The notes under the pieces are model-generated. The model saw only the letters and a list, made by a program, of their open reading frames with translations. It did no database searches and was not told the origin of the DNA. The position numbers and the translations under genes were made by a program. A stretch of 64,000 bases of DNA from an uncultured delta proteobacterium (GTDB taxonomy: Bacteria > Desulfobacterota > Binatia > Binatales > Binataceae), in assembly GCA_963717005.1 (NCBI GenBank), contig OY970324.1:849937-913936 (forward strand). The letters run 5' to 3'. Of the stretch, positions 1-64,000 are shown one piece after another; position 1 is the stretch's first letter; each line of letters opens with the position of its first letter.

Positions 1-27
1 TTTCCGGCGGCAAGTTACTCGGCCGGC

Positions 28-1857
28 GTGATGGCGGCAACGGCGGCGGTTGCCGCGATTCTCGCGCGCGGTCCGCGCGCAGCAGGGCAGGCGGTCGAGG
101 TCTCGCTTCTGGCCGGCGCTTTCTCGCTCCACACCGGCGGAATCCTGCGTCATGAAAAAATGACCGCGCTCTATCACGGGCCGCTGGATCCGCTCGGCCC
201 GATTCCGGTTTATCGCCTGTTCGAGGCCGCCGACGGCAAGTACCTGTTCGCGGCATGCGGTAACACAACCTTCTGGGGCAAGTTCGCGATTGCGATCGAG
301 CGTCCCGACCTGGTCGGCGACCCGCGCTTCGAAAATGCGCCGTGGGGAATCGCCGGTGAGCACTGGCAGCCGCTCAAAGACATCATCGAGCCGATCATCC
401 GCACCCGTCCGCGCGACGAGTGGCTCAGCATCCTGCGCGAGGCCGACGTTCCGTGCGCGCCGGTGATGACGCGCCATGAATTCATCGATCATCCGCAGAC
501 GCGCGCGCTCGGGATGCGTCAAGAGATTGACGATCCCACTCTCGGGCGCACCATTCAGATGGGCCTGCCGGTATTTCTCAACGACACTCCCGGCGAAATT
601 GGCGGGGCGGCTCCTGAAAAAGGCGACGAGCGCGCGGCGTTGCAGTGGCTTCGAGAGGCACCGCGCGCCACTTCTTTGAAAACAGATCTACGCGTCACTG
701 GAAAGCCGCCGCTCGACGGCGTCACCGTGCTCGACTTCGCCAGTTACATCGCGGGCTCATACGGCCCGATGATACTCGCGCAACTCGGCGCCAGGGTTAT
801 CAAGATCGAGAGCCTCGAGGGCGATTCGTTTCGCCATTTCGGTTTCGGTTTTCTCGGTTGGAATCAGGGCAAGCGCGGCGTCTCGCTCAATCTCGCGAGC
901 GCCGAAGGCCGCGAGATTATTCATGGGCTGGTGGACAAGGCCGACATCGTGGTCGAGAATCTGCGCCCGGGGCGGATGCGCAAATTCGGCTTCGACTACG
1001 AATCGCTGGCGGCGCGCAACCCGCGCATCATCTATATGTCGGTCAACGCGTTTGGAAATCGCGGGCCCGAGCACAACCAGCCCGGCTTCGACCCGCTGCT
1101 GCAGGCGCGCTCGGGCGTGATGGCGGCGCAGGGCGGCCATCACGGGCATCCGGTGTACCTGACCTGCGCGATTTGCGACTACGGCGCCGCGATGCTCTCC
1201 GCGCTTGGATGCGTCCTTGCGCTGCGGGCGCGCGAACTGACAGGCCGCGGGCAGTTCTGCGAAACCTCGCTGTTGCAATCCGCGATGGCGTTCCAGGCCG
1301 GCGAGTTCGCCTTCTATCCGGGCCGGCCCGACATGGAAAATGGCAGTCCTGAGAATCGCGGCCGCTCGGCTCTCTCGCGCGCGTACAGTTGCCGCGACGG
1401 CGAATGGCTATTCATCTCACTATCCAGCGAACCTCAGTGGAACATGCTACTGACTATTCTGCCAGGCTTGCCGAATAGCAACTGGGATTCTGCTGCAGCG
1501 GCGCCGAACGAGGGCTCGCTCGCGGCGGCGCTCTCGGAGCAATTCGCCAGGCTCGATCGCGACCAGGCACTCGCGATGCTGAAGAAATCCGCAATCCCGG
1601 CTACCCGGATTAATCACTCGCGCGAGTTATTCGACGATCCACAGGTCCTCGCGAACGACTTGATCGCCGACTTGCCTCATTCGCAATGGGGTCGCGTGCA
1701 GCAGACCGGAATGCTGACGAAGTTCTCCGCGACCCCCGGCACCATCGACCGCGCGGCGCCAATGCTGGGCGAGCACACCGACGAAATCCTGCGCGAGTAC
1801 CTGGGCTACTCGAACGACCGAATCGCCGGTCTGCGCGCCGCCGGCATCGTCAAGTGA
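28..1857 (+). CDS. CoA-transferase family III (CaiB/BaiF-like) protein with two tandem transferase domains; may begin upstream of window
   Basis: Second half (from VTVLDFASYIAGSYGPMILAQLGARVIKIE, GFDPLLQARSGVM) matches a complete family III CoA-transferase. First 200 aa resemble the C-terminal half of another such domain. Open frame continues to window edge. Confidence 0.65.
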   Translation: MMAATAAVAAILARGPRAAGQAVEVSLLAGAFSLHTGGILRHEKMTALYHGPLDPLGPIPVYRLFEAADGKYLFAACGNTTFWGKFAIAIERPDLVGDPRFENAPWGIAGEHWQPLKDIIEPIIRTRPRDEWLSILREADVPCAPVMTRHEFIDHPQTRALGMRQEIDDPTLGRTIQMGLPVFLNDTPGEIGGAAPEKGDERAALQWLREAPRATSLKTDLRVTGKPPLDGVTVLDFASYIAGSYGPMILAQLGARVIKIESLEGDSFRHFGFGFLGWNQGKRGVSLNLASAEGREIIHGLVDKADIVVENLRPGRMRKFGFDYESLAARNPRIIYMSVNAFGNRGPEHNQPGFDPLLQARSGVMAAQGGHHGHPVYLTCAICDYGAAMLSALGCVLALRARELTGRGQFCETSLLQSAMAFQAGEFAFYPGRPDMENGSPENRGRSALSRAYSCRDGEWLFISLSSEPQWNMLLTILPGLPNSNWDSAAAAPNEGSLAAALSEQFARLDRDQALAMLKKSAIPATRINHSRELFDDPQVLANDLIADLPHSQWGRVQQTGMLTKFSATPGTIDRAAPMLGEHTDEILREYLGYSNDRIAGLRAAGIVK

Positions 1858-1860
1858 TCG

Positions 1861-2424
1861 ATGGATCCTGAGGCGGCCGCCGTCATCACACCGCATCTGC
1901 TCGCGCGCGAGAACCTCCTATGGTGCGGACGTCCGCACGACACCACCGCTCTGCGATGGCGCGCCGGCGTGATCGTGATCGTCGGCGCTGCCGCACTCGT
2001 GCTGCGGTCGTTGCCGCTCGACTCAAGTCTGGCCGAGCGCGCGAACTTCAATTCGATCCTGCTGGCGGTGTTGGTTTGCGGGTTGATCGCGGAAGCAATC
2101 GTCTTCCACGCCTACCTGTCGAACACGTTTTACGGCGTCACCAATCAGCGCGTAATCATCGTCTCGGGCCTGCGCGAACCGGAGGCAGTCGGCGTTTTGC
2201 TCGACCGCCTGAACACTCCGCAACTCCGCGTCCAGCGCATCCACCGCCACATCGAACTGCGCGCGCCCACTCAGCAGATCTTCCAGACGAACTATGTGCC
2301 GTTCACCAACCCCTCCGTCCCGCCCGACTGGTCCGGCGGGCCCGAATGCTACCGGCTGCTCGCGCTTGAAGAACCACTCCGCGTCCGCGACTTGATAATA
2401 GAATCGGCGCACAAACTCGAATAG
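1861..2424 (+). CDS. membrane protein, possibly bacterial PH-domain (bPH_2/YdbS-like)
   Basis: Two predicted TM helices followed by GVTNQRVIIV-type motif; weak family assignment. Confidence 0.3.
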   Translation: MDPEAAAVITPHLLARENLLWCGRPHDTTALRWRAGVIVIVGAAALVLRSLPLDSSLAERANFNSILLAVLVCGLIAEAIVFHAYLSNTFYGVTNQRVIIVSGLREPEAVGVLLDRLNTPQLRVQRIHRHIELRAPTQQIFQTNYVPFTNPSVPPDWSGGPECYRLLALEEPLRVRDLIIESAHKLE

Positions 2425-2440
2425 TCAGTCGGAATCCGCG

Positions 2441-3538
2441 CTATACTATTCGCAAATAGTCCGGCGACGGCAGCGGCGGAAATTTTGCCGACGGCGGAGT
2501 CTGATACCAGTACGCGACGGACGCGATGTCGTCTTGCAACGGCAGGAACTCGGCGCCCTTGCGCGGATCGCCCAGCCATCCGAGCGCCTGGATCGTCACT
2601 CGCAGATCGCGCTTGAACCGGATCGGGTCCGCGATATGCCAGCGGTACATTCCGAATCTCTGCTGCGACGCGTAGAGCCCGTCGGGCCGAATCACCTGCG
2701 GTAATCCAGCGTAGGGCGTCGTGAACTCGCGATAGCCGCCGTTTTCCTTGCCCACGTCGAAATTGTACGAGCCGCAGAAATAATCCTCGGTGCCGGTGCC
2801 GCAGATGGTCGGAAACTCGGCGTCGCCGTCGATGAAAAACTTTATCTCGCCCTCGCCCCACCATCCGCTGTTGTGGACGCCCCACGCCATGTAGGTCCCG
2901 ACGTATTGCCCGCGCCCGTCGATTCCATCGACGATCGTGTACACCTCCTTGTATGGCAGCGGATTCACGCGGCGGAACTGCGCATGGAAGTAGGCGGCCT
3001 CAGTAGGTACTTCAGTGAGTACATAGTTGATTTGGTAGAATAGTATCATCGCGGTGTCCGCGGTGTTGGTCATAGTAATCAGACAGCGCTTGCGAAATGG
3101 CATTTCCCAATAGCAATTGAACGCGCTGCCCGGATTCACGCATACCGCCAGCGACGACACCGGCGCATACCGGTTCCATCCGCAGGCGAAAAAATCGCCG
3201 ACCGGGCATTCCACCGACGCCGCCGGCGACCCATCCCAGTAAATTCTCAGGATGCTCGAGCGCCACGGCCCCGTCGGCGTCATCCAGATTTGCGCGATCG
3301 CGCCCGCACCCGCGATATCGGCCAGCACTTTTACCTCACCCGGCTCGATCACAACGTACGGCGCGACCTTCCATCCACGGCCCAGCTTGCGCGCCGGACT
3401 CTTGACCGGGTCGGGCGTCGCCATCGCGCCCTTGCCCTTTTCGCCGGTCGGATTTTCGGGACATATCGATCGGCTCTCCGCATCGGAAAGAATCGCAAGA
3501 TTTCCCATGTGCATGCCGAGTCCGTTGAACGATGCCAT
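2441..3538 (-). CDS. DUF2961 / glycoside hydrolase family 172-like protein
   Basis: 365 aa; CGTGTEDYFCGSYNF motif and overall pattern recalled from DUF2961 proteins. Confidence 0.5.
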   Translation of the reverse strand: MASFNGLGMHMGNLAILSDAESRSICPENPTGEKGKGAMATPDPVKSPARKLGRGWKVAPYVVIEPGEVKVLADIAGAGAIAQIWMTPTGPWRSSILRIYWDGSPAASVECPVGDFFACGWNRYAPVSSLAVCVNPGSAFNCYWEMPFRKRCLITMTNTADTAMILFYQINYVLTEVPTEAAYFHAQFRRVNPLPYKEVYTIVDGIDGRGQYVGTYMAWGVHNSGWWGEGEIKFFIDGDAEFPTICGTGTEDYFCGSYNFDVGKENGGYREFTTPYAGLPQVIRPDGLYASQQRFGMYRWHIADPIRFKRDLRVTIQALGWLGDPRKGAEFLPLQDDIASVAYWYQTPPSAKFPPLPSPDYLRIV

Positions 3539-3617
3539 CGCGTGCGCCTCCTCGTGACGAGCCGCGCAATTCTAGTCAGGTCTCGTCGCGATGCGGAAGG
3601 ATTCGGCGATCGCGCGT

Positions 3618-4580
3618 TTAGAGTTCGAGATCGACCGTCACGAAATCGTGATCGGAGACTCGCCGTAACAGAATCGAAGACCGCGGCGTGACCACCGCCG
3701 CCGTGCCCGCGACCGCACGCGCCTCGCGGATTGCGAGCCAGTCGAGTTTCGGCCTCATCGATCGCGGAATCAGTCCGGTGAAAGTGAAGGTCGGCCGATT
3801 CGCAACATTGACGGCGTCAATCTCGAGCCCACGCTCTCGCAGATGATCGAACAACGGCTCGTAGGCCTGTGGCGCGCGGAACCGGGCCGGATTCGCGATC
3901 ATCTGCCGCGCCGTTCCCAGCAGCCGCGGCCAGCTCGTCAGCTCGGTGGTGGTGGTATTCAAATCGCCTCCGAAGACGGAGCGGCCCGCCGCCGGGAACG
4001 ACTCCAGGTAGGTCGCCATCTGCCGCGCGCGCTCGGCCGGGACGCATCGGCTGTGCAGATGCGCGAGGCCAACCGTCAATTCCCGGCCGCCGAATTTCAC
4101 TCTCGAGATGATTCCCGTTGGCGTGCCGACCCGCGACCAGTGCCGCCGGCTCCGGCTGCTCAACCTGCGCGGGGTTTGCGGATTGTGCATCGGCACCGCG
4201 ACCACGTCGTCGAACGGCGCCGCGCTCAGAATCGCGTTGCCCATGTACCCGACGGTTTCCTCGCGCGGATTCGTCACGCCGAACTCCCGCACGTACGCGC
4301 AACTCATGCCGAGCATCGCGGCCATTTCCACCGCAACGTCGCGGCCCGCCGACGGCCTCGTTCCGGCATTGACCTCGCATAGCAGGATCACATCGGCATC
4401 GCGCAGCGCCGGACGCTGCAGGCATTTCACGATTTCGCGGAACTTCCTCCCGCCGGCCGCGTTGAGCAGCACCACTCGCACTCGCGATCCCGGCGGGCGC
4501 GCCGCGCGATTCACGACGATTGGCGGAAACGGCGGCGTCAGCTTTGCCTCAGCCGCAGTGAGGTCGCGCGCGCGGTCCAT
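3618..4580 (-). CDS. endonuclease/exonuclease/phosphatase (EEP) family protein
   Basis: 320 aa; LCEVN ... GGDLNTT ... SDHDFVTVDLEL motifs typical of EEP fold. Confidence 0.5.
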   Translation of the reverse strand: MDRARDLTAAEAKLTPPFPPIVVNRAARPPGSRVRVVLLNAAGGRKFREIVKCLQRPALRDADVILLCEVNAGTRPSAGRDVAVEMAAMLGMSCAYVREFGVTNPREETVGYMGNAILSAAPFDDVVAVPMHNPQTPRRLSSRSRRHWSRVGTPTGIISRVKFGGRELTVGLAHLHSRCVPAERARQMATYLESFPAAGRSVFGGDLNTTTTELTSWPRLLGTARQMIANPARFRAPQAYEPLFDHLRERGLEIDAVNVANRPTFTFTGLIPRSMRPKLDWLAIREARAVAGTAAVVTPRSSILLRRVSDHDFVTVDLEL

Positions 4581-4589
4581 CGTCCGGAG

Positions 4590-6677
4590 CTAGTCGGCCA
4601 ACTCCTTCTGAAGATCCTTGAACGTCGTAATCGGCGCCGTGCAGGTATGCTCGCGGCATACGTATGCGGTGGCATGGCCGTCGATTTGCCGCTTGTCGCG
4701 CACCTGCTCGGGGATGAACCCGGCTTGCGCGTCGGCCGCATCGGCCACAAAGATCGCGAGATTCGGAACGTAGATTAGGCCAAGCCGCTCAATCCATTCG
4801 CGCAGCTCGGGCGCATTGCGGCTGCCCACGATCACAACCTCAGTCGGCCCGCGCTGATAAAGGTCCACCGCTTCGAGCATGTGCGAGAACCCGAACGGCT
4901 GCTTCTCGATAAATTCGCGAAACAACTTCAGCGTTCGCTCCGCCTCGACGCGGTAGCGCTCGTCGCCGGTGTAGCCGTGCAGCCGCAGCAGCGCCATCGC
5001 GGCCGCGCTGTTGCCCGACGGCGTCGATCCGTCGAACGCCGCCTTCGATCGCATGATCAGCGCTTCGTGATCGTTCGAGGTGAAATAGAACCCGCCCTTT
5101 TCCTGGTCGATAAACCGCTCAAGGATCACATCGGCCAGCGTCCGCGCATGCGCCAGGTATCTCGCGTCGAGCGACGCCTCGTACAGGTCGAGCATCGCGC
5201 CCGCCAACTGCGCGTAGTCCTCGAGGTAGGCGTTGTGCCGCGCGACGCCGTCCTTGAACGAGCGGCGGAGCGCGCGCCCGTCCCAAATCGTCGTCATCAT
5301 GAAATCCGCCGCCCGCACCGCCGCTTCGAGATAGCGCCGCTCATGCAGCGCGCGATATCCCTCGGCGAATGCGCCGATCATCATCGCGTTCCACGCTACC
5401 AGGATCTTTTCATCGCGGCCCGGCTTCACCCTTTGTTCGCGCGCCGCGAAGAGCTTGCCGCGAATCTCGCGAACCTTCGCCGCCATCTCGTCTTCCGGCA
5501 ACTTGAACATCCGCGCGGCGTCCGCCAGCTCGATCGTGCGATGCGGAATATTCGCATCCTCGAAATTTCCTTCGATCGAGATGTCGAAATAGCGCTCGGC
5601 GATTGCGCCCAGCTCTGGCCCAACGACGGCATCGACCTGCTCGGGCGTCCAGACGAAGAACTTTCCTTCGACACCCTCACTGTCCGCGTCCTGCGCCGCG
5701 TAGAAACCGCCCTCGGGGCTCGTCATCTCGCGCAATACGTACTCGAAAATTTCGCGCGCGACGCCCAGGAACTCCGGCTCGTTCAGCGCGCGGCCGGCGT
5801 CGAGATAGAGCCGCGCCAACAGCGCGTTGTCGTAGAGCATTTTCTCGAAATGCGGCACCAGCCATCGCTCATCGACGCTGTAGCGATGGAATCCGCCGCC
5901 AATCTGATCGTAGATTCCGCCGCGCACCATCTTCGACAACGTGTGCCGAACCATCTCGGCCATCGACGCGTCGCCGTCGGCCGCGTGCACGCGAAGAAAC
6001 AGCGAGAACACGAACGTGTTGGGAAACTTCGGCGCCTGCCCCAGCCCGCCGTTGATACTGTCGTAGTGCGACGCCAGCGCCCGCGCCGACTCCGTCGCCA
6101 GCTCCGGCTTCAAGTCGCCGCCGGTCGGCACGTAGTTGCTAATCGCCCCGAGCGCCTCGGTCAGCTTCTCGAGATTGTTGGTGACTTCCTTCGCCTTGTC
6201 GCGATAGGCCTGCGATACCGCCGCCAGGATTCGCGGGAAGCCCGGCATCCCATTCCGATCCTCGGGCGGATAGTACGTCCCGCCAAAAAACGGCCGACCG
6301 TCCGGCGCCAGGAACATCGTCAACGGCCATCCGCCGCGCCCGGTGATCAACTGCACCGCGTCCATGTATATCTGATCGAGGTCGGGCCGCTCTTCGCGAT
6401 CCACCTTGATCGGAATGAAGTTCTCGTTGATCATCCGCGCGATCGCGTCGTTCTCGAACGACTCGCGCTCCATCACGTGGCACCAATGACAGGCCGAGTA
6501 GCCAATCGACAGCATGATCGGCTTGTTCTCCGTCCGCGCGCGCGCGAGCGCATCCGGCCCCCACGCGTACCAATCGACCGGGTTGTACGCATGCTGGCGC
6601 AGGTACGGGCTTTGTTCGTTGATTAACCGATTCGGCTTGCGGCCGACGTGACTTTCGGGATTTTTCGCCTGGCTCAT
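4590..6677 (-). CDS. thioredoxin-domain protein, YyaL/DUF255 family (N-terminal thioredoxin fold plus six-hairpin glycosidase-like domain)
   Basis: N-terminus [43 protein letters not shown] is the DUF255 signature. Start moved to the MSQAKN ATG at 6677; the 79-aa upstream extension in the ORF track is basic and low complexity. Confidence 0.75.
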
Positions 6678-6774
6678 GAATCTCGTATCATAGTATCTGC
6701 CTCCCGACGCTCTGTCATTCCGGTCGCGCCGCCGTATGGCAGAGCGATGAGCGCGCCAGTTACAATTCGCTCCT

Positions 6775-8463
6775 ATGCGATTTCGACTGCGCGCCGGATG
6801 CGTCCTGATACTCGCCGCGATTCTTTTCTTCGCACGCCTCGGTGCGCGAGCGCTGTGGTCCTCGGAATTTCGATGGGCCGAAATCGCGCGAGAGATGCTG
6901 GTGACGCACAACTACTTCTGGCCGACGATCAATGGCCACGTCTATTACGATAAACCGCTCGGCTCTTACTGGCTGGTAATTTTCTCGACCCCATTCACAG
7001 GCGGCCTCAACGAGGCTGCTACGCGATTGCCCAGCGCCGTCGCGGGACTGCTCGCAGTGCTGCTGCTCATGCTTGTCGTGCGACGCCTCTACGACGCTCG
7101 CACCGCGATGCTCGCCGGCGTCATCCTCGCGACCAGCTTCAGCTTCGTATTCTTTTCGCGCGACGCCAGCGCCAACGTCGAAACCATCACCGGCGAGCTC
7201 GCCGCACTCTTGCTCTTCAATCGCAGCGAGGATCGTGGCTGCGGAATCTGGGTCGTCGGTCTGTGGTTGATCATGGCTGCGACTTCGCTCACCAAGGGCC
7301 TGCTCGGATTCGCGCTGCCGCTATTGGTGATTGGCGCATATTCATGCCTGCGCGACGGCTGGTCGCAACTGTTTCAGGAAATTCTCCACGGCTCGGTGGC
7401 TGACCGCGCAGGAAAGTTCATCGAACGCAATCGATGGTTCTTCAACTGGTACACCGTCGCCGGCATCGCGCTCGGCGGCTTCGTGTACTACCTGCCGTTT
7501 GAAATCTCGGCGCGCACGATGGGCACGCAAAAGGGTCTCGCGATGGTCTATCGCGAAAACGTCGTCCGCTTTTTCCATCCGTTCGACCATCGCGGACCGA
7601 TCTATTTGTATGTGTACGTCATCTTCGGCCTGATGGCGCCGTGGTCGGCGCTGTTGCCCGCGGCCCTTGTCGAAACCCATAGCCTCCGCACCGCCGACGC
7701 CGAGCCCGCCCGCGCCGATCGATTCACGCTGGTCTATTTCTGGGCGACCTTTATATTTTTCACGCTCTCGGGCTCGCGCCGCAGCTATTACATCCTACCG
7801 ATTCTGCCCGCCGCCGCGATCCTGGTCGCGCGAACCCTCGCCTACCCCGGCGAGCTACGCTCGATCCTCGCCCGCCGGCTGCTGACGGCCGGCTATGCGG
7901 TCGTCGCGTTCGCCGCGGTCGCCGGCATCGTCTTGCTGATTCCGGCCTGGGCGATTCTGCCGAGCCCCTACGACGCGTTCCCGGCCTTGCCCGCCAGATT
8001 CCCCTTCATTGTAATCTGGGTCGCATCGGTCGGCGCCGTCATCTTCGCGATTCGCAAATTCAACCCATATCGCATCGCAATTTCGATGGGCGTGATCGCG
8101 TATCTGGTGATGACCTACATATATATCTTCGCGATGCCCGCGGCGGAGGCATACCGTGGCGAAAAGCCATTCGGCTACGCGGTGTTGAACAAACTCGGCG
8201 GTTCGACCGACCACCTCGTCCTGTTCAAGACGGAAGGACCGCTGTTCTATCTGAATCCGCCGCGGCCGTTGCCCGAGTTCGACGATGAGCAGGATTTGCA
8301 GGACGCCATCGCCAGCGGTGGCGCAAAATGGATGATCGTCCGCCGCCGCGACATGCCCAGGCTCGACACTCCGACCACTATCGAGCTCAGCGAAGCGTCA
8401 TATCCATGGGAGACCGACTCCAACTATCGAAACAAAGTGGTGTTGGTGAGGATTGGCAATTGA
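6775..8463 (+). CDS. glycosyltransferase family 39 (ArnT/PMT-like) polytopic membrane protein
   Basis: 562 aa, more than 10 predicted TM helices; N-terminal region resembles 4-amino-arabinose / mannosyl transferase family. Confidence 0.55.
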
Positions 8464-8506
8464 CAGCAAATCCGGGATTCTTCGCTGCGCTCTGAATGAC
8501 ACCAAA

Positions 8507-8629
8507 AACCTGAGAGCAAAATGGTGGCCTCGCCATTTTGCGATTAGTACTGGGTGCAGGGGTCACCCCAGGGGTCACCCCTGCCGCGGAAGCGCGAAAC
8601 CCGCGAAGGGTTTCACATTTGAATAAGTG
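8507..8629 (+). repeat. composite interspersed repeat, modules D-A-B-C (B half duplicated)
   Basis: aacctgagagcaaaatgg..cgccattttgcgatt hairpin (A), gggtgcaggggtcacccctgcc palindrome (B), cgaaacccgcgaagggtttcac hairpin (C), preceded 8470-8505 by ttcgctgcgctctgaatgaca module D. Homologous copies at 29687, 39586, 42486, 44369, 49266. Confidence 0.7.
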
Positions 8630-8646
8630 GATTCTGTCGGCGCGCC

Positions 8647-9789
8647 CTACAGACGCATCGGCATGACGACGTACGTGTACTGCGCATCCGACTCCGTCCG
8701 AATCACGCCGGGGCTCACGTCGTCGCTGAGTCCAAGCTCGACCGTCGAGTCCGCGCCTTGCGGAATCACCCCGAGCACCTGCTGCACGTACGACGCGTTG
8801 AATCCGATCGCGAATTCTTCGCTCTTGAAATCCACGTCGAGCGATTCGCTTGCTTCTCCAGTTTCCGGGCTGGTCGATGAAACCGTCAGCGTTCCGGCCG
8901 ACAGCGCGAATTTCACGCCGTGGTATCGTTCGCTCGAGAAAATCGCCGCGCGCTTGATTGCCGCGAACAGCAGATCGCGCTTGACCGTTATCTTGTACTT
9001 CGATTGCTTCGGGATGACGCCGCGGTAGTCGGGAAATTCGCCCTCGACCAGCCGCATCGAGACTTCCGTCGCCCCACGCTTCAGGTAGGCGAGCTGGCCT
9101 TCGAGACTGAGCCGCACTTCGGACTCACCGCCGACATCCAGAATCTTGCGCAGCTCCGCGAGCCCCTTTCGCGGAATGATCGCGCCGCTCGTCATCGTGA
9201 ATCCCGGCACTTCGCGCTCGATCATCGCGAGCCGATGCCCGTCGGTCGCGACCATCCGCACCGCTCCGGGAGCGTTCGACTCGACAAACACGCCGCTCAG
9301 GTTGTAACGAGCTTCATCGGGACTGACTGCGAATATGGTTTTGTCGATCATCCTGGCCAGCACGTCCGCAGGAATCGCCAGTTCGGCCTTGAGTTGCTTC
9401 TTCGCGGCGCCCGCGTCCTTGCCCGTGCTCTGACTCGGCATTGCGGGAAAACTGCGCGGATCGAGTCCCATCATTTTGAATTTCGCGCGGCCGCATTTCA
9501 GCTCGACCCAATCGCCATCGAGCGTCGTCAGCGCGACTTCGTCGCCCTCGGTCTCGCGCACTATTTCAAACAGCTTGCGCGCGTTGAGGGTCAGACTTTT
9601 TTCTTTGCCGGAACACGCCACCTGAGTGCGGATTCCGACTTCGAGGTCAGTGGCGCTGAGCGTCAGCGCGTTTCCGTTTGGTTCGATTAGAACATGGCCG
9701 AGGATCGGAACCGTAGTGCGCCGTTCCACGATGCCCTGCACCAGTCCCAAACCGCTCAGCAGCGATGCGCGCTCGATTGCGAGTCCCAT
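8647..9789 (-). CDS. dnaN: DNA polymerase III beta sliding clamp
   Basis: 380 aa; N-terminus and overall three-domain length typical; immediately downstream of dnaA. Confidence 0.9.
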   Translation of the reverse strand: MGLAIERASLLSGLGLVQGIVERRTTVPILGHVLIEPNGNALTLSATDLEVGIRTQVACSGKEKSLTLNARKLFEIVRETEGDEVALTTLDGDWVELKCGRAKFKMMGLDPRSFPAMPSQSTGKDAGAAKKQLKAELAIPADVLARMIDKTIFAVSPDEARYNLSGVFVESNAPGAVRMVATDGHRLAMIEREVPGFTMTSGAIIPRKGLAELRKILDVGGESEVRLSLEGQLAYLKRGATEVSMRLVEGEFPDYRGVIPKQSKYKITVKRDLLFAAIKRAAIFSSERYHGVKFALSAGTLTVSSTSPETGEASESLDVDFKSEEFAIGFNASYVQQVLGVIPQGADSTVELGLSDDVSPGVIRTESDAQYTYVVMPMRL

Positions 9790-10030
9790 GAATTGTTAGC
9801 CCGTCTTCCTATTCCGGATCTTTAGATCTCTAAAAAAGAATAGCAGTAATAGTAGGAGTTGTGGATTTGTGGATTGATCTTGCAAACGCCCGAAAACCAA
9901 GGCTGATCGACCGCTGAAAAGTTGTCGGTGGAAACGCGGCTACTCGACAGGGCCGGCCGTGCTCGCACCGGCCCTGTCGATAGCTCCAACCTTATGCGCA
10001 CCTCGTCCACAGCCTCCTCCACATCGATTC
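9790..10030. other. AT-rich dnaA-dnaN intergenic region with tandem DnaA-box-like TGTGGATTT TGTGGATTG and a 13-bp-stem hairpin (9944-9980); possible second oriC module
   Basis: ctaaaaaagaatagcagtaatagtaggagttgtggatttgtggattgatc is strongly AT-rich against a GC-rich background. Box-like 9-mers 7-8/9 match to TGTGGATAA. Confidence 0.4.
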
Positions 10031-11461
10031 TCACGCCGCATTTGCGCGAATCGATTTAAGCTCGCGCTCGATTTTCTCGATCGAGAGCCGAAATGCCGAA
10101 TCACTGGTCACCCGCCGCATGATCAGGTTGTACGCGTGAATCACGGTCGAATGATCGCGCCCGAAATGTTCGCCGATGGTCGGAAACGAGCTGTCGGTCA
10201 GCTTGCGGCACAGATACATCGCGACCTGGCGGCAGAATGCGATGTGCTGGGTGCGCTTTTTCGACTTCAAATCCGTCAGCCGGATATGGAAAAAATCCGC
10301 AACCGTCTTCTGGATCGTTTCGATGTCGGGCTTCGCCTCTGAATTCCGCACCAGGTCCTGCAGCGCATTCCGGGCGAAGTCCACCGTGATCGCCGATCCA
10401 TCGAACGAAGCCAGCGCCGCCAGCCGCGTCAGGCATCCCTCCAGCTCGCGAACGTTGGACGAAACGCTCTGCGCGATATACATCGCGACCTCGGGCGCCA
10501 GCCGCAGGTTTTCGAGCACCGCCTTCTTCTGCACGATCGCCACCCGCGTCTCGAGATCGGGCGGCGCGATATCCGCAATCAAGCCCATCTCGAACCGGTT
10601 GCGCAGCCGCTCCTCCAGCCCCGGAATTTCGCGTGGTATCTTGTCCGACGTCAGGATGATCTGATGGCGCTCGGCGTGGAGCGCGTTGAAAGTATGGAAG
10701 AATTCTTCCTGCGTCCGCTCGCGCCCGGCCAGAAATTGCACGTCGTCGAGGATCAACGTATCGACCCGGCGAAACTTTTCGCGAAACTCGTTCATCTTGT
10801 CGCGCCGCAGCGAACCGATCAGCTCGTTCATGAATATCTCGGCCGGCATGAACAGAACTTTCCTCGGCCGATCGCCGCTCGCATATATATGATGCCCGAT
10901 CGCCGTCACCAGGTGCGTCTTGCCCAGGCCGACTCCGCCATAGATGAAGAGCGGGTTGTATTTTTCGCCCGGCTGGTTGGCCACCGCCTGCGCCGCCGCA
11001 TGCGCGAACTGATTGGCCGATCCCACCACGAACTCGGCGAAACTGTAGCGCGCGTTCAGGGTCGGATGCCGATCTCCACGCGGCGCGGCTATCGCCGGCG
11101 CACGACTCGCCATCGACGCCTTGCCGTTGCCATGCCCGTTTGAATGGCCATTGCCGTTTGAATGGCCATTGCCGTTGGCATGACCGTTCACCGGCCGTTG
11201 TTGCGTCGGCGCGACGGCCGCACTCTCGCCGAGCGTCAGCCGGACTTCGATTTCGCCGCCGGCCTCCGCCGACAGCGCCGATCGCATCAGACTCATATAA
11301 CGATCGTTGATCCAATCGCGAAAAAATCGATTAGGTGCCTCGACCGTGACGGTTGATCCTTGATGACCGACAAAATTGAGCGGCCCGATCCAGGTCTCAT
11401 AGCCGACCTGCCCGAGTTCATCGCGCATACGGTCCCCGGCCCGTTGCCACAAACCATTCAT
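10031..11461 (-). CDS. dnaA: chromosomal replication initiator DnaA
   Basis: Walker A GGVGLGKTHL, AAA+ and C-terminal DNA-binding domain. Start set at the MNGLWQ ATG (11461); the longer ORF-track start would overlap the DnaA boxes. Linker contains NGH-rich hexapeptide repeats. Confidence 0.9.
   Translation of the reverse strand: MNGLWQRAGDRMRDELGQVGYETWIGPLNFVGHQGSTVTVEAPNRFFRDWINDRYMSLMRSALSAEAGGEIEVRLTLGESAAVAPTQQRPVNGHANGNGHSNGNGHSNGHGNGKASMASRAPAIAAPRGDRHPTLNARYSFAEFVVGSANQFAHAAAQAVANQPGEKYNPLFIYGGVGLGKTHLVTAIGHHIYASGDRPRKVLFMPAEIFMNELIGSLRRDKMNEFREKFRRVDTLILDDVQFLAGRERTQEEFFHTFNALHAERHQIILTSDKIPREIPGLEERLRNRFEMGLIADIAPPDLETRVAIVQKKAVLENLRLAPEVAMYIAQSVSSNVRELEGCLTRLAALASFDGSAITVDFARNALQDLVRNSEAKPDIETIQKTVADFFHIRLTDLKSKKRTQHIAFCRQVAMYLCRKLTDSSFPTIGEHFGRDHSTVIHAYNLIMRRVTSDSAFRLSIEKIERELKSIRANAA
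11120..11191 (-). repeat. 18-bp tandem repeat (about 4 units) inside dnaA encoding NGHSNG-type linker repeats
   Basis: gtttgaatggccattgcc repeated perfectly twice with degenerate flanking units. Confidence 0.7.
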
Positions 11462-12056
11462 ATCGTTTCCCCCTGCCCAAACCGGACGCCAAAGACGCCC
11501 CGGAACTAGCGCGCCGGCATCGAGCGCGGCGCGAATTACGCACAGTCTTATCCACACCTGTGGATAAGCGGTATTTCCTCCGTTACAACCAACAATTTGA
11601 CGGTGCGAGACGCCGGACTATCAACTTGTCCGGGTTACGATCGGTTCTGTTAGGGTTAAAATTTCGGTGGAGAATGCGACTGCTATACACGTGCTTGGAA
11701 ACCATAGCTCACGCGCCGCGATGAACCGTTCAGTGGCAAATTGGTTCTTACAGTACGAAGTGTGCGGCCAAGGGAACGTGATAAACTTATTTCGTGAAGA
11801 GGACAAGCGCGCAAAAAATTTCCGCGCTATACGCGCGGATCAAAAAGGAAATTTCACGCGCGAGTGATCGTGCGCTCGCCGCGCGAAATTTCGCGCCGAT
11901 CGCGCGATCCCGCACATCTGCTCTGGAAGCCAGCATCCTCGATCACAACTTTTCGCGTCTCCGCGCATTTCTGTCGCGCGATCATCGCACACCAACAAAT
12001 TTTTCTTCGCGATCGAAAAAAAATTTTCGATCGCGCGGGATTGTCGAGCAATCGCG
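11462..12056. other. putative oriC, dnaA-upstream module
   Basis: Non-coding gap between divergent dnaA and hemL. Palindromic DnaA-box pair, about 10 GATC sites in 400 bp, palindromes cgcgaaatttcgcg and cgatcgaaaaaaaattttcgatcg, A8T4 tract. Confidence 0.6.
11547..11566. promoter_or_regulatory. head-to-head perfect DnaA boxes TTATCCACA cc TGTGGATAA
   Basis: Exact consensus 9-mers in inverted orientation 86 bp upstream of dnaA start. Confidence 0.75.
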
Positions 12057-13355
12057 GTGACCTCACGCAAAAATTCCGATCAACTTTTCAACCGCGCCAG
12101 TGTTAAGATTCCTGGCGCCGTCAATTCTCCCGTCCGCGCGTGGAAAGCCGTCGGCGGTGCGCCAATCTTCATCGAATGTAGCAGCGGTGCAACAATCACT
12201 GACGCCGACGGAAATGTTTTTCTCGACTACGTATGCTCCTACGGCCCCGCGATTCTCGGCCATGCTCATCCGCGTGTCATTCAAGCGATCGCAGAACAGG
12301 CGCGGCTGGGCTTGGGCTTCGGCGCGCCGACGCGCCTGGAAGTTGAGCTCGCGGAATTGCTTTCGGCGGCCATCGAATGCGCGCAAAAAGTCAGACTCGT
12401 CAGCTCGGGAACGGAAGCCGGCCTCACCGCGCTCCGACTCGCGCGCGCCGCCACCGGCCGCCCGAACATAATCAAGTTTGACGGATGCTATCACGGTCAT
12501 AGCGACTCGATGCTGGTGCGCGCCGGTTCAGGCGCGATGACTTTTGGTCAACCCGACAGCGGCGGCGTTCCATCGGCGCTCGCGGCGATGACGATGATTG
12601 CTCGATATAACTCGATTGAGACAGTCGAAGGTTTATTCCGCGCCGCGCCTGAAAAAATCGCCGCCGTGATCGTCGAGCCGGTCGCCGCCAACATGGGCGT
12701 CGTCAATCCTGACCCCGGTTCGTTAAAGGCGCTCGCCGAGATCGCGCACAGCAACGGCGCGCTTCTGATCTGTGACGAAGTTATATCCGGGTTTCGACTC
12801 TGCTTCGGCTCCGCAGCCGAGAGCATGGGCGTCGCGCCCGACCTCATCATGCTCGGAAAAATAATCGGCGGCGGGCTCCCGGTGGGTGCGATCGCCGGAC
12901 CGGCGAAAATCATGGACCTGCTCGCGCCTCTCGGTCCGGTGTACCAGGCTGGAACATTGTCGGGAAATCCGCTTTCTGTTCGCGCCGGTCTCGAGACGCT
13001 TCGCATCCTGAAGGAAAGCGATCCCTATCCCGCACTCGACGCTGTCGGCGCGCGCCTCGAAGCCGGCCTTCGCGATGCGCTCAAGAAAACCGGCCAGCCC
13101 GGATGCGTCAATCGCGCCGGCTCGCTGCTGACGATGTTCCTCGGCCCCAATCAGGTGCGCGACGCCGACGAGGCGCGCACCTCCGATTCGGCAAAGTTCG
13201 CCAGGTTTTTCCACGGGATGCTCGAACGCGGCATCAACATCCCACCGTCGCAGTTCGAGGCGATGTTCCTTTCGACCGCGCATGCCGACGCCGACATCGA
13301 CCGCACCATCGCCGCCGCCCGCGAATCGCTCGGCGATCTCTCGCGAGCCAAATGA
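12057..13355 (+). CDS. hemL: glutamate-1-semialdehyde 2,1-aminomutase
   Basis: 432 aa; IPGAVNSPVRAW near N-terminus and class III aminotransferase pattern; GTG start. Confidence 0.9.
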   Translation: MTSRKNSDQLFNRASVKIPGAVNSPVRAWKAVGGAPIFIECSSGATITDADGNVFLDYVCSYGPAILGHAHPRVIQAIAEQARLGLGFGAPTRLEVELAELLSAAIECAQKVRLVSSGTEAGLTALRLARAATGRPNIIKFDGCYHGHSDSMLVRAGSGAMTFGQPDSGGVPSALAAMTMIARYNSIETVEGLFRAAPEKIAAVIVEPVAANMGVVNPDPGSLKALAEIAHSNGALLICDEVISGFRLCFGSAAESMGVAPDLIMLGKIIGGGLPVGAIAGPAKIMDLLAPLGPVYQAGTLSGNPLSVRAGLETLRILKESDPYPALDAVGARLEAGLRDALKKTGQPGCVNRAGSLLTMFLGPNQVRDADEARTSDSAKFARFFHGMLERGINIPPSQFEAMFLSTAHADADIDRTIAAARESLGDLSRAK

Positions 13356-13418
13356 AAGCCGACTAATCTTTTTTTGGCAAACGCATTGAGAGTTCTCAGG
13401 ATCTCGAGGTGACAGCAA

Positions 13419-13688
13419 ATGTGCCGGAATATCAAAACGCTTTTCAATTTCGAGCCTCCGGTAACCGACCAAGAGGTGCGTGCCGCCTCGCTGCAATTCG
13501 TGCGGAAGATCACCGGCTTCAACAAACCGTCGAAGGCGAACGAAGGCGCATTCATGACCGCCATCGACGAAATAGCGGACGTCTCGGCCCGCCTTCTCCA
13601 CTCGCTCGAGACCAATGCGCCCACGCGAAATCGCGACGAAGAAGCCGCCAAGGCCAAAGCTCGCGCCGCCGAAAGATTCGGTACCTGA
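13419..13688 (+). CDS. DUF2277-like small protein
   Basis: 89 aa beginning MCRNIKTLFNFEPPVTDQEVRAASLQFVRKITG, recalled as the DUF2277 pattern. Confidence 0.45.
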   Translation: MCRNIKTLFNFEPPVTDQEVRAASLQFVRKITGFNKPSKANEGAFMTAIDEIADVSARLLHSLETNAPTRNRDEEAAKAKARAAERFGT

Positions 13689-13747
13689 TCGCCCACGAGG
13701 ACTCGCCGTTGCCGTTGATCCAGGGAAAATACGCGCGCCCACTCGCG

Positions 13748-13924
13748 ATGGCGCTCGAGATCCCGATGTCCCCGATCGCCGGCGGCATCTTCGGCCATTA
13801 CATCGACGTGTATTTCAACACCGAGCCGTGGTTCACCGGCATCCTCGCCTTCGCCGGCTTCATTCATTCGATCGTGACCGTCATCAGGATCGCCCGCGAA
13901 GTCCCGCCGACTTCGCAAGGCTAA
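13748..13924 (+). CDS. atpZ: AtpZ-like small membrane protein (F0F1 ATPase gene-1 protein)
   Basis: 58 aa, GHYIDVYFNTEPWFTGILAFAGF matches AtpZ motif; immediately upstream of atpI; not in ORF track (below 60 aa). Confidence 0.4.
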   Translation: MALEIPMSPIAGGIFGHYIDVYFNTEPWFTGILAFAGFIHSIVTVIRIAREVPPTSQG

Positions 13925-13933
13925 CGACGCAGC

Positions 13934-14323
13934 GTGCGCAACGATCAGATCCCGACCATCGGGGCGATACAGCGGATGAACGCGATTCTCGTCGCCCTCA
14001 CCGCGGCGCTTCTCTTTTTTTTTGACTCGCCCGCCGCCGCCGTGGGATGTCTGCTCGGTGGCTCTATAGTGATCGTGAACCTGTGGGTGCTGAGCCTGCT
14101 CGGCTCGGCGATCCTCGCGGCCGCCGGTGCCGGCGTTTCCGGCGCCGCCGCAAAATTTGGCGTCATCGCGATACCACTCAAGATGCTGATCGTCGTCGGC
14201 CTGGTCTTTCTTATCTTCCGGCGCACCAATGTTGACGGTGTCGGATTCGCGCTCGGAGTCTTGACTCAGATGACCGCTGCAATTATTGAAACCGGACGTG
14301 CTTCGCTCCGCGGCACCAGCTAA
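13934..14323 (+). CDS. atpI: ATP synthase protein I (AtpI)
   Basis: 129 aa, four hydrophobic helices, position upstream of atpB. Confidence 0.5.
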   Translation: MRNDQIPTIGAIQRMNAILVALTAALLFFFDSPAAAVGCLLGGSIVIVNLWVLSLLGSAILAAAGAGVSGAAAKFGVIAIPLKMLIVVGLVFLIFRRTNVDGVGFALGVLTQMTAAIIETGRASLRGTS

Positions 14324-14347
14324 GATTGCCGCGGCGGAGATAATCAT

Positions 14348-15043
14348 TTGCAGACATCGATAAACTTTCTCGAAATGATCGGCGGCGGCAAAATCCCCGA
14401 GGTCCTCGTCGGCACCTGGCTGGTGATGGGCATCCTGCTGATTTTCGGCCTCCTCGCGCGACGCTCACTGGCCGCGGCCGCCGACCCGGTAGTCCCCGAC
14501 GACACGATCACCCTGCGCTCGGTCGCCGAGACCATCGTCGAATGGGCCGACGGTTTCGTTTCCGAAGTTACCCAGCTCCATCACTATCGCCAAATGGTCC
14601 CGTTCTTCGGCACCCTGTTCCTGTTCATCCTGCTCGCGAATTTTCTCGGACTCGTCCCGGGAATGGAACCTCCGACCGCCGATACCGATCTCACTTTTGC
14701 GCTCGGCACGATTTGTTTCGTGTATTACTTCTACCAGGGGATGAAGGCCAACGGAGTGCTCGGCTACTTGGGCACTTTTCTCGGTCCGATGCTCTTTCTC
14801 GCGCCGCTCATGCTGATAATTGAGATCGTCGACAATCTGTTCCGTCCGTTTTCGCTCGGCGTACGTCTTTTCGCTAACATGTTTGCCGATCACATGGTGC
14901 TGGGTATCTTTACCGGCTTGACCAAGTTGTTCGTCCCGCTGGCATTCCTGGCGCTTGGCTCCATCGTGTGCATCATTCAGGCGATGGTCTTCATGGTCCT
15001 GTCGATGGCGTACGTGCGACTCGCGGTCGAGCACGAACATTAA
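14348..15043 (+). CDS. atpB: F0F1 ATP synthase subunit a
   Basis: 231 aa; conserved Arg in GVRLFANMFADHMV. Confidence 0.85.
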   Translation: MQTSINFLEMIGGGKIPEVLVGTWLVMGILLIFGLLARRSLAAAADPVVPDDTITLRSVAETIVEWADGFVSEVTQLHHYRQMVPFFGTLFLFILLANFLGLVPGMEPPTADTDLTFALGTICFVYYFYQGMKANGVLGYLGTFLGPMLFLAPLMLIIEIVDNLFRPFSLGVRLFANMFADHMVLGIFTGLTKLFVPLAFLALGSIVCIIQAMVFMVLSMAYVRLAVEHEH

Positions 15044-15170
15044 GTGAAAAACGGAAAAGAATAAAAGAGATTTCATGCGCCCGGGATTCCGCCCGGAAAT
15101 TGCGGTGGTAGAGGAAGAGAGGCGGCCGGTTTCGGAACTTGTAGGCGCCCGAAACAAGGAGGAACGAGAA

Positions 15171-15515
15171 ATGGTTCGAAAGATTGGCAACGTAATGGGA
15201 ATTGTCGCGCTCGCGCTCGTCGCGTCACCGCTGCTCGCGATGGCGCAGGAGGCCGCGGTCCCCGTCGTCCGCATGACGCAGTCGCCGCTGAGCGTCGGAC
15301 TTATCGCACTCGCCGCCAACTTGGGCGTCGGCATCGCGGCCTTCGGCAGCGCGCTCGGTCAGGGCCGCATGGCCGCCTCGGCAATGGAATCGATCGGCCG
15401 CAATCCAAACGCCGCCGGCCAGATCTTCACCCCGATGCTGCTCGGCCTGGCCTTCATCGAAGCGCTGACCCTGTACGCGCTCTTGATTGGATTCCTGTTG
15501 CAGCTCAAGATCTGA
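15171..15515 (+). CDS. atpE: F0F1 ATP synthase subunit c (with N-terminal extension)
   Basis: Hairpin c-subunit with conserved carboxylate in FIEALTLYALLIGF. Start chosen at ATG 15171 with aaggagg RBS. Confidence 0.85.
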   Translation: MVRKIGNVMGIVALALVASPLLAMAQEAAVPVVRMTQSPLSVGLIALAANLGVGIAAFGSALGQGRMAASAMESIGRNPNAAGQIFTPMLLGLAFIEALTLYALLIGFLLQLKI

Positions 15516-15543
15516 AGATACGTCGTCAGTGCGCGCAAACAAC

Positions 15544-15571
15544 GGGGCCCACTTCGGGCCCCGTTTTTTTT
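15544..15571 (+). terminator. rho-independent terminator after atpE
   Basis: ggggcccacttcgggcccc stem-loop followed by T8. Confidence 0.8.
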
Positions 15572-15704
15572 CCCGGCGACGACTCGGCGAAAGATTACAT
15601 CCAGGAGATCGGCCCGTTGTCGACATCGTACATTGGTCGTACTAAGAAACAGGAATAGTCTTGAAAACGCGATTCTGAATAGTCAGTTAAAAGGGAGGAG
15701 CGGA

Positions 15705-16121
15705 ATGCGCGATCTATGGATCATCTTGCTAGTCCTTGGGCTGTGGTCATCTCCGGCGCGGGCTCAAACCTCATTTGTCAATCCGAATTATGGCGGCGGG
15801 TCCACAATCACCACGCCAGGGCGGCCGCCGACTTTCGTCAATCCGAATTATGGCGGCGGCTACACCATGACTACCCCAGGCCGACCTCCGACCTTCGTCA
15901 ATCCCAACTACGGCGGCGGCTACACGATAACGACCCCCGGCCAGTCACCGACCTTCGTTAATCCCAACTACGGCGGCGGTTACACAATGACTACGCCAGG
16001 TCAGCCCCCGACCTTTGTCAATCCCAACTACGGCGGTGGCGCCACGGCTACAACTCCCGGCCGGCCCCCTACATTCATCAATCCAAACTATGGCGGCGGA
16101 TACACGGTCACGACGCCGTGA
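15705..16121 (+). CDS. small secreted protein with six 20-aa tandem repeats (TFVNPNYGGGYTxTTPGRPP)
   Basis: Signal peptide MRDLWIILLVLGLWSSPARAQ, RBS aagggagga, six 60-bp tandem DNA repeats with synonymous differences, lower GC than flanks. Confidence 0.6.
   Translation: MRDLWIILLVLGLWSSPARAQTSFVNPNYGGGSTITTPGRPPTFVNPNYGGGYTMTTPGRPPTFVNPNYGGGYTITTPGQSPTFVNPNYGGGYTMTTPGQPPTFVNPNYGGGATATTPGRPPTFINPNYGGGYTVTTP
15774..16121 (+). repeat. 6 x 60-bp tandem repeat (coding)
   Basis: Units start 15774, 15834, 15894, 15954, 16014, 16074. Confidence 0.85.
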
Positions 16122-16271
16122 CAATGTTGGGAATGACGACTCATCAAAGCCGCATTCGAATTGCAGCTACGAGACGGAACGCGGACTTCGCCTCCATGAT
16201 TGTCCCAGTCGGTGGCGGCCGCCACTCAGGTCCGTGAAAGAGCGCTTCGTTTGTTGTAGGCTCCATGCACT

Positions 16272-17456
16272 GTGAGCACCGGGAGGTTATCCATAAGGGC
16301 CTTGCTACTCCGCTGGGGGCGCGAAACCGCGGGCCTGAGCCTTGAACAAGCCGCAAAAAGAACCGGCATCCGCCGCAGAACGCTTTATCAGTGGGAAGAG
16401 TTGGGCGGCCATCTAACTCCCAGCCAGCTCGAGAAGATAGCCGATATATATCATCGTCCTACGGCGGCGTTCTTTCTTCCAGATCCTCCGCCAAAGCCCT
16501 TAATTGGCACGGATTTTCGACGGCACTCAGCCCATCGCGGAAATCCAATTGGACCATCAACACAGCTGGCTCTTAGGCGTGCTAGGTGGCTACAGAGGAC
16601 GTTTGTCGAAATTTCCGATGATCTAGGGACGAATGGCAAACGCTTCTCTCTCAAAGCGAGACTCGAAGACGAACCGAACGCGGTAGCCTCGGAGGTGCGC
16701 CGCGTCATCGGTGTATCGATCGAGCAACAACTCAAGTGGAATGAACCCGGACGTGCGCTTCGTGAATGGAGGAGCCGGTTTGGGGCGGTTGGCATACTTG
16801 TTTTTCAATTCCGGATCGTAGCGGAAGAGAAAGTGAGAGGATTTTCTCTGGGAAATGGGGTGCCGGCGATAGCGTTGAACTCAACAGACACCGTTACCGG
16901 ACGAGTCTTCACGCTATTCCATGAATTGGCTCATATCCTCCTAGCCCGACCGGGCTTATGTGATCCAGTAGAAGCGCCAGCCAGGACGGCGCGCCGAACT
17001 AACGCCGCAGGGGACGCTCGAATCGAGACTTTCTGCGACCGTTTCTCCGGAGATTTTTTAGTGCCGCATGTTGCGTTGCTGCAGCAACCTGAAGTCCTCA
17101 AATATCAGCAGGGCCAACACGACTTGGTTACCTTGGTGGAGAAATGTTCACGTGCATTCGGGGTCAGTCGTTTGATGTTCCTGCGTCGGATGCATGATGA
17201 GGGAATCATTTCTGCAAACCTCTACTGGTCTCTCTTCAGAGAATGGACTCAGGCTGGAGCACGTCGCCAGAGCGGCGGGTTCACGTCACCGCCGACAAAG
17301 ACGCTCGCAGAGCTAGGTCCCACGTTCGTCAATCGCGTTCTTAATGCGTTGGACGGAGGTGCGATCACGTATTCCGATGTAGCTGATTATTTGTCACTTC
17401 GACTGAAGCATGTGGATCGCCTGCGGGAACTACTGCCCGGCGAGGCGCCTGCTTGA
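16272..17456 (+). CDS. XRE-family HTH fused to ImmA/IrrE (M78, DUF955) zinc metallopeptidase
   Basis: N-terminal HTH LSLEQAAKRTGIRRRTLYQWE and C-terminal HEXXH (FHELAHIL). GTG start. Lower GC than surroundings. Confidence 0.7.
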   Translation: MSTGRLSIRALLLRWGRETAGLSLEQAAKRTGIRRRTLYQWEELGGHLTPSQLEKIADIYHRPTAAFFLPDPPPKPLIGTDFRRHSAHRGNPIGPSTQLALRRARWLQRTFVEISDDLGTNGKRFSLKARLEDEPNAVASEVRRVIGVSIEQQLKWNEPGRALREWRSRFGAVGILVFQFRIVAEEKVRGFSLGNGVPAIALNSTDTVTGRVFTLFHELAHILLARPGLCDPVEAPARTARRTNAAGDARIETFCDRFSGDFLVPHVALLQQPEVLKYQQGQHDLVTLVEKCSRAFGVSRLMFLRRMHDEGIISANLYWSLFREWTQAGARRQSGGFTSPPTKTLAELGPTFVNRVLNALDGGAITYSDVADYLSLRLKHVDRLRELLPGEAPA

Positions 17457-17920
17457 GTGCAAGATTCGTTATCGACTCGAGCTCTCTAATCCGGCTCTCA
17501 CGAGAAAATCCTCGTGCTAAATATTCAAGTCTATGGGACCGGGTTGAAAAATTAATCGAGAGGGGCCTTTTGCGCGCGCCGCGCGAAGTGCATCGCGAGT
17601 TAGAGCGACGTGACGACGAGTTGCTGGAATGGTCGAAAGCCAGAGGTGAACTCTTCGTAGATCCAGATGAAGCTCAGACCCGAAGGCTGGAGGAACTTCT
17701 TCGCAAGTTTCCGACACTGGTAGACTCAGATCGGATCGGCCCTTTTGCCGATCCGTGGGTCGTGGCGTTGGCAGCGCATTTGAGTTCTCCACCAGCGGAT
17801 CCTTGGATCGTGGTAACTGAGGAGCAGCCAAGGGGAACAGGATCCACCAAGATTCCTGATTTGTGCGCAGCCTTCAGTATTGAGTGCATCAATCTCATCG
17901 GGTTGTTTTCATCGGTATAG
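17453..17920 (+). CDS. DUF4411-like PIN-fold protein, translationally coupled to the ImmA-HTH gene
   Basis: 155 aa. TTG start overlapping upstream TGA (TTGA). N-terminal VIDSSS and ADPWVVALA motifs consistent with PIN-like fold recalled for DUF4411. Confidence 0.5.
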   Translation: MSARFVIDSSSLIRLSRENPRAKYSSLWDRVEKLIERGLLRAPREVHRELERRDDELLEWSKARGELFVDPDEAQTRRLEELLRKFPTLVDSDRIGPFADPWVVALAAHLSSPPADPWIVVTEEQPRGTGSTKIPDLCAAFSIECINLIGLFSSV

Positions 17921-17955
17921 CGCCACGATAACCCTCTGAGTGGGGCCTTCAGCAG

Positions 17956-19566
17956 CTACATCCTGAAGACGCCGAAGTTGGCGTGCTCCGGGATTGGCGC
18001 GTTCAGCGAGGCTGCGATACCCAGCGCCAGCGCCGCGCGCGTCTCGACCGGATCGAGCACGCCGTCGTCCCATAGCCGTGCGCTCGAATAATAGACGCTC
18101 GACTCGAGTTCGTACTTCTCCAGCGTCGGGCGCAGAAATTCTTTTTGCTCCGCGTCGGTCATCGTCGCACCTTCGCGCTTCAACTGCTCGAGCTTCACCG
18201 TCAGTAGCGTGTTCGCCGCCTGTTCTCCACCCATCACTGAGATGCGCGCGTTCGGCCACGTGAACAGCAATCGCGGCGAGTATGCGCGCCCGCACATCCC
18301 ATAATTTCCCGCGCCGTTCGACGCGCCGATTATCACCGTGAACTTCGGCACCTGCGCGTTGGCGACCGCGCTGACCATCTTGGCTCCGTCCTTCGCGATG
18401 CCGCCCTGCTCGTAGCGCTTGCCGACGATGAACCCGGTGATGTTTTGCAGGAACAGGATCGGGATGCGCCGCGCGCAGCACAGCTCGATAAAGTGCGTTG
18501 CCTTCAGCGCCGACTCGCTGAACAGCACGCCGTTGTTGGCGACGATGCCGACCGGGTAGCCGTAGATTCGCGCGAATCCGGTGACAATCGTCGTCGCGTA
18601 ACGCGCCTTGAACTCGTGCATCCGGCTGCCATCGACCAGCCGCGCGATCACCTCGCGCACGTCGTACGGTTTGCGCGTATCGACCGGGATGATGCCGTAT
18701 AGTTCGGCGGGATCGTAGTGCGGATCTTCGGGCGCGTCCTGCTCGATCGCGGTACTTGCGCGGGGCCCCAGGTTTTCGAAGATCGCGCGCGCAATTTGCA
18801 GCGCATGCTCGTCATCGTCGGCCAGGTGATCGCTCACGCCCGATAGTCGCGTGTGCACATCGCCTCCGCCGAGTTCCTCCGCCGTGACCTCTTCGCCGGT
18901 GGCGGCGCGCACCAGCGGCGGTCCCGCCAGGAAAATCGTGCCCTCTTCGCGCACGATGATGTTTTCGTCGCACATCGCGGGCACGTACGCGCCGCCCGCC
19001 GTGCAACTGCCCATCACGACCGCGACTTGCGCGATTCCTTTCGCCGACATCCGCGCCTGGTTGTAAAAGATGCGCCCGAAATGATGCTCGTCGGGAAAAA
19101 TCTCGGACTGCATCGGCAGAAACGCGCCGCCCGAATCGACCAGATAAACGCACGGCAGCATGTTCTCAATCGCGATTTGCTGCGCGCGCAGATGCTTCTT
19201 CACCGTCATCGGAAAGTACGTGCCGCCTTTGACGGTCGCGTCGTTGGCCACGATCACCGCCTCGCGCCCGTGGATTCTGCCGACGCCCGTGATGATGCTC
19301 GCTGACGGCGAGTCGCCGCCGTACATATTGAATGCGGCCAGCGGTGACAGCTCCAGAAACGGACTGCCCGGGTCGAGCAGTTGTTTGACGCGGTCGCGCG
19401 CCAGCAACTTGCCCCGTTCGACATGACGCTCGCGCGCCGTCGCCGGACCGCCCTGGCGCACGCGCTCGGTTTCATCGCGCAGCCGCTTAACCAGCGCTTC
19501 CATCGCGTCGCGATTGCGGCGGAACTCGTCGGAGTTGGTGTTCAGCCGCGATTCAATTCGATCCAT
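17956..19566 (-). CDS. acyl-CoA carboxylase carboxyltransferase subunit (methylcrotonyl/propionyl-CoA carboxylase beta-like)
   Basis: 536 aa two-domain carboxyltransferase; motifs [12 protein letters not shown] and [14 protein letters not shown]. Confidence 0.8.
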
Positions 19567-19633
19567 TTGAGTGTCCTTGATGCGAGCCGGCCAATGTTGG
19601 ACTAAATATTAGAAAGCTGGCTGGATATTAGCG

Positions 19634-21970
19634 ATGCGCGAACGCGATCTGAAAGCTCTCGAATTCGACAAGGTGATCCATCTCGTCATGGATCTCTGCG
19701 CCTCCGATCCGGGACGCGCGGCCACCGCCGACTTGCGCCCGTCCATCGACGCCGCCGAAGTGCAACGCCGGCTTACCACCACCGCCGAGATGGTCGATCT
19801 GAGATCGCATGCTGGCTCGATTCCCATAAGTGAATTCACCGACCAGCGGCCGTACCTGCTCGCGGCGGCCCGCGCGGGTGCGATCCTCGGTGGCGAAGCG
19901 CTGGTGAAGGTGCGCGACTTTATCGTCGGCTCGCGCCACGTCAGCGGATTTCTGCGCTCGCGCGTCGAGCGCTTCCCCCATGTCGCCGCGCTCGTGCAGA
20001 ACCTGCTCGCGCCCAAGGAACTCGCCGACGCGATGCTCTCCGCGCTCGCCGACGACGGCACGCTGCTCGACGACGCGAGCCCCGAGCTCAAGCGTCTGCG
20101 CAGCCGCCTGCGCGACGAGCGCGCCGATCTCGAGGCGCGCCTGCTCCGCTCCCTCAACGCCTCCGGCATGGAGTCGTTCGTTTCCGATTACATCGTTACG
20201 CTTCGCAACCGCCGCTTCGTGCTGCCGATGAAACTGAACTACTCGGAGCGCTTCGAGGGCATCGTGCAGGACCGCAGCGTCTCCGGCGAGACTCTGTTCG
20301 TCGAGCCGATGTGGGCGGTCGAGCTGAACAACAGGCTGATGATGCTCGAGCGCGAAGCCGAGGCCGAGGAAACCCGAATCCTCGCGCGGCTGACCGCGAT
20401 GGTCGGCGGCTACGCGCCCGAATTGCAGCTCACCTTCGACGCGATGGTGGCGCTCGACGCGCTCAACGCCCGCGCGCTTTTCGCCGAGCGCTTTCGATGC
20501 GTCGAGCCGCGGCTCGTCGATGAGGGAATCGATTTCATCGGCGCGCGGCATCCGCTGCTGATGACCAGCGGCCGCGACGTCATCCCCATCGACGTCAAAA
20601 TCGGCGCCGGTCAGCGCGGCATCGTCATCTCCGGTCCGAACACCGGCGGCAAAACCGTCGCGCTCAAAACCGTCGGCCTGCTCTCGCTGATGGCGCAGGC
20701 GGGGATGCTGATTCCGGCGCTCGCCGGCAGCACCGCGACGGTCTTTCGCAGCGTGTTCGCCGACATCGGCGACGAGCAGTCGATCGAATCCAACCTCTCG
20801 AGCTTTTCCGGACACATCGCCAACCTGTCCGAGATTATCCGCTCGCTGGTCGAGCCCGCGCTGGTGATTCTCGACGAGCCGGGCGCTGGCACCGACCCGG
20901 CCGAGGGCGCGGCGCTCGCGATCGGCCTGATGAACCATCTCGGCACGCGCCGCTCCATGCTCGCGATCGCAACGCACTCGACCGCCGTCAAGCTGCACGC
21001 ATACTCGCAAGCCGGGTTCGAGGCCGCGGCGGTGGATTTCGACGCCGAGCACCTCGCGCCGCTGTATCGCCTGAAGCCGCATACGATCGGCCAAAGTTAC
21101 GGGCTCGCGGTCGCGCGCCGGCTCGGACTGCCGGAGGAAATAATCCGCGCCGCCGAACAATCGATGGGCACCGGCACCGTCGAGTTGACCGACTCGTTGA
21201 AAAGATTGGACGCCGAGCGCGCCAAGCTGAACACCCAGGTCGAAAAGCTGCGCGAGCGCGAGGCGAGTCTCGCTAGCGTCGAACATGAACTCGTTCAGGA
21301 CGCCGAAAAAGCGCGCGTCCGTGCCGAGGCCGATCGCAAGCGCCTGCGCGCCGAAGTCGCCGACCTGATCGAAGAGCTAAGGCGCGACGGCGCCGCGCTG
21401 ATGGACGAGCTAAAGACCCGCGCCAAATCGCGCACCGACCTGAAGGGCTTCATCACCAGGGCCGCCGCGAAACTCGAGAGCCTCGCGCCGGCCCCCGACG
21501 ACGCGCCGCAGTCCGACGCGCCGCTCAAGGTTGGCGATACCGTCCAGGTCGGCGACATCCGCGGCGAACTCATCCTGCTCGACGCCGCGCGCGCCGTCAT
21601 CAGCCGCGGCGGCCTCCGGATCGAAGTTGCGCCCGAGCGCCTGCGCCGGTCGGCGCCGTCGGTCGCCGATAATCGCCCCGCACAAAAAAAAGAGGCAGCC
21701 GTCACTTTCAGCGTCGAAGGCAGTGAGGGGATCGAGCTGAACCTCATCGGGATGCGCACCACCGACGCACTGCGCAAGCTCGAAGAATTTCTCGACACCG
21801 CGTTCCTGACCAATCGTGCCGAAGTGCGAATCGTCCACGGCATCGGCTCCGGCGCGCTGCGCAAAGCGGTCGCCGACTACCTCGGCTCATCGCCCTACTG
21901 CGCCTCCTTCCGCGGCGCCGAACCCCACCACGGCGGCGCCGGCGCCACCATCGTCCAAATGAATTTGTGA
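19634..21970 (+). CDS. mutS2: endonuclease MutS2 (MutS domain plus C-terminal Smr)
   Basis: 778 aa; Walker A GPNTGGKTV, coiled-coil middle, Smr C-terminus (VHGIGSG). Confidence 0.85.
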   Translation: MRERDLKALEFDKVIHLVMDLCASDPGRAATADLRPSIDAAEVQRRLTTTAEMVDLRSHAGSIPISEFTDQRPYLLAAARAGAILGGEALVKVRDFIVGSRHVSGFLRSRVERFPHVAALVQNLLAPKELADAMLSALADDGTLLDDASPELKRLRSRLRDERADLEARLLRSLNASGMESFVSDYIVTLRNRRFVLPMKLNYSERFEGIVQDRSVSGETLFVEPMWAVELNNRLMMLEREAEAEETRILARLTAMVGGYAPELQLTFDAMVALDALNARALFAERFRCVEPRLVDEGIDFIGARHPLLMTSGRDVIPIDVKIGAGQRGIVISGPNTGGKTVALKTVGLLSLMAQAGMLIPALAGSTATVFRSVFADIGDEQSIESNLSSFSGHIANLSEIIRSLVEPALVILDEPGAGTDPAEGAALAIGLMNHLGTRRSMLAIATHSTAVKLHAYSQAGFEAAAVDFDAEHLAPLYRLKPHTIGQSYGLAVARRLGLPEEIIRAAEQSMGTGTVELTDSLKRLDAERAKLNTQVEKLREREASLASVEHELVQDAEKARVRAEADRKRLRAEVADLIEELRRDGAALMDELKTRAKSRTDLKGFITRAAAKLESLAPAPDDAPQSDAPLKVGDTVQVGDIRGELILLDAARAVISRGGLRIEVAPERLRRSAPSVADNRPAQKKEAAVTFSVEGSEGIELNLIGMRTTDALRKLEEFLDTAFLTNRAEVRIVHGIGSGALRKAVADYLGSSPYCASFRGAEPHHGGAGATIVQMNL

Positions 21971-22010
21971 GAACGTTCGCACGGATCGTTCACGGCGCGG
22001 CGCCGCCGTT

Positions 22011-22113
22011 GTCATCCTGACGAAGCGAGCATCGCGAGCGGATGGAAGGATCTCGGACAGCTTCGCGTCAGCGACGCCGGTTCCGGTTTTGAGATCGCGG
22101 AGCGCTCCTTCGG
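22011..22113 (+). repeat. interspersed repeat family 3 (gtcatcctgacgaagcgagc ... ggaaggatctcggacagc ... gccggttccggtttt ... agcgctccttcg)
   Basis: About 100-bp element also at 33109-33272 and inverted partial at 59177-59215. Confidence 0.65.
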
Positions 22114-22124
22114 AAACGCCGGCG

Positions 22125-24665
22125 CTAGAACAACTTCTTCAACTGATCCAGCGGATTCGGCGGCGGATTCGAGTTGCCCCCGCCATTGTTGCCGCCCGAT
22201 CCGCTGCCACCGGAGCCGTTGCCACCGCCCGAATCGCCGCCGAGGAATTTTCCCAATCCTCCCGGCAGTCCCTTCTTGCCGAAAACCTTGCCGAGATATT
22301 TCTGCCCCTGCCCCTGCACCGCGTTAGTTCCCGCGCGCTGCGCCAGTTCCGTCACGTTCGGCAATACCTGCGGCTTCGGCAATTGCCCGACGACTTGCAG
22401 CGGGATGTCGATTTGTCCGTCCTTGTTCGCGACGTATGCGACTTCCTTCTTCTGCGCGATCAGCTCCTGGCTGAATTGCGGCGACAGCACGATTCGCGCC
22501 GCCAGGTCGATGTTCTTGTCCATGTCGAACCATCCGTCGCCCAGCAGATTGTAGTCCACCGTCTGCACCTTGATGTCGTGCGAGGTGATTCGCGGGCCCT
22601 CGAGCACGAAGGTCAGGCTCGCGAGCTGGATGTCGGTGTCGGGGTTCGCGAACAGCTCCGGATGATTCTTGACCACCGCGTCGGGCACCAGGTTGCCGAT
22701 CGCCGGCAGGTTCTGCACCTTCTTCAGCGCCTGCCCGCCGACGTTGACGCCCACCAGTTTGCCGTTCGTCATCGTCAGATTGCCGCTGCCCCTGAGCGTC
22801 GGCTTCATCTCGTCGAAAGTCCCGATCTTCCCGCTGACTTTCAGGTTGCCGCCGAGCGTTCCGCGCACGGTCCCCGCCGCCTTCGACTTTTGCGAGTCGA
22901 GCGCCTGCTGGATATCGAGATTGGTAAAGCTGATCGAGGCGTCCATCGGCGCCGCCGCTTCGAGCCGCGTATTCCCCGTCGCCACGATATCGCCCGCGAA
23001 CGCCTTCAGCCTCAGCGTCGTCACCCGCACGAGCTTGTCCGCCAGCGATAGCGACAGTTTCAAATTCTGATACGGCACATTCGCGAGGTTGCCCGAAGGC
23101 GACGTGATTTCGGAATCGACGGTCGGTCCGCTCATCGATCCAATCGACACCGCGCCCTTCGCGAACAGCTGGTTGATCACTTCGTCCGGCGGCCGCGACG
23201 GCACCAGGTCCGCCAGCCGCACCGACGCCGCGTTCAGCTCGTAACTCATCACCAGCGGCTGAAACTGATCGATATGCGACTTCAGCGTCGCTTGCTGCGC
23301 GCCAAGGTTGAACGTCAGCGGCCCAACGTCGGCGCTGGTGCCCGCGAGCGTGATGTTGCCGCTGATATTGCTGAGCGGCGGCGCCTTCTGCCCGGGTAGC
23401 GACAATCCAACTCCGGCCAGCGCGACCGTGCCGTTGGCGGACGCCTTTCCATGCGCCAGCGTCGCACCGCCATGAATCTCGGTTTTGCCCGTCGGCTGGT
23501 ACTTGCCGATCGCCGGAATTATTTTCGCCAGTGAAGCGATATCGAAATTGTTGGTATCGACATGCGCCGCGGTCGTGCCGCCGCCGACTTTGATATCGGT
23601 CGCCTTCGCCTCGAGGTCGCCGAGCGTGACGTTCGCGAGCGTCACTGCCATCGCCGAGTCCGCCCGCGAACCCTCCGCGGAAATCTTGAGCGGCGTGTCG
23701 GCCGGCTTGTTGAAGCTGTCGCCAAATGCAATTGCGGGCGCGCTCAAATCGCTCGAGACCGTGAATTTGATCGACTGCACCGTGCCCTCAGCCGTCGCGT
23801 CGAAGCTGAGCGGCCCGGAAATCGAGAGCTTCGGCGGTATCGCCTTCGCGATCATCGGGATCGTCTGGAGCTGCGTCAGCAGAATCGGGCCGACTTTGGC
23901 CGTCCCCGTCACCGGAATCGCGTCGATATCGAGCACGCCGTTGCTGATCAACGGCCCAATCGTCGCCGAAAGATCGAAGTTCTGCTGGTCGCCAAGCGCC
24001 GCAAAGGTCACCGCGACCGTGAACGGTGCGTTGAACACGAAATCGCGCAGCTTGAGATTGATCGCGTTTACGCTGGCGCCTCCCGGCGCGCCCTCCGTCT
24101 CATAGGTCAAAGTGCCATCGTTGATCGTAAAATTCTGCACCAACAGCGACCCCAGCGCCGGCGGTGCCTTGCCCGCTTCCGCCATCGGCGACTCTTCGTT
24201 CGCGCCGCCGCCGCCTTCGCCCTCGCCTTGCCGCGATTCCTCTGCGGGGTGGACTTTTTTTCGCCCAAGCGTCGAGACGTTGAACGTTCCGTCGCGCGTC
24301 TGCACTATTCTGATCACCGGCTTGTCGAGCACCACTTCGCTGACTTCGATTCGCCGCGCCAGCAGCGGCATCAGTTGCAGCCGCGTATAGACGTTGCTTG
24401 CCTCGATGAACGGCTTTTTCGAGATGGCGGGGTCGTCCGCCACCTGCACGCCCGTCACGTCGGCCAGGATTCCCCAGCCGAGACTCACCTTGATGTCGTC
24501 GGCGTGGACTTGGCGTCCGATCGCGGTGCTGACCTTGTCGAGGATGGTCTGGCGGCGCTCGGCGATGATCGAGTTCAAGTTGGTTGCGGCATAGAACAAG
24601 ATCGCGCCGGCAAAAATCACGACTGCTCCGACAACTGCGGCGGCGATTACGATGACACGACGCAT
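22125..24665 (-). CDS. AsmA-family outer-membrane biogenesis protein with Gly/Ser/Asn-rich C-terminal tail
   Basis: 846 aa, N-terminal TM anchor, long beta-rich repetitive body. Confidence 0.55.
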   Translation of the reverse strand: MRRVIVIAAAVVGAVVIFAGAILFYAATNLNSIIAERRQTILDKVSTAIGRQVHADDIKVSLGWGILADVTGVQVADDPAISKKPFIEASNVYTRLQLMPLLARRIEVSEVVLDKPVIRIVQTRDGTFNVSTLGRKKVHPAEESRQGEGEGGGGANEESPMAEAGKAPPALGSLLVQNFTINDGTLTYETEGAPGGASVNAINLKLRDFVFNAPFTVAVTFAALGDQQNFDLSATIGPLISNGVLDIDAIPVTGTAKVGPILLTQLQTIPMIAKAIPPKLSISGPLSFDATAEGTVQSIKFTVSSDLSAPAIAFGDSFNKPADTPLKISAEGSRADSAMAVTLANVTLGDLEAKATDIKVGGGTTAAHVDTNNFDIASLAKIIPAIGKYQPTGKTEIHGGATLAHGKASANGTVALAGVGLSLPGQKAPPLSNISGNITLAGTSADVGPLTFNLGAQQATLKSHIDQFQPLVMSYELNAASVRLADLVPSRPPDEVINQLFAKGAVSIGSMSGPTVDSEITSPSGNLANVPYQNLKLSLSLADKLVRVTTLRLKAFAGDIVATGNTRLEAAAPMDASISFTNLDIQQALDSQKSKAAGTVRGTLGGNLKVSGKIGTFDEMKPTLRGSGNLTMTNGKLVGVNVGGQALKKVQNLPAIGNLVPDAVVKNHPELFANPDTDIQLASLTFVLEGPRITSHDIKVQTVDYNLLGDGWFDMDKNIDLAARIVLSPQFSQELIAQKKEVAYVANKDGQIDIPLQVVGQLPKPQVLPNVTELAQRAGTNAVQGQGQKYLGKVFGKKGLPGGLGKFLGGDSGGGNGSGGSGSGGNNGGGNSNPPPNPLDQLKKLF

Positions 24666-24797
24666 ATGAGGACCCTCACATCAGCGGCTTCGTCTAACCC
24701 GCGACACGCCGGCAAGTCTAGTCGATGCGCGCCGGACGCGCATCATTTTGAACATTCGATTTTGTCTTCCGATCGCTTGCGAAGAGCCGGATTTGGC

Positions 24798-25343
24798 CTA
24801 TCGAGGGCGCGTCGGCATGACACCTTGTTCGACGCCAATGCTGGCGCTTCTCTTCAACGCTTCATCCAGCGGCAACGGCACCTTCCACACGAGCGCAAAC
24901 GAAACGACGGCAAACGGCAGAACTGTGACGAAAGTTTTGGAAAGGATAGCCAGTACCAGACCGTAGAGAGCGATAGCTTCATTGAATCCCAGACGCGCGA
25001 CAAAGCCGGCGAACAGGTATCCAACCAGCGCGAGCAGGCGCTGCTCGTCGGGCGAAATATCGGCTTTCGGATCGGGCGGCCGATCAAGCAGCTGTCGAAG
25101 CCGCGAATCCGGAAACAGCAGGCGGGGTACATACGGCGCCAGCGCTGCGGTCATTAAGGAAAGAGCAACGGTAGTAATTTTGATTAGGCCGGGTACCCCC
25201 GGCGTTGCGCCCGGCGAGGCGCTTCCAAGCCCCACATAAGCGACGACTACATAGACGGGAATCGCGCCGACAAAAGCCGTCCGGATCATCCGATGAACTG
25301 CTGCCATCGGCTGGATCATCGAGCTGAACGTCTCCGATTCCAT
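24798..25343 (-). CDS. hypothetical polytopic membrane protein
   Basis: 181 aa, four hydrophobic segments; no family recognised. Confidence 0.3.
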   Translation of the reverse strand: MESETFSSMIQPMAAVHRMIRTAFVGAIPVYVVVAYVGLGSASPGATPGVPGLIKITTVALSLMTAALAPYVPRLLFPDSRLRQLLDRPPDPKADISPDEQRLLALVGYLFAGFVARLGFNEAIALYGLVLAILSKTFVTVLPFAVVSFALVWKVPLPLDEALKRSASIGVEQGVMPTRPR

Positions 25344-25481
25344 GGTCCACCCCTCTTTCGTCGCGCTGCGACGATCCTATCGATCCGTCCAACGGAAAAC
25401 GCAATGCTGGCTCGCACGGTTTGAACCGCGTCGCGTCATCAGCGTAGTCTGTCATCCATCCCGAATCCGTGCTCCCTTCCG

Positions 25482-26291
25482 ATGGCAAAAAAGCGAAAGC
25501 ATGGCCGCCTCGGCGAACAACGAGACGGCGAACAAAAGGCGCCGCCTGCGCCGCCGCCCGTCTTCTCGTCGCCATTCAAAGACCTCAAGCAGATGCTCGC
25601 CGATCGCGAACGCACCGCCCCGAAATCGCCCGCGCCAATCAAGCCCAAACCCGCGCCTCCTCCGGCGCCGGTCGTCAAAGCAATCGCGCAGCCCGCCGCC
25701 GAACCTCTCGACGACGAAACTTTTTTGCGCCGCGCGCTCGAAGGCGTGCGCCCCTTGCATCCCAACGGCAAACGCCCCGCGCGGATTCCGCTCGAACCCG
25801 CCCTGACTCACACCATCGTCGATGAGGACGCGGAGGTAGTCGCCCAATTGTCCGACCTCGTGTCGGGACACGCGCCGTTCGACATCACCGAGTCCGACGA
25901 GTACGTCGAGGGCTACCGCGTCGGACTGGACCCGCGCCTCGTGTCGCAGCTTCGCCGCGGCGAGTTTGCGATCCAGGATCATTTCGATATGCACGGCATG
26001 ATTCAGAGCGCCGCCAAGGAAGCGCTGAAGGAGTTCATCATCAAGTCCGTGCGCAAGGGGCTGCGCGCGGTGCTGGTCGTGCACGGGCGCGGTCTGCGCT
26101 CTCCCAATGGGCACTCGGTGCTGAAGCACGCGTCGGCCGGATGGCTCTCGCATGGCGCAATCGGCGGTCACGTGCTCGCATTCGCGACCGCGCGCGCCGC
26201 GGACGGCGGCGCCGGCGCCACCTACGTCCTGCTCAAGCGCGAGAAGAGCCGCGCCCCGTTTGATATCCTGCAAGGCGCCAAGCGCCGCTAG
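25482..26291 (+). CDS. Smr-domain protein with Lys/Pro-rich disordered N-terminus
   Basis: C-terminal LRAVLVVHGRG Smr motif. Confidence 0.6.
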   Translation: MAKKRKHGRLGEQRDGEQKAPPAPPPVFSSPFKDLKQMLADRERTAPKSPAPIKPKPAPPPAPVVKAIAQPAAEPLDDETFLRRALEGVRPLHPNGKRPARIPLEPALTHTIVDEDAEVVAQLSDLVSGHAPFDITESDEYVEGYRVGLDPRLVSQLRRGEFAIQDHFDMHGMIQSAAKEALKEFIIKSVRKGLRAVLVVHGRGLRSPNGHSVLKHASAGWLSHGAIGGHVLAFATARAADGGAGATYVLLKREKSRAPFDILQGAKRR

Positions 26292-26301
26292 CGCCGCCTC
26301 A

Positions 26302-27372
26302 TCATCCCAGGAAATGCACCGCGATTATCACGTTCGTCGCCACGAACGCCGCCGGGATCAGCCACCGCGAGTACCTGCGGATCTCTAGTCCGAGGTCGCG
26401 CCGCAACTGGCTGCGATGCGTCACGTGAACCGCCATCAGCTCCACCACCGCCAGGAACACGAAGATGTAGCACTCGAGAAAAAATGCATCGATGTAGGTC
26501 AGGTACGGCAGTCGCGGCATCGTCGCGGAGATCGCAAACGCGAACGCGATTACCGTCAGAATCGTCGTCACCGCCACCGTAATCTGGTTCGAGAGATCGT
26601 TCGCCTCAATCCAGAAGACCGCCCACGACAGAAACACCATCAGCACCAGCGGCAGAAATACTTTCCACAAGTAAAAAGTCGATCGCCGGCTGACGTCGAT
26701 TTCGAAGCGCGCCTCCGGCAACATCAGCCCGCCGTAGGTCCCCGCCGCAAGCACCTGTGAGCTCAGCGAGATCAGTTGCCACTGCGCCAGCGAGGTGAAG
26801 CTCCTGAACTCGCTGGCGGTCCAGGTTGACGCGCTGTCCATCTTGAATCGTATCCGCGGTCCGTCCACCAGGAAGGGGTGAATGATCACTATCAACTGCT
26901 GCGAATCGAACGGGAAGCGCCTGAGCTTGAAGTGCGACGACAGCTTTACGATGAGCCGCTCGGCGTACCTCACGGTGCCGTCCGGACTCACCATGATCGA
27001 AATTTCCTCGCGCGATCGCGGCGACGAGGCGTTGATCATCTCAAGTTGAGGGATCCAGATCTGCCCGGGCGCATAGTTGCGCACCCGGTCCTGCGGACCT
27101 TCCGGAGTGTACGCGAGCCGCTTGTCGATCCATCGCTCGAACAGGTACGCGTCGAGGTCGAACTGCTCGGTCACTTCGTCGATCGAGGCTAGATTGACCA
27201 CGTGCATGCCGATGGTGACGTCGATCGGGTTGCCATCCTGAAACGGCGGTTGCAGGATCGGATCGAGCGCGATCCCGGCCGGAGCGGGTCCGGCATGCGC
27301 CGCCGCCGTCAACCACGTCGCGCCCACGAAGAACGCGAGCGCAATGACAACGATCCCGCGGCGCATCCGCAA
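26302..27372 (-). CDS. pentameric ligand-gated ion channel (Cys-loop family) homolog
   Basis: Signal peptide, extracellular domain with WIDKRLAY and FPFDSQ loop motif, four TM helices M1-M4 with cytoplasmic M3-M4 linker. Confidence 0.7.
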   Translation of the reverse strand: MRMRRGIVVIALAFFVGATWLTAAAHAGPAPAGIALDPILQPPFQDGNPIDVTIGMHVVNLASIDEVTEQFDLDAYLFERWIDKRLAYTPEGPQDRVRNYAPGQIWIPQLEMINASSPRSREEISIMVSPDGTVRYAERLIVKLSSHFKLRRFPFDSQQLIVIIHPFLVDGPRIRFKMDSASTWTASEFRSFTSLAQWQLISLSSQVLAAGTYGGLMLPEARFEIDVSRRSTFYLWKVFLPLVLMVFLSWAVFWIEANDLSNQITVAVTTILTVIAFAFAISATMPRLPYLTYIDAFFLECYIFVFLAVVELMAVHVTHRSQLRRDLGLEIRRYSRWLIPAAFVATNVIIAVHFLG

Positions 27373-27373
27373 C

Positions 27374-28861
27374 TCAGCCTTCCGGCGCGAGCATCTTGTC
27401 CGCGCGCACCAGCCGGTCGAACTCCGCTCCCGACAGCAGCTTCAGCGCGATCGTCGCCTCGCGCAGCGTGATCTTTTCGGCATGCGCTTTCTTCGCGACC
27501 TTGGCTGCGTTGTCGTACCCGATATGCGGGCTCAGCGCCGTCACCAGCATTAGCGAATTTTCCACGTTGCGCCGCAGTTGCTCGCGATTCGGCTCGATCC
27601 CCTCGACGCAGTACTTGCTGAACGACGCGCACGAATGCGCCAGCAGCATCGTCGAATGCAGAAAATTGTGGATGATGAGCGGTTTGAAAACGTTGAGCTC
27701 GAAATTTCCCTGCGATCCCGCCGTCGTGATCGCCACGTCGTTGCCGATCACCTGGATACAGACCATCGTCATCGCCTCGCTCTGCGTCGGATTCACCTTG
27801 CCCGGCATGATCGACGAGCCCGGCTCGTTCTCCGGCAGGATTAGCTCCGCCAGGCCCGTGCGCGGTCCCGATCCCATCCAGCGCACGTCGTTGGCGATCT
27901 TCATCAGCGAAACCGCGAGCGTCTTGAGCGCTCCAGAAGCCGCCACCAGCGCATCGTGCGCCGCCAGCGCCGCGAACTTGTTGGGCGCCGACTTGAACGG
28001 CAGCCCGCTGTACTCCGCGATCTTTTTCGCCACGCGCTCCGCAAATTCCCGATGCGTATTCAGCCCGGTGCCGACCGCCGTCCCGCCGATCGCCAGCTCC
28101 AGCAGGTCCGGCAGCGCCGCCTCGAGCCGCTTCAAGTCGTAGTCGAGCTGCGCGACGTAGCCCGAAAATTCCTGCCCCAGCGTCAGCGGCACCGCATCCA
28201 TCAGATGCGTGCGCCCGATCTTCACGATCGCCGCGAACTCCCGCGCCTTGCGCGCGAGCGCGTCGCGCAGCTTTCGCACCGACGGAATCAGGTCGTGCGT
28301 GACTTCCTCCGCCGCCGCGATATGCATCGCGGTCGGAAACGTGTCGTTCGACGACTGCGACATGTTCACGTCGTCGTTCGGATGTATCGGCTGCTTGCTG
28401 CCGATCACGCCGCCGGCCATCTCGATCGCCCGATTCGAGATCACTTCGTTGGCGTTCATGTTGGTCTGCGTGCCGCTGCCGGTCTGCCAGATGCGCAGCG
28501 GAAAATGCTCGTCGAGCGTGCCCGCGATCACTTCATCGGCGGCCGCGGTTATCAGTTTGGCTTTGTCAGCCGGCAGTTTGCCGAGATCGCGATTAACCTC
28601 AGCCGCCGCTTTTTTCAAAATCCCGAACGCCCGCACCACCGACCGCGGCATCCGATCGAATCCGATCGCGAAATGCAGCAGCGATCGCTCCGTCTGCGCG
28701 CCCCAGTAGCGGTCGCTCGCGACCTCGATCGCCCCCATGCTGTCAGTCTCGACCCGCTTGCCGCTCCGCGCCGCCTTGACCGCCGCCGGCCCCGCCTTCG
28801 CGGTATCCGCCCGCTTGCCGCCGCTGCCCTTGCGCATCTTCACTCTCGACTTTGATGCCAT
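27374..28861 (-). CDS. fumC: class II fumarate hydratase
   Basis: [20 protein letters not shown] signature. N-terminal 35 aa basic extension may not be translated. Confidence 0.85.
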
Positions 28862-28881
28862 CGTCTCTATTCCTGTTCTGT

Positions 28882-28945
28882 TCCCCTCTCCTGAAGGGAG
28901 AGGGGTTAGGGGTGAGGTCCCGCGCGATTCAAGATTCCGCTTCTT
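28882..28945 (+). repeat. interspersed repeat family 4 (cccctctcc..gggagagggg hairpin plus cgcgcgattcaagattccg)
   Basis: Related copies 33005-33090 and inverted 45830-45965. Confidence 0.6.
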
Positions 28946-29183
28946 GGGTAATTACGCACAGCCTCCCGCCGCATTTCAGCCGCCTTCGCGCCGATTATTC
29001 TAACCCTGCCGACCCCCAATACCAGCGCTTTCCGACCCTCCCGATTCACCCCGCCTTGCCCTTTTCAGCGGCGCTGTGCCGATATAGGTTATGGCGCGTG
29101 CTCCCGACAATAGGGGAGCGCGATTTTGCTCGGGATATTTTTCGAAATATTATAAGGACTGGATTTCAAGCGAGGCTGCAACC

Positions 29184-29543
29184 ATGCCCTGGACTATCAC
29201 CCGCCTTTGCCGCGACTGCGTTGACACCGGATGCGTCAGCGTATGCCCCGTTGATTGCATCTACGAATATGTCGGCGCCGACAAGGTCAAATTCCCCAAC
29301 CAGCTCTACATCGATCCCGACGAATGCATCGATTGCGGCGCTTGCGAGCCCGAATGCCCGTGGCAGGCGATTTTCGAGGAACCCGCGGTTCCCGACGTCC
29401 TCAAGGACGACATCCCGCTAAACCACGCGCTGCTCGAAATCAAAGATCAGTTCAAGGTGATGCCGTTCAAAAAGGTCGATCACCCAACCCCCGAGCAGGT
29501 CGCCGAAAACAAGAAAAAGTGGGGCGTCGATCCCAACAGTTGA
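29184..29543 (+). CDS. 7Fe ferredoxin (3Fe-4S plus 4Fe-4S)
   Basis: CxxxxxxCxxxCP and CxxCxxCxxxCP motifs; start at MPWTITR ATG. Confidence 0.7.
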
Positions 29544-29686
29544 TTCTCCGATCTTACCTCGCCCGTTCTTTTGTATCGACCGGACTGATTGTTTAGCGCT
29601 GATCGGACTGATCGTTTACACATGGTGTAGAGGAGGCCGACCGTGAAATAACGTGCGCGCTAGAACACAAACCCTTCCCCCAAAGG

Positions 29687-29819
29687 AACCTGAGAGCAAA
29701 ATGGCGTCCTCGCCATTTCGCGATTTCTTTTCAATGGGTGCAGGGGTCACTCCCCCCGCGACGGTGTCGATGCCGAAGGAAGCGTGAAACCCACCGCGGG
29801 TTTCACATTCAATTAACTG
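29687..29819 (+). repeat. composite interspersed repeat A-B-C
   Basis: aacctgagagcaaaatggcgtcctcgccatttcgcg, gggtgcaggggtcac, gtgaaacccaccgcgggtttcac. Confidence 0.7.
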
Positions 29820-29861
29820 TATCGCCTTTCCGTTTGACCGCAACGCACGACTCAGCCTTTA

Positions 29862-31280
29862 ATGCCCTTCATGGCTGGAATTGTTTCCTACGGTTCATAC
29901 GTTCCCTATCGACGCCTCAAGCGTGCCGCCATCGCCGCCGTCCTCGGCACTCCCGCCGGCAAGGGTGAGCGCGCAATCGCGAGCTTCGACGAGGACAGCG
30001 TCTCGATGGCGGTCGAGGCCGCGCGCGACGCCCTCAAAGCCGCGCCCCCCGGCGACATACAGGCGCTCATCTTCGCGACTACGACGCCGCCCTACGCCGA
30101 GAAGCTGAGCGCCGCCGTCATCGGTGCCGCCACGCAGCTCCCGGCGGAGATTCGTGCATCCGATATGACCGGTTCGGTCCGCGCCGGCATGTCGGCCCTG
30201 CTGCAGGGCGCCGACGCCGTCAGCGGTGGTGCGAAGCGCGCCCTCGTCGCCATTGGTGATTGCCGGCTCGCCGCGCCCGAGGGCAAGGCCGAGCAGACCA
30301 CCGGCGACGGTGCCGTCGCATTCGTGCTGGGCGCCGACAACGTGATCGCCGAAATCGAGGCGAGCGCATCGCTCACGCGCGAGTTCCTCGACACCTGGCG
30401 TGCACAGGGCGAGCGCTTTGCCCATTCATGGGAAGAGCGCTTCACCCTCACCCAGGCGCATTCGCCGATGCTCGGCACTGTCATCAGGAACGTGCTCGAG
30501 AAAGCGAAGGTCGCGCCCGGAGATTTGTCCAAGGTGATCCTCGACGCGCCCAACGCCCGCGCCGCCGACGAGATTGCGCGCGCGCTCAAAATCGATCCCA
30601 CAAAATTTTCCGATTCATTTGCGCTTACCATCGGACAGACCGGCGCCGCCCATGCGGGCCTGATGCTCTCCGCGGCGCTGTCCTCCGCCAAGCCCGGCGA
30701 TCGAATCCTGGTCGCAACCGTCGCCGACGGCGCCGACGCCATCCTGCTCCGCGTCACCCCCGCCATCGCCGCGTTCAAGCCGATGCATTCCGTCGGCCGC
30801 ATGATCGAGTCCAAGGGCGACGTCTCCTACGCCAACTATCTCAAGTGGCGCGAGATTCTGCCGACCGAGCCGCCGCGCCGTCCCGATCCCGACCGTCCCG
30901 CCGGCCCTCCGATGATGCGCTCCGAGAAATGGAAGTTCGGCTTTATCGGCTCGCGATGCACCAATTGCGGGACGCCGCAGCTACCGCCGCAGCTGGTATG
31001 CGTGAAATGCCACAAGCGCGGCTTCATGGAGCCGTACCAGTTCGCCGACCGCACCGCCAAAATCGCCACCTACGCCATCGACCGCCTCGCCTATTCTCTC
31101 AATCCGCCGACTGTTAACGTGGTCTTGGACTTCGCCGGCGGCGGCCGCTTCCTGTGCGAGATGACCGACTGCGAGCCCGACAAGGTCGCGATTGGCGACG
31201 AAGTCGAAATGACGTTTCGCCGGCTCTTTACCGCCGACGGCGTTAACAACTATTTCTGGAAAGCGCGCCCCAGGCGTTAA
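29862..31280 (+). CDS. HMG-CoA-synthase-like condensing enzyme fused to a DUF35 (Zn-ribbon plus OB-fold) domain
   Basis: N-terminal GIVSYGSYVPYRRL like HMGCS/KAS III. C-terminal CTNCGTPQLPPQLVCVKCH zinc ribbon and OB fold typical of DUF35. Confidence 0.6.
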   Translation: MPFMAGIVSYGSYVPYRRLKRAAIAAVLGTPAGKGERAIASFDEDSVSMAVEAARDALKAAPPGDIQALIFATTTPPYAEKLSAAVIGAATQLPAEIRASDMTGSVRAGMSALLQGADAVSGGAKRALVAIGDCRLAAPEGKAEQTTGDGAVAFVLGADNVIAEIEASASLTREFLDTWRAQGERFAHSWEERFTLTQAHSPMLGTVIRNVLEKAKVAPGDLSKVILDAPNARAADEIARALKIDPTKFSDSFALTIGQTGAAHAGLMLSAALSSAKPGDRILVATVADGADAILLRVTPAIAAFKPMHSVGRMIESKGDVSYANYLKWREILPTEPPRRPDPDRPAGPPMMRSEKWKFGFIGSRCTNCGTPQLPPQLVCVKCHKRGFMEPYQFADRTAKIATYAIDRLAYSLNPPTVNVVLDFAGGGRFLCEMTDCEPDKVAIGDEVEMTFRRLFTADGVNNYFWKARPRR

Positions 31281-31319
31281 GTGGAGCGGGCCGCCGTGCC
31301 CGCCTCCGAGGAGAAAATT

Positions 31320-32504
31320 ATGGCTAGCAGAGGAATCAAGGACCGCGTCGCGATCATCGGCATGGGATGCACCAAGTTCGGCGAGCATTGGGACAAGGGC
31401 CCCGAAGATCTGCTCGTCGACGCCGCCTACCAGGCCTACGAATCCGCCGGCGTCGAGCCCAACGACGTTGACGCCTACTGGCTCGGCACCATGGCCTCGG
31501 GCGTCTCGGGCCTCACGCTCAGCGAGCCGCTCAAGATTCAGTACAAGCCCGTCACCCGGGTCGAGAACATGTGCGCAACCGGTTCCGAGGCTCTCCGGCA
31601 GGCATGCTACGCGGTCGCCTCGGGCGCATTCGACATGGCGATGGCGATCGGCGTCGAGAAGCTCAAGGACTCGGGCTACTCGGGCCTGGTCGGCAACGCG
31701 CCCCCGAACGACGGCACCGAGGGCAGCATGACCGCGCCCGCGTCCTTCTCGCTGCTCGCGCCCGCCTACTTCAAGAAGTACGGTCTCGACCCCGACAAGG
31801 GCAAGGACGTGCTCACCCGCATCGCGTGGAAGAATCACAAGAACGGCGCGAAAAATCCCAAGGCCCAGTTCCAGAAGGAAGTGTCGCTCGAGACCATCAA
31901 GAACTCGCCCAAGATTGCCGACCCGCTCGGCATCATGGATTGTTCGGGCGTGTCCGACGGCTCCGCCGCCGCCATCGTCGTCCGCGCCGAGGACGCGCAC
32001 AAGTACTGCAAGAATCCCATCTACATCAAGGCGCTGTCGTTCATCGCCGGACCGGCTGAAGGCCCGCTCTCGCAGGACTACGATTTCACCACCTTCCGCG
32101 AAGTCGTCGCCACCGCCAGGGACGCCTACTCACAGGCCGGCATCACCGATCCGCGCCGGCAGATCAGCATGGCCGAGGTGCACGATTGCTTCACCCCGAC
32201 CGAGCTCGTGCTCTACGAAGATCTCGGCTTCAGCCCGCGCGGCACCGCATGGCAGGACGTGATGGACGGCTTCTTCGACCTCGAGGGCAAGCTGCCGGTA
32301 AATCCCGACGGCGGCCTCAAGTCGTTTGGTCATCCTATCGGCGCGTCGGGCCTGCGCATGATGTACGAGATGTGGCTGCAGATGCGCGGCGAGGCCGGCC
32401 CGCGTCAGATCAAGAATCCGAAAGTAGGCCTGACCCACAACCTGGGCGGCGCCCCCGGCCGATGCGTCAGCTTCGTCTCGGTAGTAGGCAGCCAACTCGG
32501 CTAG
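31320..32504 (+). CDS. thiolase-domain protein (SCP-x type acetyl-CoA acetyltransferase-like)
   Basis: VAIIGMGCTKFG, active-site region VENMCATGSEAL; start at ATG 31320 with ggagaaaatt RBS. Confidence 0.75.
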   Translation: MASRGIKDRVAIIGMGCTKFGEHWDKGPEDLLVDAAYQAYESAGVEPNDVDAYWLGTMASGVSGLTLSEPLKIQYKPVTRVENMCATGSEALRQACYAVASGAFDMAMAIGVEKLKDSGYSGLVGNAPPNDGTEGSMTAPASFSLLAPAYFKKYGLDPDKGKDVLTRIAWKNHKNGAKNPKAQFQKEVSLETIKNSPKIADPLGIMDCSGVSDGSAAAIVVRAEDAHKYCKNPIYIKALSFIAGPAEGPLSQDYDFTTFREVVATARDAYSQAGITDPRRQISMAEVHDCFTPTELVLYEDLGFSPRGTAWQDVMDGFFDLEGKLPVNPDGGLKSFGHPIGASGLRMMYEMWLQMRGEAGPRQIKNPKVGLTHNLGGAPGRCVSFVSVVGSQLG

Positions 32505-32530
32505 GGCACTCTTTCCAACGAAGGATCACA

Positions 32531-32568
32531 ACGGCCGGCATTGTTACGATGCCGGCCGTCTTTCTTTG
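32531..32568 (+). terminator. rho-independent terminator after thiolase gene
   Basis: cggccggcat tgttacg atgccggccg then tctttcttt. Confidence 0.65.
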
Positions 32569-32577
32569 GCGGCCAGG

Positions 32578-32859
32578 ATGCGGGACTTAGCGCGACTACT
32601 GAAACGAATAGCTATTGCAGCGGCGGCGTTGCTGATCATCTGGTACATCGGCGACTACCTGTCGCTGAAGCTAAGGCGTGAGCCGCTGAGCAAGATCCAA
32701 ATCGGCAAGTTGTATGCGGTACCCCAAAAGGACGGTAAGACTTCCTACGAGCCGGGTGAGCTGGAAACCCAAACCTGCGTTAATTCGATGTTCCCGCACA
32801 TGGGTTACAGCCCGTGCTGGTACGTAAAGCGCCACACAACCCAACAGGTCAATCTCTGA
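32578..32859 (+). CDS. small hypothetical membrane-anchored protein
   Basis: One N-terminal TM; weak support, could be non-coding. Confidence 0.2.
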   Translation: MRDLARLLKRIAIAAAALLIIWYIGDYLSLKLRREPLSKIQIGKLYAVPQKDGKTSYEPGELETQTCVNSMFPHMGYSPCWYVKRHTTQQVNL

Positions 32860-33004
32860 TGACCCATGCAAGAGACGCATAGGACTCCTGTCCCCTTTCC
32901 CTGTGAGCGCGCTTAGCGCAACTCTTCCCCTCGCTCTGCAAAGAGACCTTGGCATAACCAGTCTCGCCGCTCTTCCCCTCTCCCTTTGAGGAGAGGTTTG
33001 CATT

Positions 33005-33272
33005 CTTCCCCTCTCCCAGAATGGGAGAGGATCGAAGGTGAGGGTCCTTATACAGCGCGCTTTTTTTGGCGCGCGATTCAAGATTCCGTTCTGCGACCCT
33101 CCCTCATCCTGAAAAATCGAGCAGCGCGCACTCCTTGTCATCCTGAAAAATCGAGCAGCGCGCACTCCTGTCATCCTGACAAAGCGAGCAACGCGAGCGG
33201 CAGGAAGGATCTCGGACAGCGGCGCGCCAGCGCCGCCGGTTCCGGTTTCTGAAATCGCGCAGCGCTCCTTCG
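33005..33272 (+). repeat. composite of repeat family 4 (33005-33090) and family 3 (33109-33272, with 2.5 tandem 37-bp sub-repeats)
   Basis: Direct sequence comparison with 28882-28945, 45830-45965 and 22011-22113. Confidence 0.6.
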
Positions 33273-33298
33273 TATGTCTTCTCACAATCACGCGACTT

Positions 33299-34459
33299 CT
33301 ACTTCCGCGTCTCCAATCCCATCCGCCGCGCGATGATCACCTTCATGATCTCATTCGTCCCCGCATAGATCGATTGCACCGCCGCATCCGCATAGTCCGT
33401 CGACACCGGGTACTCCATCATAAAGCCGTAGCCGCCGTGTAGTTGTAAGCACTGGCTCGTGATCTTCTTCTGTAAGTCCGTGGTCCACCACTTCGCCATG
33501 CTCACTTCGGCGACTATCTCGTCGCCGCGCACATGCGCCGCCAGCAGCTTATCGACAAAGGCCTGTCCTACTTCCACTTCGGTCATCATCTCGGCCAGCT
33601 TGAACTGGGTGTTCTGAAATTCCGCTATCGGCTGCCCGAAGGCCTTCCGATTTTTGCAGTAGGCGATCGTGTCCTCGAGCGTGCGCCGGCAGCTCGCCAT
33701 CGATCCGACTCCGATGCACAGCCGCTCCTGCTGAAGCTTCTCCATCAACATCTTGAAGCCCGTCCCTTCCTTGCCGAGCAGGTTGCCGGCCGGGACCCGG
33801 CAGTCCTCGAAAAACAACTCGCTGGTGTCCTGCCCGCGCAGCCCCAGCTTGTCGAGCTTGCGCCCGCGCACGAAGCCGGGCGCGCTCGCATCAACCAACA
33901 TTAAACTGACCCCCTTATGCGGCGGATTGGCCTTGGGATCGGTCTTGCACGCGACGATTACGAGATCGGCAATCTGCCCGTTGGAAATAAAAATCTTCGA
34001 TCCGTTGATCACATAATGGTCGCCGTCGCGGCGCGCCGTCGTCTGCACCGCGGCCAGATCCGATCCGGTCCCCGGCTCGGTCATCGCGATCGCCAGTATC
34101 GTCTCGCCGGCGATCGCGCCCGGCAGGTAGCGCCGCTTCTGCTCCTCGCTGCCGAAGCTCGCGATATACGGCATGCAGATATCCGAATGCAGCGACATCA
34201 TCAGACCGTGCGCCCGCACCCGCGACAGCTCTTCCATCACGATCGCGTCGTAAATGAAATCGACGCCGCCGCCGCCGTATTCGGCCGGCGCGTTGGCGCC
34301 CAGGAATCCCGCTGCGCCCATCTTGCGCCAGCTCGCCCGATCGCTCATCCCCGCGCGATTCCATTCGGCCACCTTCGGCTCGATCTCACTATCGACAAAC
34401 CGCCGCACCTGCGCCCGAAACATCTCGTGCTCTTCAGTAAAAATCTCTCGTCTCATCAT
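33299..34459 (-). CDS. acyl-CoA dehydrogenase
   Basis: 386 aa; typical ACAD N-terminus and C-terminal YEGTNEI-like motif (YAGTNEIM). Confidence 0.85.
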   Translation of the reverse strand: MMRREIFTEEHEMFRAQVRRFVDSEIEPKVAEWNRAGMSDRASWRKMGAAGFLGANAPAEYGGGGVDFIYDAIVMEELSRVRAHGLMMSLHSDICMPYIASFGSEEQKRRYLPGAIAGETILAIAMTEPGTGSDLAAVQTTARRDGDHYVINGSKIFISNGQIADLVIVACKTDPKANPPHKGVSLMLVDASAPGFVRGRKLDKLGLRGQDTSELFFEDCRVPAGNLLGKEGTGFKMLMEKLQQERLCIGVGSMASCRRTLEDTIAYCKNRKAFGQPIAEFQNTQFKLAEMMTEVEVGQAFVDKLLAAHVRGDEIVAEVSMAKWWTTDLQKKITSQCLQLHGGYGFMMEYPVSTDYADAAVQSIYAGTNEIMKVIIARRMGLETRK

Positions 34460-34507
34460 TCACGCATCTTCGTTTTGCCGCGCAATCCGATCAAGCCCGG
34501 CAAAAGA

Positions 34508-34967
34508 GTAATCGCCTGCGCGGCGCGCGGCAGGGGTGACCCCTGCACCCAGTATGAAAGTGAAAAGCGCAAAGTTGCGCGCGGCGCGCTACTTTGCGCT
34601 CAGGGGCGGCGGTGGCTCGATTGAAATTCGTGACGTTTGAGCTTGCTTTTGTCCGTTCCCCCTTTCCGTTCCGGAAAGGGGGACAAAGGGGGATAGGACG
34701 GCGGGATTGCTTATGTCTCTTCCCCTTCCCGCGCGGGAAGGGGGTAGGGGTTAGGTTCTTCGCATCGACCACAGTGGACGCCATTTATCGATAGCCTCGC
34801 GCGGGCAGGCGAGCCAGACTCATGGCTTATATGACCGAGAGCAAAGTAGTGCGCTGCGCACAACTTTGCGCTTGATCCCGGGTGCAGGGGTCACCCCTGC
34901 CCAAGGAGGCGCGGAACCCACGGTGGGTTCCGCATTAAATAAAGTGATCTCCCCTTCCCGCTCTACC
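34508..34967 (+). repeat. 460-bp MITE-like element with about 60-bp terminal inverted repeats, copy 1
   Basis: Ends ggcaggggtgacccctgcaccc..gcgcaaagttgcgcg..gcgctactttgc in inverted orientation; near-identical to 35611-37337. Confidence 0.75.
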
Positions 34968-34987
34968 CGCGCAATTTCACGAGCGTC

Positions 34988-35275
34988 TCACGCGGCCTTG
35001 AACGACCGCACCCGGATTCGCTTCACGCGGCTGCGCGCATGCCAGAGATCGTAAGCCATCTGCATCCCAAGCCACGTCTCCGGGCTCGAACCGAACGCCT
35101 TCGATAGCCGAATCGCCATCTCGACCGACACGCTCGCTCTCTCATTCACCACATCCGAGAGCGCCTGTCGCGTGACGCCCAAAGCCTTCGCGGCTTCCGT
35201 GACCGAAAGATTCAAAGGCTCAAGGCATTGCCGTCGTACGATTCCACCCGGATGCGGAGGATTGTGCATAGCCAT
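34988..35275 (-). CDS. higA: HigA-family antitoxin (XRE HTH)
   Basis: MAMHNPPHPGGIVRRQCLEPLNLSVTEAAKALGV is the classic HigA N-terminus. Confidence 0.8.
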   Translation of the reverse strand: MAMHNPPHPGGIVRRQCLEPLNLSVTEAAKALGVTRQALSDVVNERASVSVEMAIRLSKAFGSSPETWLGMQMAYDLWHARSRVKRIRVRSFKAA

Positions 35276-35288
35276 AATTTTTCTCTAC

Positions 35289-35567
35289 CTAATGATAATC
35301 GACGTAGTCCACATCGACCGCGTCTCCGTCTTCAAAGCGGAAAGTCACGCGCCAATTCCCCGATACTGAAACGGCATGGTGTCCCTTCAAGACTCCCTTC
35401 AATGCGTGCAACCGAAAGCCGGGCAGGTCCAGATCTCGTGCCGTTCGGCTTCGGTCAAGGGCCGCGAAAATATCGCGGAGCTTGTCGATATGCTGAGGCG
35501 CCACGCGCCCAACCGTTCGTCCATCGTACAGAGCCTTCAGCCCGCGATGTCTAAACGACCTGATCAC
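35289..35567 (-). CDS. higB: HigB-family RelE/ParE-fold toxin
   Basis: MIRSFRHRGLKALY ... GNWRVTFRFEDGDAVDVDYVDYH is the classic HigB pattern; toxin-first order. Confidence 0.8.
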   Translation of the reverse strand: MIRSFRHRGLKALYDGRTVGRVAPQHIDKLRDIFAALDRSRTARDLDLPGFRLHALKGVLKGHHAVSVSGNWRVTFRFEDGDAVDVDYVDYH

Positions 35568-35862
35568 TCGTTCAGGTTGTAGCCTGTCACTTGTCGCTTG
35601 TCAAATTCATAGTCGCCTGCGCGGCGGGCGGCAGGAGTGTGAACCCTGCACCCAGTATGAAAGTGAAAAGCGCAAAGTTGCGCGCGCGACGCGCTACTTT
35701 GCGCTCAGGGGCGGCGGTGGCTCGATTGAAATTCGTGACGTTTGAGCTTGCTTTTGTCTGGTTCCCCCTTTCCGTTCCGGAAAGGGGGACAAAGGGGGAT
35801 AGGACGGCGGGATCGCTTATGTCTCTTCTGCTGGAGTTGCCCCGAATGCGTGGACACTCGGG

Positions 35863-36775
35863 TTAGGCGGCCACAGATATAACATGACGTTGCTCGAATT
35901 GGTTGGGGGACAGGTAGCCGAGGGCCGAATGTCTCCGCTGCCGGTTGTAGAACAGCTCGAGGTATTCGAAGAGCGCGCTGCGGGCTTCCTCACGCGTGCG
36001 CCACTGAGTCTCATAGACCAGCTCGAGTTTGAGCGTGGCAAAGAAGCTTTCCGCTACCGCGTTGTCCCAGCAGTTGCCACTGCGGCTCATGCTGCTCAGG
36101 ATTCCGTGCGCCGCCAGCAGTTGCTGATATTCCTGGCTGGCGTATTGGCTGCCGCGGTCCGAGTGATGCAGCATTCCGCCCGCCGGCCGGCGCCCCTTAA
36201 GCGCCATCCCAAGTGCGTCCAGTGCCACTCCTCGTTCCAGCCGTTCGCTGAGCGCCCATCCGACCACCCGGCGCGAGAACAAGTCCAGCACTATCGCCAG
36301 GTACAACCAGCCCTCAAAGGTCCACAGATAGGTGATGTCACTGACCCAGCCGGCATTGGGCGTGCTCATCGCGAACCGCCGCGCGAGCAGATTACCTTTT
36401 ATCGGCATTCCGTGTTTGGAGTCGGTGGTGCAGCGAAAGCGTCGGCGTACCCGCGCGCGCAGCCCCGCCGTCCGCATCAGGCGCGCCACCCGCTTGCGCG
36501 CGATCCGCTGTCCCCGGTCGCGCAACTCCGCATGCACCCGCGGACTGCCGTAGCGGCCGCGGCTCTCGGCGTGGATCGCCGCTACCTCCAGGGTCAGGCG
36601 CTGGTCCTGACGCCGCCGCTCGGCCGCTGGCCGTTTGCACCAGGCGTAGTAACCCGAGCGCGAGACGTGCAGCACCCGGCACATCAATGCCACCGGGTAC
36701 CAGGCCTTCTCCGTCGCGATAAAAGAGAATCTCACTGGTTCTCCCTGGCGAAGAAGGCCGTCGCTTTTTTTAGGA
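35863..36775 (-). CDS. IS3-family transposase OrfB (integrase core), expressed by -1 frameshift from orfA
   Basis: YPVALMCRVLHVSRSGYYAW and DDE region HSDRGSQYAS; frameshift heptamer inferred. Confidence 0.75.
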
Positions 36776-37079
36776 TTTCGCGCTCCATCCGCAAGTGCTG
36801 GTTCTCGCGCCTGAGCTCGACCAGTTCTTCGCGCTCGCTGCGCTTGAGTGAACCGGCGGGCCCCCGGCCGGCCTCTACTTCGGCCTGCTCCACCCAGCGC
36901 CGCAAGGCGGTCTCCCCGATCCCCAGCTCCAGCGCCAGCTGCCCGATGCTTTTGCCGCTGCTCTGGATCAACCGCACCGTCTCGGCCTTGTACTGCTCCG
37001 AGAACTTCCTCCGCTTCCGTCCATTCTCCATCGTCCACTCCTCCGCGCTCACTTTCGCGCTTTTCGGAGTGTCCATCAA
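36732..37079 (-). CDS. IS3-family transposase OrfA
   Basis: HTH LIQSSGKSIGQLALELGIGETALRRWV and leucine-zipper-like C-terminus. Confidence 0.8.
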   Translation of the reverse strand: MMDTPKSAKVSAEEWTMENGRKRRKFSEQYKAETVRLIQSSGKSIGQLALELGIGETALRRWVEQAEVEAGRGPAGSLKRSEREELVELRRENQHLRMEREILKKATAFFARENQ

Positions 37080-37340
37080 ACCGGGGCAAGTCCATGCTTT
37101 CGCTTCCCGCGCAGGAAGGGGGTAGGGGTTAGGTTCTTCGCATCGATCACAGTGGACGCCATTTATCGATAGCCTCGCGCGGGCAGGCGAGCCAGACTTA
37201 TGACTTATATGACCGAGAGCGAACTAGTGCGCTGCGCACAACTTTGCGCTTGATCCCGGGTGCAGGGGTCACCCCTGCCCAAGGAGGCGCGGAACCCACG
37301 GTGGGTTCCGCATTAAATAAAGTGATCTCCCCTTCCCACG

Positions 37341-38270
37341 CTATGCGCGCATCGACGCCCGCGCGTTTCCCAGCAGCATCTCCGCGACCGCCGTCAGATC
37401 GTTATCGTCGTAGTAATCGATTTCGATCCTGCCTGGATTGCGTCCGCGCCGCTTGAAAATTCTGACCTTGCGCTTGAGCGCGCGCTGCAGGCCCTCGGCC
37501 AGCGCGTTCAGATTCGCATCGGCCGTTGATCTGGCCGATGCGCTTTTGCTGCGCGGACGATTCGCCGTCGCCATTTCTTCGGCCCCGCGCGAGGAGATTC
37601 CGACCGCCGCGATTCGCCGCGCCGCCGACAGTTGCGCGTCGGCCGATTGTATCGAGAGCAGCGGCCGCGCCTGTCCCGCGGTCAACTCTCCTTTCGCGAT
37701 CATATTCAAAATCGGCTGCGGCAGCTCGAGCAATCGAAGCGTGTTGCCGACGTACGGCCGGCTCTTGCCCACCCGCGACGCGATCTCGTCATGCGTCAGC
37801 CCGAAATGATCGACCAGCCGGAAAAACGCCAGGCCTTCTTCGACCGCGTTCAAATCCTCGCGCACGATATTCTCGACCAGCGACATCTCGAGCGCCGCGC
37901 GATCGTCAAGCTCGCGCACCACCACCGGCACTGTCTCGAGCCCCGCCGCCCGCGCCGCCCGCAGCCGCCGCTCGCCCGCGATCAGCTCGTAGCGCGGGCC
38001 GTCAGTTTCCGCGCCGGTGGCGACAGGCGCATCGATTCGCCGCACGATCAGCGGCTCGATAATCCCCTGGCTCTGGATCGCGCGCGTCAGTTCGGCCAGC
38101 CGCTCCTTGTCGAAATTTATCCGCGGCTGAAACGCCCCCGGCCTGATACTCCCGACCGGCGCCATCCTGAATTGCGACTCGCCGTCATCAGCAGTAGCGC
38201 CGCTTTCAATCCCCGCCGCCGCATTCCCAATCAGCGCATCAAGCCCGCGCCCCAATGGTTTCCGCATCAT
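37341..38270 (-). CDS. parB: chromosome partitioning protein ParB
   Basis: GERRLRAARAAGLETVPVVVREL ParB box and C-terminal dimerisation region. Confidence 0.85.
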   Translation of the reverse strand: MMRKPLGRGLDALIGNAAAGIESGATADDGESQFRMAPVGSIRPGAFQPRINFDKERLAELTRAIQSQGIIEPLIVRRIDAPVATGAETDGPRYELIAGERRLRAARAAGLETVPVVVRELDDRAALEMSLVENIVREDLNAVEEGLAFFRLVDHFGLTHDEIASRVGKSRPYVGNTLRLLELPQPILNMIAKGELTAGQARPLLSIQSADAQLSAARRIAAVGISSRGAEEMATANRPRSKSASARSTADANLNALAEGLQRALKRKVRIFKRRGRNPGRIEIDYYDDNDLTAVAEMLLGNARASMRA

Positions 38271-38312
38271 CCTGGTAGTCCTCTAAGATTTTTTCGATCC
38301 TGTTCTGAATCC

Positions 38313-38566
38313 TAACCTCCCCTTGTCCGAGGGGAGGTCGCCGCGCGCCGAAGGAGCGCGGCGGGTGGGGTGCAACGCCCGACAGCGCATCAGTGCCGAC
38401 TCGTCTAACCGCAATTCCGAGATACTTGGCCCGGCGCCAGTAACCAGCACCACTTTCCGACATTCCGCAAACGTCAAACCAGTTGTAGTCGCAACGGCCA
38501 GCGTCGCACCTCTCCCGTCGCTCACCTTCGGCTCGCGCCGACCTCTCCTCGGACAAGGAGAGGTTA
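38313..38566 (+). repeat. MITE family 2 with 31-bp palindromic TIR TAACCTC(C/T)CCTTGTCCGAGG(G/A)GAGGTCG(G/C)CG
   Basis: Perfect inverted termini; copies also at 42692-42946, 44516-44776 and truncated 46279-46447. Confidence 0.75.
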
Positions 38567-38592
38567 AGATTTGGACGAATCCTCATCTTTTA

Positions 38593-39396
38593 TCAGTGCG
38601 GTGCGGAGGTCACCTGTCCCCGCGCGATTATCTCCGCGGCGAGCGCGCGATAACCCTCCGCGCCCGCCGACTTCGGCTCGTATTCGAGCACCGACAATCC
38701 ATGACTCGGGCTCTCCGACATCCGCACGCTGCGCGGAATCACGCTGCGAAAAACCTTTTCAGGGAAATGCCTTCTTACCTCATCGGAGATTTCATGGCTG
38801 AGACGATTGCGCGAATCGAACATCGTGAGCACCAGGCCCTCGAGCTCGAGCGCCGGCCTCAGCGCCGTCTTGACCTTGTTGATCGTGCCGAGCAACGAGT
38901 TCAGCCCCTCGAGCGCGTAGTACTCGCATTGCATCGGCACCAGCACACTGTCCGCCGCTACCAGCGCATTCAAAGTGAGAATCCCGAGCGAGGGCGGCGT
39001 GTCTATTAGAACATAGTTATATTCCGCTCTCAGCGGCTCCAGGAGCGCTCGCAGGCGTCGCTCGCGTCCCTCCATCGTCACCAGCTCGATCTCGGCGCCG
39101 ACCAGGTCGTCGCCCGCCGGCGCCAGCGCCAACGTCGGCCGCACCTGCCGCAGGATTTCCGCCATCGCCGGCCCGCCGACCAGCGCCTGGTAGATAGTCT
39201 TGCCCTCGCGACGAGCGGCGCTCACGTCTTCCGGCGTGCTGATTCCCGAAGTGGCGTTGCCCTGCGGGTCGAGATCGACCAGCAGCACGCGACAGCTAGC
39301 CTCGGCCAGCGCGACCGCGAGATTGATAGCCGTCGTAGTCTTACCGACGCCGCCTTTCTGATTTGCGATTGCGATTACCCGCCCCACGACAACCAC
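38593..39396 (-). CDS. parA: chromosome partitioning ATPase ParA/Soj
   Basis: KGGVGKTTTAINLA deviant Walker A. Confidence 0.85.
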   Translation of the reverse strand: MVVVGRVIAIANQKGGVGKTTTAINLAVALAEASCRVLLVDLDPQGNATSGISTPEDVSAARREGKTIYQALVGGPAMAEILRQVRPTLALAPAGDDLVGAEIELVTMEGRERRLRALLEPLRAEYNYVLIDTPPSLGILTLNALVAADSVLVPMQCEYYALEGLNSLLGTINKVKTALRPALELEGLVLTMFDSRNRLSHEISDEVRRHFPEKVFRSVIPRSVRMSESPSHGLSVLEYEPKSAGAEGYRALAAEIIARGQVTSAPH

Positions 39397-39422
39397 CTCA
39401 ACCCGAGCGCGCCGACTAGCGT

Positions 39423-39436
39423 TTCACCTGAAACAT
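39423..39436. promoter_or_regulatory. degenerate parS (GTTTCACcTGAAAC, 13/14)
   Basis: One mismatch to canonical core. Confidence 0.5.
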
Positions 39437-39536
39437 CGGGGCCCGACAATCATTAAATCCCCGCGATCGCAAAAGGTCAAATCGCACGATCACATTCGCA
39501 CAAGCACTTGAATTATCAAGCTTTTCTAGCAGGAAC

Positions 39537-39550
39537 GTTTCACGTGAAAC
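39537..39550. promoter_or_regulatory. parS site GTTTCACGTGAAAC
   Basis: Perfect 14-bp core within cGTTTCACGTGAAACg. Confidence 0.8.
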
Positions 39551-39585
39551 GTCAATATGAGCAGCGTAAGGTAGGTCAGGAACGG

Positions 39586-39690
39586 AACCTGAGAGCAAAA
39601 TGGCGTCCTCGCCATTTTGCGATTAGTACTGGGTGCAGGGGTCACCCCTGCCCAAGGAGGTGTGGAACCCAGGAGGGGTTCCACATTCAG
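39586..39690 (+). repeat. composite interspersed repeat A-B-C
   Basis: aacctgagagcaaaatggcgtcctcgccattttgcgattagtactgggtgcaggggtcacccctgcccaaggaggtgtggaacccaggaggggttccacatt. Confidence 0.7.
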
Positions 39691-40445
39691 CGGCGAATCC
39701 AGACCGCGATCGCGCGATGCATCAGCTGCTTGCCGTGGCGCAAATCGTAGCCCGAGATTGTCCCCTCGACCAGGCCCGCGGATGCCGCTTTGGCGTGAGC
39801 CACGTCGTCGAACTTCTGGTCGGCGCTGACGTAGAGCATCAGCACGCCCTCGCGATGCAACCCGCGGCCCGCGATCTCGAAAAGAGCGCCCGGATTCGCA
39901 ACCGCGCGCGAAGTTACGAGGTCGAAGCTGTCCGGTGCATCGAGCGATTCGGCCCGCGCGCATTCCACGCGAACGTTTTGCAGGCCCATCTCGATTGCCG
40001 CCTCGGTCAGGTAGGTCGCGCGCTTGCGGCGCGCCTCGACCAGCGTCACATTAACGTTGAGCGCCGCCGCTATCACCAGTCCGGGAAAGCCGGCGCCGCT
40101 GCCGATATCGAGCATCCGATGGGTCCGGCCGAGACGAAGGATCTTCGAGCTGGCCGCGATTGATATCGGGATAATACTGTCGAAGACGTGGAACACTATC
40201 TCGTCGGGGTCGCGCGGATGCGCCGTGAGATTGATCTTCGGCCCCCACACGGCGAGCGTCGCCGCCATCCGCTCGATCCGGCCAAGGAACTCGTGCGTGT
40301 TGGCGACCACTCCCAGCGGCGCGATTGCGGGCGCGAGCTGTGCGCGCACCTCGGCGGCGATCTGCTCCGGCGTCAGAACCTTCTTCCTGGGTGCCGCCTT
40401 GGCCGTTCGTTTCTTCGGTGGCTTGGGCTTGCTCTTAGGTTTCAC
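39687..40445 (-). CDS. rsmG: 16S rRNA (guanine527-N7)-methyltransferase RsmG/GidB
   Basis: GSGAGFPGLVIAA SAM motif. Lys-rich N-terminal extension and GTG start lying inside a parS site make the true start uncertain. Confidence 0.75.
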   Translation of the reverse strand: MKPKSKPKPPKKRTAKAAPRKKVLTPEQIAAEVRAQLAPAIAPLGVVANTHEFLGRIERMAATLAVWGPKINLTAHPRDPDEIVFHVFDSIIPISIAASSKILRLGRTHRMLDIGSGAGFPGLVIAAALNVNVTLVEARRKRATYLTEAAIEMGLQNVRVECARAESLDAPDSFDLVTSRAVANPGALFEIAGRGLHREGVLMLYVSADQKFDDVAHAKAASAGLVEGTISGYDLRHGKQLMHRAIAVWIRR

Positions 40446-40452
40446 GTGAAAC
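40439..40452. promoter_or_regulatory. parS site GTTTCACGTGAAAC
   Basis: Perfect core. Confidence 0.8.
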
Positions 40453-40503
40453 GTCGGCAGTGAAAAGTTAAGTAGCTGATATTATTAAAGAATCGTGCAA
40501 AAA

Positions 40504-40517
40504 CGTTTCACGTGAAA
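40504..40517. promoter_or_regulatory. parS site GTTTCACGTGAAAC
   Basis: Perfect core. Confidence 0.8.
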
Positions 40518-40519
40518 CG

Positions 40520-42397
40520 TTAGATCGCGTGCGCATTCCTACCGCGCCGGCTCTTGATATGGACCGCCAGAATCGAGATTGCCGCGGGCGTTACCCCAGG
40601 CATCCGGGCCGCCTGCCCCAGCGATCGCGGCCGCACCGCGCATAGCCGTTCCGAAACCTCGGTCGAAAGGCCCACCACGCCCTTGAAATCCACCCAGTCC
40701 GGAATCGTCGTGTCTTCGAGGCGCGCGAACCGCTCGACCGCCTCCGCCTGCCGCCGGACGTAGCCCTCGTACTTGATTTCGGTCTCGAGTTCGGCGGCTT
40801 CGTCGAGGTTCAGCGTCGTCGCGACGCCGCTCATCTTGAGCAGAGCGTCGTAGCCGATTTCGGGGCGCTTGAGCAGCTCGATCGCGCGCACCGGCTGCGC
40901 GATAGGCGTCGAGCCGTGCGCTTCGATTGCCGCATTGATTTCGTCGGACGCCGGTATCAGCGCCATCTTGAGCCGCTCTATTTCGGCGCGCACCGCCTCG
41001 GTCTTGCTGCGGACGCGCGCGCCCGCCGACGCATCGAGCAGGCCCAACTGCTCGCCAATTGGCGACAGCCGGCGGTCGGCGTTGTCCTCGCGCAGCAGCA
41101 GCCGGTACTCGGCCCGCGACGTGAACATCCGGTACGGCTCGCCGCCAATCCCGCGCGTCACCAGGTCATCGATCATCACGCCGATATAGGCCTGGTCGCG
41201 CCGCAGGATCAGCGCCGGCTCGCCGCGGACCTTCAGCGCCGCGTTGATTCCCGCAATCAAACCCTGCGCGCCCGCCTCCTCGTAGCCGGTGGTGCCGTTG
41301 ATCTGGCCGGCGAAGAACAGCCCGCGCACGAGCCTGGTCTCGAGCGACGAGGTCAGCTGGGTCGGGTCCGAGAAATCGTACTCGATCGCATAGCCCGGCC
41401 GCATTATCTCGGCCTGCTCAAGCCCCACAATCGACCGCACCATCGCAAGCTGCACGTCGAGCGGCAGGCTGGTCGAAAGTCCGTTGGGATAAACCTCGAC
41501 GGTGTCGCGGCCCTCGGGCTCAAGGAAAATCTGATGGCGCGTCTTGTCCCGAAAGCGCATCACCTTGTCCTCGACCGACGGGCAGTAGCGGGGGCCCTTG
41601 CTCTGAATCACGCCTGAGTACATCGGTGAGCGGTCGATCCCGCCACGGATTATCTCGTGGGTGCGCGCGTTGGTGAAGGTCAGATGACAGGGCATCTGGG
41701 CTTGCGTGATTCGCTCGGTGCGGAACGAGAAGGGCGGCGGCGGCTCGTCGCCCGGCTGGATCTCCAACGCAGAGTAATCGATGGTGCGCGCGTCGAGCCG
41801 CGGGCAGGTGCCGGTCTTGAGGCGGCCGATGTGAAAACCCAACTGCGCGAGATGCTCGCTGAGGCCCATCGCGGCGAAATCGCCGGCGCGGCCGGCCGAG
41901 TAGTTCTTCATCCCGATATGGACGAGGCCCTTCAGGAACGTGCCGGTGGTGAGAATGACGGCCGGCGCCTCGAACACCTCGCCGATTTGCGACTCGACGC
42001 CGCGCACGGCGCCGTCCTCGACGATCAGGCGCTCGACGCTTGCCTGGCGCACCTGGAGATTGGCCGTGCGCTCGAGCACGCGCTTGCTGCGGGCGCGATA
42101 GGCGGCCTTGTCGGCCTGCGCGCGGCGGGCGCGGACGGCGGGACCCTTGCGCGTGTTCAGGAATCGAAACTGGATTCCGGTCTCGTCGGCCGCCAGGCCC
42201 ATCTCGCCGCCAAGCGCGTCGATTTCGCGGACCAGGTGGCCCTTGCCGATGCCGCCGATCGCCGGGTTGCAGGACATCTGGCCGATATGGTCGAGGTTGA
42301 GCGTGAGCATCAGGGTGCTCGCACCCATCCGGGCCGCGGCGAGCGCGGCTTCGATACCAGCATGGCCGGCGCCGACGATGATGACGTCGTAGTTCAT
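40520..42397 (-). CDS. mnmG: tRNA uridine-5-carboxymethylaminomethyl modification enzyme MnmG/GidA
   Basis: MNYDVIIVGAGHAGIEAALAAARMG FAD motif. Start moved to 42397; the 80-aa ORF-track extension runs through a repeat copy. Confidence 0.9.
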   Translation of the reverse strand: MNYDVIIVGAGHAGIEAALAAARMGASTLMLTLNLDHIGQMSCNPAIGGIGKGHLVREIDALGGEMGLAADETGIQFRFLNTRKGPAVRARRAQADKAAYRARSKRVLERTANLQVRQASVERLIVEDGAVRGVESQIGEVFEAPAVILTTGTFLKGLVHIGMKNYSAGRAGDFAAMGLSEHLAQLGFHIGRLKTGTCPRLDARTIDYSALEIQPGDEPPPPFSFRTERITQAQMPCHLTFTNARTHEIIRGGIDRSPMYSGVIQSKGPRYCPSVEDKVMRFRDKTRHQIFLEPEGRDTVEVYPNGLSTSLPLDVQLAMVRSIVGLEQAEIMRPGYAIEYDFSDPTQLTSSLETRLVRGLFFAGQINGTTGYEEAGAQGLIAGINAALKVRGEPALILRRDQAYIGVMIDDLVTRGIGGEPYRMFTSRAEYRLLLREDNADRRLSPIGEQLGLLDASAGARVRSKTEAVRAEIERLKMALIPASDEINAAIEAHGSTPIAQPVRAIELLKRPEIGYDALLKMSGVATTLNLDEAAELETEIKYEGYVRRQAEAVERFARLEDTTIPDWVDFKGVVGLSTEVSERLCAVRPRSLGQAARMPGVTPAAISILAVHIKSRRGRNAHAI

Positions 42398-42485
42398 GGC
42401 GAAGCAGCGATTATGGCCCGCGCGAGCGCCTCGCGCAAAGCGGGGAGCGTGCGCCTGAAAGTAAGAAATAAATACAATAAGATTT

Positions 42486-42676
42486 ATATGTGAAACCCGC
42501 CTGGGTTTCACGCTTCCTTGGGCATCGACACCGTCGCGGGGGTTGACCCCTGCACCCGGTGAAAAAGAAATCGCAAAATGGCGAGGACGCCATTTTGCTC
42601 TCCGGTTCTTTTTCCTGTGTCCTTCTTCCTGTGTCACTCCGTCGTTGTGTCATTCAGAGCGGAGCGAAGAATCCCG
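42486..42676 (-). repeat. composite interspersed repeat C-B-A-D (inverted orientation)
   Basis: atgtgaaacccgcctgggtttcac .. ggttgacccctgcaccc .. gcaaaatggcgaggacgccattttgc .. tgtgtcattcagagcggagcgaagaatcccgg. Confidence 0.7.
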
Positions 42677-42691
42677 GCTCTTCTCTGGAAA

Positions 42692-42946
42692 TAACCTCCC
42701 CTTGTCCGAGGGGAGGTCGGTGCGAGCCGAAGGCGAGCGCCGGGAGAGGTGCAACGCGCGCCGGCGCAGCAACGCTGATTTGCCTTTTTCCAGTGAGTTG
42801 GAAAGTGGGGCCGGTGTCTGGCGGCGGTCCAGTATCCTGGCATGCGGTTAGACGAGTCGGGGGTGGTGCGTTGTCGGGCGTTGTACCTCTCCCGGCGACA
42901 CCGCTGCGCGGCTTTCGCCGACCTCTCCTCGGACAAGGAGAGGTTA
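42692..42946 (+). repeat. MITE family 2 copy
   Basis: 31-bp TIRs intact. Confidence 0.75.
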
Positions 42947-42959
42947 GATCCAGAGTCCG

Positions 42960-44348
42960 TTATTTGCCGATGCAGAAATCCCGGAAGATTGAGTCGAGCA
43001 CATCCTCGCCGCTGACTTCGCCGGTGATTGAGCCGAGCGCGGATGCGGCGGCCATTATGTCCACCGCGACTATCTCCGGCGGCATCAGCGAGAGCGCGGA
43101 GGTGCGGGCGTGCTTGAGGGCTTCTAGAGCCATCGCGAGCGCGTCACGATGGCGCTCGCGCGAGATTGCGATTTGATCGTTGGTGGCTGGTGCGGACGGA
43201 TCGATGAGCGCGGCGATTGTTTTTGTCAGCTCAGCGCGCATCGGCAGCGCTTCGTCGGGGTCGATCGCCGAGCATCGGAGGATCGGAAGCGTCAGGCCGC
43301 GACGGCGGAGATCGTCGGCGGTGATTTCGGCGGGGAGGTCGCGCTTGTTCAGGATGGCGAGGCCGGGGCGATTGTCCGTGAGCCGGATCACTTCCAGATC
43401 CGACGGCTCGAGCGGGCGCGACGAGTCGAATATCGCAATTAGCAGGTCGGCGTCGCGCGCCGAGCGCATCGTGCGCTCGATTCCGATTTTCTCGACCGCG
43501 TCGCTCGATTCGCGGACACCGGCGGTGTCGTTGAGGACCAGTGCGTAGGGGCCGAGCTGGGCGGAGTCTTCGATCACGTCGCGGGTGGTGCCGGCGATTG
43601 CGGTGACGATGGCGCGGTCGGAGCCGAGTAGCAAATTCAGAAGACTCGACTTGCCGGCGTTGGGCTTGCCGATGATAGTGGCGCGGACCCCCTCGCGCAT
43701 CAGGAGGCCGCGGGCGAAGCTGTCGTGCAGCACGGCGACGTCGGCGATGAGGCGCTCGATTTCGGCGGCGACTTCGCGGCGCGAGGGAAGCCGGATGTCC
43801 TCGTCGGAGAAATCGATCTCCACTTCCAAGTGAGCGCGAATCGCGATGACCTGCGCGCGCATCTCGGCCACGCGCGACGAGAGCGCGCCGGAGAGTTGCG
43901 ACAAGGCGTTGGCGAGGGCGGAATCGCTGCGCGCGGCGACGAGGTCGGCGACGGCTTCGGCCTCGGCCAGATCGATACGGCCGTTGAGGAATGCGCGGCG
44001 GGTGAATTCGCCCGGATCGGCGATGCGCGCGCCGGTGGCGATTGCTATCGCGACGATGCGCCGGACGACGAATTGACCGCCGTGGCATTGGATTTCCGCA
44101 ACGTCCTCGCCGGTGAGACTCGCCGGATGAGGCATCACGACGGCGAGTGCGCGATCGATGCGTGCGCCGGTTGCGGGATCGACCACGTCGCCAAGGCGCA
44201 GCGTGCGCGGCGCGAAGCCGGCGGGATGCGTGGGACGGAAGATGGAGTCGAGGATTGCGAATGCGCGCGGGCCGGAGAGGCGGACGATGGCGACGGCGCC
44301 GAGGCCGGGTGCAGTGGCGGGGGCCACGATGGTGTCGGCGGGGTACAT
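42960..44348 (-). CDS. mnmE: tRNA modification GTPase MnmE/TrmE
   Basis: N-terminal DTIVAPATAPGLGAVAIVRLSG, G-domain GKPNAGKSSLLN, C-terminal CIGK. Confidence 0.9.
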   Translation of the reverse strand: MYPADTIVAPATAPGLGAVAIVRLSGPRAFAILDSIFRPTHPAGFAPRTLRLGDVVDPATGARIDRALAVVMPHPASLTGEDVAEIQCHGGQFVVRRIVAIAIATGARIADPGEFTRRAFLNGRIDLAEAEAVADLVAARSDSALANALSQLSGALSSRVAEMRAQVIAIRAHLEVEIDFSDEDIRLPSRREVAAEIERLIADVAVLHDSFARGLLMREGVRATIIGKPNAGKSSLLNLLLGSDRAIVTAIAGTTRDVIEDSAQLGPYALVLNDTAGVRESSDAVEKIGIERTMRSARDADLLIAIFDSSRPLEPSDLEVIRLTDNRPGLAILNKRDLPAEITADDLRRRGLTLPILRCSAIDPDEALPMRAELTKTIAALIDPSAPATNDQIAISRERHRDALAMALEALKHARTSALSLMPPEIVAVDIMAAASALGSITGEVSGEDVLDSIFRDFCIGK

Positions 44349-44368
44349 AAAAGGGGAAGAACGTATTG

Positions 44369-44494
44369 TATGTGAAACCCGCGGTGGGTTTCACGCTTCC
44401 TTGGGCAGGGGTGACCCCTGCACCCAGTGAAAAAGTGAAAAGAAATCGCAAAATGGCGAGGACGCCATTTTGCTCTCAGGTTCTTTTTCCGGAG
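44369..44494 (-). repeat. composite interspersed repeat C-B-A-(partial D)
   Basis: Near-identical to 42486-42676. Confidence 0.7.
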
Positions 44495-44515
44495 AATCCC
44501 GGCCTTTTTTGGAAA

Positions 44516-44776
44516 TAACCTCTCCTTGTCCGAGGAGAGGTCGGCGCGAGCCGAAGGCGAGCGGCGGGAGAGGTGCAGCGCGCGCCGTCGCAGCAACACT
44601 GGTTTGCCTTTTTGCCGCAAGTTGGAAAGTGGTGCTGGTTTCCGGCGGCAGCCCCAGTATCCTGGCATTGCGGTTAGACGAGTCGGGGTTGGTGCGTTGT
44701 CAGGCGTTGCACCTCTCCCGGCGATACCGCTTTTCAAGCGGCTTACGCCGACCTCTCCTCGGACAAGGAGAGGTTA
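44516..44776 (+). repeat. MITE family 2 copy
   Basis: 31-bp TIRs intact. Confidence 0.75.
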
Positions 44777-44820
44777 AGATCTGCTTGCGGGCGGGCGGGA
44801 TTACGGCGATAAGCGATCTG

Positions 44821-45093
44821 ATGAAGCTGGGGCATCTTGGGGCGGTTGTGTTGGGCGGGTGGATCCTTCTCGCGCCTTCGGTTGATTGCGCGCGGCGGGG
44901 GTTGGAGCGGGAGACGCCGCTGTCTGAGTGGGAGCGCGGGGATCATTTTGCGTCGCGAACGAGTTGCGAGGATTATCGCTCGACGGTGATCGAGGCGGAG
45001 AAGAGCGACAGCGGCAATGTTTATGTCGAGCGGTATTCGTATTCGATCTGCGTCGCGGATGACGATCCGCGGCTGAAGGAACCTAACCCCTAA
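44821..45093 (+). CDS. small hypothetical secreted protein
   Basis: Signal-peptide-like MKLGHLGAVVLGGWILLAPSVDCA; weak support. Confidence 0.2.
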   Translation: MKLGHLGAVVLGGWILLAPSVDCARRGLERETPLSEWERGDHFASRTSCEDYRSTVIEAEKSDSGNVYVERYSYSICVADDDPRLKEPNP

Positions 45094-45268
45094 CCGCGGG
45101 CGAGGTGCTTGCTCAATGGCGCGCGGTATGGTTCGATTGCGTGTTCGGGGTCGTTCCAAGTTATTATCTATCTGAAGAACTGAAAGAAGATCGCCGGAAC
45201 CAAGGACACCCGAACCTACAACGGACCTCGCCGGTCTGAATACAACCAAGTGAAGCTGGCCCCGAGCA

Positions 45269-45427
45269 ATGAAAAGGACCTACCAACCGCATAATCGACG
45301 ACGCGTGCGAACCCATGGATTTCTGGCGCGGATGGCCACGCCGGGCGGACGCAAGATACTGAAGCGCCGCCGCGCCAAGGGCCGCGTGCGGCTGGCGATC
45401 TCGATCCCGCCGAAGCAGCCGGGCTAA
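45269..45427 (+). CDS. rpmH: 50S ribosomal protein L34
   Basis: Manual translation [44 protein letters not shown]; below ORF-track size cutoff. Confidence 0.85.
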
Positions 45428-45433
45428 CCGCCG

Positions 45434-45808
45434 GTGCGCGCGCAATTGAGCTTCGCGGCGGCCGACCGGCTGCATCGAAGCGCGGAATTTTTGCGCCTCC
45501 AGCGAAACGGCGTGCGCTTCCAGAGTCCCCATTTCGTGCTGTATGCCGGGATACTCGAGGCCGAGCCGGAGCGGTCGCGGCTGGGGGTTACGGTATCGCG
45601 CAGAATCGGCAATGCGGTGGTGCGCAACCGGGTAAAGCGGCGGGTGCGCGAGATTTTCAGGAAAGTGATTCGCGAACGGCTGCCATCGGGCACCTCGATA
45701 GTGGTGATCGCGCGCGGCGGCGCGGGTGCGCTCGAATCGGCGATTATCGGCGACGAACTTGCGATGGCGGCGCGCAATTTGAGCGGGCGAATTGCGGGGC
45801 GGAAGTGA
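45434..45808 (+). CDS. rnpA: ribonuclease P protein component
   Basis: Position after rpmH; RLxxxxxF, basic RNR-like motif VRNRVKRRVRE. Confidence 0.8.
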   Translation: MRAQLSFAAADRLHRSAEFLRLQRNGVRFQSPHFVLYAGILEAEPERSRLGVTVSRRIGNAVVRNRVKRRVREIFRKVIRERLPSGTSIVVIARGGAGALESAIIGDELAMAARNLSGRIAGRK

Positions 45809-46245
45809 TGCGGGATAACCTAACGCCTAACCCCGAAAGCTTCGGAGGCGGAATCCTGAATCGCGCGCAAAATATGCGCGCGCATTCGGAGCAGAGGCAG
45901 AATCTTGAATCGCGCGCCACAAAAGGCGCGCTGGATAAGGACCCTCACCTTCGATCCTCTCCCATTCTGGGAGAGGGGAAGACGGCGGCGGCGGCGCGGG
46001 CGGCGCGATTGGTTGCGGCGGGTGCGATCGCGATTTATCGCGCGGCTATCTCGCCGGTGATTCATGCGATCAACGGGCCGGCGTGCCGATTCGAGCCGAG
46101 TTGCTCGGTCTATGCGCGCGATGCGATCGCGGAGTACGGGATCGTGCGCGGCGGCGCGATGGCGTTGTGGCGGGTCGCGCGGTGCAATCCGATGGGTGGG
46201 CATGGGTTCGATCCGGTGCGCGGGCGCGAGGCGGGGAGGGGATGA
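45808..46245 (+). CDS. yidD: membrane protein insertion efficiency factor YidD (true start probably downstream near 46000)
   Basis: Conserved core CRFEPSCSVYARDAIAEYGIVRGGAMALWRVARCNPMGGHGFDPV. N-terminal 60 aa overlap a family-4 repeat copy. Confidence 0.6.
   Translation: MRDNLTPNPESFGGGILNRAQNMRAHSEQRQNLESRATKGALDKDPHLRSSPILGEGKTAAAARAARLVAAGAIAIYRAAISPVIHAINGPACRFEPSCSVYARDAIAEYGIVRGGAMALWRVARCNPMGGHGFDPVRGREAGRG
45830..45965 (-). repeat. interspersed repeat family 4 (inverted)
   Basis: Reverse complement matches 33005-33090. Confidence 0.6.
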
Positions 46246-46278
46246 AAAGGCTGCGCGCGCCACTATCCTGTTCCAGTG

Positions 46279-46447
46279 CCCTCTCCTTGTCCGAGGAGAG
46301 GGTTAGGGAGAGGTTCCACGCTCGCCGCCGGACGATTTTTGGAGCGGCAGCGCTACGCAGGCGTAGGTGCAATGTCTGGCGTGGTACCTCTCCCGGCGAC
46401 ACCGCTTTTCAAGCGGCTTACGCCGACCTCTCCTCGGACAAGGAGAG
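46279..46447 (+). repeat. MITE family 2, truncated copy
   Basis: Right TIR perfect, left TIR degenerate. Confidence 0.6.
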
Positions 46448-46494
46448 CTTATTAAGAAGCGGATCAGCGAACGGAACAAGAACAAGGAACTAAT

Positions 46495-48219
46495 TTGGAT
46501 TCCAGTCGAGTACTGATGGCGGTTGTTTTGTCGATCATCCTGGTGGTCGCTTACCAGGAGTTGGTCCTGAAGCGGTTTTTTCCGCCGCCTACGCAACAGC
46601 AGCAGCAGGCGGCCGAGCAGGCCAAAGAGGCCAAACAGGCGCAGGCGCTGGGCCTGGTTAGCAGCACGCCGGCTCCTGAAGCCACCGGGAGCGTCGCAGC
46701 GGCGGCGGGGCCGCAAACCGCCGCGGCGCCGGCGGGGCAGCGCTCCACTGCGATGACGCCGTCGATGGCGCTGGTGCCGGAGCGGACCGTCGAAGTTGAT
46801 TCCGATTTTTACGCCGCTACCTTCACCACTCGCGGCGCGCGGCTCAAGAGTTTCCTGCTCAACAAGTATCGGACGACGGCGGCGAAGAACAGTCCGCCGT
46901 ATGACATGGTCCAAATGCAGCCGGGAGGGCATCTGCCGCTCGGGGTGGTGATAACGCGCGGCGACAAGGTCTTCGACGACAGCGAGCTCGGTTACGAGAC
47001 GAATGCGCCGGCGAAAATCGAGGCGACGGCGGGCGCGGGGGCGACGGTGACGTTCGTGGGCAAGACGGCGGACGGCACGACGATCACCAAGACGTTCACG
47101 TTCAAGCCGGCGAGCTACGTGTTTTCGATGAACGTCGCCGCATTGGGCGGGCCGGCGCCGAATCAGCTGGGGGTGTCGATGAGCCAGCCATTGACGGCGC
47201 ATCAGGGGTACTACGATATCCCGGAGCTGCAATCCGAGGTTGGCGACAAGGTGCGGACCGAGAACGAGAAGGCGATGAAGACGCTCAAGCCGCAGGACGC
47301 GACGGTGACGGGAACGATCACGTACGCGGGCTTCGGCGACCGGTATTTCCTGGCGGTATTTTTGCCGCAGGCGCCGACCAGCGGCGAGCTGGCGATGGCG
47401 TATATCGGGGACGAGGCGATCGCGCGGCTGCTGTTTGACGGCGCGACGCAAATCCACAGCGAGATCTACATGGGGCCGAAGCTGCTGGAGGCGCTGGATG
47501 CGGCGAATCCGGCGCTGCACAAGGCGATCGATTTCGGGATTTTTGGAATCCTGGCGATCGTCTTTCTGCGGACGCTGAAGTTGTTCCATTATATCGCGCC
47601 CAACTATGGGGTCGATATTATTTTGCTGACGGTGTCGATCAGGATTGCATTCCTGCCGATCTCGATCAGGAGCCAGCGATCGATGATGAAGATGCAGCGC
47701 CTGCAGCCGCAGATTCAGCGCCTGCGCGACAAGCTCAAGGACAACAACGAGCAGTTGCAGAAGGAGATGGTCGATCTGTACAAGCGCAATCACGTGAATC
47801 CGCTGGGCGGATGCGCGCCGATGGCGCTGCAGTTGCCGATTTTCCTGGGGCTGTACGAGGCGCTGCTGAACTCGATCGAGCTGCGGCACGCGCCGTTCGT
47901 AGCCTGGATCAACGATTTATCGACGCCCGACTGTTTGCATGTGCCGGGGCTGCCGCAGCTGCCGCTGATGCATTGCCACGGCCTGCCGGTGCTGGTGCTG
48001 CTGATGGGCGCGACCAGCTTCCTGCAGCAGTACATGACGCCGACGACGCCTGATCCGACCCAGCAGCGGATGATGATGCTGACGCCGCTGATCTTCACGA
48101 TCATGTTGATAAACTTTCCGGCGGGGCTGTCTTTGTATTATTTTTCGTCTAACCTGCTGGGCGTTATCCAGCAATACTTTCTCAACCGCGAATTCCAACA
48201 ATACACGCCGGCTACATGA
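46495..48219 (+). CDS. yidC: membrane protein insertase YidC
   Basis: 574 aa; large periplasmic domain, C-terminal 5-TM core with GGCAPMALQLPIFLGLY. Confidence 0.85.
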   Translation: MDSSRVLMAVVLSIILVVAYQELVLKRFFPPPTQQQQQAAEQAKEAKQAQALGLVSSTPAPEATGSVAAAAGPQTAAAPAGQRSTAMTPSMALVPERTVEVDSDFYAATFTTRGARLKSFLLNKYRTTAAKNSPPYDMVQMQPGGHLPLGVVITRGDKVFDDSELGYETNAPAKIEATAGAGATVTFVGKTADGTTITKTFTFKPASYVFSMNVAALGGPAPNQLGVSMSQPLTAHQGYYDIPELQSEVGDKVRTENEKAMKTLKPQDATVTGTITYAGFGDRYFLAVFLPQAPTSGELAMAYIGDEAIARLLFDGATQIHSEIYMGPKLLEALDAANPALHKAIDFGIFGILAIVFLRTLKLFHYIAPNYGVDIILLTVSIRIAFLPISIRSQRSMMKMQRLQPQIQRLRDKLKDNNEQLQKEMVDLYKRNHVNPLGGCAPMALQLPIFLGLYEALLNSIELRHAPFVAWINDLSTPDCLHVPGLPQLPLMHCHGLPVLVLLMGATSFLQQYMTPTTPDPTQQRMMMLTPLIFTIMLINFPAGLSLYYFSSNLLGVIQQYFLNREFQQYTPAT

Positions 48220-49238
48220 GCAATATGGACTCGACAGAAGCAGAGGGCGCCTCGGTCGAAGAGGCGACGCGGGAAGCGATCGAGCGGCTGGGCGCGCGCG
48301 CAGACGAGGTGACGATCGAAGTGATCGCGACGCCGCGCGCGGGCGTGCTCGGACTGGGCGCGCGCAATGCGCGGGTGCGGGTGACGCGCAAGAGCGCGGA
48401 CGCGGCGGGCGCCGCGCAGACGCCGGCGGCGCCGTCGAATAGCGGGCAAGCCGCACCAGCGCGCAGTGAAGGTGCGCCGGGCGGGCGTCCGCGCGGGCGC
48501 GAGAATCAGCGGCGGGGGCGCAATGACGGCCGCGCTCAGAGCCAGAGTGCGGCGGGCTCCGCGGGCGAGGACGACAGCGGCGCGGCCGGGCGCAAGAGCG
48601 CAGACCTCGAGGAGCAGCGGCGCGAGGCGATGGCTATTCTGAAGCAGATCCTCGAGCAGATGGGCGAGCCGACCGAGGTGCGCGAAGTCCAGGTCGATGC
48701 GGAGACGGTCGAGATCGAAATCAAGGGCGACGGATCGGGAATTCTAATCGGGCGGCATGGGCAGACGCTCGACGCGCTCGAGTACATCGTGAATCGAATA
48801 CTGGCGCGGCGAATCAAGGACGCGGAGCCGATTTCGCTGGAGACCGAAGCGTATCGCGCGCGGCGCCGCCAGCAACTGCATCGGATGGCGCTGTCGATGG
48901 GCGAGAAGGCCAAGCGCGAGCATAAGCCGGTGCGGCTGGAGCCGATGCCGCCGCGCGACCGGCGCGTGGTGCATCTGGCGTTGAAGGACGATCCGATGAT
49001 CACGACGCGATCGGCGGGCGACGGAACGATGCGCGCAATCGAGATAGTGCCGGCCGACGGCGGCGGGCAGAGGGGGGAGGGGCAGAATCGCGGGCGGAGG
49101 CGCGAGGGCGAGCGCAATCCGCAGCCGCAGCGCGAGCGGGAGCGAGAGCGGGAAGTGCAGCGAATCGAGCCTGAGCGCGGCAATGAGGCGCTTGGCGAGC
49201 AGGGCGGATTCAAGCACGGGCAGAAGCGGATTGTGTAA
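48216..49238 (+). CDS. jag: Jag/KhpB-family KH plus R3H RNA-binding protein
   Basis: ATGA overlap with yidC; KH region IEIKGDGSGILIGRHGQTLDALEYI and R3H RRVVHLAL; long disordered linker. Confidence 0.75.
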   Translation: MSNMDSTEAEGASVEEATREAIERLGARADEVTIEVIATPRAGVLGLGARNARVRVTRKSADAAGAAQTPAAPSNSGQAAPARSEGAPGGRPRGRENQRRGRNDGRAQSQSAAGSAGEDDSGAAGRKSADLEEQRREAMAILKQILEQMGEPTEVREVQVDAETVEIEIKGDGSGILIGRHGQTLDALEYIVNRILARRIKDAEPISLETEAYRARRRQQLHRMALSMGEKAKREHKPVRLEPMPPRDRRVVHLALKDDPMITTRSAGDGTMRAIEIVPADGGGQRGEGQNRGRRREGERNPQPQREREREREVQRIEPERGNEALGEQGGFKHGQKRIV

Positions 49239-49265
49239 AGAGGGGAGCGTAGGAACTTGATTGTG

Positions 49266-49322
49266 AGCGGAACCCGCCGTGGGTTCCGCACCCTCCCTGG
49301 GCAGGGGTGACCCCTGCACCCG
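49266..49322 (-). repeat. partial composite repeat (modules C-B)
   Basis: ggaacccgccgtgggttccgc .. gggcaggggtgacccctgcaccc. Confidence 0.6.
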
Positions 49323-49335
49323 GTATTAAGATAAG

Positions 49336-49378
49336 AAAAGGGAACGGGCGCAGTGAGTGATCACTGCGCCCGTTTTTC
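49336..49378. terminator. bidirectional rho-independent terminator between convergent jag and DUF1329-like gene
   Basis: acgggcgcagtga gtga tcactgcgcccgt stem flanked by A/T runs on both sides. Confidence 0.7.
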
Positions 49379-49398
49379 CAGTGCGAACTGATTCGCGC

Positions 49399-50715
49399 TC
49401 AGAATGAGGCGGCGCGGAACATCGCGTCAGTGGTGAAGAAGCTGCGATCGACGGCGCCCATGTTGATGTACCAGCATTCGCGCTCAGGCGTTTCCATTCC
49501 CGGCAGATAGCACATCGTCGCGAGGCCCGATTGCACGTCGGTCGAGACCGCGCCGACGACGAACGAGCGCTTGAATGGATAGATTGCGACTTTGGCGTCG
49601 GGCACCGGGCGGTCGCGAGTCGCCAGCCAGTAGATGTGCGAGCGGAACAGATGGCCAGCGCGATCGTAGGTGTCGATGTAGGGCTCGAACCACATTTCGC
49701 TGTCCATGAAGATGACGGTGCGCGAATCAAGCGCGTTGATGCGCGAGCGATTGGGCAACGCCTGGACTATGTACATATGGCGCATCTCCCAGGCCTCGGG
49801 GCATGCGCTGGCGCCGCCGTCGGTGGGGCATCGCTGCTCGGGCGAATGCTCGGCGTGAATGGTGGCGAGCATGTTTTTCTCCCCGAGGAATTTGTAAGCG
49901 TACTCCTCGGTCTTGGGATTGAAGCCCGAGTAGTGATCCGGATCCCAGGCGTGAGCGGCGGTGCCGCCGGCGGTGGTCGAGGAGCTCATGATGGATTCGT
50001 TGACCCGACGCAAGCGGCGGGCACCGGCGTCGAGGCTCCAGATGTCGTCGCCACGTTTCGGATCGGCGTAGCGCCATCGGATAAATCCGGTCCCGCGAAT
50101 TTCCTGCGGCGCGAGGATCGGGTAGAGGCCGAACAGCCAATAGCGGCCGGTGGTTTTGAAATCGGGATCGGTGGGAAGCGGCTCGACTTCGGTGCGGCCG
50201 ACGAGATCATAGCCGGCATAGTGTCCGATCTGGAAATACTCGATCTGGCTGGTCTGCGGGCCTTGCTTTTCGTATTCGGAGTCGCAGTCGTAGAAGCGCA
50301 GGTCGTAGTCATCGGAAGTGATGGGGCGGAAGACGTTGTTCCAGATGATCTTGACGGCGACGTCGGGATCGTTGGCGTCGATCAAGGGGAAGGGCTGACC
50401 GGCGACGAAACCGACGACGGACTTTTTGTCCTGCGAGAGGCGGACCTGCGAGGAATATTTTTCGGTTGCATCTTTATAAGGAGGCGGCCAATCGACGCGC
50501 TGGCTCGGCACGATCTTCATCGTCATGCCGTGCTCGACCTTGTAGAAAACGCCCGGGCCGACCAAGTCTTTAACCTTGGCTGCGTTCTCCGGAGTGATGA
50601 AATCACCTGGTTTGACCTGAGCATAACCCGGAGTGCTGAATGCTCCAAAACCGAGCAGCACCAAGGTAGCCAAGGTCGTCGCGATGCTGAACGACGAACT
50701 CTTCTGCCTTCGCAT
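49399..50715 (-). CDS. secreted protein, possibly DUF1329 family
   Basis: Signal peptide, 438 aa, Trp/Tyr-rich globular body; family assignment from memory only. Confidence 0.3.
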   Translation of the reverse strand: MRRQKSSSFSIATTLATLVLLGFGAFSTPGYAQVKPGDFITPENAAKVKDLVGPGVFYKVEHGMTMKIVPSQRVDWPPPYKDATEKYSSQVRLSQDKKSVVGFVAGQPFPLIDANDPDVAVKIIWNNVFRPITSDDYDLRFYDCDSEYEKQGPQTSQIEYFQIGHYAGYDLVGRTEVEPLPTDPDFKTTGRYWLFGLYPILAPQEIRGTGFIRWRYADPKRGDDIWSLDAGARRLRRVNESIMSSSTTAGGTAAHAWDPDHYSGFNPKTEEYAYKFLGEKNMLATIHAEHSPEQRCPTDGGASACPEAWEMRHMYIVQALPNRSRINALDSRTVIFMDSEMWFEPYIDTYDRAGHLFRSHIYWLATRDRPVPDAKVAIYPFKRSFVVGAVSTDVQSGLATMCYLPGMETPERECWYINMGAVDRSFFTTDAMFRAASF

Positions 50716-50958
50716 AACTAAGGAGCCTCCCTGATAAGTAGTGCGGCGAATTTGCCGCGGTCGTACTAATGAGAAGATTAAGATTATCTTGCGCAGGTCG
50801 TCAAGAAATATTGTCTAATCGACTATTGAACGGTCGTTTAGTTATATGAAGCTTCAATTCGGCTAATGGTCAAAACCAGCGCTATTAATTCCAACCTCGG
50901 AATCAGAATGGGACATAAATTCTCAGCTTGGGGCAGTTTGGCGGGTCGGAGGCGTTGA

Positions 50959-52287
50959 TTGGGGGGTAATCGAGATGGCATGCGCGGTGCATTTGTGGGC
51001 TGGAGCAATCGGAATATGAGCAGTCAAGTTGTGCGAGCGAATGCAATCAAAGAGTTTACGCTGTCGGCGAGCGCGAGTGGGCAGGTGATGGTGCTGGTGT
51101 GCGTCGGGATATTCGCACTCATGGGCATGATCGCGGTGGTCGCGGATTTCAGCTTCATGCAGCATCAAAGGAACATGATGCAGACGGCTGCGGACAGTGC
51201 GGCGATGGCCGGGTCCGAGGAATTGAATTACGGCGACATGGTGGCGGCAGGCAAGGCGGACGCGGCGAGCAACGGCTACAGCGACGGCCAGAGCAACGTC
51301 ACCGTGGCGATCAACAATCCGCCGAGCACGGGACCGAATGCGGGCAACGCGCAATACGTCGAGGCGACGGTGAGCAAGCCGGAGCCGACATATTTCCTGA
51401 ACGTGATCGGAATCCACACGATGACGGTGTCGGTGCGGGCGGTGGCGTACGAGGGCAACGGGCCGAATTGCATCTATGTGACAAATCCGTCGGCCTCGGC
51501 GGCGATGTCGAACAGCGGTAACGTCACGGTGAAGAGCGGCTGCGGGGTGCTGGTGGACTCGAGCTCGTCGAGCGGTCTGACGGCCAACGGCAGCGTGTCG
51601 ATCACGGCGCCGACGATAGGCGTGGTGGGCAATTACACGACCAGTGGCGGGGCCAGTTTTACGCCGACGCCGAAGACCGGAGTGATAGCGGCAACGGATC
51701 CGCTGGCGTACGTGCAGGCGCCGACGGTGGGGTCATGTGCGCACACGAATTTTCGGTTGAACGGAACCACCGGCAGTGCCGGCAGTCCGTACCAGCTCTA
51801 TGCCGGCACCTATTGCGGCGGCATCGGCGTAACCGGAAATTCGTGGCTGAATTTCAACCCCGGAACTTACGTGCTCGCCGGTGGCGGGATGTCGATAAAC
51901 GCCAACTCGATCATGACCGGCGCCGGGATCACATTTTACAACACCACCGGCACCGGTGGTTACGGCCCAATTACGCTCAACGGCAACTCGCAATCGAATT
52001 TCAGCGCGCCGACTTCGGGGCCGCTGGCGGGAATCCTGTTTTTTCAGGATCGATCGATTCCTAGCAGCGCGGCGGGCAGCACGATCAGCGGCAACTCGAC
52101 TTCGACCTTCGACGGCGCGCTCTACTTTCCGACAACGCAAGTCACGTTCAACGGCAACAGCAGCGCCGGCGGCTACAGCATCGTGGTGGCGGACCGGCTA
52201 CTGCTGAGCGGCAACTCGACGGTGGGCAACAACTACAGTTCGCTCACCAACGGCTCGCCGATAAGGGGAACGATACTGTCCGAATGA
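50959..52287 (+). CDS. TadG-like (Tad N-terminal domain) protein with beta-helix-like repeat body, paralog 1
   Basis: TM then MMQTAADSAAMAGSEEL (PF13400-like), followed by G/N/S/T-rich repetitive region; true start may be internal Met. Confidence 0.5.
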   Translation: MGGNRDGMRGAFVGWSNRNMSSQVVRANAIKEFTLSASASGQVMVLVCVGIFALMGMIAVVADFSFMQHQRNMMQTAADSAAMAGSEELNYGDMVAAGKADAASNGYSDGQSNVTVAINNPPSTGPNAGNAQYVEATVSKPEPTYFLNVIGIHTMTVSVRAVAYEGNGPNCIYVTNPSASAAMSNSGNVTVKSGCGVLVDSSSSSGLTANGSVSITAPTIGVVGNYTTSGGASFTPTPKTGVIAATDPLAYVQAPTVGSCAHTNFRLNGTTGSAGSPYQLYAGTYCGGIGVTGNSWLNFNPGTYVLAGGGMSINANSIMTGAGITFYNTTGTGGYGPITLNGNSQSNFSAPTSGPLAGILFFQDRSIPSSAAGSTISGNSTSTFDGALYFPTTQVTFNGNSSAGGYSIVVADRLLLSGNSTVGNNYSSLTNGSPIRGTILSE

Positions 52288-53579
52288 ATGAGCCCAGGAC
52301 CACAAGGCAAGCTCAATCATCGCACGCATCGGCGAGCAAGCGGCCGAGAAAGCGGCGCGGCGGTGCGGGTGGGCAGGTGATGGTGCTGGTGTGCGTGGCG
52401 CTGATAGCGCTGATGGGAATGATTGCGGTGGTCGCCGATTTCAGCTTCATGCAGCATCAAAGGAACATGATGCAGACGGCGGCGGACAGCGCGGCGATGG
52501 CCGGGTCCGAGGAGCTGGCCTACGGCGACCAGGTGGTTGCAGGCAAGGCGGATGCGGCGACCAACGGTTACACCGACGGCGCCGGCAGCGTGACGGTGGC
52601 GATCAACAATCCGCCGAGCACGGGACCTAACGCCGCGAACAGCGCCTACGTCGAGGCGATCGTGAGCAAACCCGAGCCGACTTATTTTCTGAGCTTGCTC
52701 GGAGTGAGCACGATGACGGTGTCGGCGCGCGCGGTGGCGTACGAGGGCAACGGGCCGAACTGCATTTACGTGCTGAATCCGTCGGCCTCGGGCGCGTTCT
52801 CGGCCAATGGCAACGTGACGGTGCAGAGCGGCTGCGGGCTGTTGGTGGACTCGAGCTCGTCGAGCGGTTTGACGGCGGTTGGCAATGTGACGATCAAGGC
52901 TCCGACGATAGGCGTGGTGGGCAATTACACGGTGAGTGGCGGCGCGAGCCTTACGCCGACGCCGAAGACCGGGGTGATAGCGGCGTCCGATCCGCTGGCG
53001 TACGTGCAGGCGCCGACCGTGGGTTCGTGCGCGCACACGAATTTTTCGCTCAACGGGAACAGCGGCAGCAGCAGCGCGCCGTACCAGCTTTATCCGGGCA
53101 CCTATTGCGGCGGGATCTCGATCAAGGGCAATGCGTGGCTGAAGTTCAACGCGGGAACCTACGTGCTGGCGGGCGGTGGAATGGCGATAAGCGCCAACAC
53201 GACGATGACCGGGACCGGGATAACCTTTTACAACACCAGCGGGACCGGCGGTTATGGTGCGATATCGATGAACGGGAACACGCAAGCGAATTTCAGCGCG
53301 CCGACTTCGGGTCCGCTGGCCGGAATTCTATTCTTTCAAGATCGTTCCATCCCGAGCAGCGGCGCGGCCAGCACCATCACTGGAAACTCGACTTCGACTT
53401 TCGACGGGGCGATCTACTTCGCCTCGACGGCGCTCAGCTTCGGCGGCAACAGCAGCGCCAACGGCTACAGCATCGTGGTGGCGAACCAACTTACGGTCAG
53501 CGGCAATTCGTCGATCGGCAGCAACTACACGTCGCTGACGAACGGATCGCCGATAAAAGGAACGGTGCTGGCGGAATGA
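52284..53579 (+). CDS. TadG-like protein, paralog 2
   Basis: Highly similar to upstream paralog over most of its length; ATGA overlap. Confidence 0.5.
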   Translation: MNEPRTTRQAQSSHASASKRPRKRRGGAGGQVMVLVCVALIALMGMIAVVADFSFMQHQRNMMQTAADSAAMAGSEELAYGDQVVAGKADAATNGYTDGAGSVTVAINNPPSTGPNAANSAYVEAIVSKPEPTYFLSLLGVSTMTVSARAVAYEGNGPNCIYVLNPSASGAFSANGNVTVQSGCGLLVDSSSSSGLTAVGNVTIKAPTIGVVGNYTVSGGASLTPTPKTGVIAASDPLAYVQAPTVGSCAHTNFSLNGNSGSSSAPYQLYPGTYCGGISIKGNAWLKFNAGTYVLAGGGMAISANTTMTGTGITFYNTSGTGGYGAISMNGNTQANFSAPTSGPLAGILFFQDRSIPSSGAASTITGNSTSTFDGAIYFASTALSFGGNSSANGYSIVVANQLTVSGNSSIGSNYTSLTNGSPIKGTVLAE

Positions 53580-54028
53580 GCGCGCAGATGGAACAACGCG
53601 GGCGGCGATGGCGCGGGCAGGCGTCGGTGGAGCTGGCGCTCAGCGTGCCGCTGCTGCTGATGATGTTCCTGGTGGTGGTGGAAACGGGGCGTGCGTTTTA
53701 CGTCGCGATTTCGCTGGCCAACGCGGCGCGGGCGGGGGTGCAGTACGGCGCGCAGAATCTTTCGACCGCGGGCGATAACGCCGGGATGCAGCAGGCGGCG
53801 GTCAACGACGCGCCGAATCTTGTCGGGATGACGGCGACGGCGACTCACTTCTGTGTATGCTCCGACGGCTCAGCCTCGACCTGCCTGTCAACCGACTGCG
53901 CCGGCAGCCATCGCCTGCTCTACGCACAGGTCAACACCAGCGCGGCGTACAAGCCGCTGATCACGTTCATGGGAATTCTGCCGTCGATGACGGTGCCGGG
54001 CAAAGCGGTGATGCGTGTAGTTCAATGA
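53576..54028 (+). CDS. TadE-like protein
   Basis: GQASVELALSVPLLLMMFLVVVETGRAFY matches TadE N-terminal motif; ATGA overlap with upstream gene. Confidence 0.55.
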   Translation: MSAQMEQRGRRWRGQASVELALSVPLLLMMFLVVVETGRAFYVAISLANAARAGVQYGAQNLSTAGDNAGMQQAAVNDAPNLVGMTATATHFCVCSDGSASTCLSTDCAGSHRLLYAQVNTSAAYKPLITFMGILPSMTVPGKAVMRVVQ

Positions 54029-54471
54029 AACGAGGCAGCCTCGGGCGATGGTGGCGGCGATGGCGCGAAGCGCTTTTGCGATCGCATCCGGCACAAGCGG
54101 TGGCGGAGTTCGCGCTGGTGCTGACGCCGTGTCTGATGCTGTTCTTCGGCATCATCAATTTCGCGCTGGCGCTCTACTGCTACGACTTCGTCTGTTACAG
54201 CGCGCAGCAGGCGGTTCGCTACGCGACGGTGCACGGCTCGACCGCGCCGACGGTGGTGACGTCGTCGAGCATTCAGAGTTACGTGAACGCGCTGGTGGTC
54301 GGCGTGTTGAACCCGAAGTCGATGACGGTGACGACGAGCTGGTCGCCGGACAACAAGCCCGGGAGCGTAGTCACGGTGTCGGTCAGCTACAATTTCCCGC
54401 CGCTGACGAGCCTGGTTTCGTCAGTCACAATCCCGCTCACCCGCACTGCCGCGATGGTAATCACGCAGTAG
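54025..54471 (+). CDS. TadE-like protein 2
   Basis: AQAVAEFALVLTPCLMLFFGIINFALALY TadE-like TM motif; ATGA overlap. Confidence 0.5.
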   Translation: MKRGSLGRWWRRWREALLRSHPAQAVAEFALVLTPCLMLFFGIINFALALYCYDFVCYSAQQAVRYATVHGSTAPTVVTSSSIQSYVNALVVGVLNPKSMTVTTSWSPDNKPGSVVTVSVSYNFPPLTSLVSSVTIPLTRTAAMVITQ

Positions 54472-54540
54472 CGACAGGCGCGGCCGAGCGCGAGGTCCGA
54501 GGGTCCTTTTCAGTTCGCAGTGGAGCGGATTGGCGATGCT

Positions 54541-55878
54541 TCAGAAATAGATCGGATCGACGTACAGGCCATGGTCGCGAGTGTCGGGTGGTTCCGCGAT
54601 GCCGGGGGTCCACATGTTGAACGGCTCAATCTCGCGCGCGAGCGGGCGCAGCGTATCGACGCCGGGCGACGAAGGCGAAGTGAAAATGGACAGCGTGTCG
54701 ATGCCGCGTTCGTGACTCGATCGGCACCAGGCGCGCAGCAACGCCTCGAACTCGCGTTCCGCGCCGGGTCTGAACGCATAATCAAGCACCAGTCCGCGCA
54801 CGGATTCGGTTCGGACGCCGCCGGTCTCCGACACCACCCGCAGCGATTCGCCCGCGGGCCACACCCCGACCATCGCGTCGCCGGTCATCCATACTTTGTC
54901 CCACGAGTACAGTTCGGGGGCGCGTCCCAGCCGCGCGCTCAGAGATTCGACCGTGTACGGCAGGTACATCTCCTCGCGGCCGTGAAACGAGTTGAGCAGA
55001 TCGACCAGCGCGGGCGCGTCGGCGGGCGTCGCCGGGCGGCCGGCATCGGGGCCGGCGAGCGCGGCGCATGGCAACTGAATCCGAAACGCGGGGATGCTCC
55101 ACTTGTTCGGCGTGTTGATAAAGCCGTGCTGCATGCCGGCGTTATCGACCGAGATGTAGGCGTTGGAGCCGTCAACGCTGCTCCAGTACCTGTCGAGTAT
55201 GCGATTGGCGGCGCCCCAGAGGCCCTTGCGCTGATGCTCGGGCAGGACGCGCAGGTGCACGACGGTGACGATGGGGCGCAAGACTCCGCCGACGCGGACC
55301 CGATGCTTGGCGCCGCAGCTAACCGCGGCGGGAATTCCATCGACCGATGCGATTCCGATGGCGCAGTCCTCCATCAGTCGCGCGAAGGCAAAATAATCCC
55401 TGCCGCGATCGAAGTGGATGTGAGTATCGCCCAACACGATGGGGCATCGACGCTCGATGTCCGCGAGAATGGGGGCGTCGGCGGCGGTCGCTTCGCGAAC
55501 CTCGAGCTTGAACTCGTACTGCCGCTCCCAGTTAAGCAGCGAGATGCGATGGGGCGGAGCAGGCTCGACTTCGAGCGACAACTGCCATTTTCGGTTTTTG
55601 GCCGCGGTGATCAGCGCATCGATCTTGAATTCAGAGCGCGGATCGACCGACAACCCGGATATCTCACCCATCCGGCCGGCGAAACCGCGCCAGCCCTCGC
55701 GTTGCTGGTCGTCGCTATCGAAGGGTCCCATCCGCGGCGCGAGCTCCGGGGTGTAGCGATCGCGATCGGCGGCGGAAGATCCTTCGCCCGCGGAGAGGAG
55801 CATCGAGAGATACCATTTCATCCGGCGGCCGGCGCAGGAGTTGGGAATATCGTTAAGCAGTGATCGCGCCTTATCCAT
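54541..55878 (-). CDS. hypothetical protein, possibly tandem GNAT-fold acyltransferase
   Basis: Diverse composition versus R-rich antisense frame; VHLRVLPEHQRKGLWGAA resembles GNAT motif A; weak. Confidence 0.25.
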   Translation of the reverse strand: MDKARSLLNDIPNSCAGRRMKWYLSMLLSAGEGSSAADRDRYTPELAPRMGPFDSDDQQREGWRGFAGRMGEISGLSVDPRSEFKIDALITAAKNRKWQLSLEVEPAPPHRISLLNWERQYEFKLEVREATAADAPILADIERRCPIVLGDTHIHFDRGRDYFAFARLMEDCAIGIASVDGIPAAVSCGAKHRVRVGGVLRPIVTVVHLRVLPEHQRKGLWGAANRILDRYWSSVDGSNAYISVDNAGMQHGFINTPNKWSIPAFRIQLPCAALAGPDAGRPATPADAPALVDLLNSFHGREEMYLPYTVESLSARLGRAPELYSWDKVWMTGDAMVGVWPAGESLRVVSETGGVRTESVRGLVLDYAFRPGAEREFEALLRAWCRSSHERGIDTLSIFTSPSSPGVDTLRPLAREIEPFNMWTPGIAEPPDTRDHGLYVDPIYF

Positions 55879-55887
55879 TGGATCGCC

Positions 55888-57708
55888 TCATATGCTCGCC
55901 TGAGTGTTGTAGAGGCGCGCGTATGCGCCTCCGGATGCGACGAGATCGCCATGCGTGCCTTGTTCGGCGATCCCATCCTCGGTCAGCACCACGATTCGTC
56001 CGGCGTTCCGCACAGTCGATAGCCGGTGCGCAATGACCAACATCGTGCGATTGCGCGCGAGGCGGTGCAGAGAGTCCTGTACCAATCGTTCGCTTTCATT
56101 GTCGAGCGCGCTGGTCGCCTCGTCGAAAATCAGGATGGGCGGATTCTTGAGAAAGACGCGGGCGATACTGAGCCTCTGCTTTTGGCCGCCCGATAGCTTC
56201 ACGCCGCGTTCGCCGATCTCCGTGTCGTAGCCGTTCGGCAGCGCCATGATGAAGTCGTGCGCATGGGCCTGTTTCGCGGCTTCGACGATCTCGTCGAAGG
56301 CAGCATCGGGCTTGCCATAGCGGAGATTGTCCGCGAGCGTTCCCGCGAACAGATAAACGTCTTGCTGGACGATGCCGATATTTTGCCGCAAGGACTGCGG
56401 GCGGATATCCCTCACGTTCCTGCCATCGATCAGGATTTCGCCCGCGGTCGCATCATAGAAGCGCGGGATGAGCGAGCAGATCGTGGTCTTGCCGACGCCC
56501 GAGGCGCCGACCAGCGCGACAAACTCGCCGGCTCTAATCTGTAGAGATATGTTTTTCAGCACCAAGGGCGAATCGTCGGCGTAGCGGAAGCTCACGTTGC
56601 GGAACGTGATATCGCCCCGAACGTGGATCAGATCCGCGGCGCCGGCCTGGTCAGGCATGTCCGGCTCCATCCGCAGCATCTCAAAGAACCGGTCAAAGCC
56701 GGTAATCCCTTCCTGGTAGAGCCGGGCGAAATTCACCAGCCGGCGGATCGGATCGACGAGCACGGCGACGCACATCAGGAAGGTAAGCAGGTCGGCAAGG
56801 TCGAGCGTCCCGCGTGCGATGCCCGCGGCGCCGAACACGATCACGGCAATCGTGATGAGCTGGGTGAAAGCGGCCATCCCGCCGGAGAACCAAGCCTCGC
56901 TCCGATAGCCCTCGCTCCGGCTCGCAAGAAAGCGATCGTTCTCGTTGTTGAAGCGCGCGCTCTCGAACGCCTCGTTGGTGAAGGACTTAACCACCCGTAT
57001 CCCGGCGAGCGAATCTTCGACGCGCGCGTTGATGTCGCCGATGCGGTCTTTGCTCAATCTGAGCGCGGCAATCATGCGCCGGCTGAAATGCAGCGCGAAG
57101 AGGAACATCACCGGCAGGAAGCACAGCACGATCAGCGTGAGCGTGCGGTCGATATGGGCGAGGATGACCAGCACTCCTATCAGCTCGAGGACCGCGATTG
57201 CGAGATCTTCCGGTCCGTGATGATAGAGCTCGGCGAGAGAAAAGAGATCGTTGGTGATCCGCGCCATCAGTTGGCCGGTTCTCTGCCGGTCGTAAAAGCT
57301 GAACGAGAGTTTCTGGTAATGCTCGAACAGCTCCCGGCGCATGTCGCGTTCCATCTTCGCGCCCATCACGTGTCCCTGGTAATCGACGAACAACGTGCAG
57401 AGGGCCTGGACGGCGACGAGCGCAAGCATCGCAGCGCCCAGCGCATAGATCTTGTCGAGCGCGCCGGGCGCGCCCCCTTTTGCCAGCAGGTTCTTGGTGA
57501 TGAAATTCGCAGAGACCGGGAGCAGCAATGCCGCGGCGGATATGATGATCGCAGAGAAGAGGTCTGCGAGCAGCAGCCCTCGATACGGCTTGTAATAGGA
57601 GAGGAACTTTCTGGATCGCGAGCCCGCGAGCCGAATCGCGGCCCGTTCGGTCAGCCTTGTTTTATCGGCGCCTACGCGCGCCGGACGTGCGGGATCTTTC
57701 GTTCGCAT
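55888..57708 (-). CDS. ABC exporter, fused permease and ATPase (MsbA-like)
   Basis: Six-TM domain then Walker A GASGVGKTT, signature LSGGQKQRLSIAR, Walker B ILIFDEATSALD. Confidence 0.8.
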   Translation of the reverse strand: MRTKDPARPARVGADKTRLTERAAIRLAGSRSRKFLSYYKPYRGLLLADLFSAIIISAAALLLPVSANFITKNLLAKGGAPGALDKIYALGAAMLALVAVQALCTLFVDYQGHVMGAKMERDMRRELFEHYQKLSFSFYDRQRTGQLMARITNDLFSLAELYHHGPEDLAIAVLELIGVLVILAHIDRTLTLIVLCFLPVMFLFALHFSRRMIAALRLSKDRIGDINARVEDSLAGIRVVKSFTNEAFESARFNNENDRFLASRSEGYRSEAWFSGGMAAFTQLITIAVIVFGAAGIARGTLDLADLLTFLMCVAVLVDPIRRLVNFARLYQEGITGFDRFFEMLRMEPDMPDQAGAADLIHVRGDITFRNVSFRYADDSPLVLKNISLQIRAGEFVALVGASGVGKTTICSLIPRFYDATAGEILIDGRNVRDIRPQSLRQNIGIVQQDVYLFAGTLADNLRYGKPDAAFDEIVEAAKQAHAHDFIMALPNGYDTEIGERGVKLSGGQKQRLSIARVFLKNPPILIFDEATSALDNESERLVQDSLHRLARNRTMLVIAHRLSTVRNAGRIVVLTEDGIAEQGTHGDLVASGGAYARLYNTQASI

Positions 57709-57981
57709 GAAACACCATGTCCTTCTGATGGGTTAAAACCGCTCTCTGAATGGACATGGACGTTGTCATCTTCGCGCTCCCGGCGTTCGGTGAATGAGTG
57801 AGGACAATACCACACTGATGGCCGAACAGTACAAGCCTGCACCTTCCCGGCGGGTCGGAAGCTTTTGGTCGGACGATTGCCGACTTCAACCGAGATTCGA
57901 GTTGGTTTGTCACAGAAATGCGCGGGGATTAGCATCGTGGATCTACCGATCAGTTATCGAAGCTTCACGGAGGGTCGCCTG

Positions 57982-58470
57982 ATGGCTACAGAGACTGCGG
58001 ACAAGATACTGGCTGCCGGCACTGCGGCGCCGGAATTTTCGCTGCATAGCACGCCCGACCAGCTGGTCTCGTTGAGCGACTTTCGCGGCGCTCCATTGAT
58101 CCTCGCGTTCTACCCGGCCGACTGGAGTCCGGTGTGCGGGGATCAGATGGCGCTATATAATGAGGTGCTTCCGGAGTTCCACAAGTTCAAGGCCGCGATC
58201 GTCGGGGTCTCGGTCGATGGAGCGTGGTGCCATGCGGCGTTTGCGCGCGAGCGCAAACTGCATTTCCCGCTGCTGTCGGATTTCGAGCCCAAGGGCGCGG
58301 TCGCCCGCCGTTACGGCGCGTATCGGGAGAAGGAAGGGGTCACCGAGCGGGCGCTGTTCGTGATCGATCCGAAGGGCACGATTAGCTGGAGTTACCTGTC
58401 GCCGGTCGGCGTCAATCCGGGGGCCGACGGAATACTCGACGCGCTCGAAGCGCTGGCGGCGAAGAAGTAG
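57982..58470 (+). CDS. peroxiredoxin (AhpC/TSA family)
   Basis: FYPADWSPVCGDQ peroxidatic Cys motif; start at MATETADK ATG with RBS. Confidence 0.75.
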   Translation: MATETADKILAAGTAAPEFSLHSTPDQLVSLSDFRGAPLILAFYPADWSPVCGDQMALYNEVLPEFHKFKAAIVGVSVDGAWCHAAFARERKLHFPLLSDFEPKGAVARRYGAYREKEGVTERALFVIDPKGTISWSYLSPVGVNPGADGILDALEALAAKK

Positions 58471-58481
58471 GAGATGGCGCA

Positions 58482-59012
58482 ATGAGTCCATCGGCAAACC
58501 TCAAGCCGCCGGTCGGCGCGAACGATCATGTGCAAGGGCCGGCGAAGGCGCCGGTGACGATGGTCGAGTACGGCGACTACCAATGTCCCTACTGCGGCGA
58601 GGCGTATCCGGTGGTAAAGGCGCTGCAGAGACGCCTCGGCGATAAGATGCGTTTTGTTTTTCGGAATTTCCCGCTGGCCGAGTCGCATCCACATGCCGAG
58701 CATGCTGCGGAAGCGGCGGAGGCAGCCGGGGCTCAGGGCAAGTTCTGGGAGATGCACGATCTGCTCTACGAAAATCAGGATGCGCTGGAAGATGAAGATT
58801 TGGTGCGGTATGCGAAAGCGCTTCATCTCGATGTCCCGCGATTCATCAAGGAGATGGAGGCGCACGCGTACGCCGAGCGGGTGCGTGCGGATTTCAGCAG
58901 CGGGGTAAGGAGCGGCGTCAACGGCACGCCGACGTTCTTCATTAACGGTGTGCGTCACGACGGGGCTTTCGACCTGGGTTCGCTGATGGCGGCGATTAAG
59001 GACGTTGTCTAA
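58482..59012 (+). CDS. DsbA-family thiol:disulfide oxidoreductase
   Basis: CPYC active site, thioredoxin fold with inserted helical domain. Confidence 0.7.
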   Translation: MSPSANLKPPVGANDHVQGPAKAPVTMVEYGDYQCPYCGEAYPVVKALQRRLGDKMRFVFRNFPLAESHPHAEHAAEAAEAAGAQGKFWEMHDLLYENQDALEDEDLVRYAKALHLDVPRFIKEMEAHAYAERVRADFSSGVRSGVNGTPTFFINGVRHDGAFDLGSLMAAIKDVV

Positions 59013-59220
59013 CGGAGTAATCGGATGAGCGACATGCTCGCGGCCTTGATCGTAGATTTTCTGGAGTGGATAGCGGCCCGGCCGCGGCCTTATTCACGGA
59101 TGCAGCGAAACCGGAACCGGCTGCGCTTGCGCGCCGCTGTCCGAGATCCCTTCGACTACGCTCAGGGCAGGCTCTTCCTGCCGCTCGCGATGCTCGCTTC
59201 GTCAGGATGACACAAAAAAG

Positions 59221-61521
59221 TCACAGCTCTCGGGACAGGTGCTGCACCCGGTTCGAGGATGAGCCGGGGATTTGGGCGAGCCATCGATTTAGCTGGGTGA
59301 GCAGATATTCGAGACGGCGCATCGAGTGCAATTCGGCCAGCAGCACGCGGCGTTGGTCGAGCGGCCACGAGCCGATTCGCGCGAATTCGCGTTCTTCCAC
59401 CCGCGAGCTGAACTGAGCGAGCGGTATTTGCAGGTCGTCGGTTGAGTGCGAATGCGCAACCGCCTGGGCGGCGGCGGCGTTGAGGCTGTCGGCACCGCCG
59501 AAGAAGTCGAGCCACGACTGCAGATGCCGGCGAATCGCTTCGAGCACGGCGTCGCGCGCCGCTTCGGTGACGGGGTCAAGTTGCGGCACGGGATTGACGA
59601 TGCGCGCGGTCGCGATTGAGGCCAGCCGGTTGGCGATACGGCGGAGCGTTCCGGCCGCCTCGACGATGGCGTTGTGGTTGACCAGGCTGGTGCGACCCTC
59701 GACCTGGGCGTCATCGGCGACTTCGAGGATCTCGGCGAGCAGGCGCATGGTCGCCGAGTTGGCCTGCTGGATTTCATTCTCGGTGTTGGCAGCCGAACCG
59801 CCGGGCACAATGGAAAGCGCGTCGCGAATTACGGTACGGAGCCGCGGCAGGAGTGAGTCGCCGGCGTATTCGGGCCACATCAGGAAGGTTACGGCAGCGA
59901 CGACGATCGTGCCGAGCAAAATTCCCCACGCACGCCAGAGCGGCTCATAGATGTCGAGCGCAGGGCTCAAGCCGGCGAACACCAGGGCGAAAGTCGTACC
60001 AATCTGCTTGCCCGCGTAAGCGACGCGTCCGCTGGTGAGAGAGGCGTAGGCGGACAGGTAGAAGACGATGAAGACGGTGAGCAGGTAGGCCGGAAGAGTT
60101 TCGAAGTTGGGCGTGACGATGATGATGGTCAGGAGAGAAACTGCGCCGCCAATTACGGCGCCGATGATACGCAGATTCATCTTGCGCAGGGCCGCGCCGT
60201 AGGTCGGGAGCGCGGTGATAAGGATGGTTGTGAGGATGGTGGATAGATCGGCGCGCTGTGTCAGGAGGCCGATCACATAACCGAAGACCACGCAGAGGCC
60301 GACCTTCAGGGAAAAGCGGAGCAGCGCCGGGTTCGGAGCGGTCGAGCGCGAAGCCGGACTGTTGGCCGGCGTCGCGGCGGGCGGCGGCGGAGGCTCGTCG
60401 AGCAAGCGCTCGATATGACCGGTCAGCGTCGCGAGCGAATCGCCGAAGGCGGCGAAATTTTCGAGCTCCGCGGAACTTACCTTGCCGATATACGCGGGTC
60501 TGACCTGGAGGACGCGGGCGGTGAGAGCGTCGAGTGCCGAACGCGCGCGAGCCCGAGAGGCGGGCGGCGTTTGATCGACGCCAACTGCGACCTGGGTGGG
60601 CAGTTCGTCGGAGATTTCGGCCAACACCGCGGCAATCGCCGCGACCGTCGCTTCAATTTCCGGCCGCACCATCGCGCGAATTTCGCCCGGCACATCCTGG
60701 CGCACGGTGAGGACCATCCGATCCACTTCGAGACCGATGCGCGCGACGCGGGTGATGGCGGCGAGCAGGATCGCCGCGCGATGCTCGGAGACGCCCTCGG
60801 CGACGGCCCGATTCAGAAGGTCGATGTGCGCGGGAAGATCCGAAGTAGGCGGCGGCATCGGCGGTGGCGTCGCGGCTTGTCGATCGAGATAAAAATTCGA
60901 CGCCGCGAGCAGCCGTGAGCGATCACGCGCGACGCTCGCGCCCATCGATTCGAGCAGGATGTTTTCGCCGAGGTCGGGCCATATCCAGTTGTCGAACAGG
61001 ACGATGGTGCCGAAGGCGATCACGCTGCCGCCGAAAATGCCGCCCGCGGCCCATCCGATTTGGTCGGGCGCAAACACGACGGTGTAGAAGGTATCGAGGC
61101 AGACCACCTGGATGAGGAGGAGCGCGGCGCCGAGCTTGAACGTCGTTCCGACGTAGGTCGATAGCGCGATTATCGCGAACAGAAACGGCAGCATGAGCCA
61201 CGGCGATTCGACCAGTATCCCGGCCATCACGACCGATCCCGCGAGTGCGACCGCTTCCGCTGCCAGAAACGCACTCGCCTTGCGCGCCGACATCATGGGT
61301 CCCGCGCCGACCAGCAGCCACACGATGTAGGTGCCGAGCTGGTTGTTGACGTGGCAGCTCGCGATCAAGCCGGCGCCGAGCGTGGCAATCGTGGTCATGC
61401 GCAGACTGGTGCGGAGTTTGCGTGAGCTGGGCGCAAGCTCGCGGGTGAGCAACGCAACGAGCTGGCCGAACCATCCCGACGGCGTCGCGAGGCGGAGCTC
61501 GGGTGTGGCGAAGCCGGCCAT
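59221..61521 (-). CDS. FUSC-family efflux protein (AaeB-like)
   Basis: 766 aa, two multi-TM blocks separated by cytoplasmic domain. Confidence 0.65.
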   Translation of the reverse strand: MAGFATPELRLATPSGWFGQLVALLTRELAPSSRKLRTSLRMTTIATLGAGLIASCHVNNQLGTYIVWLLVGAGPMMSARKASAFLAAEAVALAGSVVMAGILVESPWLMLPFLFAIIALSTYVGTTFKLGAALLLIQVVCLDTFYTVVFAPDQIGWAAGGIFGGSVIAFGTIVLFDNWIWPDLGENILLESMGASVARDRSRLLAASNFYLDRQAATPPPMPPPTSDLPAHIDLLNRAVAEGVSEHRAAILLAAITRVARIGLEVDRMVLTVRQDVPGEIRAMVRPEIEATVAAIAAVLAEISDELPTQVAVGVDQTPPASRARARSALDALTARVLQVRPAYIGKVSSAELENFAAFGDSLATLTGHIERLLDEPPPPPAATPANSPASRSTAPNPALLRFSLKVGLCVVFGYVIGLLTQRADLSTILTTILITALPTYGAALRKMNLRIIGAVIGGAVSLLTIIIVTPNFETLPAYLLTVFIVFYLSAYASLTSGRVAYAGKQIGTTFALVFAGLSPALDIYEPLWRAWGILLGTIVVAAVTFLMWPEYAGDSLLPRLRTVIRDALSIVPGGSAANTENEIQQANSATMRLLAEILEVADDAQVEGRTSLVNHNAIVEAAGTLRRIANRLASIATARIVNPVPQLDPVTEAARDAVLEAIRRHLQSWLDFFGGADSLNAAAAQAVAHSHSTDDLQIPLAQFSSRVEEREFARIGSWPLDQRRVLLAELHSMRRLEYLLTQLNRWLAQIPGSSSNRVQHLSREL

Positions 61522-61523
61522 GA

Positions 61524-62585
61524 TCAGTGACTAGTTTGGTCGCGGTATCCCTGGATCGTCACGACCGCGGTGTTGCCCATCCTGAATGGGAATTTGGGGT
61601 CGCGATCCTCGAGCACGATGCGCACCGGGAAGCGCTGCGCCAGGCGGACCCAGTTGAGCGTCGCCTCGGTCTGCGGCAGGCCCTCGACGGTCGCGCCGTT
61701 CTGCTGGTAGAGCGCCCATCCGACGCCTTGCACGCGGCCGTGAAAGCGCTGGTTGGGATAGGCGAGGATGAAAACCTCGGCGGACATGCCGGGCTGGATG
61801 TGAGAGAGAAAGGTCTCGCGGAAATTCGCGATGACGTACCATTTGCGATCGTCGATGAGGCTGACGACTTGCCGGCCCTCGTTGGCGTACTGGCCCTCGG
61901 CGATATTGAGATTGGTGACCCAGCCGTTGTAGGGCGCGCGGACGTAGCAGTAACCGACGTTGAGTTTGGCGTCGTACACGGCGGCCTCGGCGGCTTTGCG
62001 CAGCGCGTTGATGTCGCCGTACTGGCCGAGCTGATTCTGGGCCTTGCTGACGTCGGAGTGCGCGGCCGCGACCGAGGCCTCGGCGGCGCTGACGCGCGAG
62101 CGGGCGTTGAAGACGTCGTTGGCGGTGACGAAGTGTTTGGCCAGCAGCGGCTGAATGCGATTGAGATACTGCTTGGCGTAGGCGGCGTCGGCTTCAAGCC
62201 GGACCTGATCGGAACGCGCGGTGCGGATGGCGTCTTCGAGCGCCTTGATATTCAACTCGGTCAATTGCAGCTTGGCCGTGGCCGCATCGAGCGCCGCCTG
62301 ATACGGCCGCGGATCGACGACGAACAGCAAGTCGCCCTGCTTGACGTACTGATTATCGACGATTGGGAGTTCGGTGATGGGACCGCTGACGTGAGGCGCG
62401 ATGCCGACCGAGTTGGCGCGGACGTAAGCGTCGTCGGTGCGCGGATATAAGTAGTAGAGGCGCGCGACGTAGAGGCCGACGATGGCGGTTGCGATTACGA
62501 TCGCGGCGCTCAGCAGGTGGCCGGCGAAGCGCAGGGTTATCGATGCTTCGCCGGTCGCGGTTTCATGCGGCATCGCGGTGTTCAT
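61524..62585 (-). CDS. HlyD-family membrane fusion protein (AaeA-like)
   Basis: Single TM then coiled-coil and beta-barrel regions; start at ATG overlapping stop of upstream small gene. Confidence 0.65.
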   Translation of the reverse strand: MNTAMPHETATGEASITLRFAGHLLSAAIVIATAIVGLYVARLYYLYPRTDDAYVRANSVGIAPHVSGPITELPIVDNQYVKQGDLLFVVDPRPYQAALDAATAKLQLTELNIKALEDAIRTARSDQVRLEADAAYAKQYLNRIQPLLAKHFVTANDVFNARSRVSAAEASVAAAHSDVSKAQNQLGQYGDINALRKAAEAAVYDAKLNVGYCYVRAPYNGWVTNLNIAEGQYANEGRQVVSLIDDRKWYVIANFRETFLSHIQPGMSAEVFILAYPNQRFHGRVQGVGWALYQQNGATVEGLPQTEATLNWVRLAQRFPVRIVLEDRDPKFPFRMGNTAVVTIQGYRDQTSH

Positions 62586-62863
62586 CAGATTCGATTGAAG
62601 AAAATGAGCCAGACTACGCATCCCATGAGAATCGCGAGGCTGGAATACACGATCGGCCGCGGCCACAGGTAGCGTTCGACGCGGGTCACGACGAAGATTG
62701 GGCGAATCAGGGCGGCGAGGATAGCGCCGCAGATTGCGCAGAACAGCCAGCTCGGGAAATTGGCGCCGGCGATATTGATGACGGGGTCGCATCCGGCGAG
62801 CAGGAGTGCTGCGGCGACGACCGGCAGCGCGAATCCAGGTGCGGCAGTGGGCGAGAATCGCAT
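62585..62863 (-). CDS. small membrane protein, AaeX/DUF1656-like
   Basis: 92 aa two-TM protein directly upstream of MFP-FUSC pair as in aaeXAB. Confidence 0.4.
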   Translation of the reverse strand: MRFSPTAAPGFALPVVAAALLLAGCDPVINIAGANFPSWLFCAICGAILAALIRPIFVVTRVERYLWPRPIVYSSLAILMGCVVWLIFFNRI

Positions 62864-62950
62864 GCGGGGAAGATTGTACGCGCCGGATTGTGCAAACGCA
62901 CGCTGCGGGATTCAATGTCCGCAATTGCAATCGATGGTGGGGAAGGTTCT

Positions 62951-64000
62951 ATGAAAATGGAATTTGAAAGGCATGGCGCGCGACGGAAGCTGATGGTTGC
63001 GGCGCTCGGTCTTGCGGTAGGCGCCGGCGGATGCGGTTACTTTGCCGCGCAGCCCGAAGTGTATCCCGACAAATTCGCGGCGGCGGAGTCGGATCGGGCC
63101 TGGATACCGAAATCGAACCAATACGCGATCCCGGCCGAGGCGCGGCCCGTCAGCACGCTGCCCGAGCCGCGCGCGACGACCGTCAGCAACAAGTACGACT
63201 TGCCCGCGTTGATCGATATCGCGCTCAGCAACAATCCCGACACGCGGCAGACGTGGGAGCGAGCGCGCGCAGCGGCGGCCGCCTACGGTGCATCGCGCGC
63301 GCCGTACTACCCGGTCGTGAGCGTGCGAGTGCCGGGTGGTTACGAGCGCGAGCTGTTCGAGTTGCCCAACCAAAACGCCGTGCTCAAGCAGTGGCAGGTG
63401 ACGCCGATGGCCGAGTTCACCTACACGCTGATCGATTTTGGCCGCCGCGACGCGGGCGCCGCCGCGGCGCGCGCTCAGCTTGCGGCCGCGAACTTTTCGT
63501 TCAATCGCAAACTGCAGGACGTGGTGTTCGCGACGCAGCGCGCGTTCTATTCGATCGGAGCGGCGAAGGCGGCGGTGCAGGCGGCGGAGCAAAACGTCGA
63601 GCTGGCGCAGACCGACGACGAGGCCGTCAGCCGCCGCGTCGATCTCGGACTCGCGACCAAGCCCGAGCTGCTGCTGTCGCGCCAGCGCGTCGCGCAATCG
63701 CAGTACGATCTCGCCAGCGCGCATCTGCTGGTGCGCGAGGCGCAGGCGAGCATGGCCGTGGCGCTGGGAGTGGCGGCCAACACCGCGATCGACGTGCCGA
63801 CGCTCGACAGTCTCCCGATTCCCGCGGGCCTCGGCGGCGAAGTGGATCAGTTGATCGAAACGTCGCTGCGCAGCCGTCCCGATCTGGCGGCGCAGGTCGC
63901 GACGCTCGAAGCGCGCCGGGCCGAGGTCGCACGCACCAAGGCGGCTTTCTACCCGAAGGTTGGAATCTCGGGCAACTACGGCGAGCAGTCGTGGAACTAC
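62951..64000 (+). CDS. outer membrane efflux protein (TolC/NodT family), 3' truncated by window end
   Basis: Manual translation MKMEFERHGARRKLMVAALGLAVGAGGCGY lipoprotein signal and LPALIDIALSNNPDTRQTWERARAAAAAYG motif; absent from ORF track because no stop in window. Confidence 0.7.
   Translation, partial: MKMEFERHGARRKLMVAALGLAVGAGGCGYFAAQPEVYPDKFAAAESDRAWIPKSNQYAIPAEARPVSTLPEPRATTVSNKYDLPALIDIALSNNPDTRQTWERARAAAAAYGASRAPYYPVVSVRVPGGYERELFELPNQNAVLKQWQVTPMAEFTYTLIDFGRRDAGAAAARAQLAAANFSFNRKLQDVVFATQRAFYSIGAAKAAVQAAEQNVELAQTDDEAVSRRVDLGLATKPELLLSRQRVAQSQYDLASAHLLVREAQASMAVALGVAANTAIDVPTLDSLPIPAGLGGEVDQLIETSLRSRPDLAAQVATLEARRAEVARTKAAFYPKVGISGNYGEQSWNY

Follow-up and report, generated by a model that had tools for sequence, protein, structure and literature searches.

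Two copies of a probable resident intergenic spacer around a higBA operon beside parB in Candidatus Binatus

Genes and features of the higBA locus

A higBA toxin-antitoxin locus sits between an acyl-CoA dehydrogenase (ACAD) gene and parB in the chromosome of Candidatus Binatus, the closest named taxon among 5724 ParB homologues. The window referred to below is the whole stretch of DNA that was analysed (64,000 nt). Domain matches for both bordering genes bear out the location given in a first-pass annotation, and ACAD also adjoins parB in the closest relatives (locus comparison). The position near the origin agrees with a sign switch of the GC skew at ~40-42 kb; no DnaA box (≤1 mismatch) that would mark oriC was found in 40-46 kb. 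By comparison of sequences, the parB-ACAD spacer is highly variable, and it lies near the replication origin. The features are listed below by position in the window.

33299-34459, minus strand: ACAD gene, with Pfam domains Acyl-CoA_dh_N, _M and _1; one border of the spacer
34460-34508, minus strand: remnant of the 3' end of a GFA-family gene (gene lost), directly upstream of ACAD
34509-34973, no strand: copy 1 of the repeat block, on the side of higA and ACAD (alignment of both copies, nhmmer module matches and parB-tail comparison)
34529-34601: copy 1, E module, inverted and truncated
34657-34683: copy 1, D hairpin
34722-34743: copy 1, C hairpin
34837-34940: copy 1, A module
34941-34962: copy 1, parB 3' flank
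34963-34973: copy 1, parB remnant (last codons and stop)
34988-35275, minus strand: higA, antitoxin of the HTH-Xre type, 95 aa (TIGR02607, E=7.9e-35; PF01381 HTH_3)
35289-35567, minus strand: higB, toxin, 92 aa, GTG start (PF05015 HigB-like_toxin, E=1.6e-17)
35568-35604, minus strand: higBA upstream element (TTGACAAGCGACAAGTGACAGGCTACA...), putative promoter/operator
35610-35831, no strand: left part of repeat block copy 2, up to and including the IS3 target TGC (35829-35831)
35637-35706: copy 2, E module
35763-35789: copy 2, D hairpin
35832-37094, minus strand: IS3-family element, 1263 bp (NF033516; HTH_Tnp_1 and rve domains)
35832-35859 and 37067-37094: IS3 inverted repeats, 28 nt, imperfect
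35863 to ~36770: IS3 orfB, DDE (rve)
36732-37079: IS3 orfA, HTH_Tnp_1 domain
37095-37351, no strand: repeat block copy 2, right part, beginning with the TGC duplicate (37095-37097)
~37103-37121: copy 2, C hairpin
37215-37319: copy 2, A module
37341-38270, minus strand: parB (PF02195 and PF17762); the other border of the variable spacer
38593-39396, minus strand: parA
39687-40445, minus strand: gidB

Two related loci (L007 and L089) keep an intact GFA gene, to whose 3' end the GFA remnant aligned, and two others (L168 and L085) have the same remnant, with which it likewise aligned; the gene family was assigned by a profile match to PF04828.

The higBA pair called by the first-pass annotation on the minus strand was confirmed by scores above cutoff for both proteins: HigA matched the equivalog model TIGR02607 (antidote_HigA; 118.6 bits, cutoff 47.7) and HigB matched PF05015 over the full length of the profile (64.1 bits, cutoff 27), while an NCBIfam search with HigB gave no match. 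higB precedes higA with a gap of 13 nt, and this toxin-first order is kept in all homologous loci. The element upstream of higB is conserved and lies at a constant distance at every homologous higBA locus, irrespective of the flanking DNA, and is presumably the promoter/operator; a consensus promoter scan did not call a higBA promoter. Both genes are under purifying selection by sequence comparison with relatives (dN/dS of 0.03-0.13 for higA and 0.07-0.23 for higB, 0.03-0.23 over the pair). Synonymous divergence (dS) of higBA is on par with that of ACAD, its identity matrix is congruent with the parB and ACAD matrices, and its tree agrees with the trees of both neighbours. Since higBA has co-diverged with its neighbours, it is not a recent arrival. 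Some relatives have lost the whole pair and others the toxin only. These comparisons show an old, vertically inherited and selectively maintained type II toxin-antitoxin operon.

The two repeat blocks are direct repeats that bracket higA and higB, as had been noted, with boundaries corrected to 34509-34973 and 35610-37351 and an identity of 95-97%. The left part of copy 2 matched 34509-34721 at 206 of 213 positions (96.7%) and the right part matched 34722-34973 at 240 of 252 (95.2%), with 19 mismatched positions and several indels overall and longest perfect runs of 69 nt (left part) and 113 nt (right part); the likeness of the copies is far beyond chance. The unit had been described as a 460-bp element with 60-bp terminal inverted repeats. 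Inverted repeats do exist (34529-34601 against 34837-34901; 73 nt, 79% identity), but they are subterminal, and the block continues beyond them by 20 nt at one end and by 72 nt at the opposite end. The final 11 nt of parB, stop included (37341-37351), lie within copy 2. The terminus of copy 1, TGCGCGGGTAGAGCGGGAAGGGG, matches the parB end of relatives, ATGCGCGCGTAGAGCGGGGAAGGGG, including the stop codon, which places the duplication boundary inside parB.

The full central part of the block was found at this locus only in 1.3 Mb of DNA (window and 173 loci); the sub-parts C and C-D are dispersed, with 7 copies in L012 alone. A 22-mer from the block interior had no match among the genome contigs searched. 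An Rfam search (E≤1, 32.5-42.5 kb) gave nothing relevant, and a known RNA was rejected on that basis; a ParB-binding array was rejected because no parS-like site lies inside the block. Terminator-like matches were not commoner than in shuffled sequence.

The IS3-family element splits copy 2 at 7 nt from its C hairpin. The insertion and its TGC duplication stand as first described, with the length amended from 1262 to 1263 bp. Its transposase matched the NF033516 IS3 model with 376.5 bits (cutoff 160), and orfB, which carries the DDE (rve) domain, is reached from orfA through an A7G slippery (-1 frameshift) site at 36764-36771. The ends are TG...CA (TGGA...TCCA) with TGC on either side, within the 3-4 bp target-site duplication (TSD) by which the family is recognised along with the frameshifted DDE transposase and the TG...CA ends. 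The element occurs as a single copy in all DNA examined and is not present in copy 1 or in any relative; its intact ORFs, its perfect TSD and this distribution together indicate a recent insertion, in agreement with the earlier claim of recent mobile activity.

Repeat modules and the same site in relatives

The A and E parts, which supply the supposed terminal inverted repeats, belong to a dispersed, REP-like module of ~100 nt with three hairpins; A is the forward copy in the block and E an inverted, truncated one. A second dispersed family, a G-rich hairpin pair (C and D), lies in the block interior. Matches to the A/E module by nhmmer numbered 10 in the 64-kb window and 154 in Binatus loci. 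Like REP, BIME and REPIN sequences, these are short intergenic palindromes in many copies, found solo, as inverted pairs and in mosaics; the interiors of A...E pairs range from ~80 to 330 nt. Compensatory changes were seen in 8 of the 27 stem pairs of the module, and its orientation tracks the direction of replication, not the gene strand. Most modules lie at orthologous positions across species. They follow the core genes gidB, parA and parB at conserved positions, on which ground an attC/integron-cassette reading was rejected. The block is thus best described, from its sequence composition, as a BIME-like mosaic built from two families of palindromic repeats, both structured and dispersed. 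Where higB homologues from metagenomes stood in other contexts (L086-L164), no modules lay around them, from which it follows that the modules do not travel with the higBA operon. Literature searches on Binatus repeats or on the higBA-parB locus found nothing.

In relatives whose ParB is ~90% identical, the block occurs once, at the same place, and higBA is absent. The arrangement in L001/L002 and L008 is parB-[A-B'-C-D-E]-ACAD, with a single block that shares ~85% identity with the window block along almost all of its length; sites empty of higBA that keep one block are therefore found in L001 and L008. Because a single block occupies the orthologous site in genomes without higBA, the block is taken to be the resident spacer, and the supposed 460-bp MITE would be the local intergenic spacer itself, in two copies around higBA. 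Copy 1 has its ortholog in the single block of L001, L008 and L168, the last of which has the full block on the ACAD side only, with A+B' repeated. Three further loci (L004, L167 and L007) have A'-E only, a repeat of roughly 85-110 nt. L085 carries higBA at the same site without such repeats and with a GFA-end duplication only, and L089 carries higBA there with the repeats absent. L007 has an A'...E block between the stop of higA and the remnant of GFA, and L085 has none at the same point; the window and L168 carry the block within 3 nt of this point. The L085/L007 difference looks like an insertion/excision polymorphism, so that the inverted pair may at one time have been mobile as a whole.

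Alleles of the segment upstream of ACAD depart from the species tree, with L167 differing from L168. The A and A' hairpin variants are shared inside a genome and differ between genomes, which indicates concerted evolution. The full block on both sides of higBA was seen in this lineage only, and since the two copies are 95-97% identical as against ~85% between species, the duplication is lineage-specific and fairly recent.

Formation of the two block copies

The two blocks probably stem from an event specific to this lineage, either a segmental duplication or gene conversion between repeat modules, after which IS3 inserted. The graded states among relatives (L089, then L085, then L004/L167/L007, then L168) count for this explanation. 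In the ancestor, one A module would have followed parB and another higA, and both higB and ACAD would have been preceded by the GFA 3' end. The two spacers, being bounded alike, may then have undergone ectopic gene conversion, in which a copy of B-C-D-E replaced the parB-side interior; that interior would have held an inverted C module and the GFA gene. The same product would also result from a tandem duplication and a subsequent A x A' deletion. IS3 inserted later into the parB-side copy. The junction of E with the higB promoter, between GGCGACTATGAAT and TTGACA, shows no clear homology, so that one or more illegitimate joins, or a small deletion afterwards, must be assumed. The direct repeats share perfect runs of 69 and 113 nt, and RecA-type recombination between them can delete higBA and leave one block; the single-block state of L001 and L008 is the exact product expected. 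Of the excisable or mobilisable cassette proposed earlier, deletability between direct repeats is thereby retained, but carriage by a MITE is not.

The A...E unit might instead be a present or former REPIN-type non-autonomous element, moved by a Y1 (RAYT-like) transposase, that entered once downstream of higA in an ancestor and gained its second copy in this genome by recombination. The presence of the block in L007 and its absence from L085 at a point within 3 nt of the insertion in the window and L168, the structured hairpins with their compensatory changes, and the replication-directed orientation expected for single-strand transposition (PMC6006769) all speak for such an entry. We nevertheless consider it rather unlikely, as a test of nine small window ORFs gave no match to Y1_Tnp or a RAYT-like protein, the mostly orthologous module positions make movement rare at best, and interiors of ~80 to 330 nt suit separate modules in a mosaic better than a single element. 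This reading is compatible with the preferred duplication or gene conversion for the last step.

A Campbell-type integration, in which a circle with higBA and one block recombined with the resident block of an "empty" chromosome, seems distinctly improbable. It would yield the block-higBA-block geometry as a single-crossover product, empty alleles exist in relatives, and the ACAD-upstream alleles that depart from the species tree imply homologous exchange in the region. However, higBA is as diverged from relatives as the flanking core genes, so that the donor would be of the same lineage, and an earlier illegitimate circularisation joining E to the higB promoter would be required; the present data cannot separate the circle route from intrachromosomal routes.

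That two independent 460-bp MITE insertions bracket higBA as a composite mobilisable cassette, as the first-pass annotation had it, is very unlikely. Two direct copies with 73-nt inverted repeats inside, an IS that marks the locus as active, and the L085/L007 polymorphism, which hints that A...E blocks come and go, can be cited in its favour. Against it, homology continues past the inverted repeats to the parB coding end, so that the copies are not delimited by terminal inverted repeats, and there is no TSD, no direct repeat being common to the flanks of the copies. All relatives have an ortholog of the parB-side A module, which leaves at most B-C-D-E as new there, and a single-copy block occupies the same site in genomes without higBA. 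No further full copy was found in 1.3 Mb. Nor does higBA behave as MITE-borne cargo: its divergence parallels that of its neighbours, and it lies in place without such elements in L089 and L085, and beside only the ~85-110-nt repeat in L004, L167 and L007.

A 1.1-kb periodic repeat produced by mis-assembly is scarcely credible: beyond repeats being classic places for mis-joins nothing specific favours it, the copies differ at 19 positions and by several indels, one of them holds an IS with a clean TSD, each has unique and distinct flanks, related arrangements (L168, L004 and L007) recur in independent assemblies, and a 100% ParB match lies on a 4.58-Mb contig.

Comparison with known systems

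The locus is a case of ordinary genome plasticity, and its analysis corrects a tempting misreading, in which direct repeats and inverted repeats around a toxin-antitoxin pair mimic a MITE-borne cassette. It also provides a comparative series for the persistence and decay of a chromosomal toxin-antitoxin system (the full operon, an antitoxin without its toxin, and a clean loss between repeats) and illustrates, for an uncultured phylum, the part of palindromic repeats in driving small rearrangements. More speculatively, and with a low chance of being right, the modules may be a new type of REP-like, single-strand-transposed and replication-polarised repeat that acts as portable patches of homology and makes the parB-proximal spacer a hotspot of cassette exchange. 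If so, higBA, the GFA gene, a dioxygenase operon and IS elements would come and go at this spacer, and the duplicated block would be one snapshot of general repeat-driven gene turnover beside the origin.

Known HigBA type II systems include the Rts1 higBA of Proteus vulgaris and the chromosomal higBA pairs of Vibrio cholerae. In HigBA systems the toxin stops growth through ribosome-dependent cleavage of mRNA and the antitoxin neutralises it; for the Binatus pair this activity is predicted, with indirect support from the purifying selection on both genes. The pair described here shares with them the toxin-first order, a HigB-like toxin of the RelE superfamily (92 aa), a HigA antitoxin of the HTH-Xre type (95 aa), a short gap between the genes (13 nt) and a conserved upstream element with repeated GACAAG motifs. 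It differs in its setting, a chromosome next to parB and the origin as opposed to a plasmid or integron, and in its vertical inheritance over a genus-level clade with repeated loss.

MITE-flanked composite units are exemplified by the ~439-bp MITE pair around class 1 integrons in Acinetobacter and by integron mobilization units. The Binatus arrangement resembles them in having two direct copies of a few hundred bp, with inverted repeats, around a small gene cargo. In contrast to those units, the Binatus copies are not bounded by their inverted repeats and have no target duplications, one end contains parB coding sequence, and the block is the resident spacer of relatives. The IS3-family element has no unusual feature relative to its family, with its length of 1263 bp, TG...CA ends, imperfect terminal inverted repeats, A7G frameshift and 3-bp target duplication.

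In E. coli and Pseudomonas, REP sequences form the clusters and inverted doublets known as BIMEs and REPINs (PMC6006769, PMC3116915). The Binatus modules are likewise short, intergenic, GC-rich palindromes that occur alone, as inverted pairs and in mosaics, serve as substrates of recombination and keep their stems through compensatory change. Unlike BIMEs and REPINs, they have no RAYT gene identified with them (nine small window ORFs tested) and belong to an uncultured host phylum, Binatota; their unit has three hairpins and ~100 nt, as against ~20-40 nt for REP, and their orientation is polarised relative to replication.

Layout of the higBA locus

Two direct repeats bracket higBA between the acyl-CoA dehydrogenase gene (ACAD) and parB, as the first-pass annotation had described, and its figure of 460 bp is close to the true block, which extends a little further on the parB side. 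With gaps excluded, identity between the copies is 96.7% across the left 213 nt and 95.2% across the right 252 nt, and the longest perfect runs common to both are 69 nt and 113 nt. Blocks are written A-B-C-D-E, where A is a ~100-nt three-hairpin module, E a truncated and inverted copy of it, and C and D are hairpins; A' is the A module after higA, and B' marks the B segment in relatives.

Features of the higBA locus
33299-34459: acyl-CoA dehydrogenase gene, flanking
34509-34973: repeat copy 1, direct
34988-35275, minus: higA (TIGR02607, 118.6 bits), between the copies
35289-35567, minus: higB (PF05015, 64 bits), between the copies
35610-35831 and 37095-37351: repeat copy 2, direct, interrupted by the IS3-family element
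35832-37094: IS3-family element (1263 bp; NF033516, 376 bits), splitting copy 2
37341-38270: parB, flanking, followed by parA and gidB

Two landmarks place the locus near the origin, as had been proposed: a switch in the sign of the GC skew at ~40-42 kb, and rnpA at 45.4 kb. Four parS-like palindromes (core GTTTCACGTGAAAC; 39420-39435, 39536-39551, 40438-40453 and 40504-40519) are located around gidB and on the upstream side of parA; the repeat block contains none.

The IS3-family element has TG...CA ends, imperfect inverted repeats of 28 nt, an orfA with HTH_Tnp_1 and an orfB with rve that is reached via an A7G slippery site. TGC stands on either side of it, as annotated earlier, although its length is 1263 rather than 1262 bp. 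The insertion is later than the block duplication. The G-rich hairpin CCCCTTCCCGCGCGGGAAGGGG (C; 34722-34743 and ~37103-37121) has a neighbouring IS in two species: the IS3 element of the window lies 7 nt to one side of it, and in the relative L008 an IS481-family element (6214-7237) lies ~7-13 nt away on the opposite side. This hairpin may be an insertion hotspot.

The parB-ACAD spacer in relatives

By its ParB homologues the organism belongs to Candidatus Binatus (Binatota); one homologue, on a 4.58-Mb contig, is 100% identical. The spacer was compared across loci (L handles) from close relatives, taken as contigs with ParB ~85-91% identical. GFA denotes a GFA-family gene, and its remnant upstream of ACAD (g) is a ~45-nt duplicate of the GFA 3' end that is present in L007, L085, L168 and the window (34460-34508).

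Content of the parB-ACAD spacer
L001, L002: single block A-B'-C-D-E, without higBA
L008: as L001, plus an IS481-family insertion flanking the C hairpin opposite to the side hit by IS3 in the window
L165: empty, shorter spacer
L168: A-B'-inverted C, higBA, full block A'-B'-C-D-E, GFA remnant
L004, L167: as L168, but only A'-E after higA
L007: A-inverted C, intact GFA gene, higBA, A'-E, GFA remnant
L085: GFA, higBA, GFA remnant, without modules
L089: GFA, higBA, ACAD 14 nt further, without modules
L169-L173: GFA, then orphan higA, with higB deleted
L006: GFA pseudogene alone
L010: Rieske dioxygenase operon, A, C, GFA

The first-pass reading of higBA as MITE-borne cargo does not survive this comparison, since L085 and L089 carry higBA at the same site without modules, the very finding that the first-pass annotation had named as refuting it. 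Nucleotide identity matrices of higBA, parB and ACAD gave identical groupings, with L004, L167 and L168 together, the window as their sister, and L007, L085, L169 and L089 more distant. Against the same relatives, dS was 0.29-0.76 for higB/higA and 0.36-0.61 for ACAD, and dN/dS of higB and higA was 0.03-0.23 in all pairwise comparisons; higBA was therefore at this site before the species split and is under purifying selection. Genomes without higBA lost the operon.

An upstream element of higBA, TTGACAAGCGACAAG(T/C)GACA.GCTACA, is kept in every homologue, even where the operon sits in an unrelated context, and is a putative promoter/operator; a consensus promoter scan called no promoter there. 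The orphan antitoxin lineage L169-L173 (e.g. L169:6272-7020) keeps an intact higA right after the GFA gene, with 95-96% amino acid identity to the window higA. L007 carries a second, divergent higBA-like pair (9371-9926; 35-37% amino acid identity) ~0.5 kb downstream of ACAD. Judged by its ORF translations, L010:6261-9000 carries putative genes for the alpha subunit of a Rieske-type dioxygenase, for a beta-like subunit and for an SDR, followed by an A module of its own, which marks the spacer as a general gene-turnover site. The A'...E block of ~400 nt in L007 (7213-7656), with ATCT at both sides, is missing from the corresponding position in L085 (787-860). In both, this position is bordered by the higA stop and the GFA remnant, and the difference reflects either insertion or precise loss.

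Origin of the second copy and loss of higBA

The higBA arrangement is a lineage-specific segmental duplication, not two transpositions, and its components (a HigBA pair, an IS3 element and REP-like repeats) are ordinary. Copy 1 ends beside higA in TGCGCGGGTAGAGCGGGAAGGGG, matching the ATGCGCGCGTAGAGCGGGGAAGGGG in which relatives' parB genes end, and thus includes the parB stop with the codons just before it; it also has ~25 nt of parB-specific 3' flank that dispersed modules lack. No target duplication was found around the repeat copies. All relatives have an orthologous A module after parB, so that the new part of the parB-side copy is limited to B-C-D-E. Within a genome A and A' share hairpin variants, and these differ from one genome to another, a sign of repeated gene conversion. 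Copies 1 and 2 diverge by ~4% and the window and L001 blocks by ~15%; the duplication is specific to this lineage and moderately recent.

The ancestral order was probably parB, A, inverted C, GFA, higBA, A'-B-C-D-E, g, ACAD, in which both spacers are bounded by A on one side and a GFA end on the other. The first spacer would then have been converted by the second, with B-C-D-E in place of inverted C and GFA, which would account for the second copy as well as the loss of GFA. At the present junction of E and the higB promoter (GGCGACTATGAAT/TTGACA) g is no longer visible, so the model needs an extra small deletion or an illegitimate join. Two other routes, integration of a circle and tandem duplication with a later A x A' deletion, would leave a product identical to that of conversion, and the product does not tell either apart from conversion.

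If A and A' recombined in an ancestor resembling L168, the outcome would look exactly like L001 and L008; higBA has thus probably been deleted via these repeats in nature, in line with the earlier suggestion that it is potentially excisable. In the window, recombination in the right-hand segment would delete higBA and the IS, leaving a clean single block, and in the left-hand segment would leave one block still with the IS. It is speculative that the toxin, by killing such segregants, stabilises the region near the origin.

A dispersed family of three-hairpin modules

The terminal inverted repeats ascribed to a MITE do exist (34529-34601 versus 34837-34901; 73 nt, 79%), but they are subterminal and are two copies of a dispersed ~100-nt module with three hairpins (GCAAAATGGCG...CGCCATTTTGC; GCAGGGGTCACCCCTGC; GTGAAACCC.....GGGTTTCAC). 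A, beside parB or higA, is complete; E, beside ACAD or higB, is inverted and without the third hairpin. Profile searches found six solo modules in the window beyond the block, and, across 1.3 Mb of related DNA, a total of 154 copies, all at Candidatus Binatus-level loci (in relatives, L001-L030, L047 and L165-L173).

Solo modules in the window
8512-8622, plus
29692-29813, plus
39591-39690, plus
42484-42602, minus
44365-44477, minus
49262-49330, minus

Compensatory double changes were present at 8 of 27 consensus pairs in an alignment of 53 distinct copies. Some modules have an optional ~16-nt insert, CCGCGACGGTGTCGAT, within hairpin 2 (e.g. window 29740-29775 and 42520-42550; L168:6866-6985), which suggests sub-families. 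With loci turned so that parB is on the plus strand, modules on either side of the GC-skew switch keep to one orientation: 25 of 27 loci have a '+' copy between mnmE and gidA, and from the gidA-gidB spacer onward 103 modules are '-' and 14 '+'. The rule persists where neighbouring genes sit on the opposite strand (L166; mnmE in the window), and orientation seems to track replication rather than transcription.

A second dispersed family comprises the C and D hairpins (TCCCCCTTTCCGGAACGGAAAGGGGGA and CCCCTTCCCGCGCGGGAAGGGG), in both orientations, and also occurs at L001:8821-8924 and in the parA-parB spacer of most loci (~4900-4955). The repeats themselves are a more interesting lead than the higBA arrangement. 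In the 1.3 Mb searched, the full-length block interior was found at the parB-ACAD locus only, and the C hairpin (~40-50 nt) and C-D pair (~110 nt) are dispersed over related loci, with 7 C/C-D copies within 11 kb in L012. Together with the module family, these dispersed sub-parts make the block a BIME-type mosaic of repeat modules (definitions per PMC6006769) and not a single element.
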